NCBI RefSeq assembly: GCF_004010195.1
Contig: NC_057718.1
Location: 97,699,300-97,763,299 of the forward strand
Length of the DNA: 64,000 nucleotides
Direction: 5' to 3'
DNA from: Chiloscyllium plagiosum
Lineage: Eukaryota
In this document: in pieces, positions 1 through 64,000 of the stretch
Position numbering within the stretch: position 1 is the stretch's first letter
Layout of the letters: each line of letters opens with the position of its first letter
Made by a program: the position numbers and the translations under genes
Notes under the pieces: model-generated
Database searches by the model: none
The model's input: only the letters and a program-made list of their open reading frames with translations
Told to the model about the DNA's origin: nothing

Positions 1-242
1 TTGTAATTTAAATCAATACAAGAAGCTGTTCTGCTCTGAACGTGAACATCTGATGCACTTTGTGAGTTTTGTTGCCTTTTCTGTGGGGTGGGTAATATCA
101 CAATCTGCCCTACACCCCCTACACCTTTGTATAATTCTGTCTCTGTGGTTGTTTTATCTCTGAAGTATATTTGCTGTCCCCTTAATCCTGCGCATCAGTG
201 TTGGCAGAAACCTATGGGATGGCAGTGAACTGTCTAAATGCA

Positions 243-372
243 TTAAAAACTGAAAGAACTGCTGATGCTGGACATCAAAAACAGAAACAAACATTGCTGG
301 AAAAGCTCAGCAGGTCTACAAGCATCTTTGGGGAGAAATTAGAGTTAACATTTCGGGTGACCCTTCCTCACA
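243..372 (-). mobile_element. Degenerate Penelope-like element terminal fragment
   Basis: gctgatgctgg...gctggaaaagctcagcaggtc core resembles the hairpin family. Minus strand has a decayed hammerhead-like tgaggaagggtcacccgaaatgtt. Confidence 0.5.
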
Positions 373-629
373 AATGCTTAATGTATTATTAGTTGACTTG
401 TGACGCTGTTGCTGACCATAATTTGGGATGTTACACAGGCTTTGTTGGTGTCACAACCATAGACATTGGTCCGAGTTTTCTGAGTAGGGTAGTGGTGAAC
501 ATCATGAGCCTGGACCAGCACCACTTACGTGTCAACATTTTCATGCTCAGGTGCCACAGAGAATTGACCCTGCCCCCAAAGTCTCGTGCTTGATGCCTCG
601 ATCATGCCCAGAGATTTGCTTCCTGACAA

Positions 630-2175
630 AAGTAGAGCAAGAATAGGCCATTTGGCCCTTCAGCTCTGCTTCTTCATTCAGAGTGACCACAGCTGGTCCT
701 CTGTCTCAGCAAATCACATCATAGAATCCTTACAGCATGGAAGCAGGCAATTGGCCTATTGAGTCCACACCGCCCCGTCCGAAAAATATCCCACCCAGAC
801 CCATCCCCTATCCCTGTAACTGCACATTCCCCATGACTGAGCCACATCCCTGGACACAATGGGGCACTTTACTGGGCTAATCCACCCTAACATGCACGTC
901 TTTGGACCGTGGGAGGAAACCGGAGCACACCCACGTAGACACGGGGAGAATGTGCAAACTCCACACAGACAGTCACCCGAGGCTGGAATCGAACCCAGGT
1001 CCCTGGTGCTGTGAGGTAGCAGTGCTAACCACTGAGCCACTGTATTCGTGATTTCTTCACATATTCCTTGATGCCATTAAAATCTAAAAAAAAATCTTTC
1101 TTTCTGAATATACTTGATCTCCACAGCCCTCTGTGGTAGAGAATTCAACAGGTTCTCAGTCCTTTGTGTGATAAAATGTTTCCTCATCTCAGTCCTAAAT
1201 GTATCCTTAGACTTTGACCCCTAGTTCTAGACTCCCCAGCCAGGAAAAACATCCTACATGCATGCAATCTTTGCAGCCCTGTGAGAATTTTCTGAGTTTC
1301 ACTCAGATCCCCTCTCATCCTTCTCATCTCAATATAAATGTCGGCCCAGTAATAGAGTCATAGAGATGTACAGCACAGAAACAGACCCTTCGATCCAACT
1401 CATCCATGCCAACCAGATATCCTAAACTGATCTAGTCCCATTTGTAGTATTTGACCCATATCCCTCTAAACCCTTCATATTCATATACCCATCCAGATGC
1501 CTTTTAAATGCTGGAATTGTACCAGCCTCCACCACTTCCTCTGGCAGGTCATTCCATACACACACCACCCTCTGTGTGAAAAAGTTGACCCTTAGGTCCT
1601 TTTATATCTTTTCCCTCTCACCTTAAGGCTATGCCCTCTAATTTTGAACTCCCCTATCCTGGGAAAAAGTCCTTGCTTATTCACCCTATCCATACTCTCA
1701 TGGTTTTATAAATCTTGATAAGATCATCGTTCAGCCTCCGACACTGCAGGGAAAATAGCCCCAGTATATTCAACTTCTCCCTGTCACTTAAACTCTTGTA
1801 AATTTTTTCTGCACCCTTTTAAGTTTAACAGGAGACCAATCTCCCTTCATAGGACAGTCCTGCCATCCCCAATATAAACCTAGTTAAACCTCTGTTGCAC
1901 TCCCTTAATGGCAAGTCAATCCTTTATTTGGTAGGGAGACCAAAGCTGCATGCAGTACTCTAGGTGAGGTCTCACCAAAGTAAGACATCCCTACTTCCAA
2001 ACTCTTGCAGTGAAAGCCAATATACCATTTGCCTTCCTAATTGCTCACTGCACCTGTCTGTCTATTTTTATTGACTGGTGCACAAGGACTCCTAGATCAC
2101 ATTGTACGACTACACGTCCCTACAGCTCACCATTTAAATAATACACTTCCTATTTATTTTTCACACCAAAGTGTA
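630..2175 (-). mobile_element. CR1 LINE 3' fragment interrupted by a V-SINE (720-1041) and a second CR1 3' end (~1352-1830)
   Basis: Typical CR1 3' ORF2/UTR sequence on the minus strand. The inner copy begins atagagtcatagagatgtacagc, the reverse complement of the CR1 tail. Confidence 0.8.
720..1041 (-). mobile_element. HE1-like V-SINE (tRNA-derived)
   Basis: Reverse strand reads gtggctcagtggttagcac (A box)...ggttcgattcc (B box), V-domain tgtgtggagtttgcacattctccccgtgtc, then a CR1-like tail. Confidence 0.9.
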
Positions 2176-2466
2176 CAACTTGACATGTGGGAGGTGATTG
2201 ACAGTGGAAGTTGGACTTGTCCTCTATCGTACACAAGATGTATTTAAAAGCCAAGTTGCACTAACCCTCCCACATCCCACACCCAGATCCCATTCCTCAC
2301 AAAAAAAATGCGACTCATATTTGAAATTGCTGTCAGTGGAGAATGCATTAGCCCCACCACCGAACTGAAGATCTGCCCCATTGCACGTTTCACTGAGAAA
2401 GTATAAACGCAGTCCTTTTAAAGAATGTCCAATCTCTCAATGCTGTTCTTCATGATTGTTTAGTCT

Positions 2467-2565
2467 ATTCCTGATGAAGGGCTTTTGCCCGAAACGTCGG
2501 TTTTCCTGCTCCTCGGATGCTGCCTGAACTGCTGTGCTTTTCCAGCACCACACTAATCCAGAATC
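2467..2565 (+). mobile_element. Penelope-like element end (solo) with minimal hammerhead motif
   Basis: attc-CTGATGA-a-gggc-tttt-gccc-GAAA-cgtc at 2467-2498, followed by the family tail. Confidence 0.75.
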
Positions 2566-2924
2566 CTAGAAAGGTCACGTCAATGCAATTCTCAAGAAAA
2601 TATCTGCTGAATGCAGAATTCTGCTATCCATCATAATTCTAATCGTCACTGTTTCACTCATGGAACAATTGCCACAAAATTGACAAACACATGATATTTT
2701 AGGCTGATGTGTGGAGACTGGAAAAACTGGGATTGTTCTCCTTACAGCCGTGAAAGTTCAGAGGAACTTTCATCGAGGTGTTCAGAATTATGTGGGGATT
2801 CGGATAGAATAGATGGTGGCCTGAGGATCAATAATTAGAGGACACAATTCTAAAAGGATTGACGAAAGGACCAAGTAGGAAATGAGGTGTTTTTTTTCAA
2901 CACAGCGTGTTATGGTTTCAAATG

Positions 2925-3170
2925 GTTTAGATTAGATTAGATTAGTTTAGACTCCCTACAGTGTAAAAACAGGCCCTTCGGCCCAACTAGTGCACACCAA
3001 CCCTCTGAAGAGTAACCCACCCAGACCCATTCCCTGTATTTACCCCTGCACCTAACTCTATGGGCAATTTAGTCTGACCAATTCACCCTAACCTGCACAT
3101 CTTTGGACTGTGGGAGGAAACTGGAGTACCCAGAGGAAACCCATGCAGACATGGGGAGAATGTGCAAACA
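2925..3170 (-). mobile_element. HE1-like V-SINE, 5'-truncated
   Basis: (ttaga)n tail plus V-domain on the minus strand. Confidence 0.85.
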
Positions 3171-4205
3171 ATGATGGAACCAGATTCGATAGTGACTTTC
3201 AAAAGGGAATTGGATGTATAAACAATTGTGCACTCGTACAGCACTTGAATGTTGATGAAAAGAGTGATGTGTGGCCAGATCTTAACCACCGTGCCCTCTT
3301 CAGGACAAATGCAAGAATGTCACATTTCAGACCATCACAACAACTTATACTGCAGGAGGAAAGGATGTTGATTGGTTGGCACGTTGACATCGTTTGGCCA
3401 AAGCATTCTCATGGACAATCAGCCAAGCTTGCAATGCAGCTCATTTACACCTGCAATGTGTATTCAAATGCAGAGACCCATTCTCTGTAAACAAAAGGAA
3501 AATGTTCAAGCCTTGCATCTTTCTTTTTGACTCACAAGTAGCATTGGGAGTCCATAGTTCTTTACTATTTTCTCCATGGCAATGCCCCAACCAATCAACA
3601 TCCTTTCCTCCCACAGTACAAGTCGTGCTGGTCTGAGACGTGGCATTCTTCACATCCTTTCTGAAACATGCAAGTTGTAAATCTTCAGCAATGAGATACT
3701 CTCTTCAGCATGTTCAATTTGAAGATATCCTTCGGAATTGCTGGGATATGGTGAACATACAGAAGAGTGGGAATGGTTTTTCAAAATATCGCTTGCAAAG
3801 GATAAAATTGATGTATTAGGCTTAGACAAAGGTGCGTTTTGATGAATAGAACAATGGCTAAAAACATTGAAGGTATTGTGAAGATGGTTAACATAAAGGA
3901 TGTTTACTTTTCTGGCCTTTTGTGCACAGGAAGTTAGATCTACGATTGTAGAGGACACATTAGCTGTAGACTGATTGAATAATAGTCACAGTTGTGAATT
4001 GTATCTGAGCATCACTGAACTAATTCTTTGTAACCTCATGTTCAGTTCACATGACTGACTCAGAACATTAAGGATTATTCTTTTCAAAGATCTGTCACTT
4101 GAATTTGTACTGACGCTGTCGTGCTAGAGATTAATACAGGCAGACCAAACAAATGTATCGTGCATTGAATTCAACACCTGAACACATTTTACTATCTGAT
4201 TGCAG

Positions 4206-4263
4206 GGAGAAGACTGAAATCATCCGATCTTACATTCATGAAGTGGTGCAGTCAATCAAAAGG
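4206..4263 (+). CDS. PLCB1: PLCB1 internal coding exon (58 nt), distal C-terminal coiled-coil domain
   Basis: ttgcag|G acceptor and AGG|gtacgt donor. After a 1-nt codon remainder it encodes EKTEIIRSYIHEVVQSIKR, matching mammalian PLCB1 EKTEMIRSYIQEVVQYIKR as recalled. Confidence 0.95.
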
Positions 4264-4284
4264 GTACGTAGCAAATATTGTTTT

Positions 4285-4597
4285 ATAGAATCCGGACAGT
4301 GTGGAAATAGGCCCTTTGGCCCACGACCCCCCCAAACCCATTCCCATTATCCTTTATTCACCCCTGACTAATGCATCTCACCTACACATCCCTGAACACT
4401 GTGGGCAATTTAGCATGGCCAATTCACCATAACCTGCACATCTTTGCATTGTGGGAGGAAACTGAAGCACACAGAGGAAACCCACGCAGACACGGGGAGA
4501 ACGTGCAAACTCCACACAGATAGTTACCCCTGAAGCTGGAATCAAACCTGGATCCCTGGTACTGTGAGGCAGCAGTGCTAACCACTGAGCCACAGTG
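4285..4597 (-). mobile_element. HE1-like V-SINE
   Basis: tRNA head and V-domain on the minus strand, starting ~20 nt after the exon donor. Confidence 0.9.
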
Positions 4598-4969
4598 CTA
4601 CCCAGTAGATTTCAAGTCTATGTCCCTCAAGCTGAGGCTTTGTAAATGCTTTACCTTTTCTGATGCCCTTTTGAAGGTGACAGAACCTGATGTTTTTCTA
4701 TTTTTGGTCAATGCCATCAGGGATCCCACTGTGAGGCTGGAGGTATAGCTCTCTATGTATAACCTCAAACAACCTCCTGGTCCCAATACTAAAACAATGG
4801 ATATGTTTTATATCCATTGCCCTATTACAGACATATTCGGAGTCTGTGTACTTGACAGTGGTGAGTCATAGAGAATTGTGTTCAGTCATTGAATAGGTTG
4901 TTGTCTTTGATTCCCTCCCATGTCCCTTTTTGCATATTTTGGACAGCTTCAATGTGAATGTAAACATTT

Positions 4970-5246
4970 TAGATTAGATTACTTACAGTGTGGACACAGG
5001 CCCTTCAGCCCAACAAGTTCACACCAACCCTCCGAAGACAACCCACCCAGACCCATTCCCCTACACCTAACAGTACAGGCAATTTAGCATGGCCAATTCA
5101 CCTAACCTGCACATCTTTGGACTGTGGGAGGAAACCCACGCAGACACAGGGAGAATGTGCAAACTCCACACAGACAGTCGCCCGAGGCTGGAATTGAACC
5201 CGGATCTCTGGCGCTGTGAGGCAGCAGTGCTAACCACTGTGCCACC
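4970..5246 (-). mobile_element. HE1-like V-SINE
   Basis: Head, V-domain and (ttaga)n tail. Confidence 0.9.
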
Positions 5247-5484
5247 CTTCCAATCAACCTCTGGAGCAGGTGGGGACTTGAACCCAGGCCTCCTGTCTGA
5301 GAGGTAGGGTCATTACCACTGCATCACATTCATTGTTCACCTCATGGTGATTAGTTTGTACCGTGTCAATTTAAAAGTTTATTTAGACATAAGGCCTTAT
5401 CAACCTATTCTGTTTATTTTTGTTGCAATGCTGCCACACATTTTTCTGAATGGACTGCTGCTTGAGAGCTCTCCTAACCCTATT

Positions 5485-5805
5485 ATTCATTCATGGGATG
5501 AGGGGGTCTCTGGCCAGGTCAGCATTTATTGTCCATTCCTAATTACCCAGAGGGCAGTTAAGAGTAACTACTTTGCTGTGAGTCTAGAGCCACATGTAGG
5601 CCAGACCAGGTAAGGACGGCAGATTTCTTAATGTCTACGGTCATTAATGAGCCAGGTGGGTTTTCACAACTATCAACAATTCTTGCTAGACCTTTTGTTC
5701 CAGATTGTTTGTTAATGAATTCAACACGTTGTGTTGGGTTTTGAACCCATGCCTCCAAAACACTTAGACTGGGTTCTGGATTGGTAGACCAGTGACATTA
5801 TCAGT
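5485..5805 (-). mobile_element. SacSINE1-like DeuSINE
   Basis: Reverse complement contains ccttacctggtctggcctacatgtg...ctcttaactgccctctg...caataaatgctg, as in the other copies. Confidence 0.7.
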
Positions 5806-5924
5806 ATATCTGATTAAAAGGCATTGTAAAATTTATGCAGTCTTCAGCAGCAGTGGGCATCTGGAACATTGGTGATGGACAATAAATGCCTAGCCAGAAA
5901 CACCCTCATCCCGCGAATGAATAA

Positions 5925-6745
5925 AATAAGACAGGACGCCACTGGATAGGCTGTTCAGCCCAGGATGTCTTTGCTGACCATGCTGCCATTCTAAGATCAT
6001 CCCACTTGCCTGCACGTGATCTATATCCCCCTATGCCCTGCCTGTACATGTGCCTGTCTAAATGCCTATTAAATGTTGTTATCATATCTGCTCCCAGCAC
6101 CTTCCCTGGCACCATGTTTCAGGCACCTATGAACCTCTGTGTAAAAAACGTGCCTTGCACATCTCCTTTAAACTTTCCCCCTTGCACGGTGACTCATTGG
6201 TTAGCGTTGTTGCCTCACAGCACATGGGACCCAGGTTCGATTCCAGCTTCGGATGACTGTCTATGTGGAATTTGCATATTCTCCCCTTGTCTGAGTGGAT
6301 TTCCTCTGGGCGCTCCAGTTCCCACCCACGGTCCAAAGCTGTGCAGGTTAGGGTGGACTGGCCAGGCTAAATTGCCCATAGTGTTCAGGAATGTGTGGAC
6401 TGGGTACATTAGTCATAGGTAAATGTAGGGGAAGAGGTCTGAGTGGGACTTTGGAGGATTGGTGTGGACCTATTGGGCCAAAGGGCCTGTTTCCACACTA
6501 TAGGGATTCCATGATGCACGTTGAACCTATGCCCTCGAGTATTTGAGATTTCCACCCTGGGAGAAAAGACTCCAACTACCAAGCCTCTGATAATTTTATA
6601 TACTTTTATCAGGTTGCCCCTCAGCCTCTGAAGCTCGGGTGAAAATAATCCAAATTTGTCCAACCTCTCCTTGTCGCTAAAACACTCCAATCCCGGTGCC
6701 ATCTTGGTAAACCTCTTTTCAATGCTCTCCAATGCGGCCATAGGC
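5925..6745 (-). mobile_element. CR1 3' fragment with nested + strand V-SINE (~6183-6512)
   Basis: Minus ORF LESIEKRFTKMAPGLECFSDKERLDKFGLFS is CR1 ORF2 C-terminus. CR1 continues on both sides of the SINE. Confidence 0.85.
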
Positions 6746-7624
6746 CTCCTGTAGGAAGGCAGAAGGATGCCAGTTCCTCTTTCCTGTTTTAAGTCGGGAA
6801 GATTTGGGGAAAAAAAACTTTAAGCCTTTGGTGTTCTTATGTACAAATTATATGAACTGATTGTACGATGTGTTTGCAAACAACTGTTGAGCACTATTTG
6901 CTAACCCTGCAGTGACTGTATCTGATTACTGTATGTGGACAATTTCATCAAGAATCATATTTACACAGCATTCTGACTGCCAAAGGGAGAATTAAACAGA
7001 CAAAGACATGAAGTGAAACAGTGTGTATAAATAGGATATATGCATATATATAAAAAATAAGGAAAGGTAACTGATGCATATCAATGAAGAAGACAATCAT
7101 CTCAACTAATCGTGGGTTCCAGCTTTGTTCTCATTCTGGCTTCACCTGTGTGTCCAGCAGAGGGAGCCAGCTCCACAGGGAATGATATTCTTCATTTGAT
7201 GGGCCCTGACTGATAAAGTACAGGGTCTGTAGAGAACGAAGCTAAGACTGAAGAGAAAGCTGATCACGTGGATCTTCTGAAAGGTCGTGTTTCTCTGGAA
7301 AATGAATCACATCCACTCCCCAGCAGGATTATCAATCTTGAGTATTTTTGCTGGGTCTTATAAAACAGAGCCAAGTCTGAGAAGACCTGAGACACTCCAT
7401 CTCTGCCAATTCCCGCTCCGTGCCCTTCCTGGGAAATGTTTGCCCCCTTTGGTTGTTGTTCCCACAAAAGGTGCTTCCCACTAACTGGCGGACAGCCTCC
7501 CATTTTCAGGTTGGCAGAAATCAGCCATTCTGGTCACTTGGCATTTTGCTTCAATGACATCAAGGGCATTTTGATTCTTCAATCTGATTTGATCTGTGTC
7601 TTTGCTAACCTTCATTTTAGAATT

Positions 7625-7948
7625 ATAGAATGCCAACAGCGCAGAGAGAGGCCATTCAGCCAATTAAGTCTGCACTGACCCTCCAAACAGCATCCCACCC
7701 ATCCCTATCCCCGTAACCCCATATTTCCGTGGCTAACCCACCTAGCCTGCACATCCCTGGATATTATGCAAATCCCTGGATATTATGGCCAATCCACCCT
7801 AACCTGCACATCTTCGGGCTGTGGGAGGAAACTGGAGTACCCGGGGGAAATCCACGCAGACGCTGGGAGAACGTGCACTGACACACAGTTACCTGAGGGT
7901 TGTGTTGAACTGGTGCTGTGAGGCAGCAGTGCTAACCACTGAGCCATC
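7625..7948 (-). mobile_element. HE1-like V-SINE
   Basis: Head and V-domain on the minus strand. Confidence 0.85.
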
Positions 7949-8285
7949 CATTGCTCTGTAAACAAAATGTTTGGCAAGCACGTTTGTGGAAGATAATACA
8001 GGTATTTTTGCTAGCATGGGACTGTTGGGCCAAATGGCCTGTTTCTCAGAGCCTGTGTAAGCTTGAACGCAAACCATTTGGTGTGGGTCCATCAGAAACG
8101 CAGTGTCTTTGACCCTTTATTGAATCTCCAGTTTGGGTGTATCAAGCTTAACCTGACCCTGTCAAATCTTATTTCAAAGTTAGGTTGGACCCTACACTGT
8201 ACATCTTGCTCACGCTGACAACTGTCTGTTTCAGCAACATCCAAGAAATCCCATTTTGGCTTCAGTTTCACTGCCACACATACCC

Positions 8286-8578
8286 CAAAGTTAAAAATCT
8301 CACAACACCAGGTTATAGTCCAACAGGTTTATTTGGAAGCACTAGCTTTCAAAACGCTGCTCCTTCATCAGGTAGCTGTGGGGAGCAGGATCATAAGACA
8401 CAGAATTTATAGCAATCGTTATAAATTCTGTGTCTTATGATCCTGCTCCCCACAGCTACCTGGTAAAGGAGCAGCCCTCCGAAAGCTAGTGCTTCCAAAT
8501 AAACCTGTTGGACTATAACCTGGTGTTGTGAGATTTTTAACTTTGTCCACCCCAGATCAACGTTGGCACCTCCAAATG
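8286..8578. mobile_element. Penelope-like hairpin element, family B (inverted arms ~8286-8411 and ~8420-8545 plus tail)
   Basis: ~125-bp inverted repeat. Arm consensus cctgatgaaggagcagcgctccgaaagcta is hammerhead-like. Flanking duplication acacata(c/g)ccca at 8276-8287 and 8579-8590. Confidence 0.75.
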
Positions 8579-9506
8579 ACACATAGCCCACTCACTGAAA
8601 TGGCCACATCGAAATTCCACACCCATTTGGAACTGATCCAACTTTGTTCCCTTGCACTGATTTTGTTTGTCTCACTCGCCATTGGCTAGAACAGGGAATT
8701 TACAAACTCCGTGTCCTATGTGATCCTTGGCTGAGCCTCCAACACTCATCATCTTTGTTTTGTAAAGAACGACTTCCTTTCACCTCCATTAGAAAACACC
8801 TTTCTGCCTCCAGCCTGTGCTAATCTGCTGCTGGAGCAGGCATGGATGCTTTTGACACTTGCAGACACACAGTATTAAAAGTAGTCGCGTGGTCACATAT
8901 TGCTAAGAAAAAAAACTTTCTGACTTGCACTCATCGGGGCAATTCACAGGCTTAGCCATGTAGAGAGAAAATAAGTGCAAGAGAGAAGACTGCTGATTGG
9001 TTGGCAAGTGGATTCTGATTGGCAGAGGCATTGCTATGGAGAGTGCAGCAGTTAGATGACTGACGAGTTTCACTTAAATAACTAAATCAGGCTGGTTGAC
9101 TCTGATTTATCAAAGCATTACCCTGAGAAATGAGCCAGAGAGTAGCTGTTACTTGTTTTATTGAGTCACAACAGGGCCTTGTATATGTAACTTGCAGTAT
9201 ACCCATGTGTACCACACAACAAACCCGACTGACGGTCCTAATGTGGTTCCCAGTGTATCGCTTCACACCTTCCGGATTATTTGGCAAGTTCTGTACAATC
9301 GTGGAATCACATCTAATATTGGACAATTTGGTTTGGGTTTTGCAACTCCCTCCCCAATAGTATTGTGAGTGGTCCTGCACGCCAAGGACTGCAATGATTA
9401 AGAAAACAGCTTATCAATGCCCTGTCCAGGGAAATTAGGAATTGACGTTGAATGCTGACCTCACCAGCAATGCCCACAGTATATGGACAAATAATCTAAC
9501 AAAATT

Positions 9507-9825
9507 AGGGCGGCACGGTGGCTCAGTGGTTAGCACTGCGGCCTCCCAGCACCAGGCACCCGGGTTAGATTCCAGCCTCAGGCGACTGTGTGGAGTTTGC
9601 ACGTTCTCCCCGTGTCTGTGTGGGTTACCTCTGGGTGCACCAGTTTCCTCCCACAGTCCAAAGATGTGCAGGTTAGGTGGATTGTCCATGATAATTGCCC
9701 GTAGTGTCCAAGGATGTGCAGTTTAGATGGATTAGCCGTGGGAAATACAGAATAAGTGGGTGGGGTACTCTCCAGAGGATCAGTGTGGACTCAATGGGTT
9801 GAATGATTTGCTTCCATACTATTCT
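9507..9825 (+). mobile_element. HE1-like V-SINE
   Basis: gggcggcacggtggctcagtggttagcactgc head, V-domain and tail. Confidence 0.9.
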
Positions 9826-9905
9826 GTACTGCCAAGCAATGTTCATCTGACTGGTATTCCATGCAGCACCTTAATCTTGGCCTCTTGACTACTAGACAAA
9901 TGGCG

Positions 9906-10004
9906 AGATGGAAATGTGTTGCTGGAAAAGCGCAGCAGGTCAGGCAGCATCTAGGGAACAGGAGAATCGACGTTTCGGGCATTAGCCTTCTTCAGGAATT
10001 TGTC
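9906..10004 (-). mobile_element. Penelope-like element end (solo) with 17-bp target duplication
   Basis: ctactagacaaatggcg at 9889-9905 and 10005-10021. Minus strand reads attcctgaagaaggctaatgcccgaaacgtcgatt. Confidence 0.8.
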
Positions 10005-10149
10005 CTACTAGACAAATGGCGCCAACATCAGTCCTCCTGAGGTTGACCATTTGCATTATGGGATATTGACCAACCCTGCACAGATGGATTTAGAGCATCC
10101 TGATCTTTCACAGCCTAATTCCAACACACACTGGGGATTACGCCCAGAG

Positions 10150-10456
10150 TAGCCTCACTCTAGTGGATGCAATGATAATATTGTTAATCCAGAAGCACAT
10201 TCTGGGAGAGTGTGTGTTCCAATCCCACTGTGGCAGAGGGTGGTAATTTGAGTTCAAAGAAAAGAAAAGTCTGAAACTAAAAAACACTACCGTGTAAGCA
10301 ATTGTATAAAAACCCATCTGGTTCATTTTTGTTTGGGAAGGAAATCTAGTTTAACCTACATGTGATTCCAAACTCTCAGTAATGTGTTTAACCCTTAACT
10401 CCCAGCAGGGCAATTAGGGGTGGACAATGAATGTTGGTCTGACCAGCAATGCCCAC
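10150..10456 (+). mobile_element. SacSINE1-like DeuSINE (diverged)
   Basis: aaaacccatctggttca...gggaaggaaatct...ggcaattagggg...caatgaatgttgg. Confidence 0.6.
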
Positions 10457-11339
10457 AAAAAGGTCAAAGGGCATGCTCATCAAAAAGGTCAAAGGGCACG
10501 TCACCAGGTTGCACCAATGGGCCACACTGAGTGACCATGACATCACCTCCGGTGTTGCTATAGAGAGGAGGTTCACTTCCACAGAGAAACATGAACCAAT
10601 GCAGAGATGAAAGAATGAAATGGCATTAACCTCTGCAGAAATGAATATCTTGCAAGTTGTATTTTTAACCTGGAATCTGCATCAGTTCACAGGATCCTTC
10701 GTTCCCAAAATGTTTAAATCAGAACCATCTGTCTCAGCCTGAAAAAGCAAAATGAGGAATGTGGGCTGTTTATTTTGGGAGACACTCTAATGTGGCTTCC
10801 TTATGAGGCTGGAGACATTTCAATGACGTAAACAGAACAGGGGATCATTTTTCAGCCGTAACTGTGAACGTTTTGAAAGAGTGAAATTCTGACAAGCAAC
10901 GTTCATAATGAGGTGTTTTTGCGGTGAGTTTTGAAGTTACCATGAAAATGCCTCCTTCTGAACCTCTCCCCTCGCCTGTGGTGTGGTGACCCCCAGGTTA
11001 AAGTCACCACCAGTTGTCCCTCTCACTCTACGAGAGAGCAGCCCTTTGGTCTGATGGGACTATGACGATTACCAAGAGCAATAACAAACATTTTAACATG
11101 TGGCAGACTTAATGGCCATGGCTTACACACGAGTTTTAAACAGGAAATGCAAAACATAGAAAGTATGAGAACTTTTTTTCTTCCAGGTAAGTTCAGTTGT
11201 GTCAGAAATTGTTATTTGGGTGGAAACATGTAACCATATGATGTGGGCTACAACATCTCATCGCGCCTGTACTGCCTTTGAGATCGTATGCACTGTCCAC
11301 TTCGGCCAGACACCATTGACACTTTTTGTAGTCACTTAT

Positions 11340-11620
11340 GGAATGTGGGCATTGCTGGGCAATATTTATTGCCCATCCCTAGTTGCCTTCTTGAACCCGT
11401 TGCAGTCCACCTGCTGTACACAGATCCACAAATAGGGAGTGAATTCCAGGATGTTGACCCAGTGACAGTGAAGGGACAGCAATATATTTGCAAGGCAGGA
11501 TGGTGATTGGCTTGGGGGAGAACTTGCCGGTGACGATGTTCCCATGTATCTGCTGCTGTTGACCTTCTAGGTGCTAATGGACATAGGTTTGGAAGGTGGT
11601 GTCTAAGGCTCATTGGTGAT
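11340..11620 (-). mobile_element. LINE (CR1/L2 group) 3' end sharing its tail with the DeuSINE
   Basis: Reverse complement ends aaggcaactagggatgggcaataaatattgcccagcaatgcccacattcc. Confidence 0.6.
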
Positions 11621-12744
11621 GCTGCTGCTGATGGTGACAGACACTTGTGGTTGTGAGTTGGAGAGTTACCTCAATAGGTGGTTGCTACTTTTCAAATCGA
11701 ACTTTGACATCTGTTGGAGGGATTTTGTTTTTTCCATTTCTAATGGAAAGGACCATCAACTTCAAAGCTAATAACAAAAACCCCTGGAGTTAGGGTAGAG
11801 GGTTTAGTCTAGGTGGGATGCTGTTTGGAGGGTCACTGTGGACTAATGGGCCAAATAATCTGCTTCCACACTGTAGGGATTCTACTCTGAGCTTCCACTA
11901 CAGTACTCAGACATATAGTAGCTGCGTTTGTGTGAGCCACCATGGCTACAGTCACAAGAGGGTGAATGGATTGGCCTAGCACTTCCATGTTGGAAAGCAT
12001 GGTCTCCCAGCTCTATGCCAAGTGTTGTATGATGGTGTAGATTCCACATCAGACTGGCCTGTCCTTTTCAGGCATCACAACATGTAATATTCCAATATTC
12101 CACCTGAACTTCAATCATCCGCTTGTATAGCAGTTATCTATCTATAATTTACAATAAGATCAATAAATACAGAATTCAGACTTTAAGTTTGTGATATTGC
12201 AGCCTAATAAATAAACTTCAAGATATCTGTGTCACAAGAACCCTACTCTGCCGTATACTTACATGGACTAACACAGAAAACCTGAAACTGCATCACTATG
12301 CCCCGTGTCAAGTTTGCACTAGACTTCTTGCTGACGGTGACCCCAGCTTTTCTGACAGGCTTCAAAATGCAAGGGAGAGCGAAGTGCTAGTTTGATGCGT
12401 TGAAGAGCTTGCAGTGTGTGAGCCTTTTGTTAAGTGCATGAGGCTGTATTGGGGAATATGAATGTTGGATGAGTTGGAGTCCTGATTATTACAGATAGGT
12501 GGCGTATTGACCTCCATGACTACTGCACTATCCAATTCCTCTTCGCCCAGGTCTCCAGTGTAGTATCATGCTCTCTCTTGTGTTTTCATTGATTCCCTGG
12601 TCAGATTTGCTTCTTGCCTGACTACCAGCGCTTATTCCAGTCACATTGTACTTCTGTCAAAGAGGGGTCAGGTGGTTCTAAGTGGGGCTTAAATGGCAAA
12701 TTTTAGGGACCCTCCAAGTGAAAATGCTCAGCCTTCCACCAGAT

Positions 12745-13022
12745 AGAATCTCTACAGGTCATCAAGTCCACATTGACCCTTTGAAGAGCATCCTGCCCAG
12801 ACTCACACACCAACCCTACCCCTGTAACCCCACATTTCCCTTACCTAAGCATACTAGCCTACACATCTCTGGACACTGTGGGTAATTTAGCATAGCCAAT
12901 CCACCTATTGTTGGTCTGTGGGAGGAAATCGGAGCACCCAGAGGAAACCCATACAGTCACCCAAGGCTGGAATTGAACCCAGGTCCCTGTGAGGCAGCAG
13001 TGCTAGCCACTGAGCCACCGTG
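12745..13022 (-). mobile_element. HE1-like V-SINE (internally deleted)
   Basis: Head at ~12960-13022 plus tail. Confidence 0.8.
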
Positions 13023-13286
13023 TCTCACAAATAACTGAGGAGCAGCAGGACAGGCAAAGACATGTTGATGGTGAGAATGCATCACCTGAGCTGCAGTGCT
13101 GTCTGCATTTTGTTAAACAGTCTCCTGCTAATCACAGTTTGCGATCCCTGTGACTCTCGGGTGCGATTTTTCTAACATAGCCCGTCAGACACCCTTGTCG
13201 TGTGTGATCGTGTCTTACCACTAATCTGGAATGAATCATCACTCTTTCCACAGATGGCACTTCACATTTGTTTCTTGTTTCCCCAG

Positions 13287-13373
13287 TTGGAAGACGCGCA
13301 GAGCAAAAGGCAAGAGAAGTTGGTGGACAAACACAAAGAAGTGCGTCAGCAAATTCTGGACGAGAAACCTAAG
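13287..13373 (+). CDS. PLCB1: PLCB1 penultimate constitutive coding exon (87 nt)
   Basis: Polypyrimidine tract plus ccccag| acceptor, AAG|gtacaa donor, phase 0/0. Encodes [29 protein letters not shown] (mammalian [29 protein letters not shown]). Confidence 0.97.
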
Positions 13374-13699
13374 GTACAATTCCGTGTCTGGAACTGGCTA
13401 AAGTATAGAACTAAATAATACATGATTAAGGGGCTATCAATAATATACCCAAGAAACCTCCAAGAATGAAGCAGAAATGTTGCATTTAGAGGGCCTTTTG
13501 TTTACAGTTGTTATCCTCTGCTGCTCTAAGATGGATGTTAGGTATGTTAAGGGTGAGCTGTGATCTGTCAGTCAGAATTGAGTGCCTGTTATATTCAATT
13601 TTACTCCATTCCCTTACATTTCTGTGGTCTAACGTGGTCAATACATGCACACCTTAATCCACGCTGAAGGATATGAACACTCACACTCAAGATGGAAGA

Positions 13700-14180
13700 G
13701 AAAGTGTTCACTCGATTGGTCCGGGGATTAGGGTGCGAGGAATGAGGTGTTGACCTTTGATGAGTAGCTGAGTAAATTGGGCCTATACTCTCTGGATTCT
13801 AGAAGAACCAGAGAGGAGTGAGAGGTGAAACATACAAGATTTTGGAAGGTCCTGACAGGGTAGATGTTAAGAAGTTGTTTCTGCTGGTCAAGGAATCTTA
13901 AGATAGTGGGGAGGTGCAGAGAGTAGTGGGGAAAGAGTCTCAAGATAAATGGTTGATCGTTTCAGACTGAAATGAGGAGAACTCACTTCATGAATGACAT
14001 GGATTTCATGGAATTTGGATTGACCATTCTTGAACATATTTAAGGCCAATTTAGGCAGGACGGGAAGCAGGCAGGAAAATGCAGTTGAAGCCTAAAGACC
14101 CAGTTGTGACTATACTGGATGGTGAAACAGGCTCACTGGACTAAATGGTCTCTGCCTGTTACTATTTCTTGATGTTTCAG
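13700..14180 (+). mobile_element. CR1 3' fragment (old)
   Basis: gttcactcgattgg...ctgagtaaattgggcctatactctctgga...gaaatgaggagaaac. Confidence 0.7.
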
Positions 14181-16005
14181 AATTAATCTTATCATTTTGT
14201 GTTGCAATTATTGTGTGGGTTTTGACTGTTTCTATTCCGAGGAATTTATAACATAAGGCACTGAAAAGTGCGTGACTTATTGATACATTCATATAATTTT
14301 TAGGTTTGGGATTTTCAAACTAGTGGCATGGGGTATTGGTTACTTTTGTGAAGGTCTTTTTTAAAATATATAGTCACAGTGTCTTTTCTGGAACCATGAC
14401 CTAATCCAGTATGTATTGGAGAACAGAAGACGACAAGCCCCCTGGACTTTTACGAAAAGATTGTTGATACAGTGAGGGGTTGGGGAAGTGTTCACATTGA
14501 TAGGCATTAGCTTGCTTTTGGTTTAGAATAATAAAAAATTGATCGTAGCTTAAAAAATTCAAAGACTGAGAGCTTTTAGGGCAGTTTTTTTGAAGGACAC
14601 CTGTCTCGGGTTGAAAGCAAATACAATTTCTCTCTTAGCAAGGAGGTTAAGACGGTTCAGGGAAAGCCCCATTACTTGGTGTGAGAGTTTCTGTTTGGTC
14701 AGAAACTGGCAAATATTTAAAACATTCAGAATATCTAAGTTTCCGAATTTGAGAGTATTTATGTAAGAAGACTTCACAGTTTACAAGACAGAAGATGTTA
14801 AGTCAAACTCAAAGATTTGATTCAGAAGGGTCATTACTCTAGCTTTCATGCTGTAAATTTGTGGAATAAATGAGACATTATTCTGCTGTGTGTTTAAGAT
14901 CTTTCAAACATGTATTCTATGTTTAAAGAGCTTGGTTCAGATTATATTTGTTTCTTTTTTGTGATAAGCTTCTGATTAATGGTTAAAGAAAATGCTCACT
15001 GAGGTAAAGAGTTCTATTGTGCTCTGTGCTGACTACCAATATTGAGGGAGAGGATAAAGTGAAGTTTCTAATCAGCCTATACAGAGATGTTATGACATAA
15101 CTCTGGAGTTGGTGGGGCTTGAACGCAGTCCTCTTGGCTTAGAAATAAAGATACTACCACTGTATCACAAGAGCCCCTGAGAGATTGAAATGAATTGAGT
15201 TAATAAACCCAAGCCAGCAGGTGAGGGAGAAACCATGGTGCAGAGCTTTACTTTGCAGTAAGAGTTTATTCACTTCCTTAGTCTCACACCTCAGTTTCAC
15301 AGCCATTCCCGACTAGATGTGCTCAAACACATTTAATATCCACCACTTGTTTTGTTTAACCTTAACAATTACATTAATAAGCCTTAACAATGTGATTGAC
15401 CAGACATTAAGAGATTGAATTTATCCCACTTTGATGATTAGCTGAGGAAGTCGATGATTCATGGCTGTCATTTCATCTGTTCTTATTCTGGCCATCAGCA
15501 GCCATTGGACTACAAAATACTGAATCACCAATGTCATTGTGGCTGACACTTGTCTTGGACACAAACACAATATCAGTGACGGTGAATCACTTCCCATTTT
15601 ATATCCCATGGGTTTCAGTAGAATCCGTTGCTTACTCACCATTATCTATTATGCACCACAGCCCATGAACAATTCCATGACAAATGTTACATCACAACAG
15701 TTATAGAATGAGACCATTCTATACCAGTTCTTTCTATGCAGTCCCGCTCCCTGATATTTCCCCAGGTAGGTCAGTCAATGAGGCATAAAATTAGGCAACC
15801 CACCCATCCATCCTCACCCCCACCCACCACTGAAACTTTATTAATCGCTGGAAAGACATCTGCTAGCCATGCGCCAACTGAAACCGTTACATTGCCAATC
15901 AATGGGATTTAAGGGCCTTAGCCCACTGCCACTGGGATTTCACCAAGAGCAGAATAGTCCCACATTAAGTGTCCAGCCTGGCAGCTTTCACTGGGCATGT
16001 ATGTG

Positions 16006-16102
16006 CCATTCCTGATGAAGGGCTTTTGCCTGAAACATTGATTTTCCTGCTCCGATGCTGCCTGAACTGCTGTGCTTTTCCAGCACCACTCTAATCTAGA
16101 AC
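16006..16102 (+). mobile_element. Penelope-like element end (solo)
   Basis: attcctgatgaagggcttttgcctgaaacattg. Flanked by catgtatgtg at 15996-16005 and 16103-16112. Confidence 0.75.
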
Positions 16103-16619
16103 CATGTATGTGTAGGGCAAAAGTGAGGGCATGCCCATCAGAATTTACCCCCTTAAGGTCTTCCATCTCTTATATTTCCTCTCCCTCACCACCAAAACCC
16201 CAACCCACTGATGTATAACTCCAGCTTCTTGGCATCCCATTGTTGGAATGGCCACCATCCCTGGTGACGCTATTGGGACCTGAAAGCAGGCAGTTAGAAA
16301 ATTGGTCAGTATTTCCAGGGGTGAGTCCACTTCCCCAGGTGGAGACCTAAAGCCCCCAGCTGAGCAATGCCGCCAGGCTCGGGCAGCAGGGTGCACCCTG
16401 GCTACTACCTCAGGGCAACAGAAACCCAGATGCTCTGCGCAATCCAAACCATGTCCCAATGTCCTCCTCCTACACAGATGGTGTTCATGTTGCCAAGTCT
16501 GCTTCCCTTTATCATTTTGCAGGTTATTAAACCGCAAGGGCAGTCACTGAGCTAACTGAAATACAGAGAAGTAACCCTACCTCTTGAGTGTTCATAGCAA
16601 TGGGTACAGTTACACAGCA

Positions 16620-17255
16620 ATGGCTGGCACAGTGGCTCAGTGGTTAGCACTTCTGCCTCACAGCGCCAGGGTCCCAGGTTCAATTCTAGCCTTGGGCGAC
16701 TGTCTGCGTGGAGTTTGCATGTTCTCCCTGTGTCTGCATGGATTTCCTCTGGGTGCTCTGGTTTCCTCCCTCAGTCACAATGATGTGCAGGTCTGGTGAG
16801 TTGCCCATAGTGTTAGGTGTCTTAGTCAGAGGGAAGTGGGTCTGGGTGGGTTATTTTGCAGAGGGTCAGTGTGGACTAATTGGGCTGAAGGGCCTGTTTC
16901 CGCACTGTAGGTTATCTAATCTTGCCTAAACATTTGGGGCAGCACGGTGGCTCAGTGGTTAGCACTGCTGCCTCACAGCTTGAGGGTTCCAGGTTAGATT
17001 ACAGCCTCAGGCGACTGTCTGTGTGGAGTTTGCACATTCTACCCGTGTCTGCGTGGGTTTCCTCCGGGTGGTGCAGTTTCCTCCCACAGTCCAATTTGTG
17101 CAGGTCAGGTGAATTTGTCCTGTTAAATTGCCCATAGTGTTGGGTACATTAGTCAGAAGGAAATGGGTCTGGGTGGGTTACTCTTCAGAGAGTTGGTGTG
17201 GACTGGTTGGGCCAAAAGGCCAGTTTCCACACTGTAGGGAATCGAATCTAATCTA
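16620..17255 (+). mobile_element. Two tandem HE1-like V-SINEs (~16620-16921, ~16936-17255)
   Basis: Two full head/V-domain/tail units. Confidence 0.9.
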
Positions 17256-18429
17256 AACTGGCTATAGTCCTGCCCCGTATGGTTGCACTATAAATGTTTG
17301 AACATGACCAAGTCCAATTGCACTTCTGAATGTGCTATACATGCACCTGTTGTTTCCCAGATACCATCCCAGCCTTTAACCCAGCTAACTTTGATGGGAG
17401 GTAAACCATTTTTGAAATACAATTGCAATTTTCATATTATTAATTGCAGCTATTGAACATTACTAAAACAAGCTGTGCACCCATGTCAGCGGTACCCTTC
17501 GCCCAGCTTCTAATTGCGATGAGTTACAAATTCTAATCAGTATATCAGGGCAATTTGAAATACACAATAAAGACAAAGCTGTAAAACCTCAAAGTCCAGT
17601 CATTAAAGATGCAGACGATGGCATTTTCCCTTTGATCCTGTTTCTTGAGTGAAATGTTATTATTACATGAGGGATGAAAAAGAAATTGTTGAGTGTTCTT
17701 CAGGACATCAGAAGTTGAAGCTCATGTTTGTTCTGTACAGATTTGGAGCTCGACAATTTTTCACCCATTCCATCATCTCTCAGGTTCTAGATCACAATTC
17801 ACAATTCTAATCACGTCACTTTCAGAAGAATGCAGAGGTCTTTAAAAAGGAATGGAAACATTACTATATAATTCCTAATCAAAAATAACGCACCCATGAG
17901 GGCATTTTGTTCATTACCATGACATTACAATGCACGCATATTAAATATTATTAAACTTAAGGGAGTTGATCTAATGTCTTTAGCACTGGCATTAATTGAG
18001 TTTTCACTGGTGAAATATAAATGTAGTATTGCAATGTTAAGCAACACAATGTTAGTGTTATCAAATAAATTAAATGATAGGGCAATTCACAATAGGGCCT
18101 CAAAATTCTTCAGGTCATAAAGCTGACTGTTATACAGTCAATATCGTCAACTTCATTCGCAAATCTCAGCATGTGCAAAGTGAGAATTAACATCTCAGGA
18201 TCTCTTCATGCTCCCCACAAACATTTTAATCACTTGTCTACAGAGGGTTAAGTGGAGAATCACACAAGACGATGAAAGATGTAACTAGATCTCTTGTTTT
18301 CCTGGTGCTATATTGGAAGATGGCCACTGTCATTTTTTCAGATGCCAACAAGTCCTAGTTTCTCCGATTAACCAACCACTGATGACCTGTGACTGGAATA
18401 ATTCTCAGCACCAAAATTTCTCCCTCGTT

Positions 18430-18680
18430 ATTTTCCTGATCAACCTGTTCAGAAATGTATTGGCACACCTCTGGAGCAGGTGGGACTTGAACCCTGGTGT
18501 CCAAGCCCGGATGTAGGGACACTACCACTGCACTACAAAAACCCCAAACTTCCCCTCTAGATATTTTCTAATCAACTTGTCCAGACATGCTATTTGCATA
18601 CCTCTGGAGCTTGTCGGACTTGAACACAGGCCTCCTGGCTCAGAGGAATGGACAATACCACTTTGATACAAGGGCCCTGG
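18430..18680 (-). mobile_element. Tandem pair of short (~115 bp) tRNA-derived SINE units
   Basis: Reverse of tgtggtgcagtggtagtgtccct...gggttcaagtcccacctgctccagaggtgtg...ctgaacaggttgattagaaaat, present twice. Confidence 0.65.
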
Positions 18681-19419
18681 ACACTTGCTCTCCACGCTGA
18701 ATCTAAGGACCTTCTAATTGTTAGTGGCAAAGGATAGACAATGATAGTGTCTTAACAAGATGAAACACTTGTGTGACATATGGGGTGTGGTTTATTGCAT
18801 TGTAACAATAGGTATATTTAACATTCACTGGTTAAGAATAATTGCAATGATATGGAGTCAGGTGTGTCGCATTGGTCTCCGTTGGGACTTTATGCTGCAC
18901 ACACACTCCTTCTCTACCCAAAGACTGTGTGACACCACCCATTTGGGTGGAGATCAATACAGCTCAACATTTATTCTTTCAGAACTATTGCTTTGCAATA
19001 TAGCGTGTGGAATATTGGAATTAATGAGATTTGGGAATGTTGCACTTTAGATTTTTGTGTTGTGATAAGTACACAGAATCTCAGATGTTTTACAGGATAG
19101 GAGAAGGCCACTCAGTGTCAATACTGGCTCTCAGAATGAGCTTCATGATTTATTACCATTCTCCCACCATTTCCCTGTAATCCTGCACAATGTATCAATT
19201 TCCATTTCAAAATGATAATGAGTGAATGATGCCTGGAACTTCCCCCACTATGACGTACACATTACAGCAGCTGGTTTGCCACTGCCAGATCGAGGGAAAC
19301 GAGCGGAAGGCAGTAAATTCTGACCGTGCCAATGACTCCCACATCAAAATGTTGTTCTGTATTTTCACACTTGCCTTATTGCTTTGCATAAACCAAAAAT
19401 GTGGTAATTTTATGATAGG

Positions 19420-19903
19420 GTTCAGAAATGATTTACCAGGATATTGCAAGGGTTGGACGATTTGAGCTATAGGGAGAGGTCGAATAGGCTGGCACTGTTT
19501 TCCCTGGAGCATCGGAGGTTGAGGGGTGATCTTATAGAGGTTTATAAAATCATAAGGGGCATGGATAGGGTAAATAGACAAGGTCTTTTCCCTGTGGTAG
19601 GGGAGTCCAGAACTAGAGAGCATAGATTTAGGGTGAGAGGGGAAAGATATAATAGGGACCTACGGGGCAAGTTTATCACACAGAGGATGGTGCACATCTA
19701 GAATGAGCTGCCAGAGGATGTGGTGGAGGCTGGTACAATTACAGCATTTAAAAGGCATTTGGATGGGTATATGAATAGGAAGGGTTTAGAGGAATATGGG
19801 TTGGGTGCTGGCAGGTGGGACTAGATTGGGTTGGGATATCTGGTCAGCATGGTCGAGTTGGACCGAAGGGTCTGTTTCCATGCTGTACATCTCTATGACT
19901 CTA
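19420..19903 (+). mobile_element. CR1 LINE 3' end
   Basis: GLDDLSYRERSNRLALFSLEHRRLRGDLIEVYKIIRG, with tail ctgtacatctctatgactct. Confidence 0.9.
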
Positions 19904-20686
19904 AGACAAAGATAAATCTCTATCATTTACACTATCTCCCTTGGTTAAGTTACTCTTCGAGCTGTCTATATGGTAGGTTGTTCTGTCCTTCGAATGTGAC
20001 CAGCCTGAGTTGAGATAGCACCTGCAGCATGACCCACAAAGCCCAACTGCTGGATTGAGGTTGTGTGACCGCCTACCCCGCCCACCCCCCGGCCCAACCA
20101 ACTTGTTATGCAATAAAACCAACTTGGAGCTGAGAAACAATCGATCTTCAAGGTTTGTGCTGGCACAGAAACTTGGATCTTACCACCATGGTACAGTCCC
20201 ACTATGGTTTATCGCATTTCAAAGCGCTGGAATATTGTGCTGAATGAACTGCCGTCACATTACTGGGCATGCCTGCACCCATGGTCTTCCCTAAGGCAAA
20301 GTCCTGGGTGTGAAAATAATATAGGGAAGTGGAAAATGGGCCCTTCAAGCTTATGTATATATCCCATATCTTCTTATCATTTGCCCTGGAGAGAGTTCAT
20401 GGACACTGATAATTTGCTTGTTTCTGGAGCCTTTATTCTTCCCTCACTTTTAACCCTCCCCTCACATTCTTTGGATACAAGAATGGGGGACCATAATCAC
20501 TGTTGTGTTGAACAGTTTCATATTGGTTCAGCAAAATCTTTTGGCTTTTGTACTGTGTGTCTGTATGGGAAACTCAGGTTCCAATATGGTACACTTTCCA
20601 ACCAAATCTTTGTCAAACAATTGCACACAACTTGGCTGTTCCTATTATGCAATCAAGTCCATTTATTTGATCAGACCCACTACCGT

Positions 20687-20998
20687 GGGGCAGCGCGGTG
20701 TCTCAGTGGTTAGCACTGCTGCCTCACAGCGCCAAGGACCCAGGTTCGACTTCAGCCTTGGGTGACTGCCTGTGTGGAGTTTGCACATTCTCCCCGTGTC
20801 TGTGTGGGTTTCCTCCGGGTGCGCCGGTTTCCTCCCACAGTCCAAAGATGTGCAGGTCAGGTGAATTGGCCGTGTAAATTGCCCATAGTGTTAGGTGCAT
20901 TAGTTAGGGGGAATGGGTCTGGGTGGGTTACTCTTCGGAGGGTTGGTGTGGACTTGTTGGGCTGAAGGGCCTGTTTCCACACTGTAGGGGAATCTAAT
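20687..20998 (+). mobile_element. HE1-like V-SINE
   Basis: Full-length unit. Confidence 0.9.
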
Positions 20999-21554
20999 AT
21001 AAAAAAACCCTCTGATGAACAATACCCCAACAGCGACATCAAAACTCTTGAACCTCACTAGCACCACGAGCAATCATCCCAAGCACAATGAGAACACCTT
21101 GAACTAACAATTGTATATTCCATTGGCACCCAACTTCACTTACACATTTAGCGATAGCAAAACCTCCCATTAAATTTGCACCCAAACCATAACCCTAATT
21201 CACCTGAGATAATGTACTATTCTTATTCAAACAAACATAAGAAATAGGAGTCGAAGTAAGGCCATTTGGCTCATCGAGTCCACTCCGCAATGTATTCGTT
21301 AACTGGGAAAATAATTTACATTTAAATATTTTCTCATTGGATTTGAAACAAGTAACACTTACACATATCCAGAGTGGAGCACATATAATAGAAAGAAAGA
21401 TACCGCAGTTGCTGAAAATCTGAAATAACAATAGAATTTCTTTTGACTCAGACCAGGCAGCAACAGCGGACAGAGAAGCAGTTAATGCTTCATGTTTGAT
21501 GAAGGGTTTCTGAGTTTTGTTCCACTCATGTGCTGCCAGACACGCTGAGCATTT

Positions 21555-21820
21555 CCAGAATGGCAGAACAATGCCATTCGACCCATTGAGTCTGCACCAC
21601 CATTCGATCACGGCTAATATGTTTCTCAATCCCATTCTCCTGCCTTCTTCCCATATCCCTTAAGAATCAAGAATCTATCTCTCTCCATTTTAAGTGCACA
21701 TAATGGCTTGGCTTCCACAGCCCTCTGCAGCAATAAATTCCAAAGATTCACCACCCTCTGGCTGAAGAAGTTCCTACTCATCTCAGTTTTAAAGCGTCAT
21801 CCCCTCGTGCTGAGGCTGTC
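21555..21820 (-). mobile_element. CR1 3' end fragment
   Basis: gccattcgacccattgagtctgcaccaccattcgatcacggct...gaagaagttcctactcatctcagtttt. Confidence 0.75.
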
Positions 21821-22526
21821 CCAACATTCCCCATCTCTAATGGAGCAAAGTAACCCCTTCCTGCCAGTTCTCCGAGCAGTGATTAGACTTTGTGTGAGCC
21901 TCTCATTTTCGTTTAGCAGGAACCCCAGCAAGAACTGCCTGGGAACTGGCACATCGTGAAACGTGAACTTAAATAAAAAGTGCAAGGAAAACGTAAACGT
22001 CTTACTCAGGAAAAATCAAAGTCAATAACTTGATCTTTTAAGAGGTTGAGTAATGAATAAATGTGCAGAACAGAAGGGCCAACTAACTAAACTTTTTAAA
22101 ATTGCCATTTCTAAGGAGGACAGCAAGAGAGGGAGACAGACTATACCCTAAGTTCTTGTCATTCCCAGAAGGGGGAAGGGCTTATCGGAACAGGGGCAAA
22201 ATAAAGAGTTACTAATCTTGTATTCACCCCTGACCATGCATACTCTGACCAAACCTTGATGAAATTCATAAGACAGTCAGGGCTCTGAGACAGATTGCCC
22301 TTTTAAGTGTGGGTTTTTCCATCCACTCCCTACACATGTGTGGATAGCTTTTTGTGGAGGGAAAGAGTATGGGCTTGTCAGTATGTGTCAGGCTCATTTC
22401 CAGTTTCAGAATTAGATTCAGAATTAAGCTCCTTCTCTTATTCCTTTCCAACTCCCTCTCTCTTTCCCCTCACATGAAAGCAAAGGTTACCATAGTACCA
22501 GAGGACCCTAAGTTTGCTTTCTCATT

Positions 22527-22549
22527 AGAGAGAGAGAGAGAGAGAGAGA
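22527..22549. repeat. (GA)n microsatellite
   Basis: Direct reading. Confidence 0.9.
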
Positions 22550-22919
22550 AATCTGGTGGTGAGTTTAACATAACAGTCGCCACTGCTCAGGCGAGATTTT
22601 ACCGTGTCGATGGTGCAGGAATGCTGTCGATTGCTAACCAGCCCAACTAAGCAAACAGACCTCCATCACACCTTTCTTAATCTCACTCTGTCTCTCGCTC
22701 CCACTCTAACACTGACCTCTCTCCATCTCTATCAGGGGAATGTTGGCATCGCTTATGATGTCAATTAAAGGACATCGTACAATAATCACAGTGGCTATAG
22801 ACCAACGGATTGTGCCTGTGGTGACTATGTTCACAAATAATGGTCTTTGATTGAAGAGAATGGTTTGTTCATGCCTGCTCTGTGTGGATCCCTCGTTATT
22901 TTGAGGTTTTTGATCAGTT

Positions 22920-24130
22920 CATAGAATCCCTACATTGTGGGAGCAGGCCATTCAGCCCATCAAGTCCACACTGACCATCCAAAGAGCATCCCAACCAGAT
23001 AACCCCACTCCCCACCCCATTATATTCCTGTAACCCTGCATTTCCCATGGCTGACCCACCTCGCCTGCACATACAATTTAGCATGGCCAATCCACCCTAA
23101 CCCGCACATCCTGGACACAAGGGAACCATTTAGCATGGCCAATCCATCTAACTTGCACATCCTTGGAGTGGGGGAGGAAACCCACGAAGTCATTTACTGG
23201 TCAGAGTATTGAGTACAGGAGTTGGGAGGTCATGCTGCGACTGTACAGGACATTGGTTAGGCCACTGTTGGAATATTGTGTGCAATTCTGGTCTCCTTCC
23301 TATTGGAAAGATGTTGTGAAACTTGAAAGGGTTCAGAAAAGATTTACAAGGTTATTGCCAGGGTTGGAGGATCTGAGCTACTGGGAGCGGCTGAACAGGC
23401 TGGGGCTGGAGTGTCGGAAGCTGAGGGGTGCCCTTATATAGGTTTACAAAATTATGAGGGGCATGGATAGGATAAATAGGCAGTCTTTTCCCTGGTAAAA
23501 ACAATGACTGCAGATGCTGGAAACCAGATTCTGGATCAGTGGTGCTGGAAGGGCACAGCAATTCAGGCAGCATTCGACGAGCAGCAAAATCGACGTTTCG
23601 GGCAAAAGCCCTTCATCAGGAATGATGAAGGGCTTTTGCCCGAAACGTCGATTTTGCTGCTCGTCGAATGCTGCCTGAATTGCTGTGCTCTTCCAGCACC
23701 ACTGATCCAGTCTTTTCCCTGGGGTCGGGGAGTCCAGAACTAAAGGGCATAGGTTTAGGTTGAGAGGGGAAAGATATAAAAGAGACCAAGGGGCAACTTT
23801 TTCACACAGAGAGTGGTATGTGTATGGAATGAGCTGCCAGAGGATGTGGTGGAGGCTGGTACAATTGCAACATTTAAAAGGCATTTGGATGGGCATATGA
23901 ATCAGAAGGGTTTGGAGGGATATGGGCCGGGTGCTGGCAGGTGGGACTAGATTGGGTTGGGACATCTGCTCAGCATGGACGAGTTGGACCGAAGGGTCTG
24001 TTTCTATGCTGTACACCTCTATGACTTTATGACACAGCAGAATGTGCAAACTCCACACACGCAATCACTCAAGGCTGGAATTGAACCTGGGTCCCTGGCA
24101 CAGTAAGCAGTGCTAACCACTGAACCACTA
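22920..24130 (-). mobile_element. V-SINE split by a + strand CR1 (~23190-24030)
   Basis: SINE tail and V-domain at 22920-23185, SINE head at ~24032-24130. The CR1 between encodes SIEYRSWEVMLRLYRTLVRPLLEYCVQFWSP. Confidence 0.85.
23496..23707. mobile_element. Penelope-like hairpin element, family A, inside CR1
   Basis: Near-perfect ~85-bp inverted arms. 15-bp duplication cagtcttttccctgg at 23481-23495 and 23708-23722. Confidence 0.85.
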
Positions 24131-24869
24131 TACTGCCCCCAGTTCACCTCTTCTCTTTAAAGAGTATAACTTCAACCTCTCCGATCTATCGACATAACTG
24201 AGCTCCTTCATCTCAGTCGATGGAGTATTTCATCTTTTGTGTTCATGGATTTATTTGTGGGCATAAAATATGGCTGTTTTTAACTGTAATGCCTTTTAAC
24301 CTCAAGAAACAATGTATTAAGAACTAAAGCCCATTAATTAATCATAGAATCTGAAATAGATTGACTTGAACTAATCTCCAAGTCCATGCATTTCCCAGTT
24401 GGTCGGAGCTTTGATGCATTCTGGACAAGCCTGTATATGAAACCATCCAGTTTGAAGAAGGTGCTTTAAGGAGGGGATTATAGGATCAAAGGAACACGTG
24501 ACGTTATTCAGGAAATTAAAAACCAATGAGTACTTTTCAGAACAAATGCATAATTATTTAAATGAGACAAAAAATAACCAGTAATCCTGTCTGAGTTACA
24601 ATAAGCAAGAGCTTAAGTGAACACATTGATGTAGTCAGTATTTTCCAGGAGGGTCGGGTACCTGAGAAGGAAGATTGAAAAGTTTGACAAAAGAACAAAA
24701 GGGGCATAAAAGTAAAAGCATTTTTACACAGAACGTGTGGGTTTATGTGTGTGTGTTTACGTGTGTGTGTGTGCGTGTGCATGTAGCCTGTTAGAACAGG
24801 GATAATGTTTGCTCATGGAATCCTGCAATGTGGAGAAGCTGTTCTGCAGCAACTCTCAATGTTCGGGCA

Positions 24870-25315
24870 GTTAGAGTCATACAGCACAGAAACAGACCCT
24901 TCTGTCCAACCCGTCCATGCTGACCATAATCCCCAAACTAAACTAGTCCCACCTGCCTGCTCCTGGCCCATATCCCTCCAAAAATTCCTTATATGTGTCT
25001 TTTAAACGTTGTAACTGTAACCCCCCTCCACTATCTCCTCTGGCAGTTCATTCCACACACGAACCACTCTGTGTAAAAACACTTCTCCCTCACGTCTTTT
25101 TTAAATCTTTCTCCTCTCACCTTAAAAATATGCTCCCTAGTCTTGAAATCCCCCACCCTAGGGAAAATGCTACTGCCATTCACCTTATCTATAGCCCACA
25201 TGATTTATATACTTCTATAAGGGCACCCCTTAATATCCTATGTTCCAGTGAAAAATGTTCCAGCCTGTCTTTATAACTCAAATCCTCCATTCCTGGCAAC
25301 ATTCAAGTAAATCTC
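24870..25315 (-). mobile_element. CR1 3' end
   Basis: agagtcatacagcacagaaacagaccct start, then typical CR1 minus-strand sequence. Confidence 0.85.
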
Positions 25316-25740
25316 TCACTCTTACAACTTAACCTAGATATAACAGAAAACTTGATACTTGCTCCACACCTTCCATGGTCATTGAGTCCTGGGATGGGAC
25401 TTGACCCCACAGTTTCAGGACCCTAAGTGGAGGTCACTACCCACTGCACCACAAGACCTCTCCTCATGTTCGGTGGTTAGGATCTGGCGTGCACTGCTTA
25501 AGTGTGTGGTGGAGAGAGATTTAAATCGAAGCAACTAAAAAGAAATTTCTCTGGGATGTAGAGAAAGGGTACAGGAATACAACAGGTAGAGTTATCATGG
25601 CAGCAGGCTGAATGGCCTACTCCCCTACCGTAGCCATTTTGATACATTTGTTTTTACTAACAGAATTGAAAGCGTCTTAAAGCTCATTTTCTGTCAACAA
25701 AGCAGCACTTTGTTTTGTGACAGGGATTGAAGTATCACAG

Positions 25741-25968
25741 TGGGGCAGCACAGTGGTTAGCCCTGCTGTCTCACAGCACCAGGGACCTGGATTTGATTCC
25801 AGCCTATGTGTGGAGTTTGCATGCTCTCTTCGTGGGTCTGCTCATGTTTCCTTCCACAGTGCAAGTTAGGTGGATTAGCCGTGGGAAATGCAGAGTTACA
25901 GATTGAGTCTGGGTGGGATGATCTTTGGAAGGGCAGTGTGGATTCAATGGGCCAAATGGGATTCTATG
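25741..25968 (+). mobile_element. HE1-like V-SINE (deleted, diverged)
   Basis: Head, partial V-domain and tail. Confidence 0.75.
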
Positions 25969-26515
25969 ATACTGCTGAGGCTTCTGTTGTAAATTCATAA
26001 CAAAAAGCAATTGTTGTAATTTCAGTGACATGGCTACACCAACAGATGGCACCCAAGTAATTCTGAATCACATTTATCGACCTTTTACGGCCTTTCTCTT
26101 TAGGGATCGAAGCATTGACTTAAATTTCGCAGTCATTAAGGTTAAAAAGCAACACATTCCCAACTGTGTTTGAATTTCAAATGCACTTGCACGTGCTGTA
26201 AATTTTTAATGGGCTCTGAGCTTCATCTGAGGCAGTGAGACAGCTGTAGTGTAACGTACAGAGCAAAATGAAGCAAGGTCTGGTTAGCTATTTGAAATGA
26301 TTATCTTGGGTAATCCAGTCTAAAGTTGTTAAAACTTTGTGACACATTTCAGGGATGCATTTGAAATCATTGTTTCATAGTTCTATATTATGCAACGCTA
26401 TTTAGCATGACTGTGTGGCTTTTCGAGAAAAGATGATTAATATTGTGTGTTTTCAGTGAATTTCTATGATGTTACTATTGTAAATATTATTTTCATTCTC
26501 CCCATTTTGCTGCAG

Positions 26516-26601
26516 TATTTTCAAGACATTGAGGCAGAATACTCTGAAAAAAATGTTGCACTTGAGTAATCCCCCCCAGAGCCCACTGTGTTACTTTCCC
26601 T
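26516..26601 (+). CDS. PLCB1: Candidate alternative (cassette) PLCB1 exon with in-frame stop, YFQDIEAEYSEKNVALE*
   Basis: Pyrimidine-rich acceptor ttttcattctccccattttgctgcag|, donor CCT|gtaagt at 26602. Phase-0 reading has TAA at 26567-26569. Peptide resembles the start of the terminal exon. Lies in repeat-poor DNA. Confidence 0.6.
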
Positions 26602-28399
26602 GTAAGTACAGACTAAGACAAAGAATCATTATGCACACAATTCAATCATTTTTTTTATTTGAAAAGAAATTATTGGTTCAACAGATTGTCTTCTAAATTA
26701 TTATGCCTGATCTCTGTAGCACTCGAGAGAATAACATGGTGTTGCGATACTGTATCCCAAATTTGTTTGTATGATCCAACGTGAAAAATTAATGATTTGT
26801 CTTTGCCAGTACCAATAGCCTGAAGGGGACATTTCAGAAAACAGGAAGCCCAGTAGAGTCTGCTTAGCAACAGAAAATAGTAATAATTCAGGGTTGGCTA
26901 AGTTGCAGTGTTGCAAAGGGGCGTGATCTAGTTGAGCCACCAATGAGAGTGATTGAGTTGCCTTAGTAACTCGCTTGTCCCCTGATATTGTTAGGGCTAG
27001 TTCAATTACAGGCTGCGGTTGCTTGTTTTACTAGAAGCTTGTTTCAATATATCAGTTTAAGAGTACACATTATAGCTGGGTCTCAGATAGGAAGCTGAAT
27101 CACACTGTCAATGCATGCAAGTTGGGGGACGTTTGCGAGTGTTAGAATTGTGGAAGGGGAGGCTTTGGTGTAGAAATCATTTATTCAGGAACTGGAGGCA
27201 AAGCTTTATTTTCTTAATGAACGTGTTATAAATTAGTTAATGATTAGCTGGGGACTTAACACTGCGCAATTCTGAAATTGAAGTTGTGCAATAATTTGGA
27301 ACAGGTATGTCTTCAGTGTGAGACATTCTCTTTGTTTTGAGATTCAGGTTTACCAATAGAATGCTTTTTGTTGCCTTTACACCAGCTGAAGGTTTTTATT
27401 CACAGGCAGTATATTTTGCTGGAATCTAATGCTGCATGCCCATTGATTTACAGTCCTGTGGTAAAGAGTGCACTCTATTGTAATATGAAGGATATGTGTA
27501 TGTATTCCAGGCTTTTAATGGTCATTTTTTCCCTTCAAGTCTTTCTATAGCCGGTACAAAGCCCTAATGGGACATTTAGGCGTTATTATTCTCTTGGCTT
27601 TTAAAATAATAGTTTTGCCTGTGGCTGACACAACCTGGAACATATTCAGGAAGGTACAATTGTTCATGCCAACAAATAGTATTGTGCAGAAATGCTACTG
27701 TTGTGGTCAAGGGAGGTGGTGGTATGAATAATAAACAGGAGCAATATAGGTTGAAAGGTATTACTTTACGCAAAGGATCACCAGAGAGGGATTTAAGGTG
27801 CAGAGGGTTAGATAGATTCCTGAAACCAGCCATACAGTATTCAACAGCAATGCAGAGAACAAGTAAAATAATGGAACTGTCTGGCTAAAGTAGTAGTGTG
27901 TTAATCTGCAGAAGTGAGATCATTTGTACAGAGCACTGTTATGATTCCACATGTATAATTACAACCATCATATTAGGAGAAAGTCATATTGAGAAAAAGG
28001 TAAAAAGTAACAGAGTTGATACCCTCAGTGAGGCATTCAAGCTCTGATGGGAGAATAAGCTGAGAATGTTTGTATTGGATAATCGGATTGAAATAAATTG
28101 TAAAGAGTGTAAACTGTGGCACTGAAATTCCATGGAGTTTGTAATAGTCTCCTGGCACAACTATAACAGAATTCTGTTGGGTTTTTAAATCTGAAGTTAT
28201 AATGGGAGCCCTCAGGAACATTGAGCTGAATATGTTCAGTATTCTCATGAATTTGACTACAGAGTGCATTATGTCCTAGTTAGATTTAGGTTCAATGTCA
28301 CGTGTATTCAAGTTGTGGGTACAACAATACAGTGAAAAGTGTATAATGTCACCACACACAGTGCCATCTTAGATACAGAAATAGAGAAATAAAGAAATA

Positions 28400-29210
28400 A
28401 GCTTTGGAGAGGGTCCAGAAAATGTTTACTGGGATGTTGCCTGGTATGGGGGACTTTAGCTTGGGAGAAACTGGGTTTGTTTTCACTGGAACGCAGGAGG
28501 TTGAGGGGGCGACCTGGTAGAAGTTTATAAGATTGTGAATGGCATGGATAGAATGGAAAGTATGAGGCTTTTTCCCAGGGTGGAGGGGTCAATTTCGAGG
28601 GGACACAGGTTCAAGATGCAGAGGGTGTGGGGAAGTTTAAAAGAGATGCGCGAGACAAGTTTTTCACACAAAGAGTGGTGAGTGCCCAGAATGTGCTGCC
28701 AGAGAGTTGTGGAAGCAGACACTATACAGCATTCAGGTAGCACCAGGACAAATACATGAGTATGAAGGGAGTAAAGGGACATGGATCCTGTAAATGAAGA
28801 CAGTTCACAGGCTTGGAGGGCCGAAATCCTGTGCTGTATTGTTCTCTGTTCCAGCAATACATGGCTTAGAAAGGGTGGACGCTGGGAAGTTGTTTCTGTT
28901 AGGCAGGGATACTAGGACCCGTGGGCACAGCCTTAAAATTAGAGGGGGTTAATTTAGAACCGAAATGAGGAAACATTTCTTCATCCAGAAATTGGTGGAC
29001 CTTGGAATTCATTGCCAGGGAGCACAGTGGAGGCCGGGTTAAATATCTTCAAGGCAGAGACTGATAATTCCTTGCAAGATCAAGAATTTAAGGGCTACGG
29101 GGAGAGTGCGGGTAAGTGGCGTTGAAATGCCCTTCAGCCATGATTGAATGGCAGAGTGGACTCGATGGGCCGAATGGCCTTACTTCCACTCCTATGTCTT
29201 ATGGTCTTAT
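28400..29210 (+). mobile_element. Two adjacent CR1 3' fragments (~28400-28852, ~28856-29210)
   Basis: ttggagagggtccagaaaatgtttactggg... The second ends cctatgtcttatggtctt. Confidence 0.85.
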
Positions 29211-29873
29211 AATACGGTTTACTTGGTATAAAAATGGAAAAATAAAGGAATAAAGTTGAGAGGTTTTAGATGGGAGGATCCAAATATATTGATGAGACAC
29301 AGAGAGCAGTGGGAAGACAGTGCTTTGTGACTATTTCAACAGGTGCCCAAAAGAGCTGATTAATTGCTGATGAATAATTTGACATCAGGTTATTGGCACT
29401 GTGGAATAGAATGCTGGAACCTGCTGGAGTCTAACCCATCCAGCTCCAAGGGAGGCTGCAGGTGTCTTTCCGAGTCCTAGGCCCAAAATTTTGCACAATG
29501 GGACAAATGGCTTCCTTTGGTACTGTAACTCTTCTGTGATCTTGTGATTGACAGTGGAAGTGTAGTCGGGTGTCTGAAACACAGTTTTAAGCTCATAAAA
29601 AAGGAGCTGGAGTCGGCCATTCAAACCATCAAGCCCCACCACTCAGTAGGATCATGATTGAATGGATGGTGACCTTAATCCACTTTCCAAACCCCTCCCA
29701 CCAACAACTTGGCCTTGACTTTCTTGTGAATCAAAACACGTTTAACTCAGTGTTGAATATGTTTATGACGCAGACTCCAGTGCAGAGTGTGGAAGAGAAT
29801 TCCCCAGGCTAGTGACCGTCAGGCAAAGGAAATGCTCCTCACCTCCTCCTCAAATGGAGACCCTTTATCTTTT

Positions 29874-30089
29874 CAGCAAAAGTCGATATTGCAGATTCTG
29901 GAGATTAGAGTCAAGATTAGAGTAGTGCTGGAAAAGCACAGCAGGTCAGGCAGCATCTGAGGAGCAGGAAAATTGACGTTTCAGGCAAAAGCCCTTCATT
30001 AGGAATGGACCTGATGCCCGAAACGTCGATTGTCCTGCTCCTCGGATGCTGCCTGACCTGCTGTGCTTTTCCAGCACTACTCTAATCTT
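29874..30089. mobile_element. Penelope-like hairpin element, family A
   Basis: Inverted arms. 15-bp duplication gaccctttatctttt at 29859-29873 and 30090-30104. Confidence 0.85.
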
Positions 30090-30484
30090 GACCCTTTATC
30101 TTTTGCCCACCTAATTCTAGATTCCCCCATGAGAGGAAACAGGATCTACACTGCCGAGCCCCCTCAGAATCAATTATGTTTAGCCAAGCCTCCTGGGAGA
30201 ACAGGGTAGCAAAATTACAAAGTAAAGAACTTTTGAAATTCATACTGTTGAATTTCCAGTGAAAGACTTAATGTATGCCCTCAGGTAACAACTATAAATG
30301 TGGAAAATAAAACTGTAACTCAGTAGACTGGAAGAAACAATCGAGTTTATTCAGTACAGTGACACACCCACTTCTGAATAGTCTCCATTCAAAAGACCGA
30401 AAGCATTAGTAGATTTACAATTGTCTATTAGGAGTCCAAACAACGCCTGTTGATCCACATTGATGCAGGCTTTTAATAAAAAAG

Positions 30485-30722
30485 GCTCTCTTGTGGTGCA
30501 GTGGTCGTGTCCCTCCCCCAGACTGAGAGACTCAGGTTCAAGTCCCACCTGCTCCAGAGGTGTGTAATAACATCTCTGAACAGGTTGACTAGAAAATGTG
30601 AAAGCAAGTGGGCTTTTTGTGGTGAAATGGTAGTATCCCTATCTCTGGGCCAGGAGGCCTGGGTTCAAGTGCCACCTGCTCCTGAGACGTGTAGTAACAT
30701 CTCTGAACAGGTCGGTTCAGAA
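30485..30722 (+). mobile_element. Tandem pair of short tRNA-derived SINE units
   Basis: tgtggtgcagtggt (A box)...ggttcaagtccc (B box)...aacatctctgaacagg, present twice. Confidence 0.7.
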
Positions 30723-31037
30723 GAGTAGGTTAACTATAAAGAAATAAATAGCACTGACGTGTGATAAATATTTTTCTGACTGTATTTTTTGTTTTCTCCT
30801 GAATTTAGAATTGGTCAGGTGGTTGAGAGTGAAAGGATCTGTCTCCTCCGGAATAATGGTTTGATTGAGGGAGTGTAAAAGTGACAAATGGAATTCAGTC
30901 TGGGTGTGTGTGTGAGAATGCATTTGGTGAGGGCAAGGCAATTCAAGGGAGTACCCAACAAATGGGAAATTATTCAGAGAGGCAATGGAAGTGAGAGACC
31001 TTGAAGTGAATGTCTACATGTCCTTAAAGGTGAATCC

Positions 31038-31166
31038 CTTCCTGATGAAGGTTTTATGCCCGAAACATCAATTCTCCTGCTCCTCAGATGCTGCCTGACC
31101 TGCTGTGCTTTTCCAGCACCACAGTCTCGACTCTGAGCTCCAGCATCTGCAGTCCTCATTTTCGCC
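31038..31166 (+). mobile_element. Penelope-like element end (solo, with tail)
   Basis: ttcctgatgaaggttttatgcccgaaacatc...ccagcatctgcagtcctcattttcgcc. Confidence 0.75.
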
Positions 31167-31537
31167 ATTCTGGATTATTAGTCACTGATCATTTCACCAT
31201 CAGAGAGCCTTTGGAATTCCCCTCCTTAAAAAGCAATAGATGCAGAATCTTTGAATGTTTTTTTTCCAGGGCACAGGTGGATAGATTCTCGGGGATATGC
31301 TGGAATGTAGAATTGAGGTTAAAATTGGACCAACTATGATCAGGCTTGAAGGGCCGAATGGCCTACTCATATTCTTTGTTTGTATGATCTTAAGCTCATG
31401 TAAAAAAGATTCCTTCAAGTTGCATGATGATTTTATGAACGATTTAGGCATGATTTGCCTTTCATGAATTCATTTTACCATAGAGAAATTTCCTTTATGC
31501 TTATTAAATGCTTTTGAATGGCTCCCTTCTTAACCGG

Positions 31538-31840
31538 TTAAAAACAATGACTGCAGATGCTGGAAACCAGATTCTGGATTAGTGGTGCTGGAAGAGCACA
31601 GCAGTTCAGGCAGCATCCGAGGAGCAGTAGAATCGACGTTTTGAGCAAAAGCCCTTCGTCAGGAATAAAGGCAGAGAGCCTGAAGGGTGGAGAGATAAGT
31701 GAGAGGAGGGTGCTTATCTCTCCACCCTTCAGGCTCTCTGCCTTTATTCCTGATGAAGGGCTTTTGCTCGAAACGTCGATTCTACTGCTCCTCGGATGCT
31801 GCCTGAACTGCTGTGCTCTTCCAGCACCACTAATCCAGAA
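31538..31840. mobile_element. Penelope-like hairpin element, family A
   Basis: 130-bp arms at 31570-31699 and 31713-31842 with 2 mismatches. Duplication tcccttcttaac(c/t)gg at 31523-31537 and 31841-31855. Confidence 0.88.
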
Positions 31841-33753
31841 TCCCTTCTTAACTGGCCAGTCTTTCTTCATTTGAGGTGTCTCATTGTTCTCATTGTTCCC
31901 ATTGTTCTCAGGATCTTGTTTCTGACCTCTTAATTAAAAGCAGAAAAGTTCTGCAGCTAGAAAAAGACATTCAAAAACGATGAACTTTTTGCTTATAGCT
32001 CTGCAATGTCAGGAGTTTTATTGCATTTCATTCATCTATGACAGACCAATCTTGCTTTTAGGTAGCTCTGATTTATTCCTTCCTGAGATGCAGGTGTCAA
32101 TGGCATTTATTCTCCACCCTAATTTCCTTGGAACAGGTAGTGGTGAGCGGTCTAATAGAAATCTTCCAGTTCATCTGAGGCAGCTATATACCCATAATGC
32201 TGTTGGGTTTCCGGGATTTTGATGCAGCAGTGATGACAGAATGGAAACACATCTCCAAGTCAGGATGGTGTGTGACTGTGTGTGTTGGTGGGGAGGGATG
32301 GGGGAGCTTGCAGACCAGACAGGAAGTGGAATAGTCAAGTCTCCGAGTTGAAAAAGGCAAGGTTTCTGGAGCAAGTGAGTTGGGATGGGTGGAGACAGCC
32401 ACATTATAGAGGTGGCAGTAGGGGGGGTCTCGGTAATGGAGGAGGGAAGGGGTCAGAAGCACAATTTATTAATTCTTTGAGGATCTTCGAGCCAAATAAT
32501 TGATGTCCTCCTATGCCTGCTGCCCTTGTCCTTCAACACGGTGGAGGTCGTAGCTTTAGAGATTGCTGTCGAATTATCACCAGGGTCTGAGCTTTCTTCT
32601 CAATATGTACTGCTGAGTTACTGCTGGCAGTACATCCTTGTTTTGTTAATTTGGTCTCGCTGTCCCCCCCCCCACAGAGTTTTCTTCAGTTGCAGAAGAC
32701 CTGTATCTTGACCTAAAGTTAAATCTTTGGATGGTTTTTGTAAACACGCTGACTGCAGCCTGACCCGAAGAAAGGGACAATGATGCTCCATGTTCAGTAC
32801 CTGGGCTTCCCTCACCCCAGCTGGGAAACTGCTCTCCTTCCAGAGAGAAACTGTTCCAGCAGAATCACTTCCCATTGCCACAACTTCACTTCTGGAGTTC
32901 CCCACTCCTGTTCATCATGTAATTGGCAATGTTTTCTGCTGAATTTCTCTGCTTTTAATTAAGACGTCAGAATCCAGACCCTGAAAACCATGTGCCTATC
33001 AATTAGGCATCACAAGTAAGGAAATTTGCGGCTGATTATTAAGGGAGCAGTTCAGAAGCATTTGATCAATGTAAATGGAACATTTCCATAGTAACACAGA
33101 TTCTTAAAGTCATCAAGATCCACTTAGTTCAACCTCCATCCCTATCTTACTCATTCCATCAGCAACCTGTAACCTGTCCATCTGCATGTCCAATACACAA
33201 TCCCAAATAATCCAGAATTGCCTCCAGTTAAACGTTGGAAGAATTGTCGTCGACAACCTTTGGCCAAAACATCTTTCCTTATGTACTAATTCCATCCCCT
33301 TCCCTTACTATCATCTCAGGCTGAGCCAGACTGTTCTCCATTAGACTCCTGTTTGACTCGAAGCTACACTTCTGACATTTCTCGCCATGCTATCACAAAA
33401 ACAATCTACTTCCACCGTCACAGTGTAACTGTCTCTATCCATCTCAATGTGGAAACTCTGCCTTTATGACCTCCAGAGTTGATTTCACTACCCTTTGATT
33501 CTGGAACTAAACTCCGGTCAAAATTCTGTTGCCTGTTCCTTAATTTTCATCGAGTCAATACTGTTGCCCTCGCTGACAAATTGGCTCCTGGCCTGGAAAT
33601 GCCTCAAATGTTCAAAAAATCTCCCCCAAACACTCCTCCTATCACTTGTCATCTCAGTATCCACAATTCTGCAAAAAATCAGCATTCCTCCAACTATAGT
33701 GTCTTCGACACTCTCAACTTCCTTCACATCCATATTTGTTGCCATACTTTCAA

Positions 33754-34319
33754 GTTTTGGATGTAGGTTTGCTCACTGAGCTGGAAGGTTCATTTCCAGA
33801 TGTTTCGTCACCCTACTAGGTAACATCTTCAGTGGGCCTCAGGCAAAACAATGCTGAAAATTCCTGCTTTCTATTTATATGTTTGGGTTTCTTTGGGTTG
33901 GTGATGTCATGTCCTGTGGTCATGTCATTTCCAGTGGTGAAGTCACTTCCTGTTCCTTTTCTCATGGGGTGGTAGATGGGGTCTAACTCGATGTATTTGT
34001 TGATAGAGTTCAACTGGGTCCAACCAGAACTCTATCAACAAACACATCGAGTTAGACCCCATCTACCACCGCCTGAGAAAAAGAATAGTAAGTGACTTCA
34101 CCACAGGAAATAACATCACCACAGGAAATGGCATCACCAACCCAAAGAAACCCAAACATATAAATAGAAAGCAGGAATTTTCAGCATTGCTTCGCCTGAG
34201 GCCCACTGAAGATGTTACCTAGTAGGGTGACGAAAGTCTGGAAATTAACCTTACAACTCAGCGAGCAAACCTACATCCAGAACCTCAACCTGAGCTACAA
34301 ATCTTCTCAAAACTCACTA
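33754..34319. mobile_element. Penelope-like hairpin element, family C, with ORF C-terminal remnant
   Basis: ~255-bp inverted arms. The arm encodes NSINKHIELDPIY, resembling the end of a Penelope GIY-YIG ORF. Hammerhead-like ctgaagatgttacctagtagggtgacgaaa. Duplication atac(t/c)ttcaa at 33744-33753 and 34320-34329. Confidence 0.8.
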
Positions 34320-34417
34320 ATACCTTCAACTATCTAGACCATAAGCTCTGGACCTCATCCATAATGTTAACTCGACTAATACCTGAAATGTGCATGTTGT
34401 CTAAGGAAGATTCTTTT

Positions 34418-34570
34418 TTAGACTAGATTACTTACAGTGTGGAAACAGGCCCTTCAGCCCAACAAGTCTACACTGACCCTCCGAAAAGCTACCCACCCAG
34501 ACCCATTCCCCTACATTTACCCCTTCACCTAACACTACGGGCAATTTAGCATGACCAATTCACCTAACCT
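34418..34570 (-). mobile_element. V-SINE 3' half
   Basis: tagattacttacagtgtggaaacaggccc tail. Confidence 0.8.
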
Positions 34571-36967
34571 GGTTTGGTTAGGCTGGGCTTATATCTGCTG
34601 CAGTTGGGAAGAATAAGTGGGGGCAAGTTGTTTGAAACATAGAAAATCCTGGACAGATCTTTCCAAGCTAAATGTGGAAAGAATATTTCCACTTGCAGGA
34701 AGATCCAGAATGAGGTTTGACTGTTTGAAACCAAGACGTCGCCCACTTAAGGCAGAGATGAGGAGAATTTTCTCACAGAGCCTCATGAGTGTTTGGAACT
34801 CTCTTCCTGTAAGGTCTACGGAAGCAGAATTTGTTTATATTGTTAATGCAGGGGTAGATGCATTCTCGATAAGCAAGGAGGTGAAAGGAGGCAGGAATGT
34901 GTTATAATCAGAGCAGCCACTATCTTACTGAGTGACAGAACAAGCTGGAGGGGCCAAGTGGCCTACTCCTGCTCCGAGTTCTCTCATTCCTCTGCTCCTT
35001 GCAAAATGGACTTTGCGGCCTAATTCTTCGACCCATAGGTTTTGTTCATTTGTCCTGTTGTCGCTTTCTCTGGCAGGGTGCCTACGTTTGCCACTGATTG
35101 CCATTTTAAAGAAGGTAATTAATGTCCTTCATCCTGAACTGTCATTTATTTCATCGGCTCCAGCAGTTCTAATTCACATTACTGACTGCTTCTTCAAAGT
35201 ATGCCAGACAACTAGTTTAACTCAACATGTTAGCTAATTATTAACTGCCTGTTGACAGTGTGATTAGCTAACAAATCAACTTGTTTTAAGTGTGTCCTTA
35301 AATACTTTGAAAACAATAATAAGTTGCGCAGCGAGCAGGTAATCAGCAGCTGGTACAAATTCGCCACAGTTTAGTTTAGCATTCCTTCCAGAACTTCTAG
35401 GCCAGTAGAAGATAAAGATAAATCAGTCTCTTAGATAAGCAGTACAAAAAATGGTATTTAAATATCCATCATCAATTATTTCAAAATGAACAGTTATCCC
35501 AACAAATTGTATTGCATTCCGCAATCTTGCGTTTGTTTTATTTGTGCTTGAAATATGGGCATCACTGGCTGGGACAGCATTATTACCCATCTCTCATTCC
35601 CCTTGAGCACCTCTACAGTCCGTGATTGAATGTTAAAGCAATGTCATGGTGCATGAATTACATGCAGCCTGATAAGTCTTGCAATGTTTCTGGGCAGCCA
35701 TACAGAGAACCCATAAAATATATTGCGGTGCTTAAAACAACTTGTTATGGTCCAAAGGCCAACATTAAACCCCGTTAAAATGGCCAGCCAATGTTTCTCA
35801 CTCAGTTCACTCTCTGCAGCTGAATCTGAGGGTAATGAAGCCGATTTTGCAGTACTGCACTCCCAGAAGGGAGATTCACCCAGTGAAAGGGCATATCGTA
35901 AAATTACAGCAATCCTGCCTTCAATTGTGTCGCCCATTGAACAGGAAATGATGGGGAGCTCACCCCCAGTGTAGTCCCAGAGGCTCGCGATTCCCATTTG
36001 TGAAGTGAGATCCCCGATGTGATTTTTGAAAGGATAAACATTACACATCCGGTTGTACACTTTCAATTAATGCAAGATTAAAAATAAGGTGTGCTTTCCA
36101 GTTATTTACTAAAGACCTGTCATTCTCAGCTCAACGCTGTCTACCTCTTTCCAGTGACGAGAGCCATGCTGCTGTACTGTGCTAAGAGCAGATGGGTCAG
36201 ACATCCAGACTCAGCACACCGGCTATGCAGCAAAATTAAAATATTAATCAAAAGCTCCGTGCGCTTTACAGGGAACTAAGCAAGCAGATTGTTAGCTTTG
36301 TAAGTAGGTCGCACATTGTGTTGAGCAATCTTGCTTTGTCCTTAGCCATCTGTATCATGAATCAATGTCAGACGGATGAAAATATATCCAAGAAGGTGAC
36401 CTTGAGAAGTTTGCTGGTCCAGTGAGCTTAGACCACAAGAGCTTTATCTGCTTCTGCAGGTATATTTTAAAGAGAATTCTGGGAACAAGGTATTAGTCAG
36501 GTATTGTATGATTAAATCCACTCCGTTCCTGATTTACTTAAGGCAGCAGCAGTACACTCAGAGATCCAATGTCATAAATTATATCTTAGCATACCCTGCC
36601 AAGGCAATTATGTCACCTGTGCCACCTTAAATTAGTCAGCAAGAAAAGGAAACTTGCATTGAGAAAAGATCACATCTCACAAAGCTGCATTAAAGAATTT
36701 TGTCTATGTTAATTTTGATTGCACTTGCAGAAGTCACCAAAATCCACATCGTAAGACAACATAGTGCAGCTTATAATTATAAGTGTTTCACTTATTCTTT
36801 TTGTGAATAACAATGGGTCTTTGTAAAACACAGCTTGTTACAGATGAGAAGGCAGTAGTTTTAATACTTGATCTGTGGAGCTGTGAAGACAGTATTAGAG
36901 GTCAGCAGGAGGCTAAGAATCCTAAGAATATACTGCCAGGGGATTTATATGTATAAAACAAAAACAT

Positions 36968-36998
36968 TATATATACACACACACACACATGCGCACAG

Positions 36999-37037
<39 letters not shown>

Positions 37038-37106
37038 TATATATATTACATACACATATATATGTACACATATATACGTCTGTATGCATATACACGTGCA
37101 CACATA
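36968..37106. repeat. Compound (TA)n/(CA)n microsatellite
   Basis: Direct reading. Confidence 0.9.
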
Positions 37107-37334
37107 GATGTTATGCAAGAGCGGGTTATGCTATTTTCCCCGCTTACTATCATATTATCTCTGCCATTATCTGACACAGAGTAAAGTTGTTTGCTAGTTC
37201 ACTGCCACCAGTCCTCCTTTATCTAGAGTATGTGTGGAACTTCTCTAATGACTGGTGGACTGTAGAATCTTTATGATTTTTTATATTGTCCTGCATTGTC
37301 ATCTGACTTGTGTATAAATCAACTTGCAAATGGT

Positions 37335-37678
37335 CTCCAGGATAGGTGGGATGGAAGCTGAACAGGTAGGTCAGGTCAAGAGAGCGGTGTCAAGTCGGAG
37401 GGTTGGATCTGGGATGAGGTGGCGGAGGGATGATTTGGAAACTGGCGAATTCAGTGTTGAGGTCATTTGGTTGTCAGCTCATGGGAGGGAAGATGAGGTG
37501 TTCCTCCTCCAGTTTGCGGGTGGCTTTGGTTTAGGCAAAGGAGGAGGACCCCAGAATGGACGTGTCATGGGGGGAGTGGTAGGGGGAATTGAAACAGATG
37601 GCGAAAGGAAGGTGGGGTTGGTTGCTGCTGTGCTTTTACCAGCGCCACACTTTATCGACTCTCAATTCTCCAGCATGT
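37335..37678. mobile_element. Diverged Penelope-like fragment with short inverted tail
   Basis: G-rich gataggtggg...ggtcaggtcaag similar to 43080-43200. Ends gctgtgcttttaccagcgccacac...ctccagcat. Confidence 0.5.
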
Positions 37679-38084
37679 CCTAGTGATGTAGAAGGCTGGA
37701 AGGGGATGCAATAAGGTAAGGTGTTAGCTACATGAACTCTACAGCCTTTCCACCACCTCTTGAAGTTAAGATCAAGCAGCAAATACCCTGGTTGACCTTC
37801 CTATCCTTTTGCCATTTTAGACCCTTAAATGACATATTAAAGACCACATTTGGGCATCTTCCTGCCTCTGCTGGAATTAACTTGCCCAGAAGCAAGAAAA
37901 GTGTGAGTTGCCTTATCAGCTGATCAAGAGCATGAACATCTAGTAGGGGCTGCCCTCCAAGAACCACCATTCCTTTGCTTCCCACCTTCACCTCCCCACC
38001 CCCTTCTACCCATAATCCTTAGAAGGTGAAGCAGAGGTCTCTTTCTGACTCTCTGCAGCACCATGGAAATTGGTGAGGGTGGAA

Positions 38085-38470
38085 GCTAAGGTTTTTTCAT
38101 TGGAGCAATGAAGGGTGAGAGGCAACTTGATAGAGATGTACAAGATGATAAGAGGCATAGATAGAGTGGATAGTCAGAGACATTTTTCCCAGGGTGGAAA
38201 TGGCTACCATGCAGAGGCATAATTTTAAGGCGATTGGAAGAAGGTTTAGGAGAGATGTCAGAGTTCGGTTCTTTACACAGAGTGTGGAATGCACTGCTGA
38301 CAATGGTAGCAAAATCAGATACATTAGGGGCATTTAAGCGACTGTTGGATAGGCACATTGATGACAGTAAAATGAAAGGTAGGTGCGTTAGTCTGATCTT
38401 AGAGTAGGACAAAAGGTCAGCACAACATCAAGGGCCGAAGGGCCTGTACTGGGCTATACTGTTCTATTTT
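38085..38470 (+). mobile_element. CR1 3' end
   Basis: ttttttcattggagcaatgaaggg...gggccgaagggcctgtactg tail. Confidence 0.8.
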
Positions 38471-38724
38471 CAACATGCTTTTCCTGGAAAATTGAGAATA
38501 ATAAGTATTATTGGTAATTCAGAAAAAAGGCTCATAAATCTGTCAATCATGCGGCAGATAGTCCATTATCTCTTGTGGGAGAAAATACACCTGACCATTT
38601 GGAACGTGCTACCAGTGCTCACTTAAAGGAACAGGCAGCATAGATGTTAGTAGCCAATTTCACTTCAACAATCTAATGGGATTCTTTCTACATGGAACTA
38701 AATTAGCCACACAGGAGGTTACTG

Positions 38725-39852
38725 AGTAGGATAAGGGCCTATAGTGTTAGAGGTGAGGCACTAGCATGGAGAGAAGATCGGCTGCCTGGCAGAAAGCAGC
38801 GAGTGGGGATAAAAGGGTCCTTCTCAGGATGGCAGCCGGTGTCAATTGGTGTTCCACAATGCTCAGTGTTGGGACCACAACTTTTCACTTTATACATTAA
38901 CAATGTAGATAAAGGATAACGATCTAGATGAAGGAACTGAGGGAATTCTGGTTAAGTTTACAGACGATACAAAGATAGGTAGAGGGGCAGGTAGCATTGA
39001 GGAGGCAAGGAGGCTGCAGAAGGATTTAGACAGGTTAGGAAAGTGGACAAAGAAGTGGCAGATGGAATACAACATGGGAAATTGTGAGATCATGGATTTT
39101 GGTAGGAAGAACAGAGGGATGGACTATTTTCTATAGAGGCAGAAAGTTCAGATGTCTAAAGTGCAAAGAGACTTGGAAGTTCTAGTCCAGGATTCTCTCA
39201 AGGTAAACTTGTAGGTTGAGTCAGTAGTTAGGAAGGCAACTACAATGACGGCATTTATTTTGAAAGAATTTGAATATATTAATGCAGGGATGTACTTCTG
39301 AGGCTCGATAAGGCTTTGGTCAGACCACATTTAGAGTATTGTGCACAGTGATAAGCCCGATACCTCAGGAAGGATGTACTGGCCCCGGAGCGGGTTCATA
39401 GGAGGTTCACGAGAATGGTCCCAGGAATGAAAAGCTTTGAGGACTCTGGGTCTATACTTGATGGAGTTTAGAAGGTTGGGGGGATCTAATTGAAACATAC
39501 AGAATATAGAATGGCCTGGACAGAGTAGATGTTGGGAAGATGTTTCCATTGGTAGGAGAGGCTAGGACCCGAGGGCACAGTCTTAGAGTAAAGGGAAGAC
39601 TTCTTAGAACAGAGATAAGGAGAAACTTCTTCAGCCAGGGAGTGGGGAATCTATGGAATTCATTGCCACAGAAGGCTGTGGAGGCCAGGTCATTGAGTAT
39701 ATTTGAGACTGAGATAGATAGGTATCAAGGGGATCAATGCTTATGGGGAGAAGGTGGGAAAATGGTGTTGAGAAACTCATCAGCCATGATTGAATGGTGG
39801 AGGAGACTCAACGGGCTGAATGGCCTAATTTCTGCCCTATGTCTTGTGGTCA
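38725..39852 (+). mobile_element. CR1 LINE, RT region to 3' end (decayed)
   Basis: SGWQPVSIGVPQCSVLGPQLF...KFTDDTKIG...LQKDLDRLGKWTKKWQMEYN RT motifs. Confidence 0.9.
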
Positions 39853-39934
39853 GATGAGGACTGTTTAGTGGATGTTAGCATAAATTTATGGCCCCTCTAT
39901 TCCCAGCAGCGAACAAGGTCCGAAGGGAGTGCCG

Positions 39935-40405
39935 TATGGAAAGGCTGTTGTTAAATTAGAGATGTTACAGGGACTAGAGGGTTTGAGTTATGAGGAAAGC
40001 TGGGAAAAGCTGGAAATTTTTTCACTGGAGATAGGAGGTTGCAGTGTGTCTCATAAAGGTTTATAAAATCATGAGAGGCATAGATAAGGTGAATAGCAAA
40101 TGTCTTATCCTGGGTATTGGGGAGTTCAAAGCTGGAGGACGTAATTTTAAGGTGAGAGAAGAAAGATTTAAAAAGGGACCTGAGGGGCAACCTTTTTATA
40201 TGGACGGTGGTTCGTATATGGAATAAACTGCCAGAGGAAGTGATAGATGCAGGAACGGTTACAACAGTTGAAAGAAATTTGGACAGCTACACGAATAGGA
40301 AAGATGTAGAGGGATATCGACCAAACATGGACAAATGGGACTGGTTTAGTTTGGGAAACTTGATTGGCAGGGACTGAAGGGTCTGTTTCCATACTGTATG
40401 ACTCA
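39935..40405 (+). mobile_element. CR1 3' end enclosed by a 67-bp inverted repeat
   Basis: LIKVYKIMRGIDKVN, with tail ctgtttccatactgtatgactc. Confidence 0.85.
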
Positions 40406-42449
40406 AGGTCCATGAAACTGGAGAAATAGCTTCAAAGATCTATCACTGATCCAGACTTTCTTTCGCAATGTGAAATCACTTTTGAGCAATTTTGGACCTT
40501 GTTCGCTGCTGGGAATAGGCGGGCCATAAATTTATGCTAACATCCACTAAACAGTCCTCAGTGTGTACGGGGAATTGCAACTCTCAGAAAGACGTGATTT
40601 AGCTAGTCAATTGACAGCAGGAAGCACAAGGTGATGTCAAGGGGGGAATGTTTTGACAGCATTCGGTGAAGATTCCCAATGGATGACAGTCTTGATAAAC
40701 AACTGTAGCAGTCAGCAAAGACAAGGTGGTCACCTGGGCTGCATTGTTTCATAAAATTGACAATAGGGGGACCAAAGGTGACACAGCCAGCTGGTACAAG
40801 GAAACAACAGCAGTAGGAAGGATGTGGATAACGGGAACCGGCAGGACAATCAAGAGACCAAGATGCCCGAAGACTCAGGTGAACACACAGACCAAAGGGA
40901 GCCTTTTAAAGGCATAAAAGACATTGAAGGGATTGGGTGTGGCTCCCATTTGGCCATGTCAATGTGGTAGCAGGAGGACGGGTCCGTTTTCAGGGCAGAC
41001 TCCTATTAAGTATAGAACCAGCTTATCCAGGTGCCTTGCTGCAGTTTGCTGACTTCACACAGGCTTGATATTGGGCAACCCGAAGCCCAAGCCAGCCAGC
41101 ACCCTTCCCCTTGTAGATCACCAGGGATGGGATAGGTTAGCTCAAGGGCAAGATGGAGATTGGTGTTCGGATGCGACAGCATTCCACCTTTTGTGAAAGC
41201 CGGAGAGTGAAAGCTAAAAACTCAAAACGATTCTGGCACCTTGCGCTAATTGCGTTGCTAACCTTCTTGGGGAGCATTGTTCTCTTTATCACCTTCGGAC
41301 TTCGGTGACTTCCACTGCGTGTATAGCTTGGTGAGCCTGGGGTGGTTCTCCTCAGTGAAGAGAAGGTTGAGATGAGATTTGTTGGAGGTGCTCTTGATCA
41401 TGGGGAGTCTGAATGGAGTAGAACCAGTTAGAAACCGTTCCCATTGGCAGGAGGGTCGAGAGGACACTAATTCAAGAGGCACTTGGCATAAAATCCAAAG
41501 ATGACCTGAGGAAATGATTTATCATGAATCCATGATCCAAAAGAATGGCTTTCAGAGGGAGGATTGCTGAATCACGTGAGGGGAAAACAAATTGCTCACC
41601 TATAGAGAACCAGCTAAATTATGTAGAGAATCATCGGGTCCTTCTGTATTGTAGTCATTCTTTTCAATGATTCTATCTGATATAATTGGATGAAGCTTGC
41701 ACAAAGGAAACTAACCCTCCCTCCCCAATAACTCCCTCCTTTCCTCTACCCCTCCCTTTTCCCCATTAGCTCAGGTCACCCAGCAGCAGGTCCTACTGAA
41801 TAGGGCACGGAGCAGTCAGCAGGCATTAGGTTCCTCGCAGTTACTTTTGCTCTGTCAGCCTGCCTGTTGACTGAAGCTGGTGTTACAGAATGACTGCAGG
41901 GCAGAAGCAACCTTTAACCCCCATGTCAATCAGGCACTATAATCTGCCACTGAGCAGAACACGACACGCATCCGTCAACTGAAGTTTGGTGGTTCTGTAG
42001 CCTTTCATAAATGTCAGAGGCAACAGATGTGTCAGACATTCACAGAGCAAAACAAAGATGTCATTTTCCCATCAATTGCTCACTTCTTAAACATATAACG
42101 TAATAATGGCAGCTCCATACAAAGCCTCCAGTTGATGTCCAGAGAGGGAAGACCCACAAAAACTGAGGCATCACTGATAACTGCAAGCTGGTGCCAACTA
42201 ACCAAGGGTATACCAGGAACGTCCACCATTGCAGTGGTTCAAGATGGCAGCTCACCACCAAGGGTAACTAGGGACAGGTAATAAATGCTGGCCCAGCCAG
42301 CAATGCCCACATCCCACAAATAAACTCAGTAAAGCAAGCTATCTGCACTACAAATGACTGCTAAATTTTACAGCTGAAGACAGCGTTTATATTTTTTGTA
42401 TTTGTATGATCAGACTAGAATTGCATGACTAGATTCTGCTATAGATCAT

Positions 42450-42872
42450 ATGATATAGTAGCTTAATGAGGCCATTTGGCCCATCGAGTCTCCTCCTCCT
42501 TTCACTCATAGTTCAATCCCATTCCCTGCCTTCTCCCTGTAACCCTCTATCCTCTTACCAATCAATAATCTATCTATCTATCTCTGTCTTAAATACACTC
42601 AGTGACTTGGCCTCCACTCCCTTCTGTGGCAATGAGTTCTACAGATTCACCACCCTCTGGCCAAAAACATTCCACCTCATCTCAGTTCTAAAGGGTCACC
42701 CCTTCACTCTGAGGCTTTGCCCACAGGTCCTAGTCTCTCCTCCTAGAGGAAGCATCTTCTCCAGGTCCACTACATCCAGGCATCTCGGTATTCTGTAAGT
42801 TTCAATCAGATCCCCCCCTCATCCTTCTAAACTCCATCAAATACAAACACAGGGTTCTCAACCGCTTTTCAT
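42450..42872 (-). mobile_element. CR1 3' end
   Basis: ggccatttggcccatcgagtc...acagattcaccaccctctgg. Confidence 0.8.
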
Positions 42873-42915
42873 ATGTTGATTGTTTAACAAGTGAGCAATT
42901 ACTGGGAAAATGATA

Positions 42916-44629
42916 GTTGAAACTTTATTGCTGGAACAGCACAGCAGGTCAGGCAGCATCCAGGGAACAGGAGATTCGACGTTTCGGGCACAGGCCCTTC
43001 TTCAGGAATGAGCAGAGAGTGTTCAGCAGGAGAAGATAAAAGGTAGGGAGGAGGGACTTGGAGGAGGGGCGTTGGAAATGTGATAGGTGGAAAGAGGTCA
43101 AGGTGAGGGTGATAGGTCGGAGTAGGATGGAGGCGGAGAGGTCAAGAAGAAGACTGCAGGTCAGGAAGGCGGTGCCGGGCTGGAGGGATTCGGCTGAGAC
43201 AAGGTGACATGTAAATTGCCTGCTATGTGTCAACACTGACTGTACTTCCAAAGTACTTTATTGGCTGTAAAGCATTTTGGATCTTTCTGTGGCCATAACA
43301 GTTACTATATAAATGCAATTTAATTTTAATAACTCAATAGTTACTCATAGAAATCTAATGTTATATCACTGGGATGCTTTTTTGCCATTATTATGGCAAT
43401 AATGTTTTTTTCAAATTTAAAAAAAAGTTATGATATTTCAGCTACTTTAATCCCATGTGTATCACTGATGATTTGTATTTACTCTGTGGAAATTTTAATT
43501 GAGTAGAAGATTTTACTGCATTTTACTTTCTGATTTGCTGTTTGAGAATACTTCAGTGTAATTGGCTGCCAACTCCCTGCGGTGATATCACTGTTACTGT
43601 ATGCCTAGTGTTTGTCTTGATCTTGCACATATCAAGAAAGGGAAACTTCATGCCTCAGAGATCACTAGATAGCAGAAAATCCCTTTAATACTTCAAAGTA
43701 CTCTTTTGGTATGATCCTAGATATTGAATATTGTTAGATATTATTACTGGAGCGAATCATAGATTTACATTTAAATAGTTCCCATTTCTGTCTTTGTTCA
43801 CTCCTTTCCTCAGCAATATTTTGTGTTTGATTTTGTCTACTTTCTGTGGTTTTATTTACCCTAATGAAGAAGAGCATATCTTCTCAACATCACAACTATT
43901 GATCTCACCCTGCTTGGCTGTTGTATGGAACCCCCTACGTGTTAACCCCTTAAAGCCAAATACATAACAATATTGTCAAATTTGATGGAATTTTAATGCA
44001 TTTACTTTAGGGGAAATTTGGCATGTTAATATGCTGCAGTTTTTCTTATCTGCGATGTTTTGTGTTATGTTGCTGAAAATATTACTGATGAAATACTTAG
44101 CAGTTGTAGTAAAATCATGCGTATACTTAGGATGAAGAAGATTATGAGTACCACATATGCTTGGTCCAGTTCTTGTTGGATTCATTTGGATATCAAAGTT
44201 GAAACTTTATTGCTGGAACAGCACAGCAGGTCAGGCAGCATCCAGGGAACAGGAGATTCGACGTTTCGGGCACAGGCCCTTCTTCAGGAATGAGCAGAGA
44301 GTGTTCAGCAGGAGAAGATAAAAGGTAGGGAGGAGGGACTTGGAGGAGGGGCGTTGGAAATGTGATAGGTGGAAAGAGCTCCATCCTACTCCGACCTATC
44401 ACCCTCACCTTGACCTCTTTCCACCTATCACATTTCCAACGCCCCTCCTCCAAGTCCCTCCTCCCTACCTTTTATCTTCTCCTGCTGAACACTCTCTGCT
44501 CATTCCTGAAGAAGGGCCTGTGCCCGAAACGTCGAATCTCCTGTTCCCTGGATGCTGCCTGACCTGCTGTGCTGTTCCAGCAATAAAGTTTCAACTTTGA
44601 TCTCCAGCATCTGCAGACCTCACTTTCTC
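42916..44629. mobile_element. Composite Penelope-like insertion: arm (42916-43203), ~1 kb unrelated DNA, hairpin (44192-44629)
   Basis: Arms appear identical in sequence. 14-bp duplication ctgggaaaatgata at 42902-42915 and 44630-44643. Confidence 0.75.
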
Positions 44630-44924
44630 CTGGGAAAATGATATCCTTGTTTCGCGCTGTGGATGTTTGATATACCTGTTTCCTCCGACATTTATGAAAG
44701 GTGTAGTCACTATAAGAACCACCAAACTTTAGTTGACTAAAATGTGTCATGTCCCACTAGGTGTAGTGCAGATAGGAACAAGGTCAAAGGTCCCTTCTGC
44801 CTGCAATTACTCTTGGGTTAGTGGGAGCAAGTGACCAAACACTCGGCCATGACCAAATATGTCGTCATGAACCAAAATGGCATCTTTTTTTTCCTCTAAA
44901 GACTTCCTGTATCCTTTATTGTTT

Positions 44925-45210
44925 TGTGGGATGTGTGCATCACCGGCAGGGTAATATCTGTTGCCTATTCCTAAGTGCCTTTGGTTTGCTCAGTTATTCG
45001 AGCACGAAGGTCAGACCAGGTAAGGAGACCAGTCATTCAGATGGGTTTTTAACAGCAATCAACAATGGGTTCAGGATTGTCATTACTTCAGTTCCAGAGT
45101 TAATCGTTCCACTTAAAATCCAATCAGCTTCTGAGGTAGTATTTGAACCCACGTTCCCCAGAGTATTTCCTCTGGATTACTAGCCCAGTGACATTACCAC
45201 TATACCACCA
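44925..45210 (-). mobile_element. SacSINE1-like DeuSINE (diverged)
   Basis: aggtcagaccaggtaagg...agatgggttttt...atttgaaccc...ctctggattactagcccagtgacattaccacta. Confidence 0.6.
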
Positions 45211-45464
45211 GCTCTTCAGGTTCCCTATTCCTGTCAGATGTGGGTTAAGGAGCATGAGCTTAGGAACAAGCGAAGAGAATTCTTCCTCTTGAGCCTACTC
45301 CTCCATTCAGCCTGGTCATGGTTTGTCTGATTGTGGCTTCAACTCACCATCCAGATGTTGAAATATAGCACCCTTTCTTCTACATCATTGGGTCAAAATC
45401 CTGGAACTCCCTTCCTAATGGCATGGTTGGTGTATCTGCACTAAATGGACTGTGGTTATTTAAG

Positions 45465-45661
45465 TCGAGAGTGGGGTACTGGAAAAGCACAGCAGGTCAG
45501 GCAGCATCCGAGGAGCAGGAGAATCGACATTTCATGCAAGAGCCATTCCTGATGTCCGAAACGTTGATTCTCCTGCTGCTCAGATGCTGCACGACCTGCT
45601 GTGTTTTTCCAGCACCCCACTCTCGACTCTAATCTCCAGCATCTGCAATCCTCACTTTCTC
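45465..45661. mobile_element. Penelope-like hairpin element, family A, inside a LINE tail
   Basis: Inverted arms. 15-bp duplication ctgtggttatttaag at 45450-45464 and 45662-45676. Confidence 0.85.
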
Positions 45662-45877
45662 CTGTGGTTATTTAAGAAAGCAGCTCACCGCCACCTTCTG
45701 AAGAGTAATTAAGGATGGGCAGTGAACACTAGCTCAGTCAGCAATATCTACATCCCATGAGTGAGTAAAAGTAAAAAACAACACTTCCCAACTTGTGCTT
45801 ATCCATTCCTTGTGAGTTTTGTACATTTGCAGAAACTTTCCTTTTGTCTGAACTATTAATGAATTGGCTTCAAGCTG

Positions 45878-46157
45878 TAGAGTTGTGCAGCATAGAAACA
45901 GACCCTTTAGTCTAACTCGTCCATGCCGACCAGATATCCTAATCTAGTCCCATTTGTCAACATTTGGCCCATATCCTTCCTATTCATATACCCATCCAGA
46001 TGCCTTTTAAATGGTGTAATTGTACCAACCTCCTCCACTTCCTCTGGCAGCTCATTCCACAGCCCTCTTTGTGAAAACGTTGCCCCTTACATGCCTTTTA
46101 CATCTTTTCCCCTCTGACCTTAAATCTTTGGACTCACCCAGCCTGGGAAAAAGACCC
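45878..46157 (-). mobile_element. CR1 3' end
   Basis: tagagttgtgcagcatagaaacagaccct... Confidence 0.8.
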
Positions 46158-46971
46158 AACATTTGAATAGTTTTATTGCATTCACTATTATAGGGCACTC
46201 GTCGTTGCAACTAGTCATTTTTCTTTTCGATAGTTAGGTACAAATAATAGAAACTTCAGAACAGAGCGGAAATGTGTGAGCAAAGCTTGGTAATGGGTAT
46301 CAGCGAAACATCAAAAACAATATAGGAGCACATTAAGAACAAAGTGTCAATGAGATGGAACAAAAGTGAGGGACTGATCCAACAACAAATGCATTTACAA
46401 AGTGCAAGGCCACACTCCATTCCAAATTCAGTTCCTCTTCCAATTAATGGTTTAGATATTTTCTCACCAACCTGGGGACCCTGTAGATGCAGTATGTCTG
46501 GACTTCCAGAAAGTAGTTTTAAAACAGAAATGACTTCGTTCAAAGGGTTGTGTATCTGTGGAGATCACCTGCCCGGAATGTGGTGGATGCTGGGAGACTG
46601 CGTAAATTTAAGGAGAAGATAGATGGGTTGAAGGGCTATGGAGAGCAAGGAGGAAAATAGAGTTGAGACCATGAATATATTAAATGGCAGAACAGGCTCA
46701 AGCAGCTGAACAGCCTACACCAGTTCCTAGTTCTTATGTTATTGCTCCAAACTCCTCCAAACTCAACCTTGAGCCTTCATCGGTCCAATGTAGGGAAATA
46801 ATCCAGGCACCATAAGAGCACCCTCAAATAGTAGTTGATGGGACTTCTGCCTTTTTTATAATTAACAGACAGTCGAATAGTATAAACCAGGGGAAGCATC
46901 TAGAGGTTAATTAACTGTCTCACAACCATGATTTGAAGCTTCTGCCTGTGGCTTTAATAATTTTTATACAA

Positions 46972-47425
46972 GGGAAGGTGATGGCCTAGTGGTATTATCA
47001 CTGCACTGTTAGTCCAGAGACCCAGTATTGTTCTGGGGACTTGGATTCAGAGATTTCTGACCATCTTAAATTGAAGACACCGTATTTTTAAAGTGTACAC
47101 TGTTGGGGACACAATAATGTCACTGCGGTTAGTCATGTTCTAGGGACTAAGGTTCAAATCCTACCATGGGAGAGGGTGAAATTTGAGTCGAATAAGAATC
47201 TGGAATTAAATGCGAGCATAACGGTGACATGTAACCACTGATGCAAAAATCCATCTGGTTCACTGAATTAGTATCGGGATGGAAATCTGTCATTCCACTC
47301 TGATCTGATCCATATTCAACTCCAGACCCACAGCAATGTGGTTGGCTCTTAACTGTCCTTTAGATGATAAGGGTTGGGTTAGAAATGCTACCATGACAAA
47401 TGATATCCTACGACTGAATAAAATA
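46972..47425 (+). mobile_element. SacSINE1-like DeuSINE with a duplicated or interrupted head
   Basis: ggcctagtggtattatcactg...gttctggggac head. ctccagacccacagcaatgtggttggctcttaactg core. Confidence 0.65.
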
Positions 47426-47451
47426 AAGGGGAAAAAAATCTAGTTTTCCCC

Positions 47452-48148
47452 TGTGTTCTAGCTGAATGGAGGTCTGTTACCTCAGTTATCTGGATGCCTG
47501 ATTGCTGATGCTGTCACAAAGCTAGTTGCTTTTTTTCCTAAAAGCTGTTCCTTGGCTCATGGAGACTCTGTCCTTGATTTTTTTCCAAGGGGCAATAAAC
47601 CAGGCCAGACTCTGATCAGTCTGGTTTGGTACAGAGATGAAAAGGATTTTGAGAGGCCTATGTAAACAGTTAGGATTTCAGGCCAAAGTGGTCGTGTTTT
47701 AGAAGAGACCTGTATAATAAAAGGGGAGTGGTCAGCTCTTTAGCTAGCTGAGCTGAGCTGATCTGAGCAGTTTTAGTTCAGTCTTGAACTGGCAAGTTCA
47801 ACAAGGAGCTGTACGAAAACTCTCTCACTTTTCTGCCTCTCAGCTTCCACCTGTAAGCATGTGATCCATTTATACTTGTTTTTAAAGAGCGTTTGCTTAT
47901 TGGGACTGTTGTGTATATTCGGAACAGCATAATTAAGTCTAGTTGAATAGGTTGAGTTCTGTAGGGGTTCTTTATTCTTTGTGTTTTATTGTGAAATTTT
48001 GTGAATGAGTTTTTATGTTTTAAAATCTAGTGGTCAACCTAGCTAACTTACTCCAGGTAATTTTCACTGACCGAAACAAATTGCAAAGTTATGGTCTGGG
48101 CCTGCCTGCTTAAGAATGTTTTGAGTGGTCTGGCCTAGTCCATATAAT
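47452..48148 (+). mobile_element. Possible solo LTR
   Basis: Starts TGT, has a TATA-like tataataaaaggggag then a T/G-rich segment, ends ...ggcctagtccatataa. No clear target duplication. Confidence 0.35.
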
Positions 48149-48455
48149 GCCAGTGGTATGGATTCAATTCCCTGTTTGCCAAAGGTCTCCATGACTGGTA
48201 CTGCCTTCTCAACTTTGCCCCCTCAGCAGAGATGCAGTGACCCTCAGGTCAAATTCATTGCCATTGTCCATCTCCAATGAGACAAGAGGCCAATTTTAAT
48301 TAAATGCTGTAATTTGCTGCCTGAAAACTCCATGGAAGATTATTCACATGGTTCTCTATATTCACATTTAATAATATCTTCAAACATGGGACCTTTGATG
48401 CCAAAGACTTGATAGGACACAGAAGATTAAGTGAATTAACGTTCCAGGTAGATGA

Positions 48456-48673
48456 AAGTGAGGACTGCAGATGCTGGAGTTTGGAGTCGAGAATGTGGTG
48501 CTGGAAAAGCACAGCAGGTCAGGCAGCATTAGAGGAGCAGGAGAGTCAACGTTTCAGGCAAAAGCCCTCCATCAGGGCTCCTTCCTGATGGAGGGCTTTT
48601 GCCTGAAACGTTGACTCTCCTGCTCCTCTAATGCTGCCTGACCTGCTGTGCTTTTCCAGCACCACATTCTTGA
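48456..48673. mobile_element. Penelope-like hairpin element, family A
   Basis: Near-perfect arms. 14-bp duplication ttccaggtagatga at 48442-48455 and 48674-48687. Confidence 0.85.
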
Positions 48674-48847
48674 TTCCAGGTAGATGACCTGCTTTGCCAC
48701 AAAAAGGAATAAAGGGACAAATCATGTCTTTTACTACAGTCATTAAAAGCCTCTCACTGATGATAAATTGAAATATAAAATTGAGAAATTGAAATTTGCT
48801 AGGGTCCCAGAATAAGAGCATGGTGCAACAACAGTTAATCCTTTGTG

Positions 48848-49347
48848 NNNNNNNNNNNNNNNNNNNNNNNNNNNNNNNNNNNNNNNNNNNNNNNNNNNNN
48901 NNNNNNNNNNNNNNNNNNNNNNNNNNNNNNNNNNNNNNNNNNNNNNNNNNNNNNNNNNNNNNNNNNNNNNNNNNNNNNNNNNNNNNNNNNNNNNNNNNNN
49001 NNNNNNNNNNNNNNNNNNNNNNNNNNNNNNNNNNNNNNNNNNNNNNNNNNNNNNNNNNNNNNNNNNNNNNNNNNNNNNNNNNNNNNNNNNNNNNNNNNNN
49101 NNNNNNNNNNNNNNNNNNNNNNNNNNNNNNNNNNNNNNNNNNNNNNNNNNNNNNNNNNNNNNNNNNNNNNNNNNNNNNNNNNNNNNNNNNNNNNNNNNNN
49201 NNNNNNNNNNNNNNNNNNNNNNNNNNNNNNNNNNNNNNNNNNNNNNNNNNNNNNNNNNNNNNNNNNNNNNNNNNNNNNNNNNNNNNNNNNNNNNNNNNNN
49301 NNNNNNNNNNNNNNNNNNNNNNNNNNNNNNNNNNNNNNNNNNNNNNN
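48848..49347. other. Assembly gap (500 N)
   Basis: Run of N. Confidence 1.
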
Positions 49348-51151
49348 ACAAATGCTGGCAAATGGAATTAAATTCATGTAACATCTGGTTGGCATAAACG
49401 AGTTGGACTGAAGTTTCTGTGATGTGCATCTCTATAACTCAATGACTCAAGGTGATAGGAATTTGAAATAGAGTTGGAGTGTGGTGCTCTTGTGGTGCAA
49501 GGGTAGTGTCACTCCCTCTGAGCCAGGCAGCCTTGGTTCAACCCCCACTCCAAAGGTGTATCATGATACTTCTAAACATGTTCATTCATAATATCTAGAA
49601 ATGTTATGTGCCGTGTCCTCATCAGTTGATTGGGCAGTACTGATGGAGAAAGGGAAGAGGACAGATTGATGTTTTTTGTTGTGATCGTTCATTGGAGCAT
49701 GAGCAAACTTCTTGCGGAGGAGTCAGAGACCTGAAACATTTAAGTCTGTTTCCCAATGGCCTGTTTCCACACTGTAGGGATTATAAAACTAAATACTGCC
49801 CGATCTGCTAAGTGGCTCCAATATTTTCTGTTTGTACTGTCTAAGGTCAAGATTTGGATTTGGAAGCACGAAGTCATTTTTAATTTTCCAAACAGTGGAT
49901 ATTCAAGTGCAGATGGGAGGTGTGTCTTGGGGACCCTGCTATACTTAAGTCTGAGAATTTGGAGGGTTTTGAGTAAAGTTAAATAGTTACTTGGGAGATG
50001 TTAGACAATTAAATACAGACTAACTCCGGAACAACCATTGAACTAACTCCATACTTGCCTCACATGCCTCCAACTTCACCTCCTCCAGACCCCTTACACT
50101 TCCCAGACCCTAACCTGTATCCTGGAACACAATACCCTGACCACTTTGAACTTGACATCACTCTTGCACACTCCCACCAACCTCCTTCTGAGAACTGACC
50201 CACCTTCCCGTCACTCCACAACCACCCCTCCTTCCCCTTGCCACCAGATCCAAAACCCCTCAACCGCCCAGCTCCACACCCATCAGACTTGACACTCCCA
50301 CCCCCAATTTCATCCATTCCCATTATTCCAACCCTGACCTGCCCTGAACACTGCATCACAAAACTGGTCCCATTGCTATCTTGCACACTGACTTCTTACC
50401 CTTGTCAATTAGCAAAAAGAGTGAGGTTATTTGTGACCAAATGTGAGAACAATTAGTAATTCCATGCCCATAGATTGGAAATAACAGATGACCCTCAAAG
50501 GATCAAAACTTTAAAAGAAACTGATAAATGAATCAGTGTCTGAATTGTTCATGAAGAGCAAATAGTTAAATTTCATGGAGATTGCCAGTTGTCTTACAAT
50601 ACAAGTTTGTACAGTCACTTTTTGAGATTCTTGGTTTTGTAAGTTGCTTTTAGGTTTCTTTGTCAAAATTCCTTTTTTTAAAAAACTGGATATCAGCACT
50701 CAGAGTCAAAGAAAGGTCTTTCTTTTATGTGCAACACAGGGTAGCCAGAGGATAGTCAATGGAACCTTCACTGCATGCCAATGCTTGAACATAGGCTGAC
50801 ACACAAAGTGTTCAGACCCACTAGTCCATTCCAGTAGAGTTGCAACTGGCTTTTTAACCCACGTCCCTGTGTATGCCTGGAGGGTAAAATAGACATGTTT
50901 GCCAGAGGTAGCTTTCTGCCAAAATAGTTAGCCCCTTCATTTTCTCTTCAGCTTATTTCTCTCCCTGATCATTTATTTATGTGACATTCCATTGGCTTCT
51001 CACACGTCTTTACAAGTCAGTCACTGAGTATAAATCCAAGTGTTTCTATAGCAGTCCTCCTGTTACAAAGCAACACATTTTGTAATTAGAAACAAAAAAA
51101 AGTTGATTACTTCAGAGTTCTGCTCAGTCATCAGAAAAATGTAACACATTA

Positions 51152-51670
51152 AAACATAGAAAATAGGAGCAGCATTAGGCCATTCAGCCCTTCAAGCCTG
51201 CTCCCCCATTCAATAGGATGATCATCCAACTCAGTCCCCTGTTCTTGCTTTCTCCCCACGTCCTTTGATCCCTTTAACCCTAACATCTATTCCTATCTCC
51301 TTCTTGAAACCATTCATTGTTTGGACTTCAACCACGTTCTGTAGCAGACAATTCCACAGGCTCACCAGTCTCTGGGTGATGACATTTCTCCTCATCTCGG
51401 TCCTAAATGGGCTACCCTGTATCCACAGACTGTGACCCCTGGTTCTAGAACCTCCTTCCTGCATTTACCTTGTCTAATCCTGTGAGAATTTTATAGATTT
51501 CTATAAGAAACCCTTCCCCCCTGCTATCCTTCTAAATTCCAGTCAGTGTCATCCTAACTGATCCATTTCTCTTTCAACATCAGTCCTGCTACTTCAGACT
51601 GGTAAACCTCCATTGCACTCCTGCCATCACAAGAACATCCTCCCACAAATTACGAAACGAATCTGCACAC
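51152..51670 (-). mobile_element. CR1 3' end
   Basis: GSRTRGHSLWIQGSPFRTEMRRNVITQRLVSLWN. Confidence 0.85.
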
Positions 51671-51724
51671 AAGTCTGGCATGGTTTTTATGGACATTTGT
51701 CACTCTTCAGTCATTAGTCATTAG

Positions 51725-52255
51725 GGGAGGCAATAGCCTAGTGGTATTATCACTGGATGGTTAATCCAGACACCCAGGCCATGTTCATGGGTTGAAGTCC
51801 TGCCATTGCAGGTGGTGCTGCCTTTATTCCTGATGAAGGGCTTTTGCCCGAAACGTCGATTTTGCCTGTCCTCGGATGCTGCCTGAATTGCTGTGCTCTT
51901 CCAGCACCACTGATCCAGAAATAGCCTAGTGGTATTATCACTGGATGGTTAATCCAGACACCCAGGCCATGTTCCTGGGTTCAAGTCCTGCCATTGCAGG
52001 TGGTGGAATCTGAATTCAATAAACATCTGGAAATTAAGAATCTAATGGTGACCACGAATCCATTGGAGCTTGTAGGGGGAAAAGCCCATGTGGTTCACTA
52101 ATGTCCTTTAGGGAAGGAAACTGCCATGCTTATATGGTCTGGCCTACATGTGACTCCAGACCCACAGCAATATGATTGACTCTTAACTACCCTCTGTGTA
52201 ATTAGGGCCACAAATGTTGGCCTAGCCAGTGATGCCCTCACCCTGTGAATGAATA
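51725..52255 (+). mobile_element. SacSINE1-like DeuSINE with head duplicated around a Penelope-like end (51818-51919)
   Basis: Head at 51732-51817 is repeated at 51920-52005. The full core and tail follow. Confidence 0.8.
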
Positions 52256-52269
52256 ATTAAAAAAAGGTA

Positions 52270-52493
52270 GGATTAGGGTAATGCTGGAAAAACACAGCAG
52301 GTGAGGCAGCATCTGAGGAGCAGGAAAATTGACGTTTCAGACAAAAGCCCTTCATCAGGAATGAGGGCTGATGAAGGGCTTTTGCCCGAAACGTCGATTC
52401 CCCTGTACCTGCCTGACCTGCTGTGCTTTTCCAGCACTACTCTAATCTTGACTCTAATCTCCAGCATCTTGCAGTACCCACTTTTGCCAAATG
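52270..52493. mobile_element. Penelope-like hairpin element, family A
   Basis: Inverted arms. aaaaaaggta at 52260-52269 and 52494-52503. Confidence 0.8.
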
Positions 52494-53484
52494 AAAAAAG
52501 GTACCTTGCCTCATGTGTGAGATTTGTCAGTGACCATGAGAATCTGAATAGTCAACCATGACTCTTCCCAGATGCACTCCAGGACACAACGTCATTGACT
52601 AGTGCTGGTCATAATGAGGAGGAGGAGCCCTGGCTAAACTTTCCCAAGTGCAAGTCTCAAACCAATTCTCAGAAACCAGGGAGCAAGACAGGAAGCATTA
52701 ACCTCAATAAGTAAAATTACTGATCCACCAAAGAATCTCCCACCATTGCATTTTTACAATGACCTGAGTATTGGCTAAATCAGGGCTTCCCAAAAGGAGA
52801 ACTGTGAGCGGGGCCATGATTGGGATTTTGGTGTTGCCAACTCATTGGCATCAAAGACCAATCCTGCTCTTCTCGATCTCCTCCTCCTCATTCCCCCCAC
52901 TGTTCACCAAAGGTCCTGACAATGTTCAGGCCTCAAAACGGGCTCACAGTGAGAAAGGTGTGAGAAACTCTGGGCTAAATCCTAAACTTACTGCTCAAGG
53001 AAATTTTAATTATAAGGATTGCTATGTCGCAGCTTCTGTGTTGCGAGATTTGTGGTGGTCAAGAATTTGCTTTTCGATATTCTCCCAGTGATGAAAAGCA
53101 AGAGCAGCTGAAGCCTCTTAGCCACACAACAAACAAATTAATTGGGTTCGATCTTGAAATGTTGCCATTGCAAAGAGTATTGCTGGAAAACTGCTTAACA
53201 TTTCTCTGACTAAGAGGTGCTCTATTATTTTACTGCACCAAACGCTTTCTGCATCGTTTACTCCAGGACAATGCAAAGGCGGGATTGTCAGTTTTCCCTG
53301 TACAGTCCTTGATTTTAACTGCAAGCAGGTGTTGGTCAGGTCACTGATATCATTGATAAAGAGCTTGGCGGAACAGTTTGACAAGGTGGAATTGGAGGAG
53401 TGGTTTAGCCAGGATCAAGGATTGCTGGTTAATGCAGAGCAACTCATCTTACTTGTCACTACTAAACTGAGTGCTTGAGAAGAA

Positions 53485-53998
53485 CACTGTGTCCAGTTCT
53501 GTTATAGGAAGAATGTTATTAAGTTGGAGAGGGTTCAGAAGAGATTTACTAGGATGTTGCTGGGTTGGAAAGTTTGAGTTATAAAGAAAGGCTGGATAGG
53601 CTGGGACTTTTTTCGCTGGAGTGTATGAGGTTGAGAGGTGACCTGGCAGAAGTTTATAAAATTCTGTGGGGTAATAATGGGGCTAATGGCAGTTGTCTTT
53701 TCCCTCAGATGGGGGATTTCAAGACTAGAAGGCACATTTTTAAGGTGAAAGGAGACAGATTTAACAAAAGCATGAGGGGCAATTTCTTTTTACACAGTGA
53801 GTGGTTCGTGTGGGGAATGAACGTGCAGAGGGAGTGATGGTTGTGAATAGAATTACAGCGCTTTTGGACAAGTACATGAATAGGAAAGGTTTGGAGGGAT
53901 ATGGGCCAGGAGCAGGCAGGTGGGACTACTTTAGTTTGGGATTATGTTCAGCATGGACTGGATGGACCAAAGTGTCTGTTTCCATGACCTAATGACTC
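53485..53998 (+). mobile_element. CR1 3' end
   Basis: LSYKERLDRLGLFSLECMRLRGDLAEVYKIL. Confidence 0.9.
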
Positions 53999-54479
53999 AA
54001 GGAGCAAAGAAGTTTCAGTATTCATTGATTCTCGGCTTCCCCGTTATATTGCTTAACCGCTCTGGTCAGTCAGATTTTGAGGATAAAACTAAGTAGTGTG
54101 GCTAGTTCTGCCTCATACAATTAAAATTGTATCATCCCATTGGTATCTAGACTTTATAGCTGTTTGGCTTCCTCATGTTTTCAGGATAAGGCAGATTTAC
54201 AAAGTTTCAACCACCCATCCTACCTATTCACCCTGAGCTGATTAAAATCAGAATTGGCGTAGTTCCTTCTACTGTGAAGAATAAACTCTCAAATAACTCA
54301 GTTGGTGAAGTCTGCGGTACCTGTGTTATTCAAACCGGAAACCTCCAAATTCATTTCCAAGTCTGTGCTGACTTAACTAAGCCACAAAAACTTAATGAAG
54401 CAAAAGTAAGAGCACTCCCAAGGAATGGACTGACTATCTGAGCTCAACTCAAAGGATTAAAGACAGGATCAAACTTTTT

Positions 54480-54752
54480 TTTAGATTACATACAGTGTGG
54501 AAACTGGCCCTTCGGCCCAACCAGTCCACACTGACCCTTCGAAGAGTAACCCACCCAGAACCATTTCCCTCTGACTAATGTACCTAACACTATGGGCTAT
54601 TTTGCATGGCCAATTCACCTTACCTGCACATCTTTGGACTGTGGGAGGAAACCCACGCAGACACAAGGAGAATGTGCAAACTCTACACAGACAGTCACCC
54701 GAGGCTGGAATCGAACCTGGTGCTGTGAGGCAGCAGTGCCATCGTGCCACCC
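54480..54752 (-). mobile_element. HE1-like V-SINE
   Basis: Tail, V-domain and partial head. Confidence 0.85.
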
Positions 54753-54764
54753 TTAAGACCAGAA

Positions 54765-55540
54765 AAAAATCAGAACAGGAGTAGGCCATTCGGCCCCTCG
54801 AGCCTGCTCCACCACTCAATAAGATCATGGCTGATCTGACATTCCTCATCTCCAATATCCTATTCTTTCCCCACAACTCTTGATTCTCTTATTGATAAAG
54901 AATCTATCACAACCTGAAATGTACACAGTGACTCTGCCCCCACAGCTCTCTGTGGCAAAGGGTTCCAAAGACTCTTAACCCTCTGAGAGAAGAAATTCCT
55001 CCTCATCTTACTCTTAAATTCATTCTGAAATGATGCCCTCTGGTCCTAAACTCTCCCATGAGGGGAAGCATCCACTGAGGTGGCACAGTAGCTCAGTGAT
55101 TACCCCTGCTGCCTTACATCACCAGGGAGCTGGGTTCAATTCCAGCCTCGGACGACTGTCTGCGTGGAGTTTGTACATTCACCCTGTGTCTGTGTGGGCT
55201 TGCTCCGGGTTCCTCCCACAGTCCAACGATGTGTGGGATGGGTGGATTGGTCATGCTAAATTGCCCATAGTGTCCAGGGATATTGTCCAGCGTTACTGGG
55301 TAGAGGGGGGTACGTCTGGGTGGGATGCTCTTCAGAGAGTTGGTATAGACTTGTTGGGCTGAAAGGCCTGTTTCCACTCTGTAGGGATTCTATGTAAACC
55401 CTTTCAAGGATCCTATACCTTTCAATGCAATCACCTCTCATTCTTTTAAACACCAAAGAGTAGACTCCCAATTTGTTTAGTCTTTGCTCACAAGACAATC
55501 CAAGCATAACAGGTATGATAGTAAACTTGAATAAAAACAT
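54765..55540 (-). mobile_element. CR1 3' end with nested + strand V-SINE (~55077-55393)
   Basis: LSCEQRLNKLGVYSLVFKRMRGD. SINE head ggtggcacagtagctcagtg. Confidence 0.8.
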
Positions 55541-55549
55541 CTAATTGTG

Positions 55550-56265
55550 CAAAGATGGATTCCAAAGCTCTGAGATGCAGAGGGGTCTGCATATCCTTAT
55601 CTATGAATTGCAAAAGTTCAGCTTGCAATACAGCCAGTAATTAGAAAAGTAAATAAAGGGTTGTTGTTTATTGTGAGGGAAATTGAATGTGGAAGTAGAC
55701 AGGTTATGCTTCACTGATACAGAATAATTTTGGTTATCCGATCGTCAATTATCCGAATTTTGGATTATCTGAACAAGATCTCAAAGTTCCATAAAAATGT
55801 TGTCCGTTATCCAAACAATCAGTTATCTGAACAATCAGTTATCCGAACAAAATGCTCCCTGCCTGTCTCGTTCGGATAATCGAGGTTGTTCTGTACATGG
55901 TGTTGGCTAGATCACATCTGCAGTACCTTGTCCAGTATTAGTCTCCATATTTACAGAGGAATGTAAATGCATTGGAAGCAGTTCAAAGCAGGTTTACCAG
56001 ATTGATACCTGGAAGGGGCACGTCGGCCTATTCAAAAAGGTTTGGCAAACTCAGTTTGTATCCACTTGTGTTTAGAAGAGAAGGTGGTGATTTGATTGAA
56101 ACCTGTGTCTTGAGGTATCCTCTGATCGAAGAATCAAGAACTAGGGTCACAGTTTAAAAAGTATGGCTTGCACCCTTAAGACAGATGAGCAGAAAAAAAA
56201 TTCTCTCAGGGCTTCTGAGTCTTTAGAGCTCTCTTCCTGAAAAGTAGGGTCCTTGGATGTTTTTC
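55550..56265 (+). mobile_element. CR1 fragment (host of a MITE)
   Basis: LEAVQSRFTRLIPG...FRREGGDLIET. Confidence 0.8.
55720..55893. mobile_element. Tc1/mariner (Tigger/pogo-like) MITE
   Basis: TA|CAGaataattttggttatccga ... tcggataatcgaggttgttCTG|TA imperfect TIRs, TA duplication, internal ttatccgaa repeats. Confidence 0.8.
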
Positions 56266-56269
56266 ACAG

Positions 56270-56552
56270 CATCCCTACAACATGGAAACAAGCCATTCAG
56301 CCCACAATGATGCTCTGAAGAGCATCCCACCCAGATCCACCCCATCCCTATAACCCCACATGACTAACCCACCTAGCCTGCACACCATGGGCAATTTAGC
56401 ATGGCCAGTCCACCTAACCTGCGCATCCTGTGGGAGGAAACCTAGGCAGACATAGAGAGAATGTGCAAAACTCACACAGAAATTGCCCAAGAGTGGTATT
56501 GAACCCGCGTCCCCGGAACTGTGAGGCAGTAGTGCTAACCACTAAGCCACCC
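56270..56552 (-). mobile_element. HE1-like V-SINE
   Basis: Head, V-domain and tail. Confidence 0.85.
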
Positions 56553-56694
56553 ATTTCCTTTAAGGCAGGTCAATAAGTTCTTGTTAAGGAAGGGGATGGC
56601 AGCCATGACTGGCAATTGACCACAGATGGAACCTAAGGAACAAAGCCCCAGAATGTAGGGAGAAAACTGGCAAAGAACATACATTTTGGTCTCT

Positions 56695-57678
56695 CATATG
56701 AACTAGGAGTAGGGCTATCTAGCCCCTCAAGCCTGTTCCACCATTCAGTAAGATCATGGCTTGATCTTTTTGTGGCCTCAGCTCCACTTACCCACCCTCT
56801 TACCATAACCCTTCATTCCTTTACTGTTCAAAAATTTATATGTCTTCACTTTAAAAACATTCAATGAGGACGCCTCAACTACTTCTCTGGGCAGGGAATT
56901 CCACAGATTCACAGCCCTCTGGGTGAAGAAGCTCCTCCTTAATTCAGTCCTATAACTGTTCCCAGTAATCTTGAGGCTATGCCCTCTTGTCCTAGTTTCA
57001 CCCACCAGTGGAAATATCTTCTCTCCTTCTAGCTTATCTATTCCCTTCATAATGTTTGATAAGATTGCCCCTCATTCTTCTAAATTCTGATGAATTTATT
57101 CCCAGTCTACTTAGTCTCTCTTCATAAGCCAACCCCCTCAACTCTGGAATCAACCTAATGATGTCTTCTGCACCCCCTCCAATGCTAGTATATCCTTTCT
57201 CAAGTAAGGAGACCAAAACTGCATGCAGTACTCCAGGTGTGGCCTCACCAGCACCCTATACAGGTACAACATAACCTCCCTGCTTTTAAACTCAATTCCT
57301 TTAGGAATGACCAGCCTTCTGTGATTCATGTACAAGGACACCCAGATCCCTCTGCATAGCAGCATGCTGCAATTCCTTACCGTTCATATAATGGCCCTTT
57401 TTACTGTTATTCCTACCGAAATGGATGACTTCACACATTTATTAACATTGTACTCCACCTGCCAGACTTTTGCCCACTCTCAAACTATCTCTGTCCCTCT
57501 GCCAGGTTTCACAGTCCTCTGCACACTTTGCTCTACCACCCATCTTAGTGTCTTCCACAAACTTTGACACATTACACACGGTCCCCAACTCCAAATCATC
57601 TATGTAAATTGTGAATAATTGTGGTCCCAACACTGATCCCTGAGGCACACCACTCGTCAATGATCGCCAACCAGAAAA
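56695..57678 (-). mobile_element. CR1 LINE, RT region to 3' end (decayed)
   Basis: FSGWRSLTSGVPQGSVLGPQLFTIYIDDL...SKFVEDTKMGG and LYRVLVRPHLEYCMQFWSPYLRKDI. Confidence 0.92.
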
Positions 57679-58034
57679 ACAACTTCGTTCCACACACAGC
57701 TGTATAAAACAGAAACTAATCATTGGTCTATCCAATCCAGTGACTAAAATGCACCAAAAATTCTTAGTACAAGTCACTTGGAAATACAATCATGCTCATT
57801 ATATTGGAGTGTGCTTTGTATGGGAGAGACAGAGTGCTGTTGTGAGTGTATTTACACTTCAAAGACTGCTCAACATCACCCTCTGCATGACAATTGGGAA
57901 TGGTCAATCAATTTTGGTCAATGCTCACATCTCTTGTATGAATTTAAAAAAAGATAAGGCACAATGTTCTTACCTCACTATAATATGTTCGTCCTGGAGA
58001 ATTTGCAGCATGACAGTTTTCTGCTTGTTTGCAG

Positions 58035-58265
58035 CTGCAGAGTGATCTCGATCAAGAATACCAGGACAAGTTTAAGAGGCTGCCACTGGAGATCCAAGAA
58101 TTCGTACAGGACACACTGAAGGGGAAGTTCACTGACGATGGAGATCACAGTGCTCCACCTCCCCCCCTAGCTCCAGATAATGGGAAATTGAATCACAAGA
58201 CATGTTCCAATGAGGACGACTTGGAAGACAATAAATCGGATAAAGTCTTCGCTACTTCCCTTTGA
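58035..58265 (+). CDS. PLCB1: PLCB1 terminal coding exon (PLCB1a-type C-terminus, 76 aa)
   Basis: tttgcag| acceptor. Encodes [31 protein letters not shown]...NHKT...KVFATSL*, matching mammalian PLCB1a [31 protein letters not shown]...EFDTPL. Confidence 0.97.
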
Positions 58266-59792
58266 TATGGTCTTTAAGCTGTGTTAACTCATTACTTTTT
58301 TTTTGCAGGTGGAGGAGGCATTGAGGTATGTGGGCAGGTGAATAACTGCTTGAATACTAGCCTGCGTTCTGGAAGACTTATTCAAGCATACAGTGCAGTG
58401 TCAGGGTCGTGTGTGTGGGTGTACATTCTGTTCAAGTGCCAGTACAAAACCAATTGTACAGCGCCACACATTACATTTCTTTGTAAAAAAAAAACCATCA
58501 AAGAGGAACTTGAAACCTGTGATGCATAATTGGCTAACATTGACAACCCACATATCCATAGCATTGCATGTAGGCATCGTGTTGTAAGAACCCTCTGCTT
58601 CAGTCGCAAGCACAGGTTTTCCATTGTCTTTGCTCTCTACATAAAGTACACTTGCCAAAAGAATTATACATTGCTACTTACTTTTAATGTCAGCAATGCT
58701 GAGGTAACAATGTTGCTTATTATAATTAGAGTTTTGGTTGTGCCATTCTAAAACTTCCTGTATAGCTTTGTCCAGTATATTTAAAGGGAAATACGTATCA
58801 GGGATGCATGCATGATGGAAGTATTATGGTTATCACTGTGGATACCTTAAAATATAACTGTTAAGAGACAGTTTTGTTGTGGAGTTTGTGCTGTAATGTA
58901 CTTCAAGGTAGCTTCACAGGGTAAAATAAAAAAAATGTCTTTGACTTGTGTGTACAAAGTAGAGTTACATAGATTTTCTAAAACCGGAGTTGTTATTACA
59001 AGTTAATGTGAGTGACGTAACGGAAAGTCCTTGTATCTAACTGCACAATCAAAATATTGTACCTTGCTTACATCTGAATCATTTGTAAAATTTGTTTTGT
59101 ACAATACCAGTGGTTGTAAATATCCTAAAATGAACGGAAGAAAAAAAAATTGCAGGCAAGTCATTGTATTAATGTGTTTGAATGCACTTTGTGAATGAAA
59201 TTTTAATTTCAAAATTAAACACTGAATATTGCGATAAGGCTATGACTAGTCATCACTGGTAACTTTACTAGTCATCACTGTGGAGGGTAGTCACTGAAAC
59301 AATTTGTGCAAACTGAATTCTTTGATCTTTGGCATGATTCACTCCATGCCAAACATGAAACACGCAACAAATACAGGTATTGCAGCTGTTAAGTGGACAG
59401 GAACAGTAGTTTCAGATTTAAGGAACTATATTGTTGTAAAAATATTTCAATGTCATTTTGGCTGCTCAAACTATAAAATACATGGATCTGTAATTCCGCT
59501 ACATTTGGTATGTGTAATTATTCTGAGTGAAAATATTTCATTGCCAGCATTCTGTGCAGTATTTGTCTAATAATGGTGTTTCAGTAAAACGTTCTCTTTA
59601 TTTTTATACGATTGAATGTGTTATTCTAATGAAATCCCCACCACCATGAGTCTAGCTATATAATCAGCATTGATGATGAGGTAGCTTTTTTGAAACTTAG
59701 TTTTAACTGTAACAGATGATCACAAAAACAGAAAATCATGGTTTTACTCTGTCAATATCACCCCCTACAGTTTTCAATGGTTGTAATGGAAG

Positions 59793-59882
59793 TATGTGTG
59801 TGTATATGCATATACTGTATATATGTGTGTGTGTGTATGTGTGTGTATACGCATATATATGCAACATACACATACATACACT
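59793..59882. repeat. (TG)/(TA)/(CA) compound microsatellite in the 3' UTR
   Basis: Direct reading. Confidence 0.8.
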
Positions 59883-60478
59883 ATACTTGTTATTTAATGT
59901 TACTTGGATTAGATTTATTGAATCTAACAGAAGGGGTCTATATGATGTGAAAGTCTTGTGCCTTTAAAGTATTTACCTTGTTCTGTATCTGTTTAAGTGG
60001 AATATTCAAAGTACTTACTGTGGAAATCCGTATTTATGGCTGTTCTGTACTGAACTAGATTGTATGTGCACTTCATTTAACAACTGCAAACACTACAGCT
60101 TGTGTTCAGCATTAAATGCGGGTCATTCTTGGATTAGGACATTTAACAGTGTTTCACAAAATTCAGCTCTGGTCCAGACAAATAACAAAATCTGTGGTAA
60201 TAGTGAGTGAAGCATAATTCTGTTTATCTCACTGATCATATGAAGTGGATGGTCTGTGCTTTAATATTGTTCAAATGTTTTCACTTAAAGTTAACTGTAG
60301 AATAACAAAATAAACAAAGGGAGGACTTCACGTGAAAAGGGTGTAAATAATATTATCTTTAACAATGATAATTTGTTCTGAGAAGCTTATTCAAATTTTG
60401 TATGAACTCTATGCAATTTTCTGGCATGATGTTTCTTCCACTAGTAATTTTATGTGCATTCATCAGTTACAATGGAAA

Positions 60479-60484
60479 AATAAA
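60479..60484 (+). terminator. Likely distal polyadenylation signal
   Basis: AATAAA followed ~15-65 nt later by GT/T-rich sequence (gggtttctctgtgt...ttgtctgtgtatttcttttc). Confidence 0.55.
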
Positions 60485-60771
60485 ACTTCTTTGAACATGG
60501 GTTTCTCTGTGTCACCATTGCCACCACATCTTGTCTGTGTATTTCTTTTCTTGAAACATCGCCATTTCTTTTGAGAAATCGGACTAAGATATCAGTGACT
60601 AGCATGTGTACAATACTGCGAATTGTAAGAGGTCACAGTGTAGGCACTTAGGGTAGAATTGTTTCACAAAGAGTGACAATCAGAAACTGAGGCCTTTGGT
60701 GAACTGGTAGAGCTGTGCCAGATTTAGCAGTTTAGTAATTTCTCATATCACAGACTTTGCAAGATTTTTTA

Positions 60772-61715
60772 ATGGGGAGTCTCTGGCTAGGCCAGCATTT
60801 ATTGCCCATCCCCAGTTACCCAGAGGGTAGTTTAAGAGTCAGCCACATTGCTGTGAGTCTGGAGTCACATGTAGGTCAGACCACGTAAGGATGTCAGTTT
60901 CCCGAAAGGTCTTTGTGAGCCAGATGGGTTTTTTCATGACAATCGGCAACATTTTCATAGTTATCATTAGACTCTTTTTTAATAGATACTTTTATTAGAA
61001 ATTTAACATTTTTACAAGTTTACAAAAATAAACAAAACTCTCAAGTACAAACATTGATATACAATTAAATCTTAAATAAATAATAACCAAAATTTAACAA
61101 AAGAAAAATACCAAAAAAAAATCAAAACTCAACTAACTACTAATCTAACCTACAACTAACTAGAGTGTATAATTAAGTTTCTTACATTATTCAAATAAGA
61201 GAAAGAAAAAAAAACGGATAACACAGAAATTGGGTAGTGAGATACATGCTCGGAATGTGTTAACCTCAAATGTAACAAAACCCGGCGGGATTCCTCTCCC
61301 AAGGGGCTCCGGACCAGCCAGGTTCGCAATCTCAATTAAATAAAAGCCCTTGTTAGGATAGCCGGAATATCTGTATTTATATAATTCAAGAAGCGCTGCC
61401 ATATTTTATGAAATAATTCGGTCTTTCGGTGCACCATATTTGTAAGGAAGTCAAGGGGAATACATTCCATAATTAATCTGTGCCAATTTGAAAGTCCAGG
61501 GGGGCCCTCAGCCACCCAGTTTACCAAAATATTTTTCCTTGCACAGAAAGAGAGAATAGAAAATAATCTCTATCATTAGACTCTCAATTCCAGATTCTTT
61601 ATTGAATTCAAATTCCACCATCAACCATGGCAGGTTTGAACCCAAGTCCCCTGAACATAAGCTGAGTTTCTGGATTAATAGTCAAGTGATAATATCATTG
61701 TGGCCATTGCCTACC
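60772..61715 (-). mobile_element. SacSINE1-like DeuSINE split by an L1-clade insertion
   Basis: Tail and core at 60772-60975, head at 61571-61715. Confidence 0.75.
60976..61570 (-). mobile_element. 5'-truncated L1-clade LINE
   Basis: Minus ORF remnant ARKNILVNWVAEGPPGLSNWHRLIMECIPLDFL...KIWQRFLNY resembles fish L1 ORF2 C-termini. T-rich 3' UTR, AATAAA and short A tail. 14-bp duplication tatcattagactct at 60962-60975 and 61571-61584. Confidence 0.75.
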
Positions 61716-63415
61716 CACTGTTTTGCAATTAATTTACAAATTAAACACAAACTAAAGACACCGATCATCTAGCACTTCAGACTCCAACTGAATACTCCAA
61801 AAGTAGTGAGTCACATATTTACAGTCAGGAGTTCAATATGTAATAAATCTGTCACCAGGGTTTTGATTTGATTAGATTTATTGTAGTCTCATGTTCCTAA
61901 GGACAGTGGAAAGTTTTGTTTTGTGAGCAGTACAGGCAGATCATAGTAAACAAGGACATACAGATCATAGGGTGCTTAAACTGAGACAGACTTAGAATTT
62001 TGCTTTAAAGTGCAGAACCATTATAAGAAATGTGAGGATAAGATCTGTTATCAAGAGCTCACAAAGAGTTGCATGGTATTGGTGTCATCCTTAATCAGCA
62101 TAAGGCATCTCGCACCACTAGAGGGAATTTAAATGTCTGTAATGGTCATTGAAATAGGAGAAAGTGGATCAAAGTTTTATCAGTCATTCCCAATTGTAAC
62201 ACTCAAGTCTGCCAATCTGTTATCGAAGTTGTCAGTGGAACAAACTCCAAGAAAGATAAAAGGGACCGTTTGACAGTGCAAAGTACCTCCCCCACAGGGA
62301 GTCACACACATTGGCGACGTAGGAGTCTGTGTCAATATGCCTTGTGTTCATTACAAAGGACCAGGCTGCAATTACATTGAGGAAGAAGGCATGAACAAAT
62401 CAGCCACGTAAATCTATTCCCCATGTTTGTTTAACATAAGTCGACAAATATATACAAGCCTTGACCTCCCATTCAGAGTACTTAATAATCCTCTGGAATT
62501 TTGTCATGCATCTATGTAGGAGTGTGTTTTACAGCAACAACCTCTGGCTGAATCTTCCATGCTGAAACACTTAAAGGGCTTCAGACCCACAATATAAGGA
62601 GCAGAATCTATGTGCAGTGTGCGTGTCATTATATACATAAATACTCTCATCTGTAAGCTAAAGGATGACTATTCCAAATTTTCAATACTGTATGCTGCAC
62701 AAGATGCAGTTAACAGGAGGAAGCGTCTGGTACAAAAGCCTTGCTGTGCAAAGACTTTTCAGTTCCTTCAAAAGGGGAATCATTGGCATGAATACAATGG
62801 ACAAAAGTGAATTCAGAGAACTCCAAAACCACAGCAGCCAGTGTTCTGCCCATTTCACCTCATTCTTTCATTTCCTTACTGACTGTTCCCTTTGGTTATG
62901 TGCAAAATCACGATGAACTTTGCAGGAACCAGACTTTTTTTGGTGGATGTTGTTAGGCTTGTTGTTTAGGTTTAGCATCACTTGAAAGTATGGATATTTC
63001 CTAAACAACCTCTGAACAAATGGGATTGAACTAGGCCTCCTGGTTCACAGGCAAGGATGCTACCACTGTACCGCAAGAGCCCTTGAGCTGATCACGTTGC
63101 AGTGAGGGTAACAGGGCATCTGGGATCTTGGTCAGCAATAAGATGAAACACCATGGACTGAGAAGGAGGATGAACCAAAGGAGATGCCAATCAGTTATAG
63201 AGAAAGAAATAAAGGGAGGAGAAGAAAGATTGGATTGCAAGAGAGTGAAGGAAGAAAAGCAAAATTAAGAAAATGTAATTAAAAGTTTTAAAATCTGCAA
63301 CATCCTGAAGGATTGCAACATCCACTTTGATAGTTGCTCACCATGTTTGTTAGATATATTGCAGATACATGCACCATCTCTGTTGTTCTAGCACTGTGCT
63401 GTGTGGTTGCACATA

Positions 63416-63610
63416 CAGGTCTTCTGCTATAACGTGTTTTGTTAACGCAAATTTGCCGCAACACAATTGATTAATTGAGGCCACTGGTCCTACAGCGCGG
63501 CCACTTGAAGCGTGTTGGCTGTAACACAATTACATCGCCAACACTTTAAGTTCTGATCTGAAGCGCAGTTTGGCAAGAATGCAACCAGCACATTATAGAA
63601 GATCTACCTG
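63416..63610. mobile_element. Tc1/mariner-type MITE (old)
   Basis: TA|CAGGTcttctgctataacg ... cattatagaagatctACCTG|TA imperfect TIRs with TA duplication. Confidence 0.65.
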
Positions 63611-64000
63611 TACCTACCCTTTCACATTGACAACTCACTATCTCCTACAGCCGCAGGCTACAGCCTTGCCTTCTGCACTGAAGTGCCCCTTGTGAGACTG
63701 TAGCTGCTGCCCATCTTGAGGGAGCTGCTACTCCATTTATATTTCTCATTCAACCCCACATTCTCAAACTTCGGCGAGCTGCTTCTGGGGAGTGGGAGGC
63801 TGAACACGGAGAGAAAAATTGGACAAACCATTCGTGACTGTGCTCCTGATCAAAGTGACCATACCCAGCTCCAGGCAGTGAGGGGTCATCCAGCCTGAGC
63901 TATGTTCATATGTAGATGTTTTGGAAAAGGAGTGTTTCTTATCCAGGCGCACGTGATGTGTTCCAAGACTGGTGGGCACCACCAGGTCTAGATAATCTCC

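Follow-up and report, generated by a model that had tools for sequence, protein, structure and literature searches.

A conserved 17-residue alternative tail of PLCB1 in cartilaginous fishes, likely helix-completing and likely a duplicate of the last-exon start

The last intron of PLCB1 in the bamboo shark Chiloscyllium plagiosum holds an 86-nt segment with splice signals at both ends and a stop codon inside it, which raises the question of whether the segment is a real exon, where it came from and what its use would do to the enzyme. The window, the whole 64,000-nt stretch of DNA that was analysed (contig positions 97,699,300 to 97,763,299), covers the 3' end of the gene with its ordinary coding exons (Table 1), the last of which equals the end of the long-form record P0125 exactly and differs from Chiloscyllium punctatum P0001. 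With the alternative exon counted in, the last intron of 44,661 nt divides into 13,142 + 86 + 31,433 nt. On balance, we read the segment as an annotated exon that supplies a conserved tail of 17 residues for one of 76, which likely completes a helix, has no PDZ-type end and is likely a duplicate of the start of the last exon.

Table 1 Features of the PLCB1 3' end in the window (positions are those of the window).
Feature	Position	Strand	Basis
PLCB1 coding exon EKTEIIRSYIHEVVQSIKR, distal C-terminal domain	4206..4263	+	tblastn of P0001; peptide letter for letter in P0125 and P0127; GTACGT next
Last shared coding exon LEDAQ...DEKPK, phase-0 donor GTACAA	13287..13373	+	sequence reading
Acceptor region of the alternative exon: 57-nt AG-free zone, pyrimidines 16/20, TGC at 26508 and 26511, CAG	26456..26515	+	sequence reading
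Alternative exon, coding part: 17 codons YFQDIEAEYSEKNVALE and TAA	26516..26569	+	equals the ends of P0127 (XP_043552520.1) and P0128 (XP_072437564.1)
Alternative exon, 32 untranslated bases from stop to donor	26570..26601	+	exon end inferred from donor
Donor GTAAGT, one of 6 GTAAGT in the intron	26602..26607	+	sequence reading
Last exon, coding part, 76 aa LQSDLDQEY...FATSL and stop, long 'a' tail; second acceptor at 58041, six bases in	58035..58265	+	equals the end of P0125 (XP_043552519.1)

Two features of the last exon itself were seen in passing. Its acceptor is a tandem one (CAG/CTGCAG/AGT, window 58026-58046), records that omit the first two last-exon residues occur in catshark (P0005), birds (P0035) and amphibians (P0088, P0163), and by comparison of these sequences the two-residue choice looks conserved. 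The long tail ends (window 58260-58265) in FATSL in Chiloscyllium and Hemiscyllium and in (F/Y)DTSL in most other sharks and rays, which places the FATSL ending, on the aligned records, as a recent change beside the PDZ-type end.

The sequence holds what the preliminary description had reported for the alternative exon: an 86-nt segment at 26516-26601 in the form CAG/.../GTAAGT (acceptor ttttcattctccccattttgctgcag, donor gtaagt), a phase-0 reading of YFQDIEAEYSEKNVALE followed by a stop, and 32 nt from that stop to the donor. Its wording of a strong acceptor and a consensus donor was borne out in that the signals are present and the GTAAGT is full, but in a simple screen of the 44,661-nt intron for acceptor-donor pairs the exon was one of 35 that passed (one of four with GTAAGT), 11 of 529 intron acceptors had 17 or more pyrimidines against its 16 of 20, and its last three bases, CCT, form a non-consensus exon side of the donor. 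Splice signals by themselves are insufficient to pick out this exon in the intron. Two TGC triplets stand right before the acceptor AG (window 26508-26513), a feature of SRRM3/4-dependent neural exons; the exon exceeds microexon length. Rbfox (TGCATG) and QKI (ACTAAY) motifs were absent within 300 nt of the exon.

The description had also called the exon hidden, and here it was mistaken, as RefSeq already carries it: PLCB1 isoform X2, XP_043552520.1 (P0127), is 1201 aa long and ends ...DEKPK YFQDIEAEYSEKNVALE, letter for letter the window exon. Isoforms X1 (P0125) and X2 (P0127) belong to one gene model, and in the exons tested neither departs from the window by a single letter. The records that carry the exon are predicted gene models, and the short-tail records come from several series (XP_, GCB73460.1, A0A4W3HCE5, V9KI04); the V9K UniProt entries of elephant shark presumably derive from cDNA sequencing, in which case V9KI04 (P0373) would be transcript evidence. 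A search of sequencing runs with four sampled words of the 86-nt exon listed no RNA holder, a result that weighs neither way. With gene models and conservation as the grounds for its splicing, we consider the exon almost certainly real and expressed.

Conservation was assessed in 422 collected proteins, including 59 from cartilaginous fishes, 55 of them with the junction. The short tail occurs in at least 16 of these 55 records and at least 13 of the 23 species seen, counts that hold among the matches listed (15 of 21 and 15 of 26 members in two clusters). The species are two Chiloscyllium, Hemiscyllium, Stegostoma, Heptranchias, Heterodontus, two Scyliorhinus, two Mobula, Narcine, Pristis and the chimaera Callorhinchus, in which the tail reads YLQDVEAEYSEKNIVD; matching isoforms include XP_072437564.1, XP_067845535.1, XP_051866914.1 and XP_042189595.1. 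Rhincodon, Pristiophorus, Mustelus, Carcharodon, Cetorhinus, Hypanus, Hemitrygon and three skates are without a short-tail record among those listed, most of these 10 species having one record each. The skate records P0007, P0161 and P0162 are all three long forms, and skates may have lost the short exon or may show a gap in annotation.

Across 13 species, 9 of 16 columns of the short tail are invariant and the stop keeps its position to within one codon. Shark and chimaera tails are identical at 11 of 16 positions, against a maximum of 9 in 500,000 shuffles, and the same two lineages share 62% identity in the long tail and 83% over the whole protein. The peptide is kept from chimaera to rays, and the shark short-tail isoform of the preliminary description is annotated and conserved, though its range is wider than sharks, taking in rays and chimaera too. 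None of 344 other-vertebrate PLCB1 records with the junction, and none of 150 representatives, has a tail of the shark type. As that other-vertebrate sample leans towards long forms, and its named rows are listed without lamprey, hagfish, coelacanth or bichir, the age of the exon is a lower bound: by its distribution among the sequences the exon is older than the chimaera-shark split, which took place about 400 million years ago. Two further endings were each seen in one species, a single D in Heptranchias X3 (P0130) and EHRMLIPLCS in Heterodontus X4 (P0145); in the window intron nothing convincing was found for a D-stop exon like the former and no counterpart of the latter.

The preliminary description had pointed to a gap-free likeness between the short tail and the start of the terminal exon, with 5/17 residues identical, and in this fixed register the likeness is above chance (BLOSUM62 score 21, shuffle P 0.0009). 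The tail scored best of 1,306 open 17-mers that follow an AG in the intron, the last exon itself set apart. The profile of 13 species, set against 22 distinct long-tail starts, scored 15.5 at shift 0 (P 0.0027) and no more than 0.6 at 14 other shifts, and the exact-register match to the PLCB1 last-exon start had a shuffle P of 0.0016. A similar pattern emerged in the wider family: against 19 non-PLCB1 PLC-beta rows (27 of 150 representatives cover the region; six with missing or irregular tails were dropped and two PLCB1-like ones set aside) the short tail scored 11.8 (P 0.0001; 0.0027 over eight offsets), and the family motif E-Y-x-E-K falls at positions 8-12, with L16, in register from the acceptor. 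No gap is needed to align human PLCbeta3 through the tail (LLAQLAQECQEQR / LLAQLAQECQEQRARLP); L2, E8, E11 and L16 are common to it and most short tails, and C9 to it and those of the rays. The relative P0427 reads LQGAVEAEYQEKF at the tail, close to chimaera YLQDVEAEYSEK. Position 17, at which the short tail ends, is occupied by a proline in PLCbeta3 and by a conserved one in the long form.

Other results temper the case for descent. Among the 1,244 17-mers of the long protein, the one at position 994 scores 22, above the 21 of the short tail, so coiled-coil composition can reach such scores. The chimaera tail alone gives weak values (P 0.034 and 0.014 anchored; 0.30 and 0.17 at free offset), and the tails of axolotl (P 0.006), birds (P 0.015 at +2) and P0423 (P 0.013 at +2) also fit the last-exon helix pattern, out of 17 tails tested at two offsets, which repeated selection would explain as well. 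In DNA, the short-tail codons and the last exon are 19/51 identical (codon-shuffle P 0.10) and their flanks are without evident likeness; likeness at this level is expected to be lost after some 400 million years. A family search of the genome for paralog exons returned five matches, all at model positions 3-189 of 272. Descent and selection for the same groove cannot be told apart by protein likeness. Judging from these alignments, we hold duplication of the last-exon start to be the likelier origin.

The strongest rival is that early cartilaginous fishes took a piece of the intron into use as an exon, and that its peptide was selected to fit the groove of the coiled coil and merely resembles the last exon. 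This would suit the absence of a DNA signal beyond the peptide, the nature of the matched residues, which are acidic or lie on the helix face, and the unrelated-looking short tails of other lineages at the same junction, three of which fit the helix weakly. It would also demand many parallel changes to bring E-Y-x-E-K and L16 into exact register from the acceptor, and the exon region, which a DNA search found to be unique, without a second copy in its own genome, has no match to any repeat of the window. We regard recruitment as possible but doubtful.

The remaining rivals concern how the exon is used. It could be an alternative last exon, closed by a poly(A) site within the intron, with the GTAAGT at 26602 unused, and the protein records fit that form and a cassette equally well; the CCT before the donor and A[AT]TAAA hexamers at about 27730, 28092 and 28388 would agree with it. 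No such hexamer, however, lies within 300 nt, the donor is a full GTAAGT, one of only six in 44.7 kb and placed 32 nt past the stop, and a pig gene model (P0078) has a 39-residue insert before the last exon, so that by implication the mammalian 1b exon is a cassette. We rate an alternative last exon as improbable. Less probable still is a poison exon that lowers PLCB1 output through nonsense-mediated decay, its peptide being incidental: the exon does have a stop, and inclusion would make a long 3' UTR of the entire last exon, in which hexamers extend to 63278, but the stop lies just 32 nt before the donor, against the more than 50-55 nt that decay calls for, and the peptide is constrained in its invariant columns and in its stop. 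A chance splice-site pair copied among species by gene-prediction programs would match the 35 similar pairs of the screen and the predicted status of the records, yet it is hardly credible for a peptide conserved from chimaera to rays in several record series.

As a cassette, the exon would be included by joining 13373 to 26516 and then, likely, 26601 to 58035. A stop within 50-55 nt of the last junction escapes nonsense-mediated decay, and at 32 nt the stop is inside that limit, so the mRNA would escape junction-dependent decay and would encode an enzyme of 1201 aa in place of 1260 aa.

The protein consequence turns on the distal C-terminal domain, a coiled-coil bundle that binds membranes (PMC12195575; bioRxiv 10.1101/2022.12.20.521270). 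In gap-free alignment, the splice junction falls inside a stretch that matches the end of this domain in solved PLCbeta3 chains (4gnk_E 159-248, 8emx_A 1092-1180; sequence only). The residues of the junction region in these chains we take to be helical. Computed helix propensity is equal in short and long tails, and the angle of the hydrophobic moment is 84-89 degrees in short tails and 71-73 in long ones, as against 303 in rat 1b. With helix propensity and a hydrophobic face like those of the long tail, the short tail likely carries the final long helix of the membrane-binding coiled coil to its end and then stops.

The alternative exon exchanges 76 residues ending ATSL for 17 ending VALE. 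PDZ ligands follow the pattern S/T-x-L, and the loss of a PDZ-type C-terminal end claimed in the preliminary description is borne out in the change from ATSL to VALE. Five cartilaginous-fish short tails that we examined have no proline and no PxxP; with this and the VALE end, the tail would bind neither PDZ scaffolds nor the SH3 domain of Shank3. PDZ scaffolds may couple PLC-beta to selected receptors (PMC10296670). The short enzyme would keep the catalytic core, the Galpha-q sites and a complete distal coiled coil, and would lose the segment past the conserved proline together with the variable tail, leaving it active and membrane-competent without a tether to PDZ scaffolds. The splice choice would in this way switch off scaffold coupling and leave the membrane-binding bundle intact. 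The mammalian a and b forms are reported to share a common Galpha-q activation profile and to differ in location (PMC11126630), which fits a role in targeting.

Short tails are not confined to cartilaginous fishes. At the same junction, gar and bowfin have DGSSSDEEAAKRA, sturgeon and paddlefish DGSSSDGEAAE, birds, lizards and turtle SIEE...EKQK, and axolotl VPEQLEENLP(G/EHAAR), all of them, like the shark tail, short, acidic, stop-ended and without a PDZ-type end. That one junction carries short tails, though different ones, in mammals, reptiles and birds, axolotl, gar and sturgeon, and cartilaginous fishes points to an old origin of the long-short switch. Homology of the shark tail to those of gar, sturgeon, bird, lizard, axolotl or mammals is unsupported (P 0.27-0.96; non-mammalian tails 0.27-0.74 at free offset), and nine other tails, compared with the shark intron (all but its 500 N) after each of its 3,132 AGs, gave nothing convincing. 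A 16-residue in-frame exon of the TILLADWNVITNEHSV type lies in the same intron in caecilian, axolotl and turtle (P0230, P0241, P0187), before the SIEE tail in the turtle model; the likeness to the shark tail seen by eye was rejected (P 0.085-0.35), and no homologue of this exon was found in the shark intron.

Some resemblances among the other tails deserve mention. The tails of gar, bowfin, sturgeon and paddlefish (P0182, P0179, P0171, P0174) start DGSSS, like the G[ED]GSSS of mammalian 1b (P0392, P0376; P 0.002-0.03), gar and bat sharing this start at P 0.002 in one of 29 pairs tested, and on these sequences the mammalian 1b exon may go back to early bony vertebrates. The tail EDGSQEVEGKQ of P0423, nearest to ray-finned fish PLCB1, shares QEVE-KQ with bird P0201 SIEEQEVEEKQK (P 0.0013, one of six pairs) and starts like the DGSSS tails, which makes it a possible link, as far as such short sequences go, between the fish and the reptile-bird short exons. 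It is conceivable, though we think it rather unlikely, that one ancient duplicate of the last-exon start predates the split of sharks and bony vertebrates, stayed a helix tail in cartilaginous fishes and drifted into the other short tails and mammalian 1b; the gar-bat, bird-P0423 and helix-fit hints leave this open, and not all of them would survive correction for multiple tests. If it were true, the ancestral job of the 'b' form would have been to drop the PDZ ligand, Shank3 binding would be a late mammalian gain, and the mammalian descendant would be the proline-rich tail tied to heart disease.

Alternative exons that arose through tandem duplication of an exon form a general class. The shark exon resembles them in its phase, its shared upstream donor and a probably homologous peptide in register, and differs in that only the first 17 codons of the last exon are mirrored, in a putative copy 31 kb upstream with a stop and a donor of its own. 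As a sequence it is already catalogued, RefSeq giving letters and an isoform number without a statement on origin, structure or function. Our literature search, which left most subscription journals and supplementary isoform tables outside, found no paper on a shark PLCB1 short tail or an evolutionary account of it. The new part is likely the reading, of a strongly conserved, pan-chondrichthyan short tail, probably helix-completing and distinct from the mammalian 1b exon, and the gain is thus interpretive and modest: the shark exon varies a known splice switch and is annotated but little described.

That switch is best known from mammalian PLCbeta1, in which 1b swaps 75 residues for 32 at the same junction (PMC12195575). 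Mammalian 1b binds the SH3 domain of Shank3, which targets it to the sarcolemma (PMC10175600), and its proline-rich tail ties PLCbeta1b to cardiac hypertrophy (PMC12195575; PMC10175600). Like mammalian PLCbeta1b (rat P0376, bat P0392), the shark exon sits at the last-intron junction in phase 0 after DEKPK, bears a stop, replaces the long tail and removes the PDZ-binding end. The peptides are unrelated, as the preliminary description had recognised: the shark tail reached a best ungapped score of 9-10 against the 32-residue 1b tails (shuffle P 0.82 and 0.96), and no homologue of the bat 1b tail follows any of the 3,132 AGs of the shark intron, the best score being 15, with a stop. The rat 1b tail is proline-rich (6 Pro, 2 PxxP), whereas prolines are absent from the shark tail, which fits the helix pattern. 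In mammals, the b switch costs the enzyme its PDZ ligand and also truncates the coiled coil at its end, whilst the shark form separates these effects, dropping the PDZ end without gaining a proline motif and with the helix likely whole, and would in this respect serve as a natural control for the behaviour of 1b.

Follow-up and report, generated by a model that had tools for sequence, protein, structure and literature searches.

The last intron of PLCB1 in the shark Chiloscyllium plagiosum contains a 36-nt motif with the layout of a minimal hammerhead ribozyme, which raises the question of what brought the motif there and whether it cuts the RNA of the gene in which it lies. The DNA that was analysed (hereafter the window) is a stretch of 64,000 nucleotides of contig NC_057718.1, and the motif occupies positions 44502-44537 on the sense strand of the 44.7-kb intron. 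A previous sequence-only reading of the window had placed the motif in the end of a Penelope-like element (PLE) and had proposed several potentially self-cleaving motifs in the PLCB1 pre-mRNA. The account that is held here with good confidence is that the motif is the minimal hammerhead of a young Neptune-type PLE, delivered by a two-armed insertion into the last PLCB1 intron, and that it is likely a passenger there that does not cut. The coordinates of the features are collected in Table 1.

Table 1 Features of the PLCB1 window, in window coordinates, with the evidence for each
Feature	Position	Strand	Evidence
Penultimate coding exon of PLCB1	13287..13373	+	AG/GT borders; weak match to PLC-beta3 chain, E 0.64; PLC domain order
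Last coding exon of PLCB1	58035..58265	+	96% identical to shark PLCB1, E 3e-39
Target site duplication, left copy, 14 nt	42902..42915	+	Present once in X3 and X5 contigs bridging both flanks
Antisense arm, left end (ORF end, 3' UTR, core at 43005, short tail)	42916..43206	-	Sequence
AT-rich non-coding body, 980 nt, identical at many assembly sites	43207..44186	.	Suspect gap fill
Second antisense pLTR arm, core at 44287, in suspect fill	44187..44381	-	Assembly only
Sense arm: 5'-truncated pLTR (3' UTR part, hammerhead, long tail)	44379..44629	+	Left limit as assembled
Minimal type I hammerhead motif	44502..44537	+	Sequence; cross-family covariation
Stem I	ATTC 44502-44505 / GAAT 44534-44537	+	Sequence
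Core CTGAAGA	44506-44512	+	Sequence
Extra A	44513	+	Sequence
Stem II	GGGC 44514-44517 / GCCC 44522-44525, loop CTGT	+	Sequence
GAAA box	44526-44529	+	Sequence
Stem III palindrome ACGU	44529-44532	+	Sequence
U16.1; C17; predicted cut	44532; 44533; between 44533 and 44534	+	Sequence
Optional PLE tail of ~35 nt, between two recurring 3' ends	44596..44629	+	Two end points, 30 loci
Target site duplication, right copy, 14 nt	44630..44643	+	Sequence, contigs
Older-subfamily hammerhead copy, solo, stem I of just 2 bp	2467..2502	+	Sequence, folding
Older-subfamily hammerhead copy, head-to-head with 31662 (-)	31746..31781	+	Sequence
Older-subfamily hammerhead copy, solo, U.U mismatch in stem I	51826..51861	+	Sequence, folding

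The motif and the element that carries it

On re-reading of the window the letters and boundaries of the motif proved exact, and the CUGANGA/GAAA core, the 4-bp stems I and II and the predicted cut after C44533 were all present as described. The core boxes CUGANGA, GAAA and UH are intact, and they are invariant in a multi-family alignment. Stem I is short (4 bp), a monomeric stem III is absent, the 15.1-16.1 segment is palindromic, and an unpaired A44513 stands between positions 9 and 10.1, followed by G44514-C44525 as the G10.1-C11.1 pair. Minimal hammerheads (min-HHR) in the pLTRs of metazoan PLEs were described by Cervera and De la Pena 2014 (PMC4209133; this and the other papers cited are represented by their available portions). 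The extra A after the core, which had been singled out, is a listed feature of that class and no oddity, and the palindromic stem III, here ACGU, which had been taken to suit cleavage as dimers, is a published feature of the class as well (PMC4209133).

A family-independent structure descriptor, the kind of search that had been proposed as a check, gave 30 matches in 866,763 bases and 0, 1, 0, 0 and 0 matches in five shuffles. The covariance-model search proposed alongside it did not recover the motif: no hammerhead family was among the 62 Rfam matches up to E 10, and the sole matches in the window were to hairpin-driven miRNAs, below the gathering score. The 36-mer alone has an ordinary folding energy (z -0.81). 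Related sense-strand cores at 2471, 31750 and 51830 had been reported and were found in the window, as were minus-strand cores, two of which (43005 and 44287) belong to copies identical to the motif. The three sense copies have a U.U mismatch and not a fully paired stem I, and their lowest-energy folds differ from the hammerhead fold. A competing inactive fold, in which UGAUG from the core pairs with CGUCG, is open to the older subfamily (2467-2502 and 51826-51861); the young family lacks it owing to its A at N7. Other PLE families are also represented in the window, by cores at 33832 (-), 34206 (+), 8371 (-) and about 371 (-) that have a longer stem II, U for A as the extra base, or an AGCU palindrome.

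Assignment to a Penelope-like end was borne out by longer copies, in which an uninterrupted frame of 684-893 residues has its stop about 150-180 nt upstream of the motif. Upstream of the motif in two such copies, L064 and L066, lie a reverse transcriptase (RT, PF00078) and a GIY-YIG domain (PF01541), and the translations contain DKG, YIDD, a CX4CxxC linker after the RT and a CCHH pattern in the C-terminal GIY-YIG. The sense arm of the present locus matches the 3' end of the RT/EN-coding copy L066 at 98.4%, which places the motif in the pLTR of an element with RT and GIY-YIG. A CCHH GIY-YIG with a CX2-5CxxC linker defines Neptune/Nematis, the linker being common to both (PMC8557442), and by motifs alone the element would be assigned to the Neptune type. 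The sequence at 44502-44537 is a minimal type I hammerhead in the end repeat (pLTR) of this young Neptune-type PLE. Copies were counted by pattern searches of the assembly, each with a reversed-pattern control that returned 0; these gave 6,387 exact copies of the motif 41-mer, 21,012 of the family tail and 81,470 of the intact core with stem II and ACGUCG, all three counts including some hundreds of suspect gap-fill copies.

The 3' ends of family copies fall at two recurring points about 35 nt apart (30 loci). By analogy with the anole element, whose tail is bounded by two RT start sites (PMC11167929), these two ends are likely the two RT start sites. In copies that continue past the tail a putative main ORF starts 162 nt after C3, so that the motif would also stand at the front of the element's RNA. 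The N-terminus of this putative ORF presumably resembles PLE proteins; tblastn against the RT-bearing loci gave no link beyond one 26-aa match. The ATG at 44552 was considered as the start of the main ORF and set aside, as it opens just a 42-codon frame and the likely start lies further on. AATAAA occurs in the tail of the young family (window 44583-44596), and 33 reads of the RNA run X21 depart from the sequence at 44596 with an A-rich end; the AATAAA may be a poly(A) signal, or oligo-dT priming may be at work. Arrays in which 3-5 pLTR units follow one another head to tail, at spacings of about 194-224 nt, were also seen in the assembly (L269-L270, L279-L281 and G000:C8:24157648-24158517), and such short arrays appear retrozyme-like and dimer-competent in layout.

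The probable working of the motif within the element

The sequence-only reading had stated that stem II pairing is kept while the loop varies, and had looked to covariation in stems I and II across genomic copies. Pairing is kept, but the cause within the motif's own lineage is invariance and not covariation: no compensatory change was found among 114 full-length copies, their differences in core and stem II are mainly CpG decay, and the non-CpG differences between subfamilies concern N7, loop II, one stem I base and the tail, and spare the core. Position 44536 is T in 73% and A in 6% of these copies. A fully paired stem I is confined to the young family, older families having U.U or U.C there. 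Covariation was observed between element families. The 171 distinct descriptor matches in 1.56 Mb represent about six families, each with different paired stems I and II, and the palindrome also differs by family (ACGU or AGCU), one family having a non-palindromic ACAU in 7 of the 7 copies listed. In an alignment of 15 copies, chosen by hand from about six families, 92% of cells were paired, two-sided change was seen in 9 of 10 pairs, and the covariation score was 0.776 compared with 0.208 for shuffled and at most 0.205 for slid versions, figures that lean upward because the 15 copies had already passed a pairing filter.

The 5' ends of 30 tail-selected copies, which are non-independent, come from 2.6 Mb of one contig and include 3 in suspect fill, were located relative to C3. 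Twenty start within -11..+6 (16 of them within -6..+1), 7 reach beyond that upstream, another 3 have their first base at +24, +29 and +34, and 0 of 30 start at the cut site (+28). The copies read through the cut site, which implies that the templates of insertion are uncut. Head-to-head pairs were surveyed in a gene set of 866,763 bases comprising PLCB1 and part of the next PLC-beta gene, both on the + strand; 36 of 48 span 172 nt or less, which places their junctions at the motif.

A scheme for the element can be proposed in which transcription would start at the first base of stem I, A44502, the context of which fits the Initiator consensus. Reverse transcription would be initiated about 95 and 130 nt further downstream, at the two sites of the tail, and run off the 5' end, and priming of both target strands would yield short head-to-head stubs. 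Cutting would need two motifs paired through the ACGU palindrome, either in tandem pLTRs or in two RNAs per particle; tandem units 200-320 nt apart are present elsewhere in the genome. It would probably be aided by the element's protein and would be dispensable for insertion. The fuller proposal, in which the hammerhead begins at the first base of the capped RNA, a protein-assisted dimer cut removes a capped leader of 32 nt and acts as a switch that takes the RNA out of translation, and uncut RNA alone is copied into the genome, is tentative and may well be wrong. If it is true, the tens of thousands of shark stubs chart the start site of the element genome-wide, and they offer a direct handle on what PLE hammerheads are for.

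The motif might instead be a catalytically dead relic, or a structural or protein-binding signal that merely resembles a hammerhead. The folding energies are not favourable: the active dimer was calculated at -13.1 kcal/mol and the lowest-energy fold at -18.3 kcal/mol for a pair of 36-mers, and at -48.1 and -53.8 kcal/mol, respectively, for the natural tandem L270, by nearest-neighbour energies that ignore tertiary contacts. Reading through the cut site in genomic copies would also fit a relic, as would run X21, a polyA single-cell library, about 2% read and ill suited for cut ends, in which 519 reads, from both strands, fell on the pLTR arm and none on the unique right flank, with no pile-up of read ends. 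Minimal PLE hammerheads are reported to have no activity as monomers and low activity as dimers, and functions other than cleavage were left open (PMC4209133). Catalytic activity of the motif's family is at most putative, even within the element. Eleven core positions, however, are invariant across families whose stems all changed in pairs, and the related anole motif does cut, with C3G/G8C rescue, in a reaction that is protein-assisted and dispensable for insertion (PMC11167929). A dead relic or a mere structural or protein-binding signal is on this evidence unlikely, and a genuine minimal hammerhead is the preferred reading.

The insertion in the last PLCB1 intron

PLCB1 on the + strand had been named as the host gene, and both exons in the window, each with correct splice borders (Table 1), support this, as do the PH, Y and C-terminal PLC domains upstream on the contig on the same strand. 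A 500-N gap lies in the last intron near 48.85-49.35 kb. Mammalian PLCB1 has a second, alternative last exon. Between the two copies of the 14-nt target, positions 42916-44629 form one insertion event, with the target duplication, inverted truncated arm and optional tail of an EN+ PLE insertion. The left-end antisense arm is complementary to the sense arm at 217 of 217 positions (duplex -475 kcal/mol). As assembled, the second antisense arm forms a 195-bp hairpin with the sense arm (-407 kcal/mol), and no contig bridging the junction of this second arm was among the matches listed; the motif can pair with the flank-anchored left arm whether or not that suspect hairpin is real. The minus-strand copies with cores at 44287 and 43005 might have served as a natural tandem in dimer cleavage, but this idea was rejected, the spacer between them being suspect fill. 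At window position 44474, run X21 has A>G in 5 of 42 reads of one direction and 0 of 31 of the other, with at most 0.1% in DNA contigs, which is possibly editing of the double-stranded arms or an expressed variant copy. Further head-to-head pairs of pLTR stubs form long hairpins at 23540-23700, 29920-30080, 31586-31826, 45453-45664, 48499-48661 and 52279-52439, and several of them give below-threshold Rfam miRNA matches.

In run X3 a single 663-nt contig covers both flanks (contig positions 6-108 and 95-663), and in run X5 a single 654-nt contig does so (555-654 and 1-568). Each has one copy of the target, which shows an empty allele in those animals. The insertion is polymorphic, being absent from at least two other individuals. 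In run X1 a right-flank contig extends by 16 letters into sequence foreign to the element, which points to an empty allele, though the genotype of X1 is ambiguous; the comparison with run X6 was confined to the left part. The insertion allele was seen in none of the runs examined, and we infer it from the target duplication in the assembly. Over the flank 44630-45199 (~570 nt) X3 differs from the window at 8 positions, X5 at 13 and X1 at none, and the flank diversity of X3 and X5 is unusually high for runs under one species label.

The 980-nt body between the arms is probably single-copy host DNA from elsewhere that was pasted in by gap filling. It was first read as a real transduced family. 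On that alternative the 302-copy composite of hairpin and host DNA is real and arose by Penelope-driven transduction in a burst in the sequenced animal, the present locus being a daughter copy. The exact tail/body junction does occur 302 times in the assembly, target duplications are found at many sites, the end is fixed at the two tail sites with a variable far end, and pLTR-mediated capture has a precedent in Adineta (PMC3846280). This reading was nevertheless dropped on depth, identity, length and end points. In 4 of 4 runs from two studies, among which the assembled individual is not singled out, the body has a depth of 3.9-17, compared with 5.5-10.7 for unique flank contigs, a single-copy depth and not that of multiple real genomic copies. 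It lies on one or two long contigs per run, and no joint of the body to the PLE arm at 43206/43207 was among the contigs listed in the four runs. The body is 100% identical at 40 of 40 scored sites, taken from 400 candidates, and a comparison of 86,280 bases over 62 places gave 0 substitutions, against a divergence of 1.6-5.1% from L066 among ORF copies. At 16 loci where the body is shorter than 1 kb, its length varies in lockstep with the point of re-entry into the PLE ORF (r -0.989, slope -1.02), the total falling about 211 +/- 28 nt below that of a simple truncated element, as would be expected had a gap of estimated size been filled wrongly. Another 3 loci, with bodies longer than 1 kb, depart from this relation (rho -0.51 for all 19 together). 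All five of the longest fills terminate at a single CA repeat, and four of these run into Ns. The length lock, single-copy depth, zero substitutions and CA-repeat stop are accounted for by a gap filler on the wrong path through a repeat, and real transduction is regarded as quite unlikely. About 302 PLE insertions (L167-L236 included) carry this same host-like DNA, and other 'captured DNA' between pLTRs in the assembly may be affected.

In the PLCB1 pre-mRNA the flank-anchored antisense arm lies upstream of the sense motif and, being made first, would base-pair with the whole of it and zip it into double-stranded RNA. In the gene set, 206 of 268 profile matches (35 bits or more) divided into 99 sense and 107 antisense. 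Solo copies numbered 51 sense and 59 antisense (p 0.50) and intact copies 17 and 16, and the exact intact pattern was found in 13 + 9 copies compared with 19.9 expected. An antisense partner lies within 1.5 kb of 9 of the 17 intact sense copies. Neither depletion nor enrichment of sense copies was seen in these 866,763 bases. That intronic hammerheads cut the PLCB1 pre-mRNA, alone or as long-range sense pairs, and influence 3' processing, as proposed for amniote intronic hammerheads, is very improbable: 8 of the 17 intact sense copies do lack a close antisense partner, the ACGU common to the motif's lineage makes heterodimers formally possible, and domesticated intronic hammerheads exist in amniotes (PMC6155905), but the insertion is absent in X3 and X5, the motif has a perfect antisense arm upstream, sense copies are neither depleted nor enriched, CpG decay is alike in core and stems, and the solo copies at 2471 and 51830 combine a broken stem I with a competing fold. 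The proposal of self-cleaving motifs in the PLCB1 pre-mRNA holds as far as motif, host gene and sense strand are concerned, but its implied significance is not supported, given the polymorphism, the antisense arm, the lack of strand bias, the unfavoured fold of the active dimer and the nil, low or protein-assisted activity published for the class. The motif in the PLCB1 intron is likely a passenger that does not cut, and a host role in PLCB1 is unlikely.

Comparison with known systems

The shark motif is a further member of the ribozyme class described in 2014 and is of little import alone. New here are the empty allele at a polymorphic site, the test for strand bias and the argument that the 302-copy 'capture' is probably an assembly artefact. 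The role of PLE hammerheads could well be tested in this family, which is young, polymorphic and very abundant and has near-intact ORFs. Many sense copies are tolerated in large shark genes, with no strand bias, which argues against cutting of host pre-mRNA at a level visible to selection. The 302-fold 'captured DNA', probably an artefact, calls for caution with any finding of PLE transduction on this assembly.

Sharks are not named in the main-text portion or supplement file 2 of PMC4209133, and a weak literature search, swamped by unrelated papers, found no shark-specific report of the motif. The likeness to the published min-HHR is close: type I topology, a 4-bp stem I, the unpaired base 9/10.1, G10.1-C11.1 and the palindromic 15.2-16.2 are shared, as are the pLTR location, the many solo copies and opposite-strand pairs and the presence of several families per genome (PMC4209133). 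Min-HHR were reported there in Neptune elements of fishes. Stem II has 4 bp in the shark motif and 7-8 bp in the Schistosoma examples, and intact copies number at least 81,470 in the shark, compared with about 4,000 in coelacanth and 9,000 in Xenopus (PMC4209133).

The Poseidon element PAc of Anolis carolinensis (Frangieh et al. 2024, PMC11167929) resembles the shark element in having a hammerhead followed by a tail with two recurring ends, in the priming of both target strands and in insertion from uncut RNA. The two differ in type, the shark motifs indicating Neptune, and in that the main ORF of PAc starts inside stem II whereas the putative shark start lies 162 nt after C3. The complex insertions of EN+ PLEs (Craig et al. 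2021, PMC8557442; Arkhipova et al. 2013, PMC3846280), with an inverted 5'-truncated copy and a 30-40 bp tail, share with the shark locus the head-to-head arms, the one-sided tail and the target duplication, and they trouble short-read assemblies. The capture in Adineta has a verified empty site (PMC3846280), whereas the apparent host-DNA capture in the shark is probably assembly fill.

Non-LTR retrozymes (bioRxiv 10.64898/2026.07.22.740005) likewise carry type I hammerheads from PLE pLTRs and occur in one chondrichthyan. They form tandem arrays, whereas the shark locus is not head-to-tail, the insertion having a single sense motif with no same-strand neighbour. The ultraconserved intronic hammerheads of amniotes, for example in RECK (PMC6155905), are also of type I and on the sense strand of a large intron. 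Those are canonical, conserved and equipped with tertiary contacts, in contrast to the shark motif, which is minimal, high-copy and polymorphic, at a site with an empty allele in X3 and X5.
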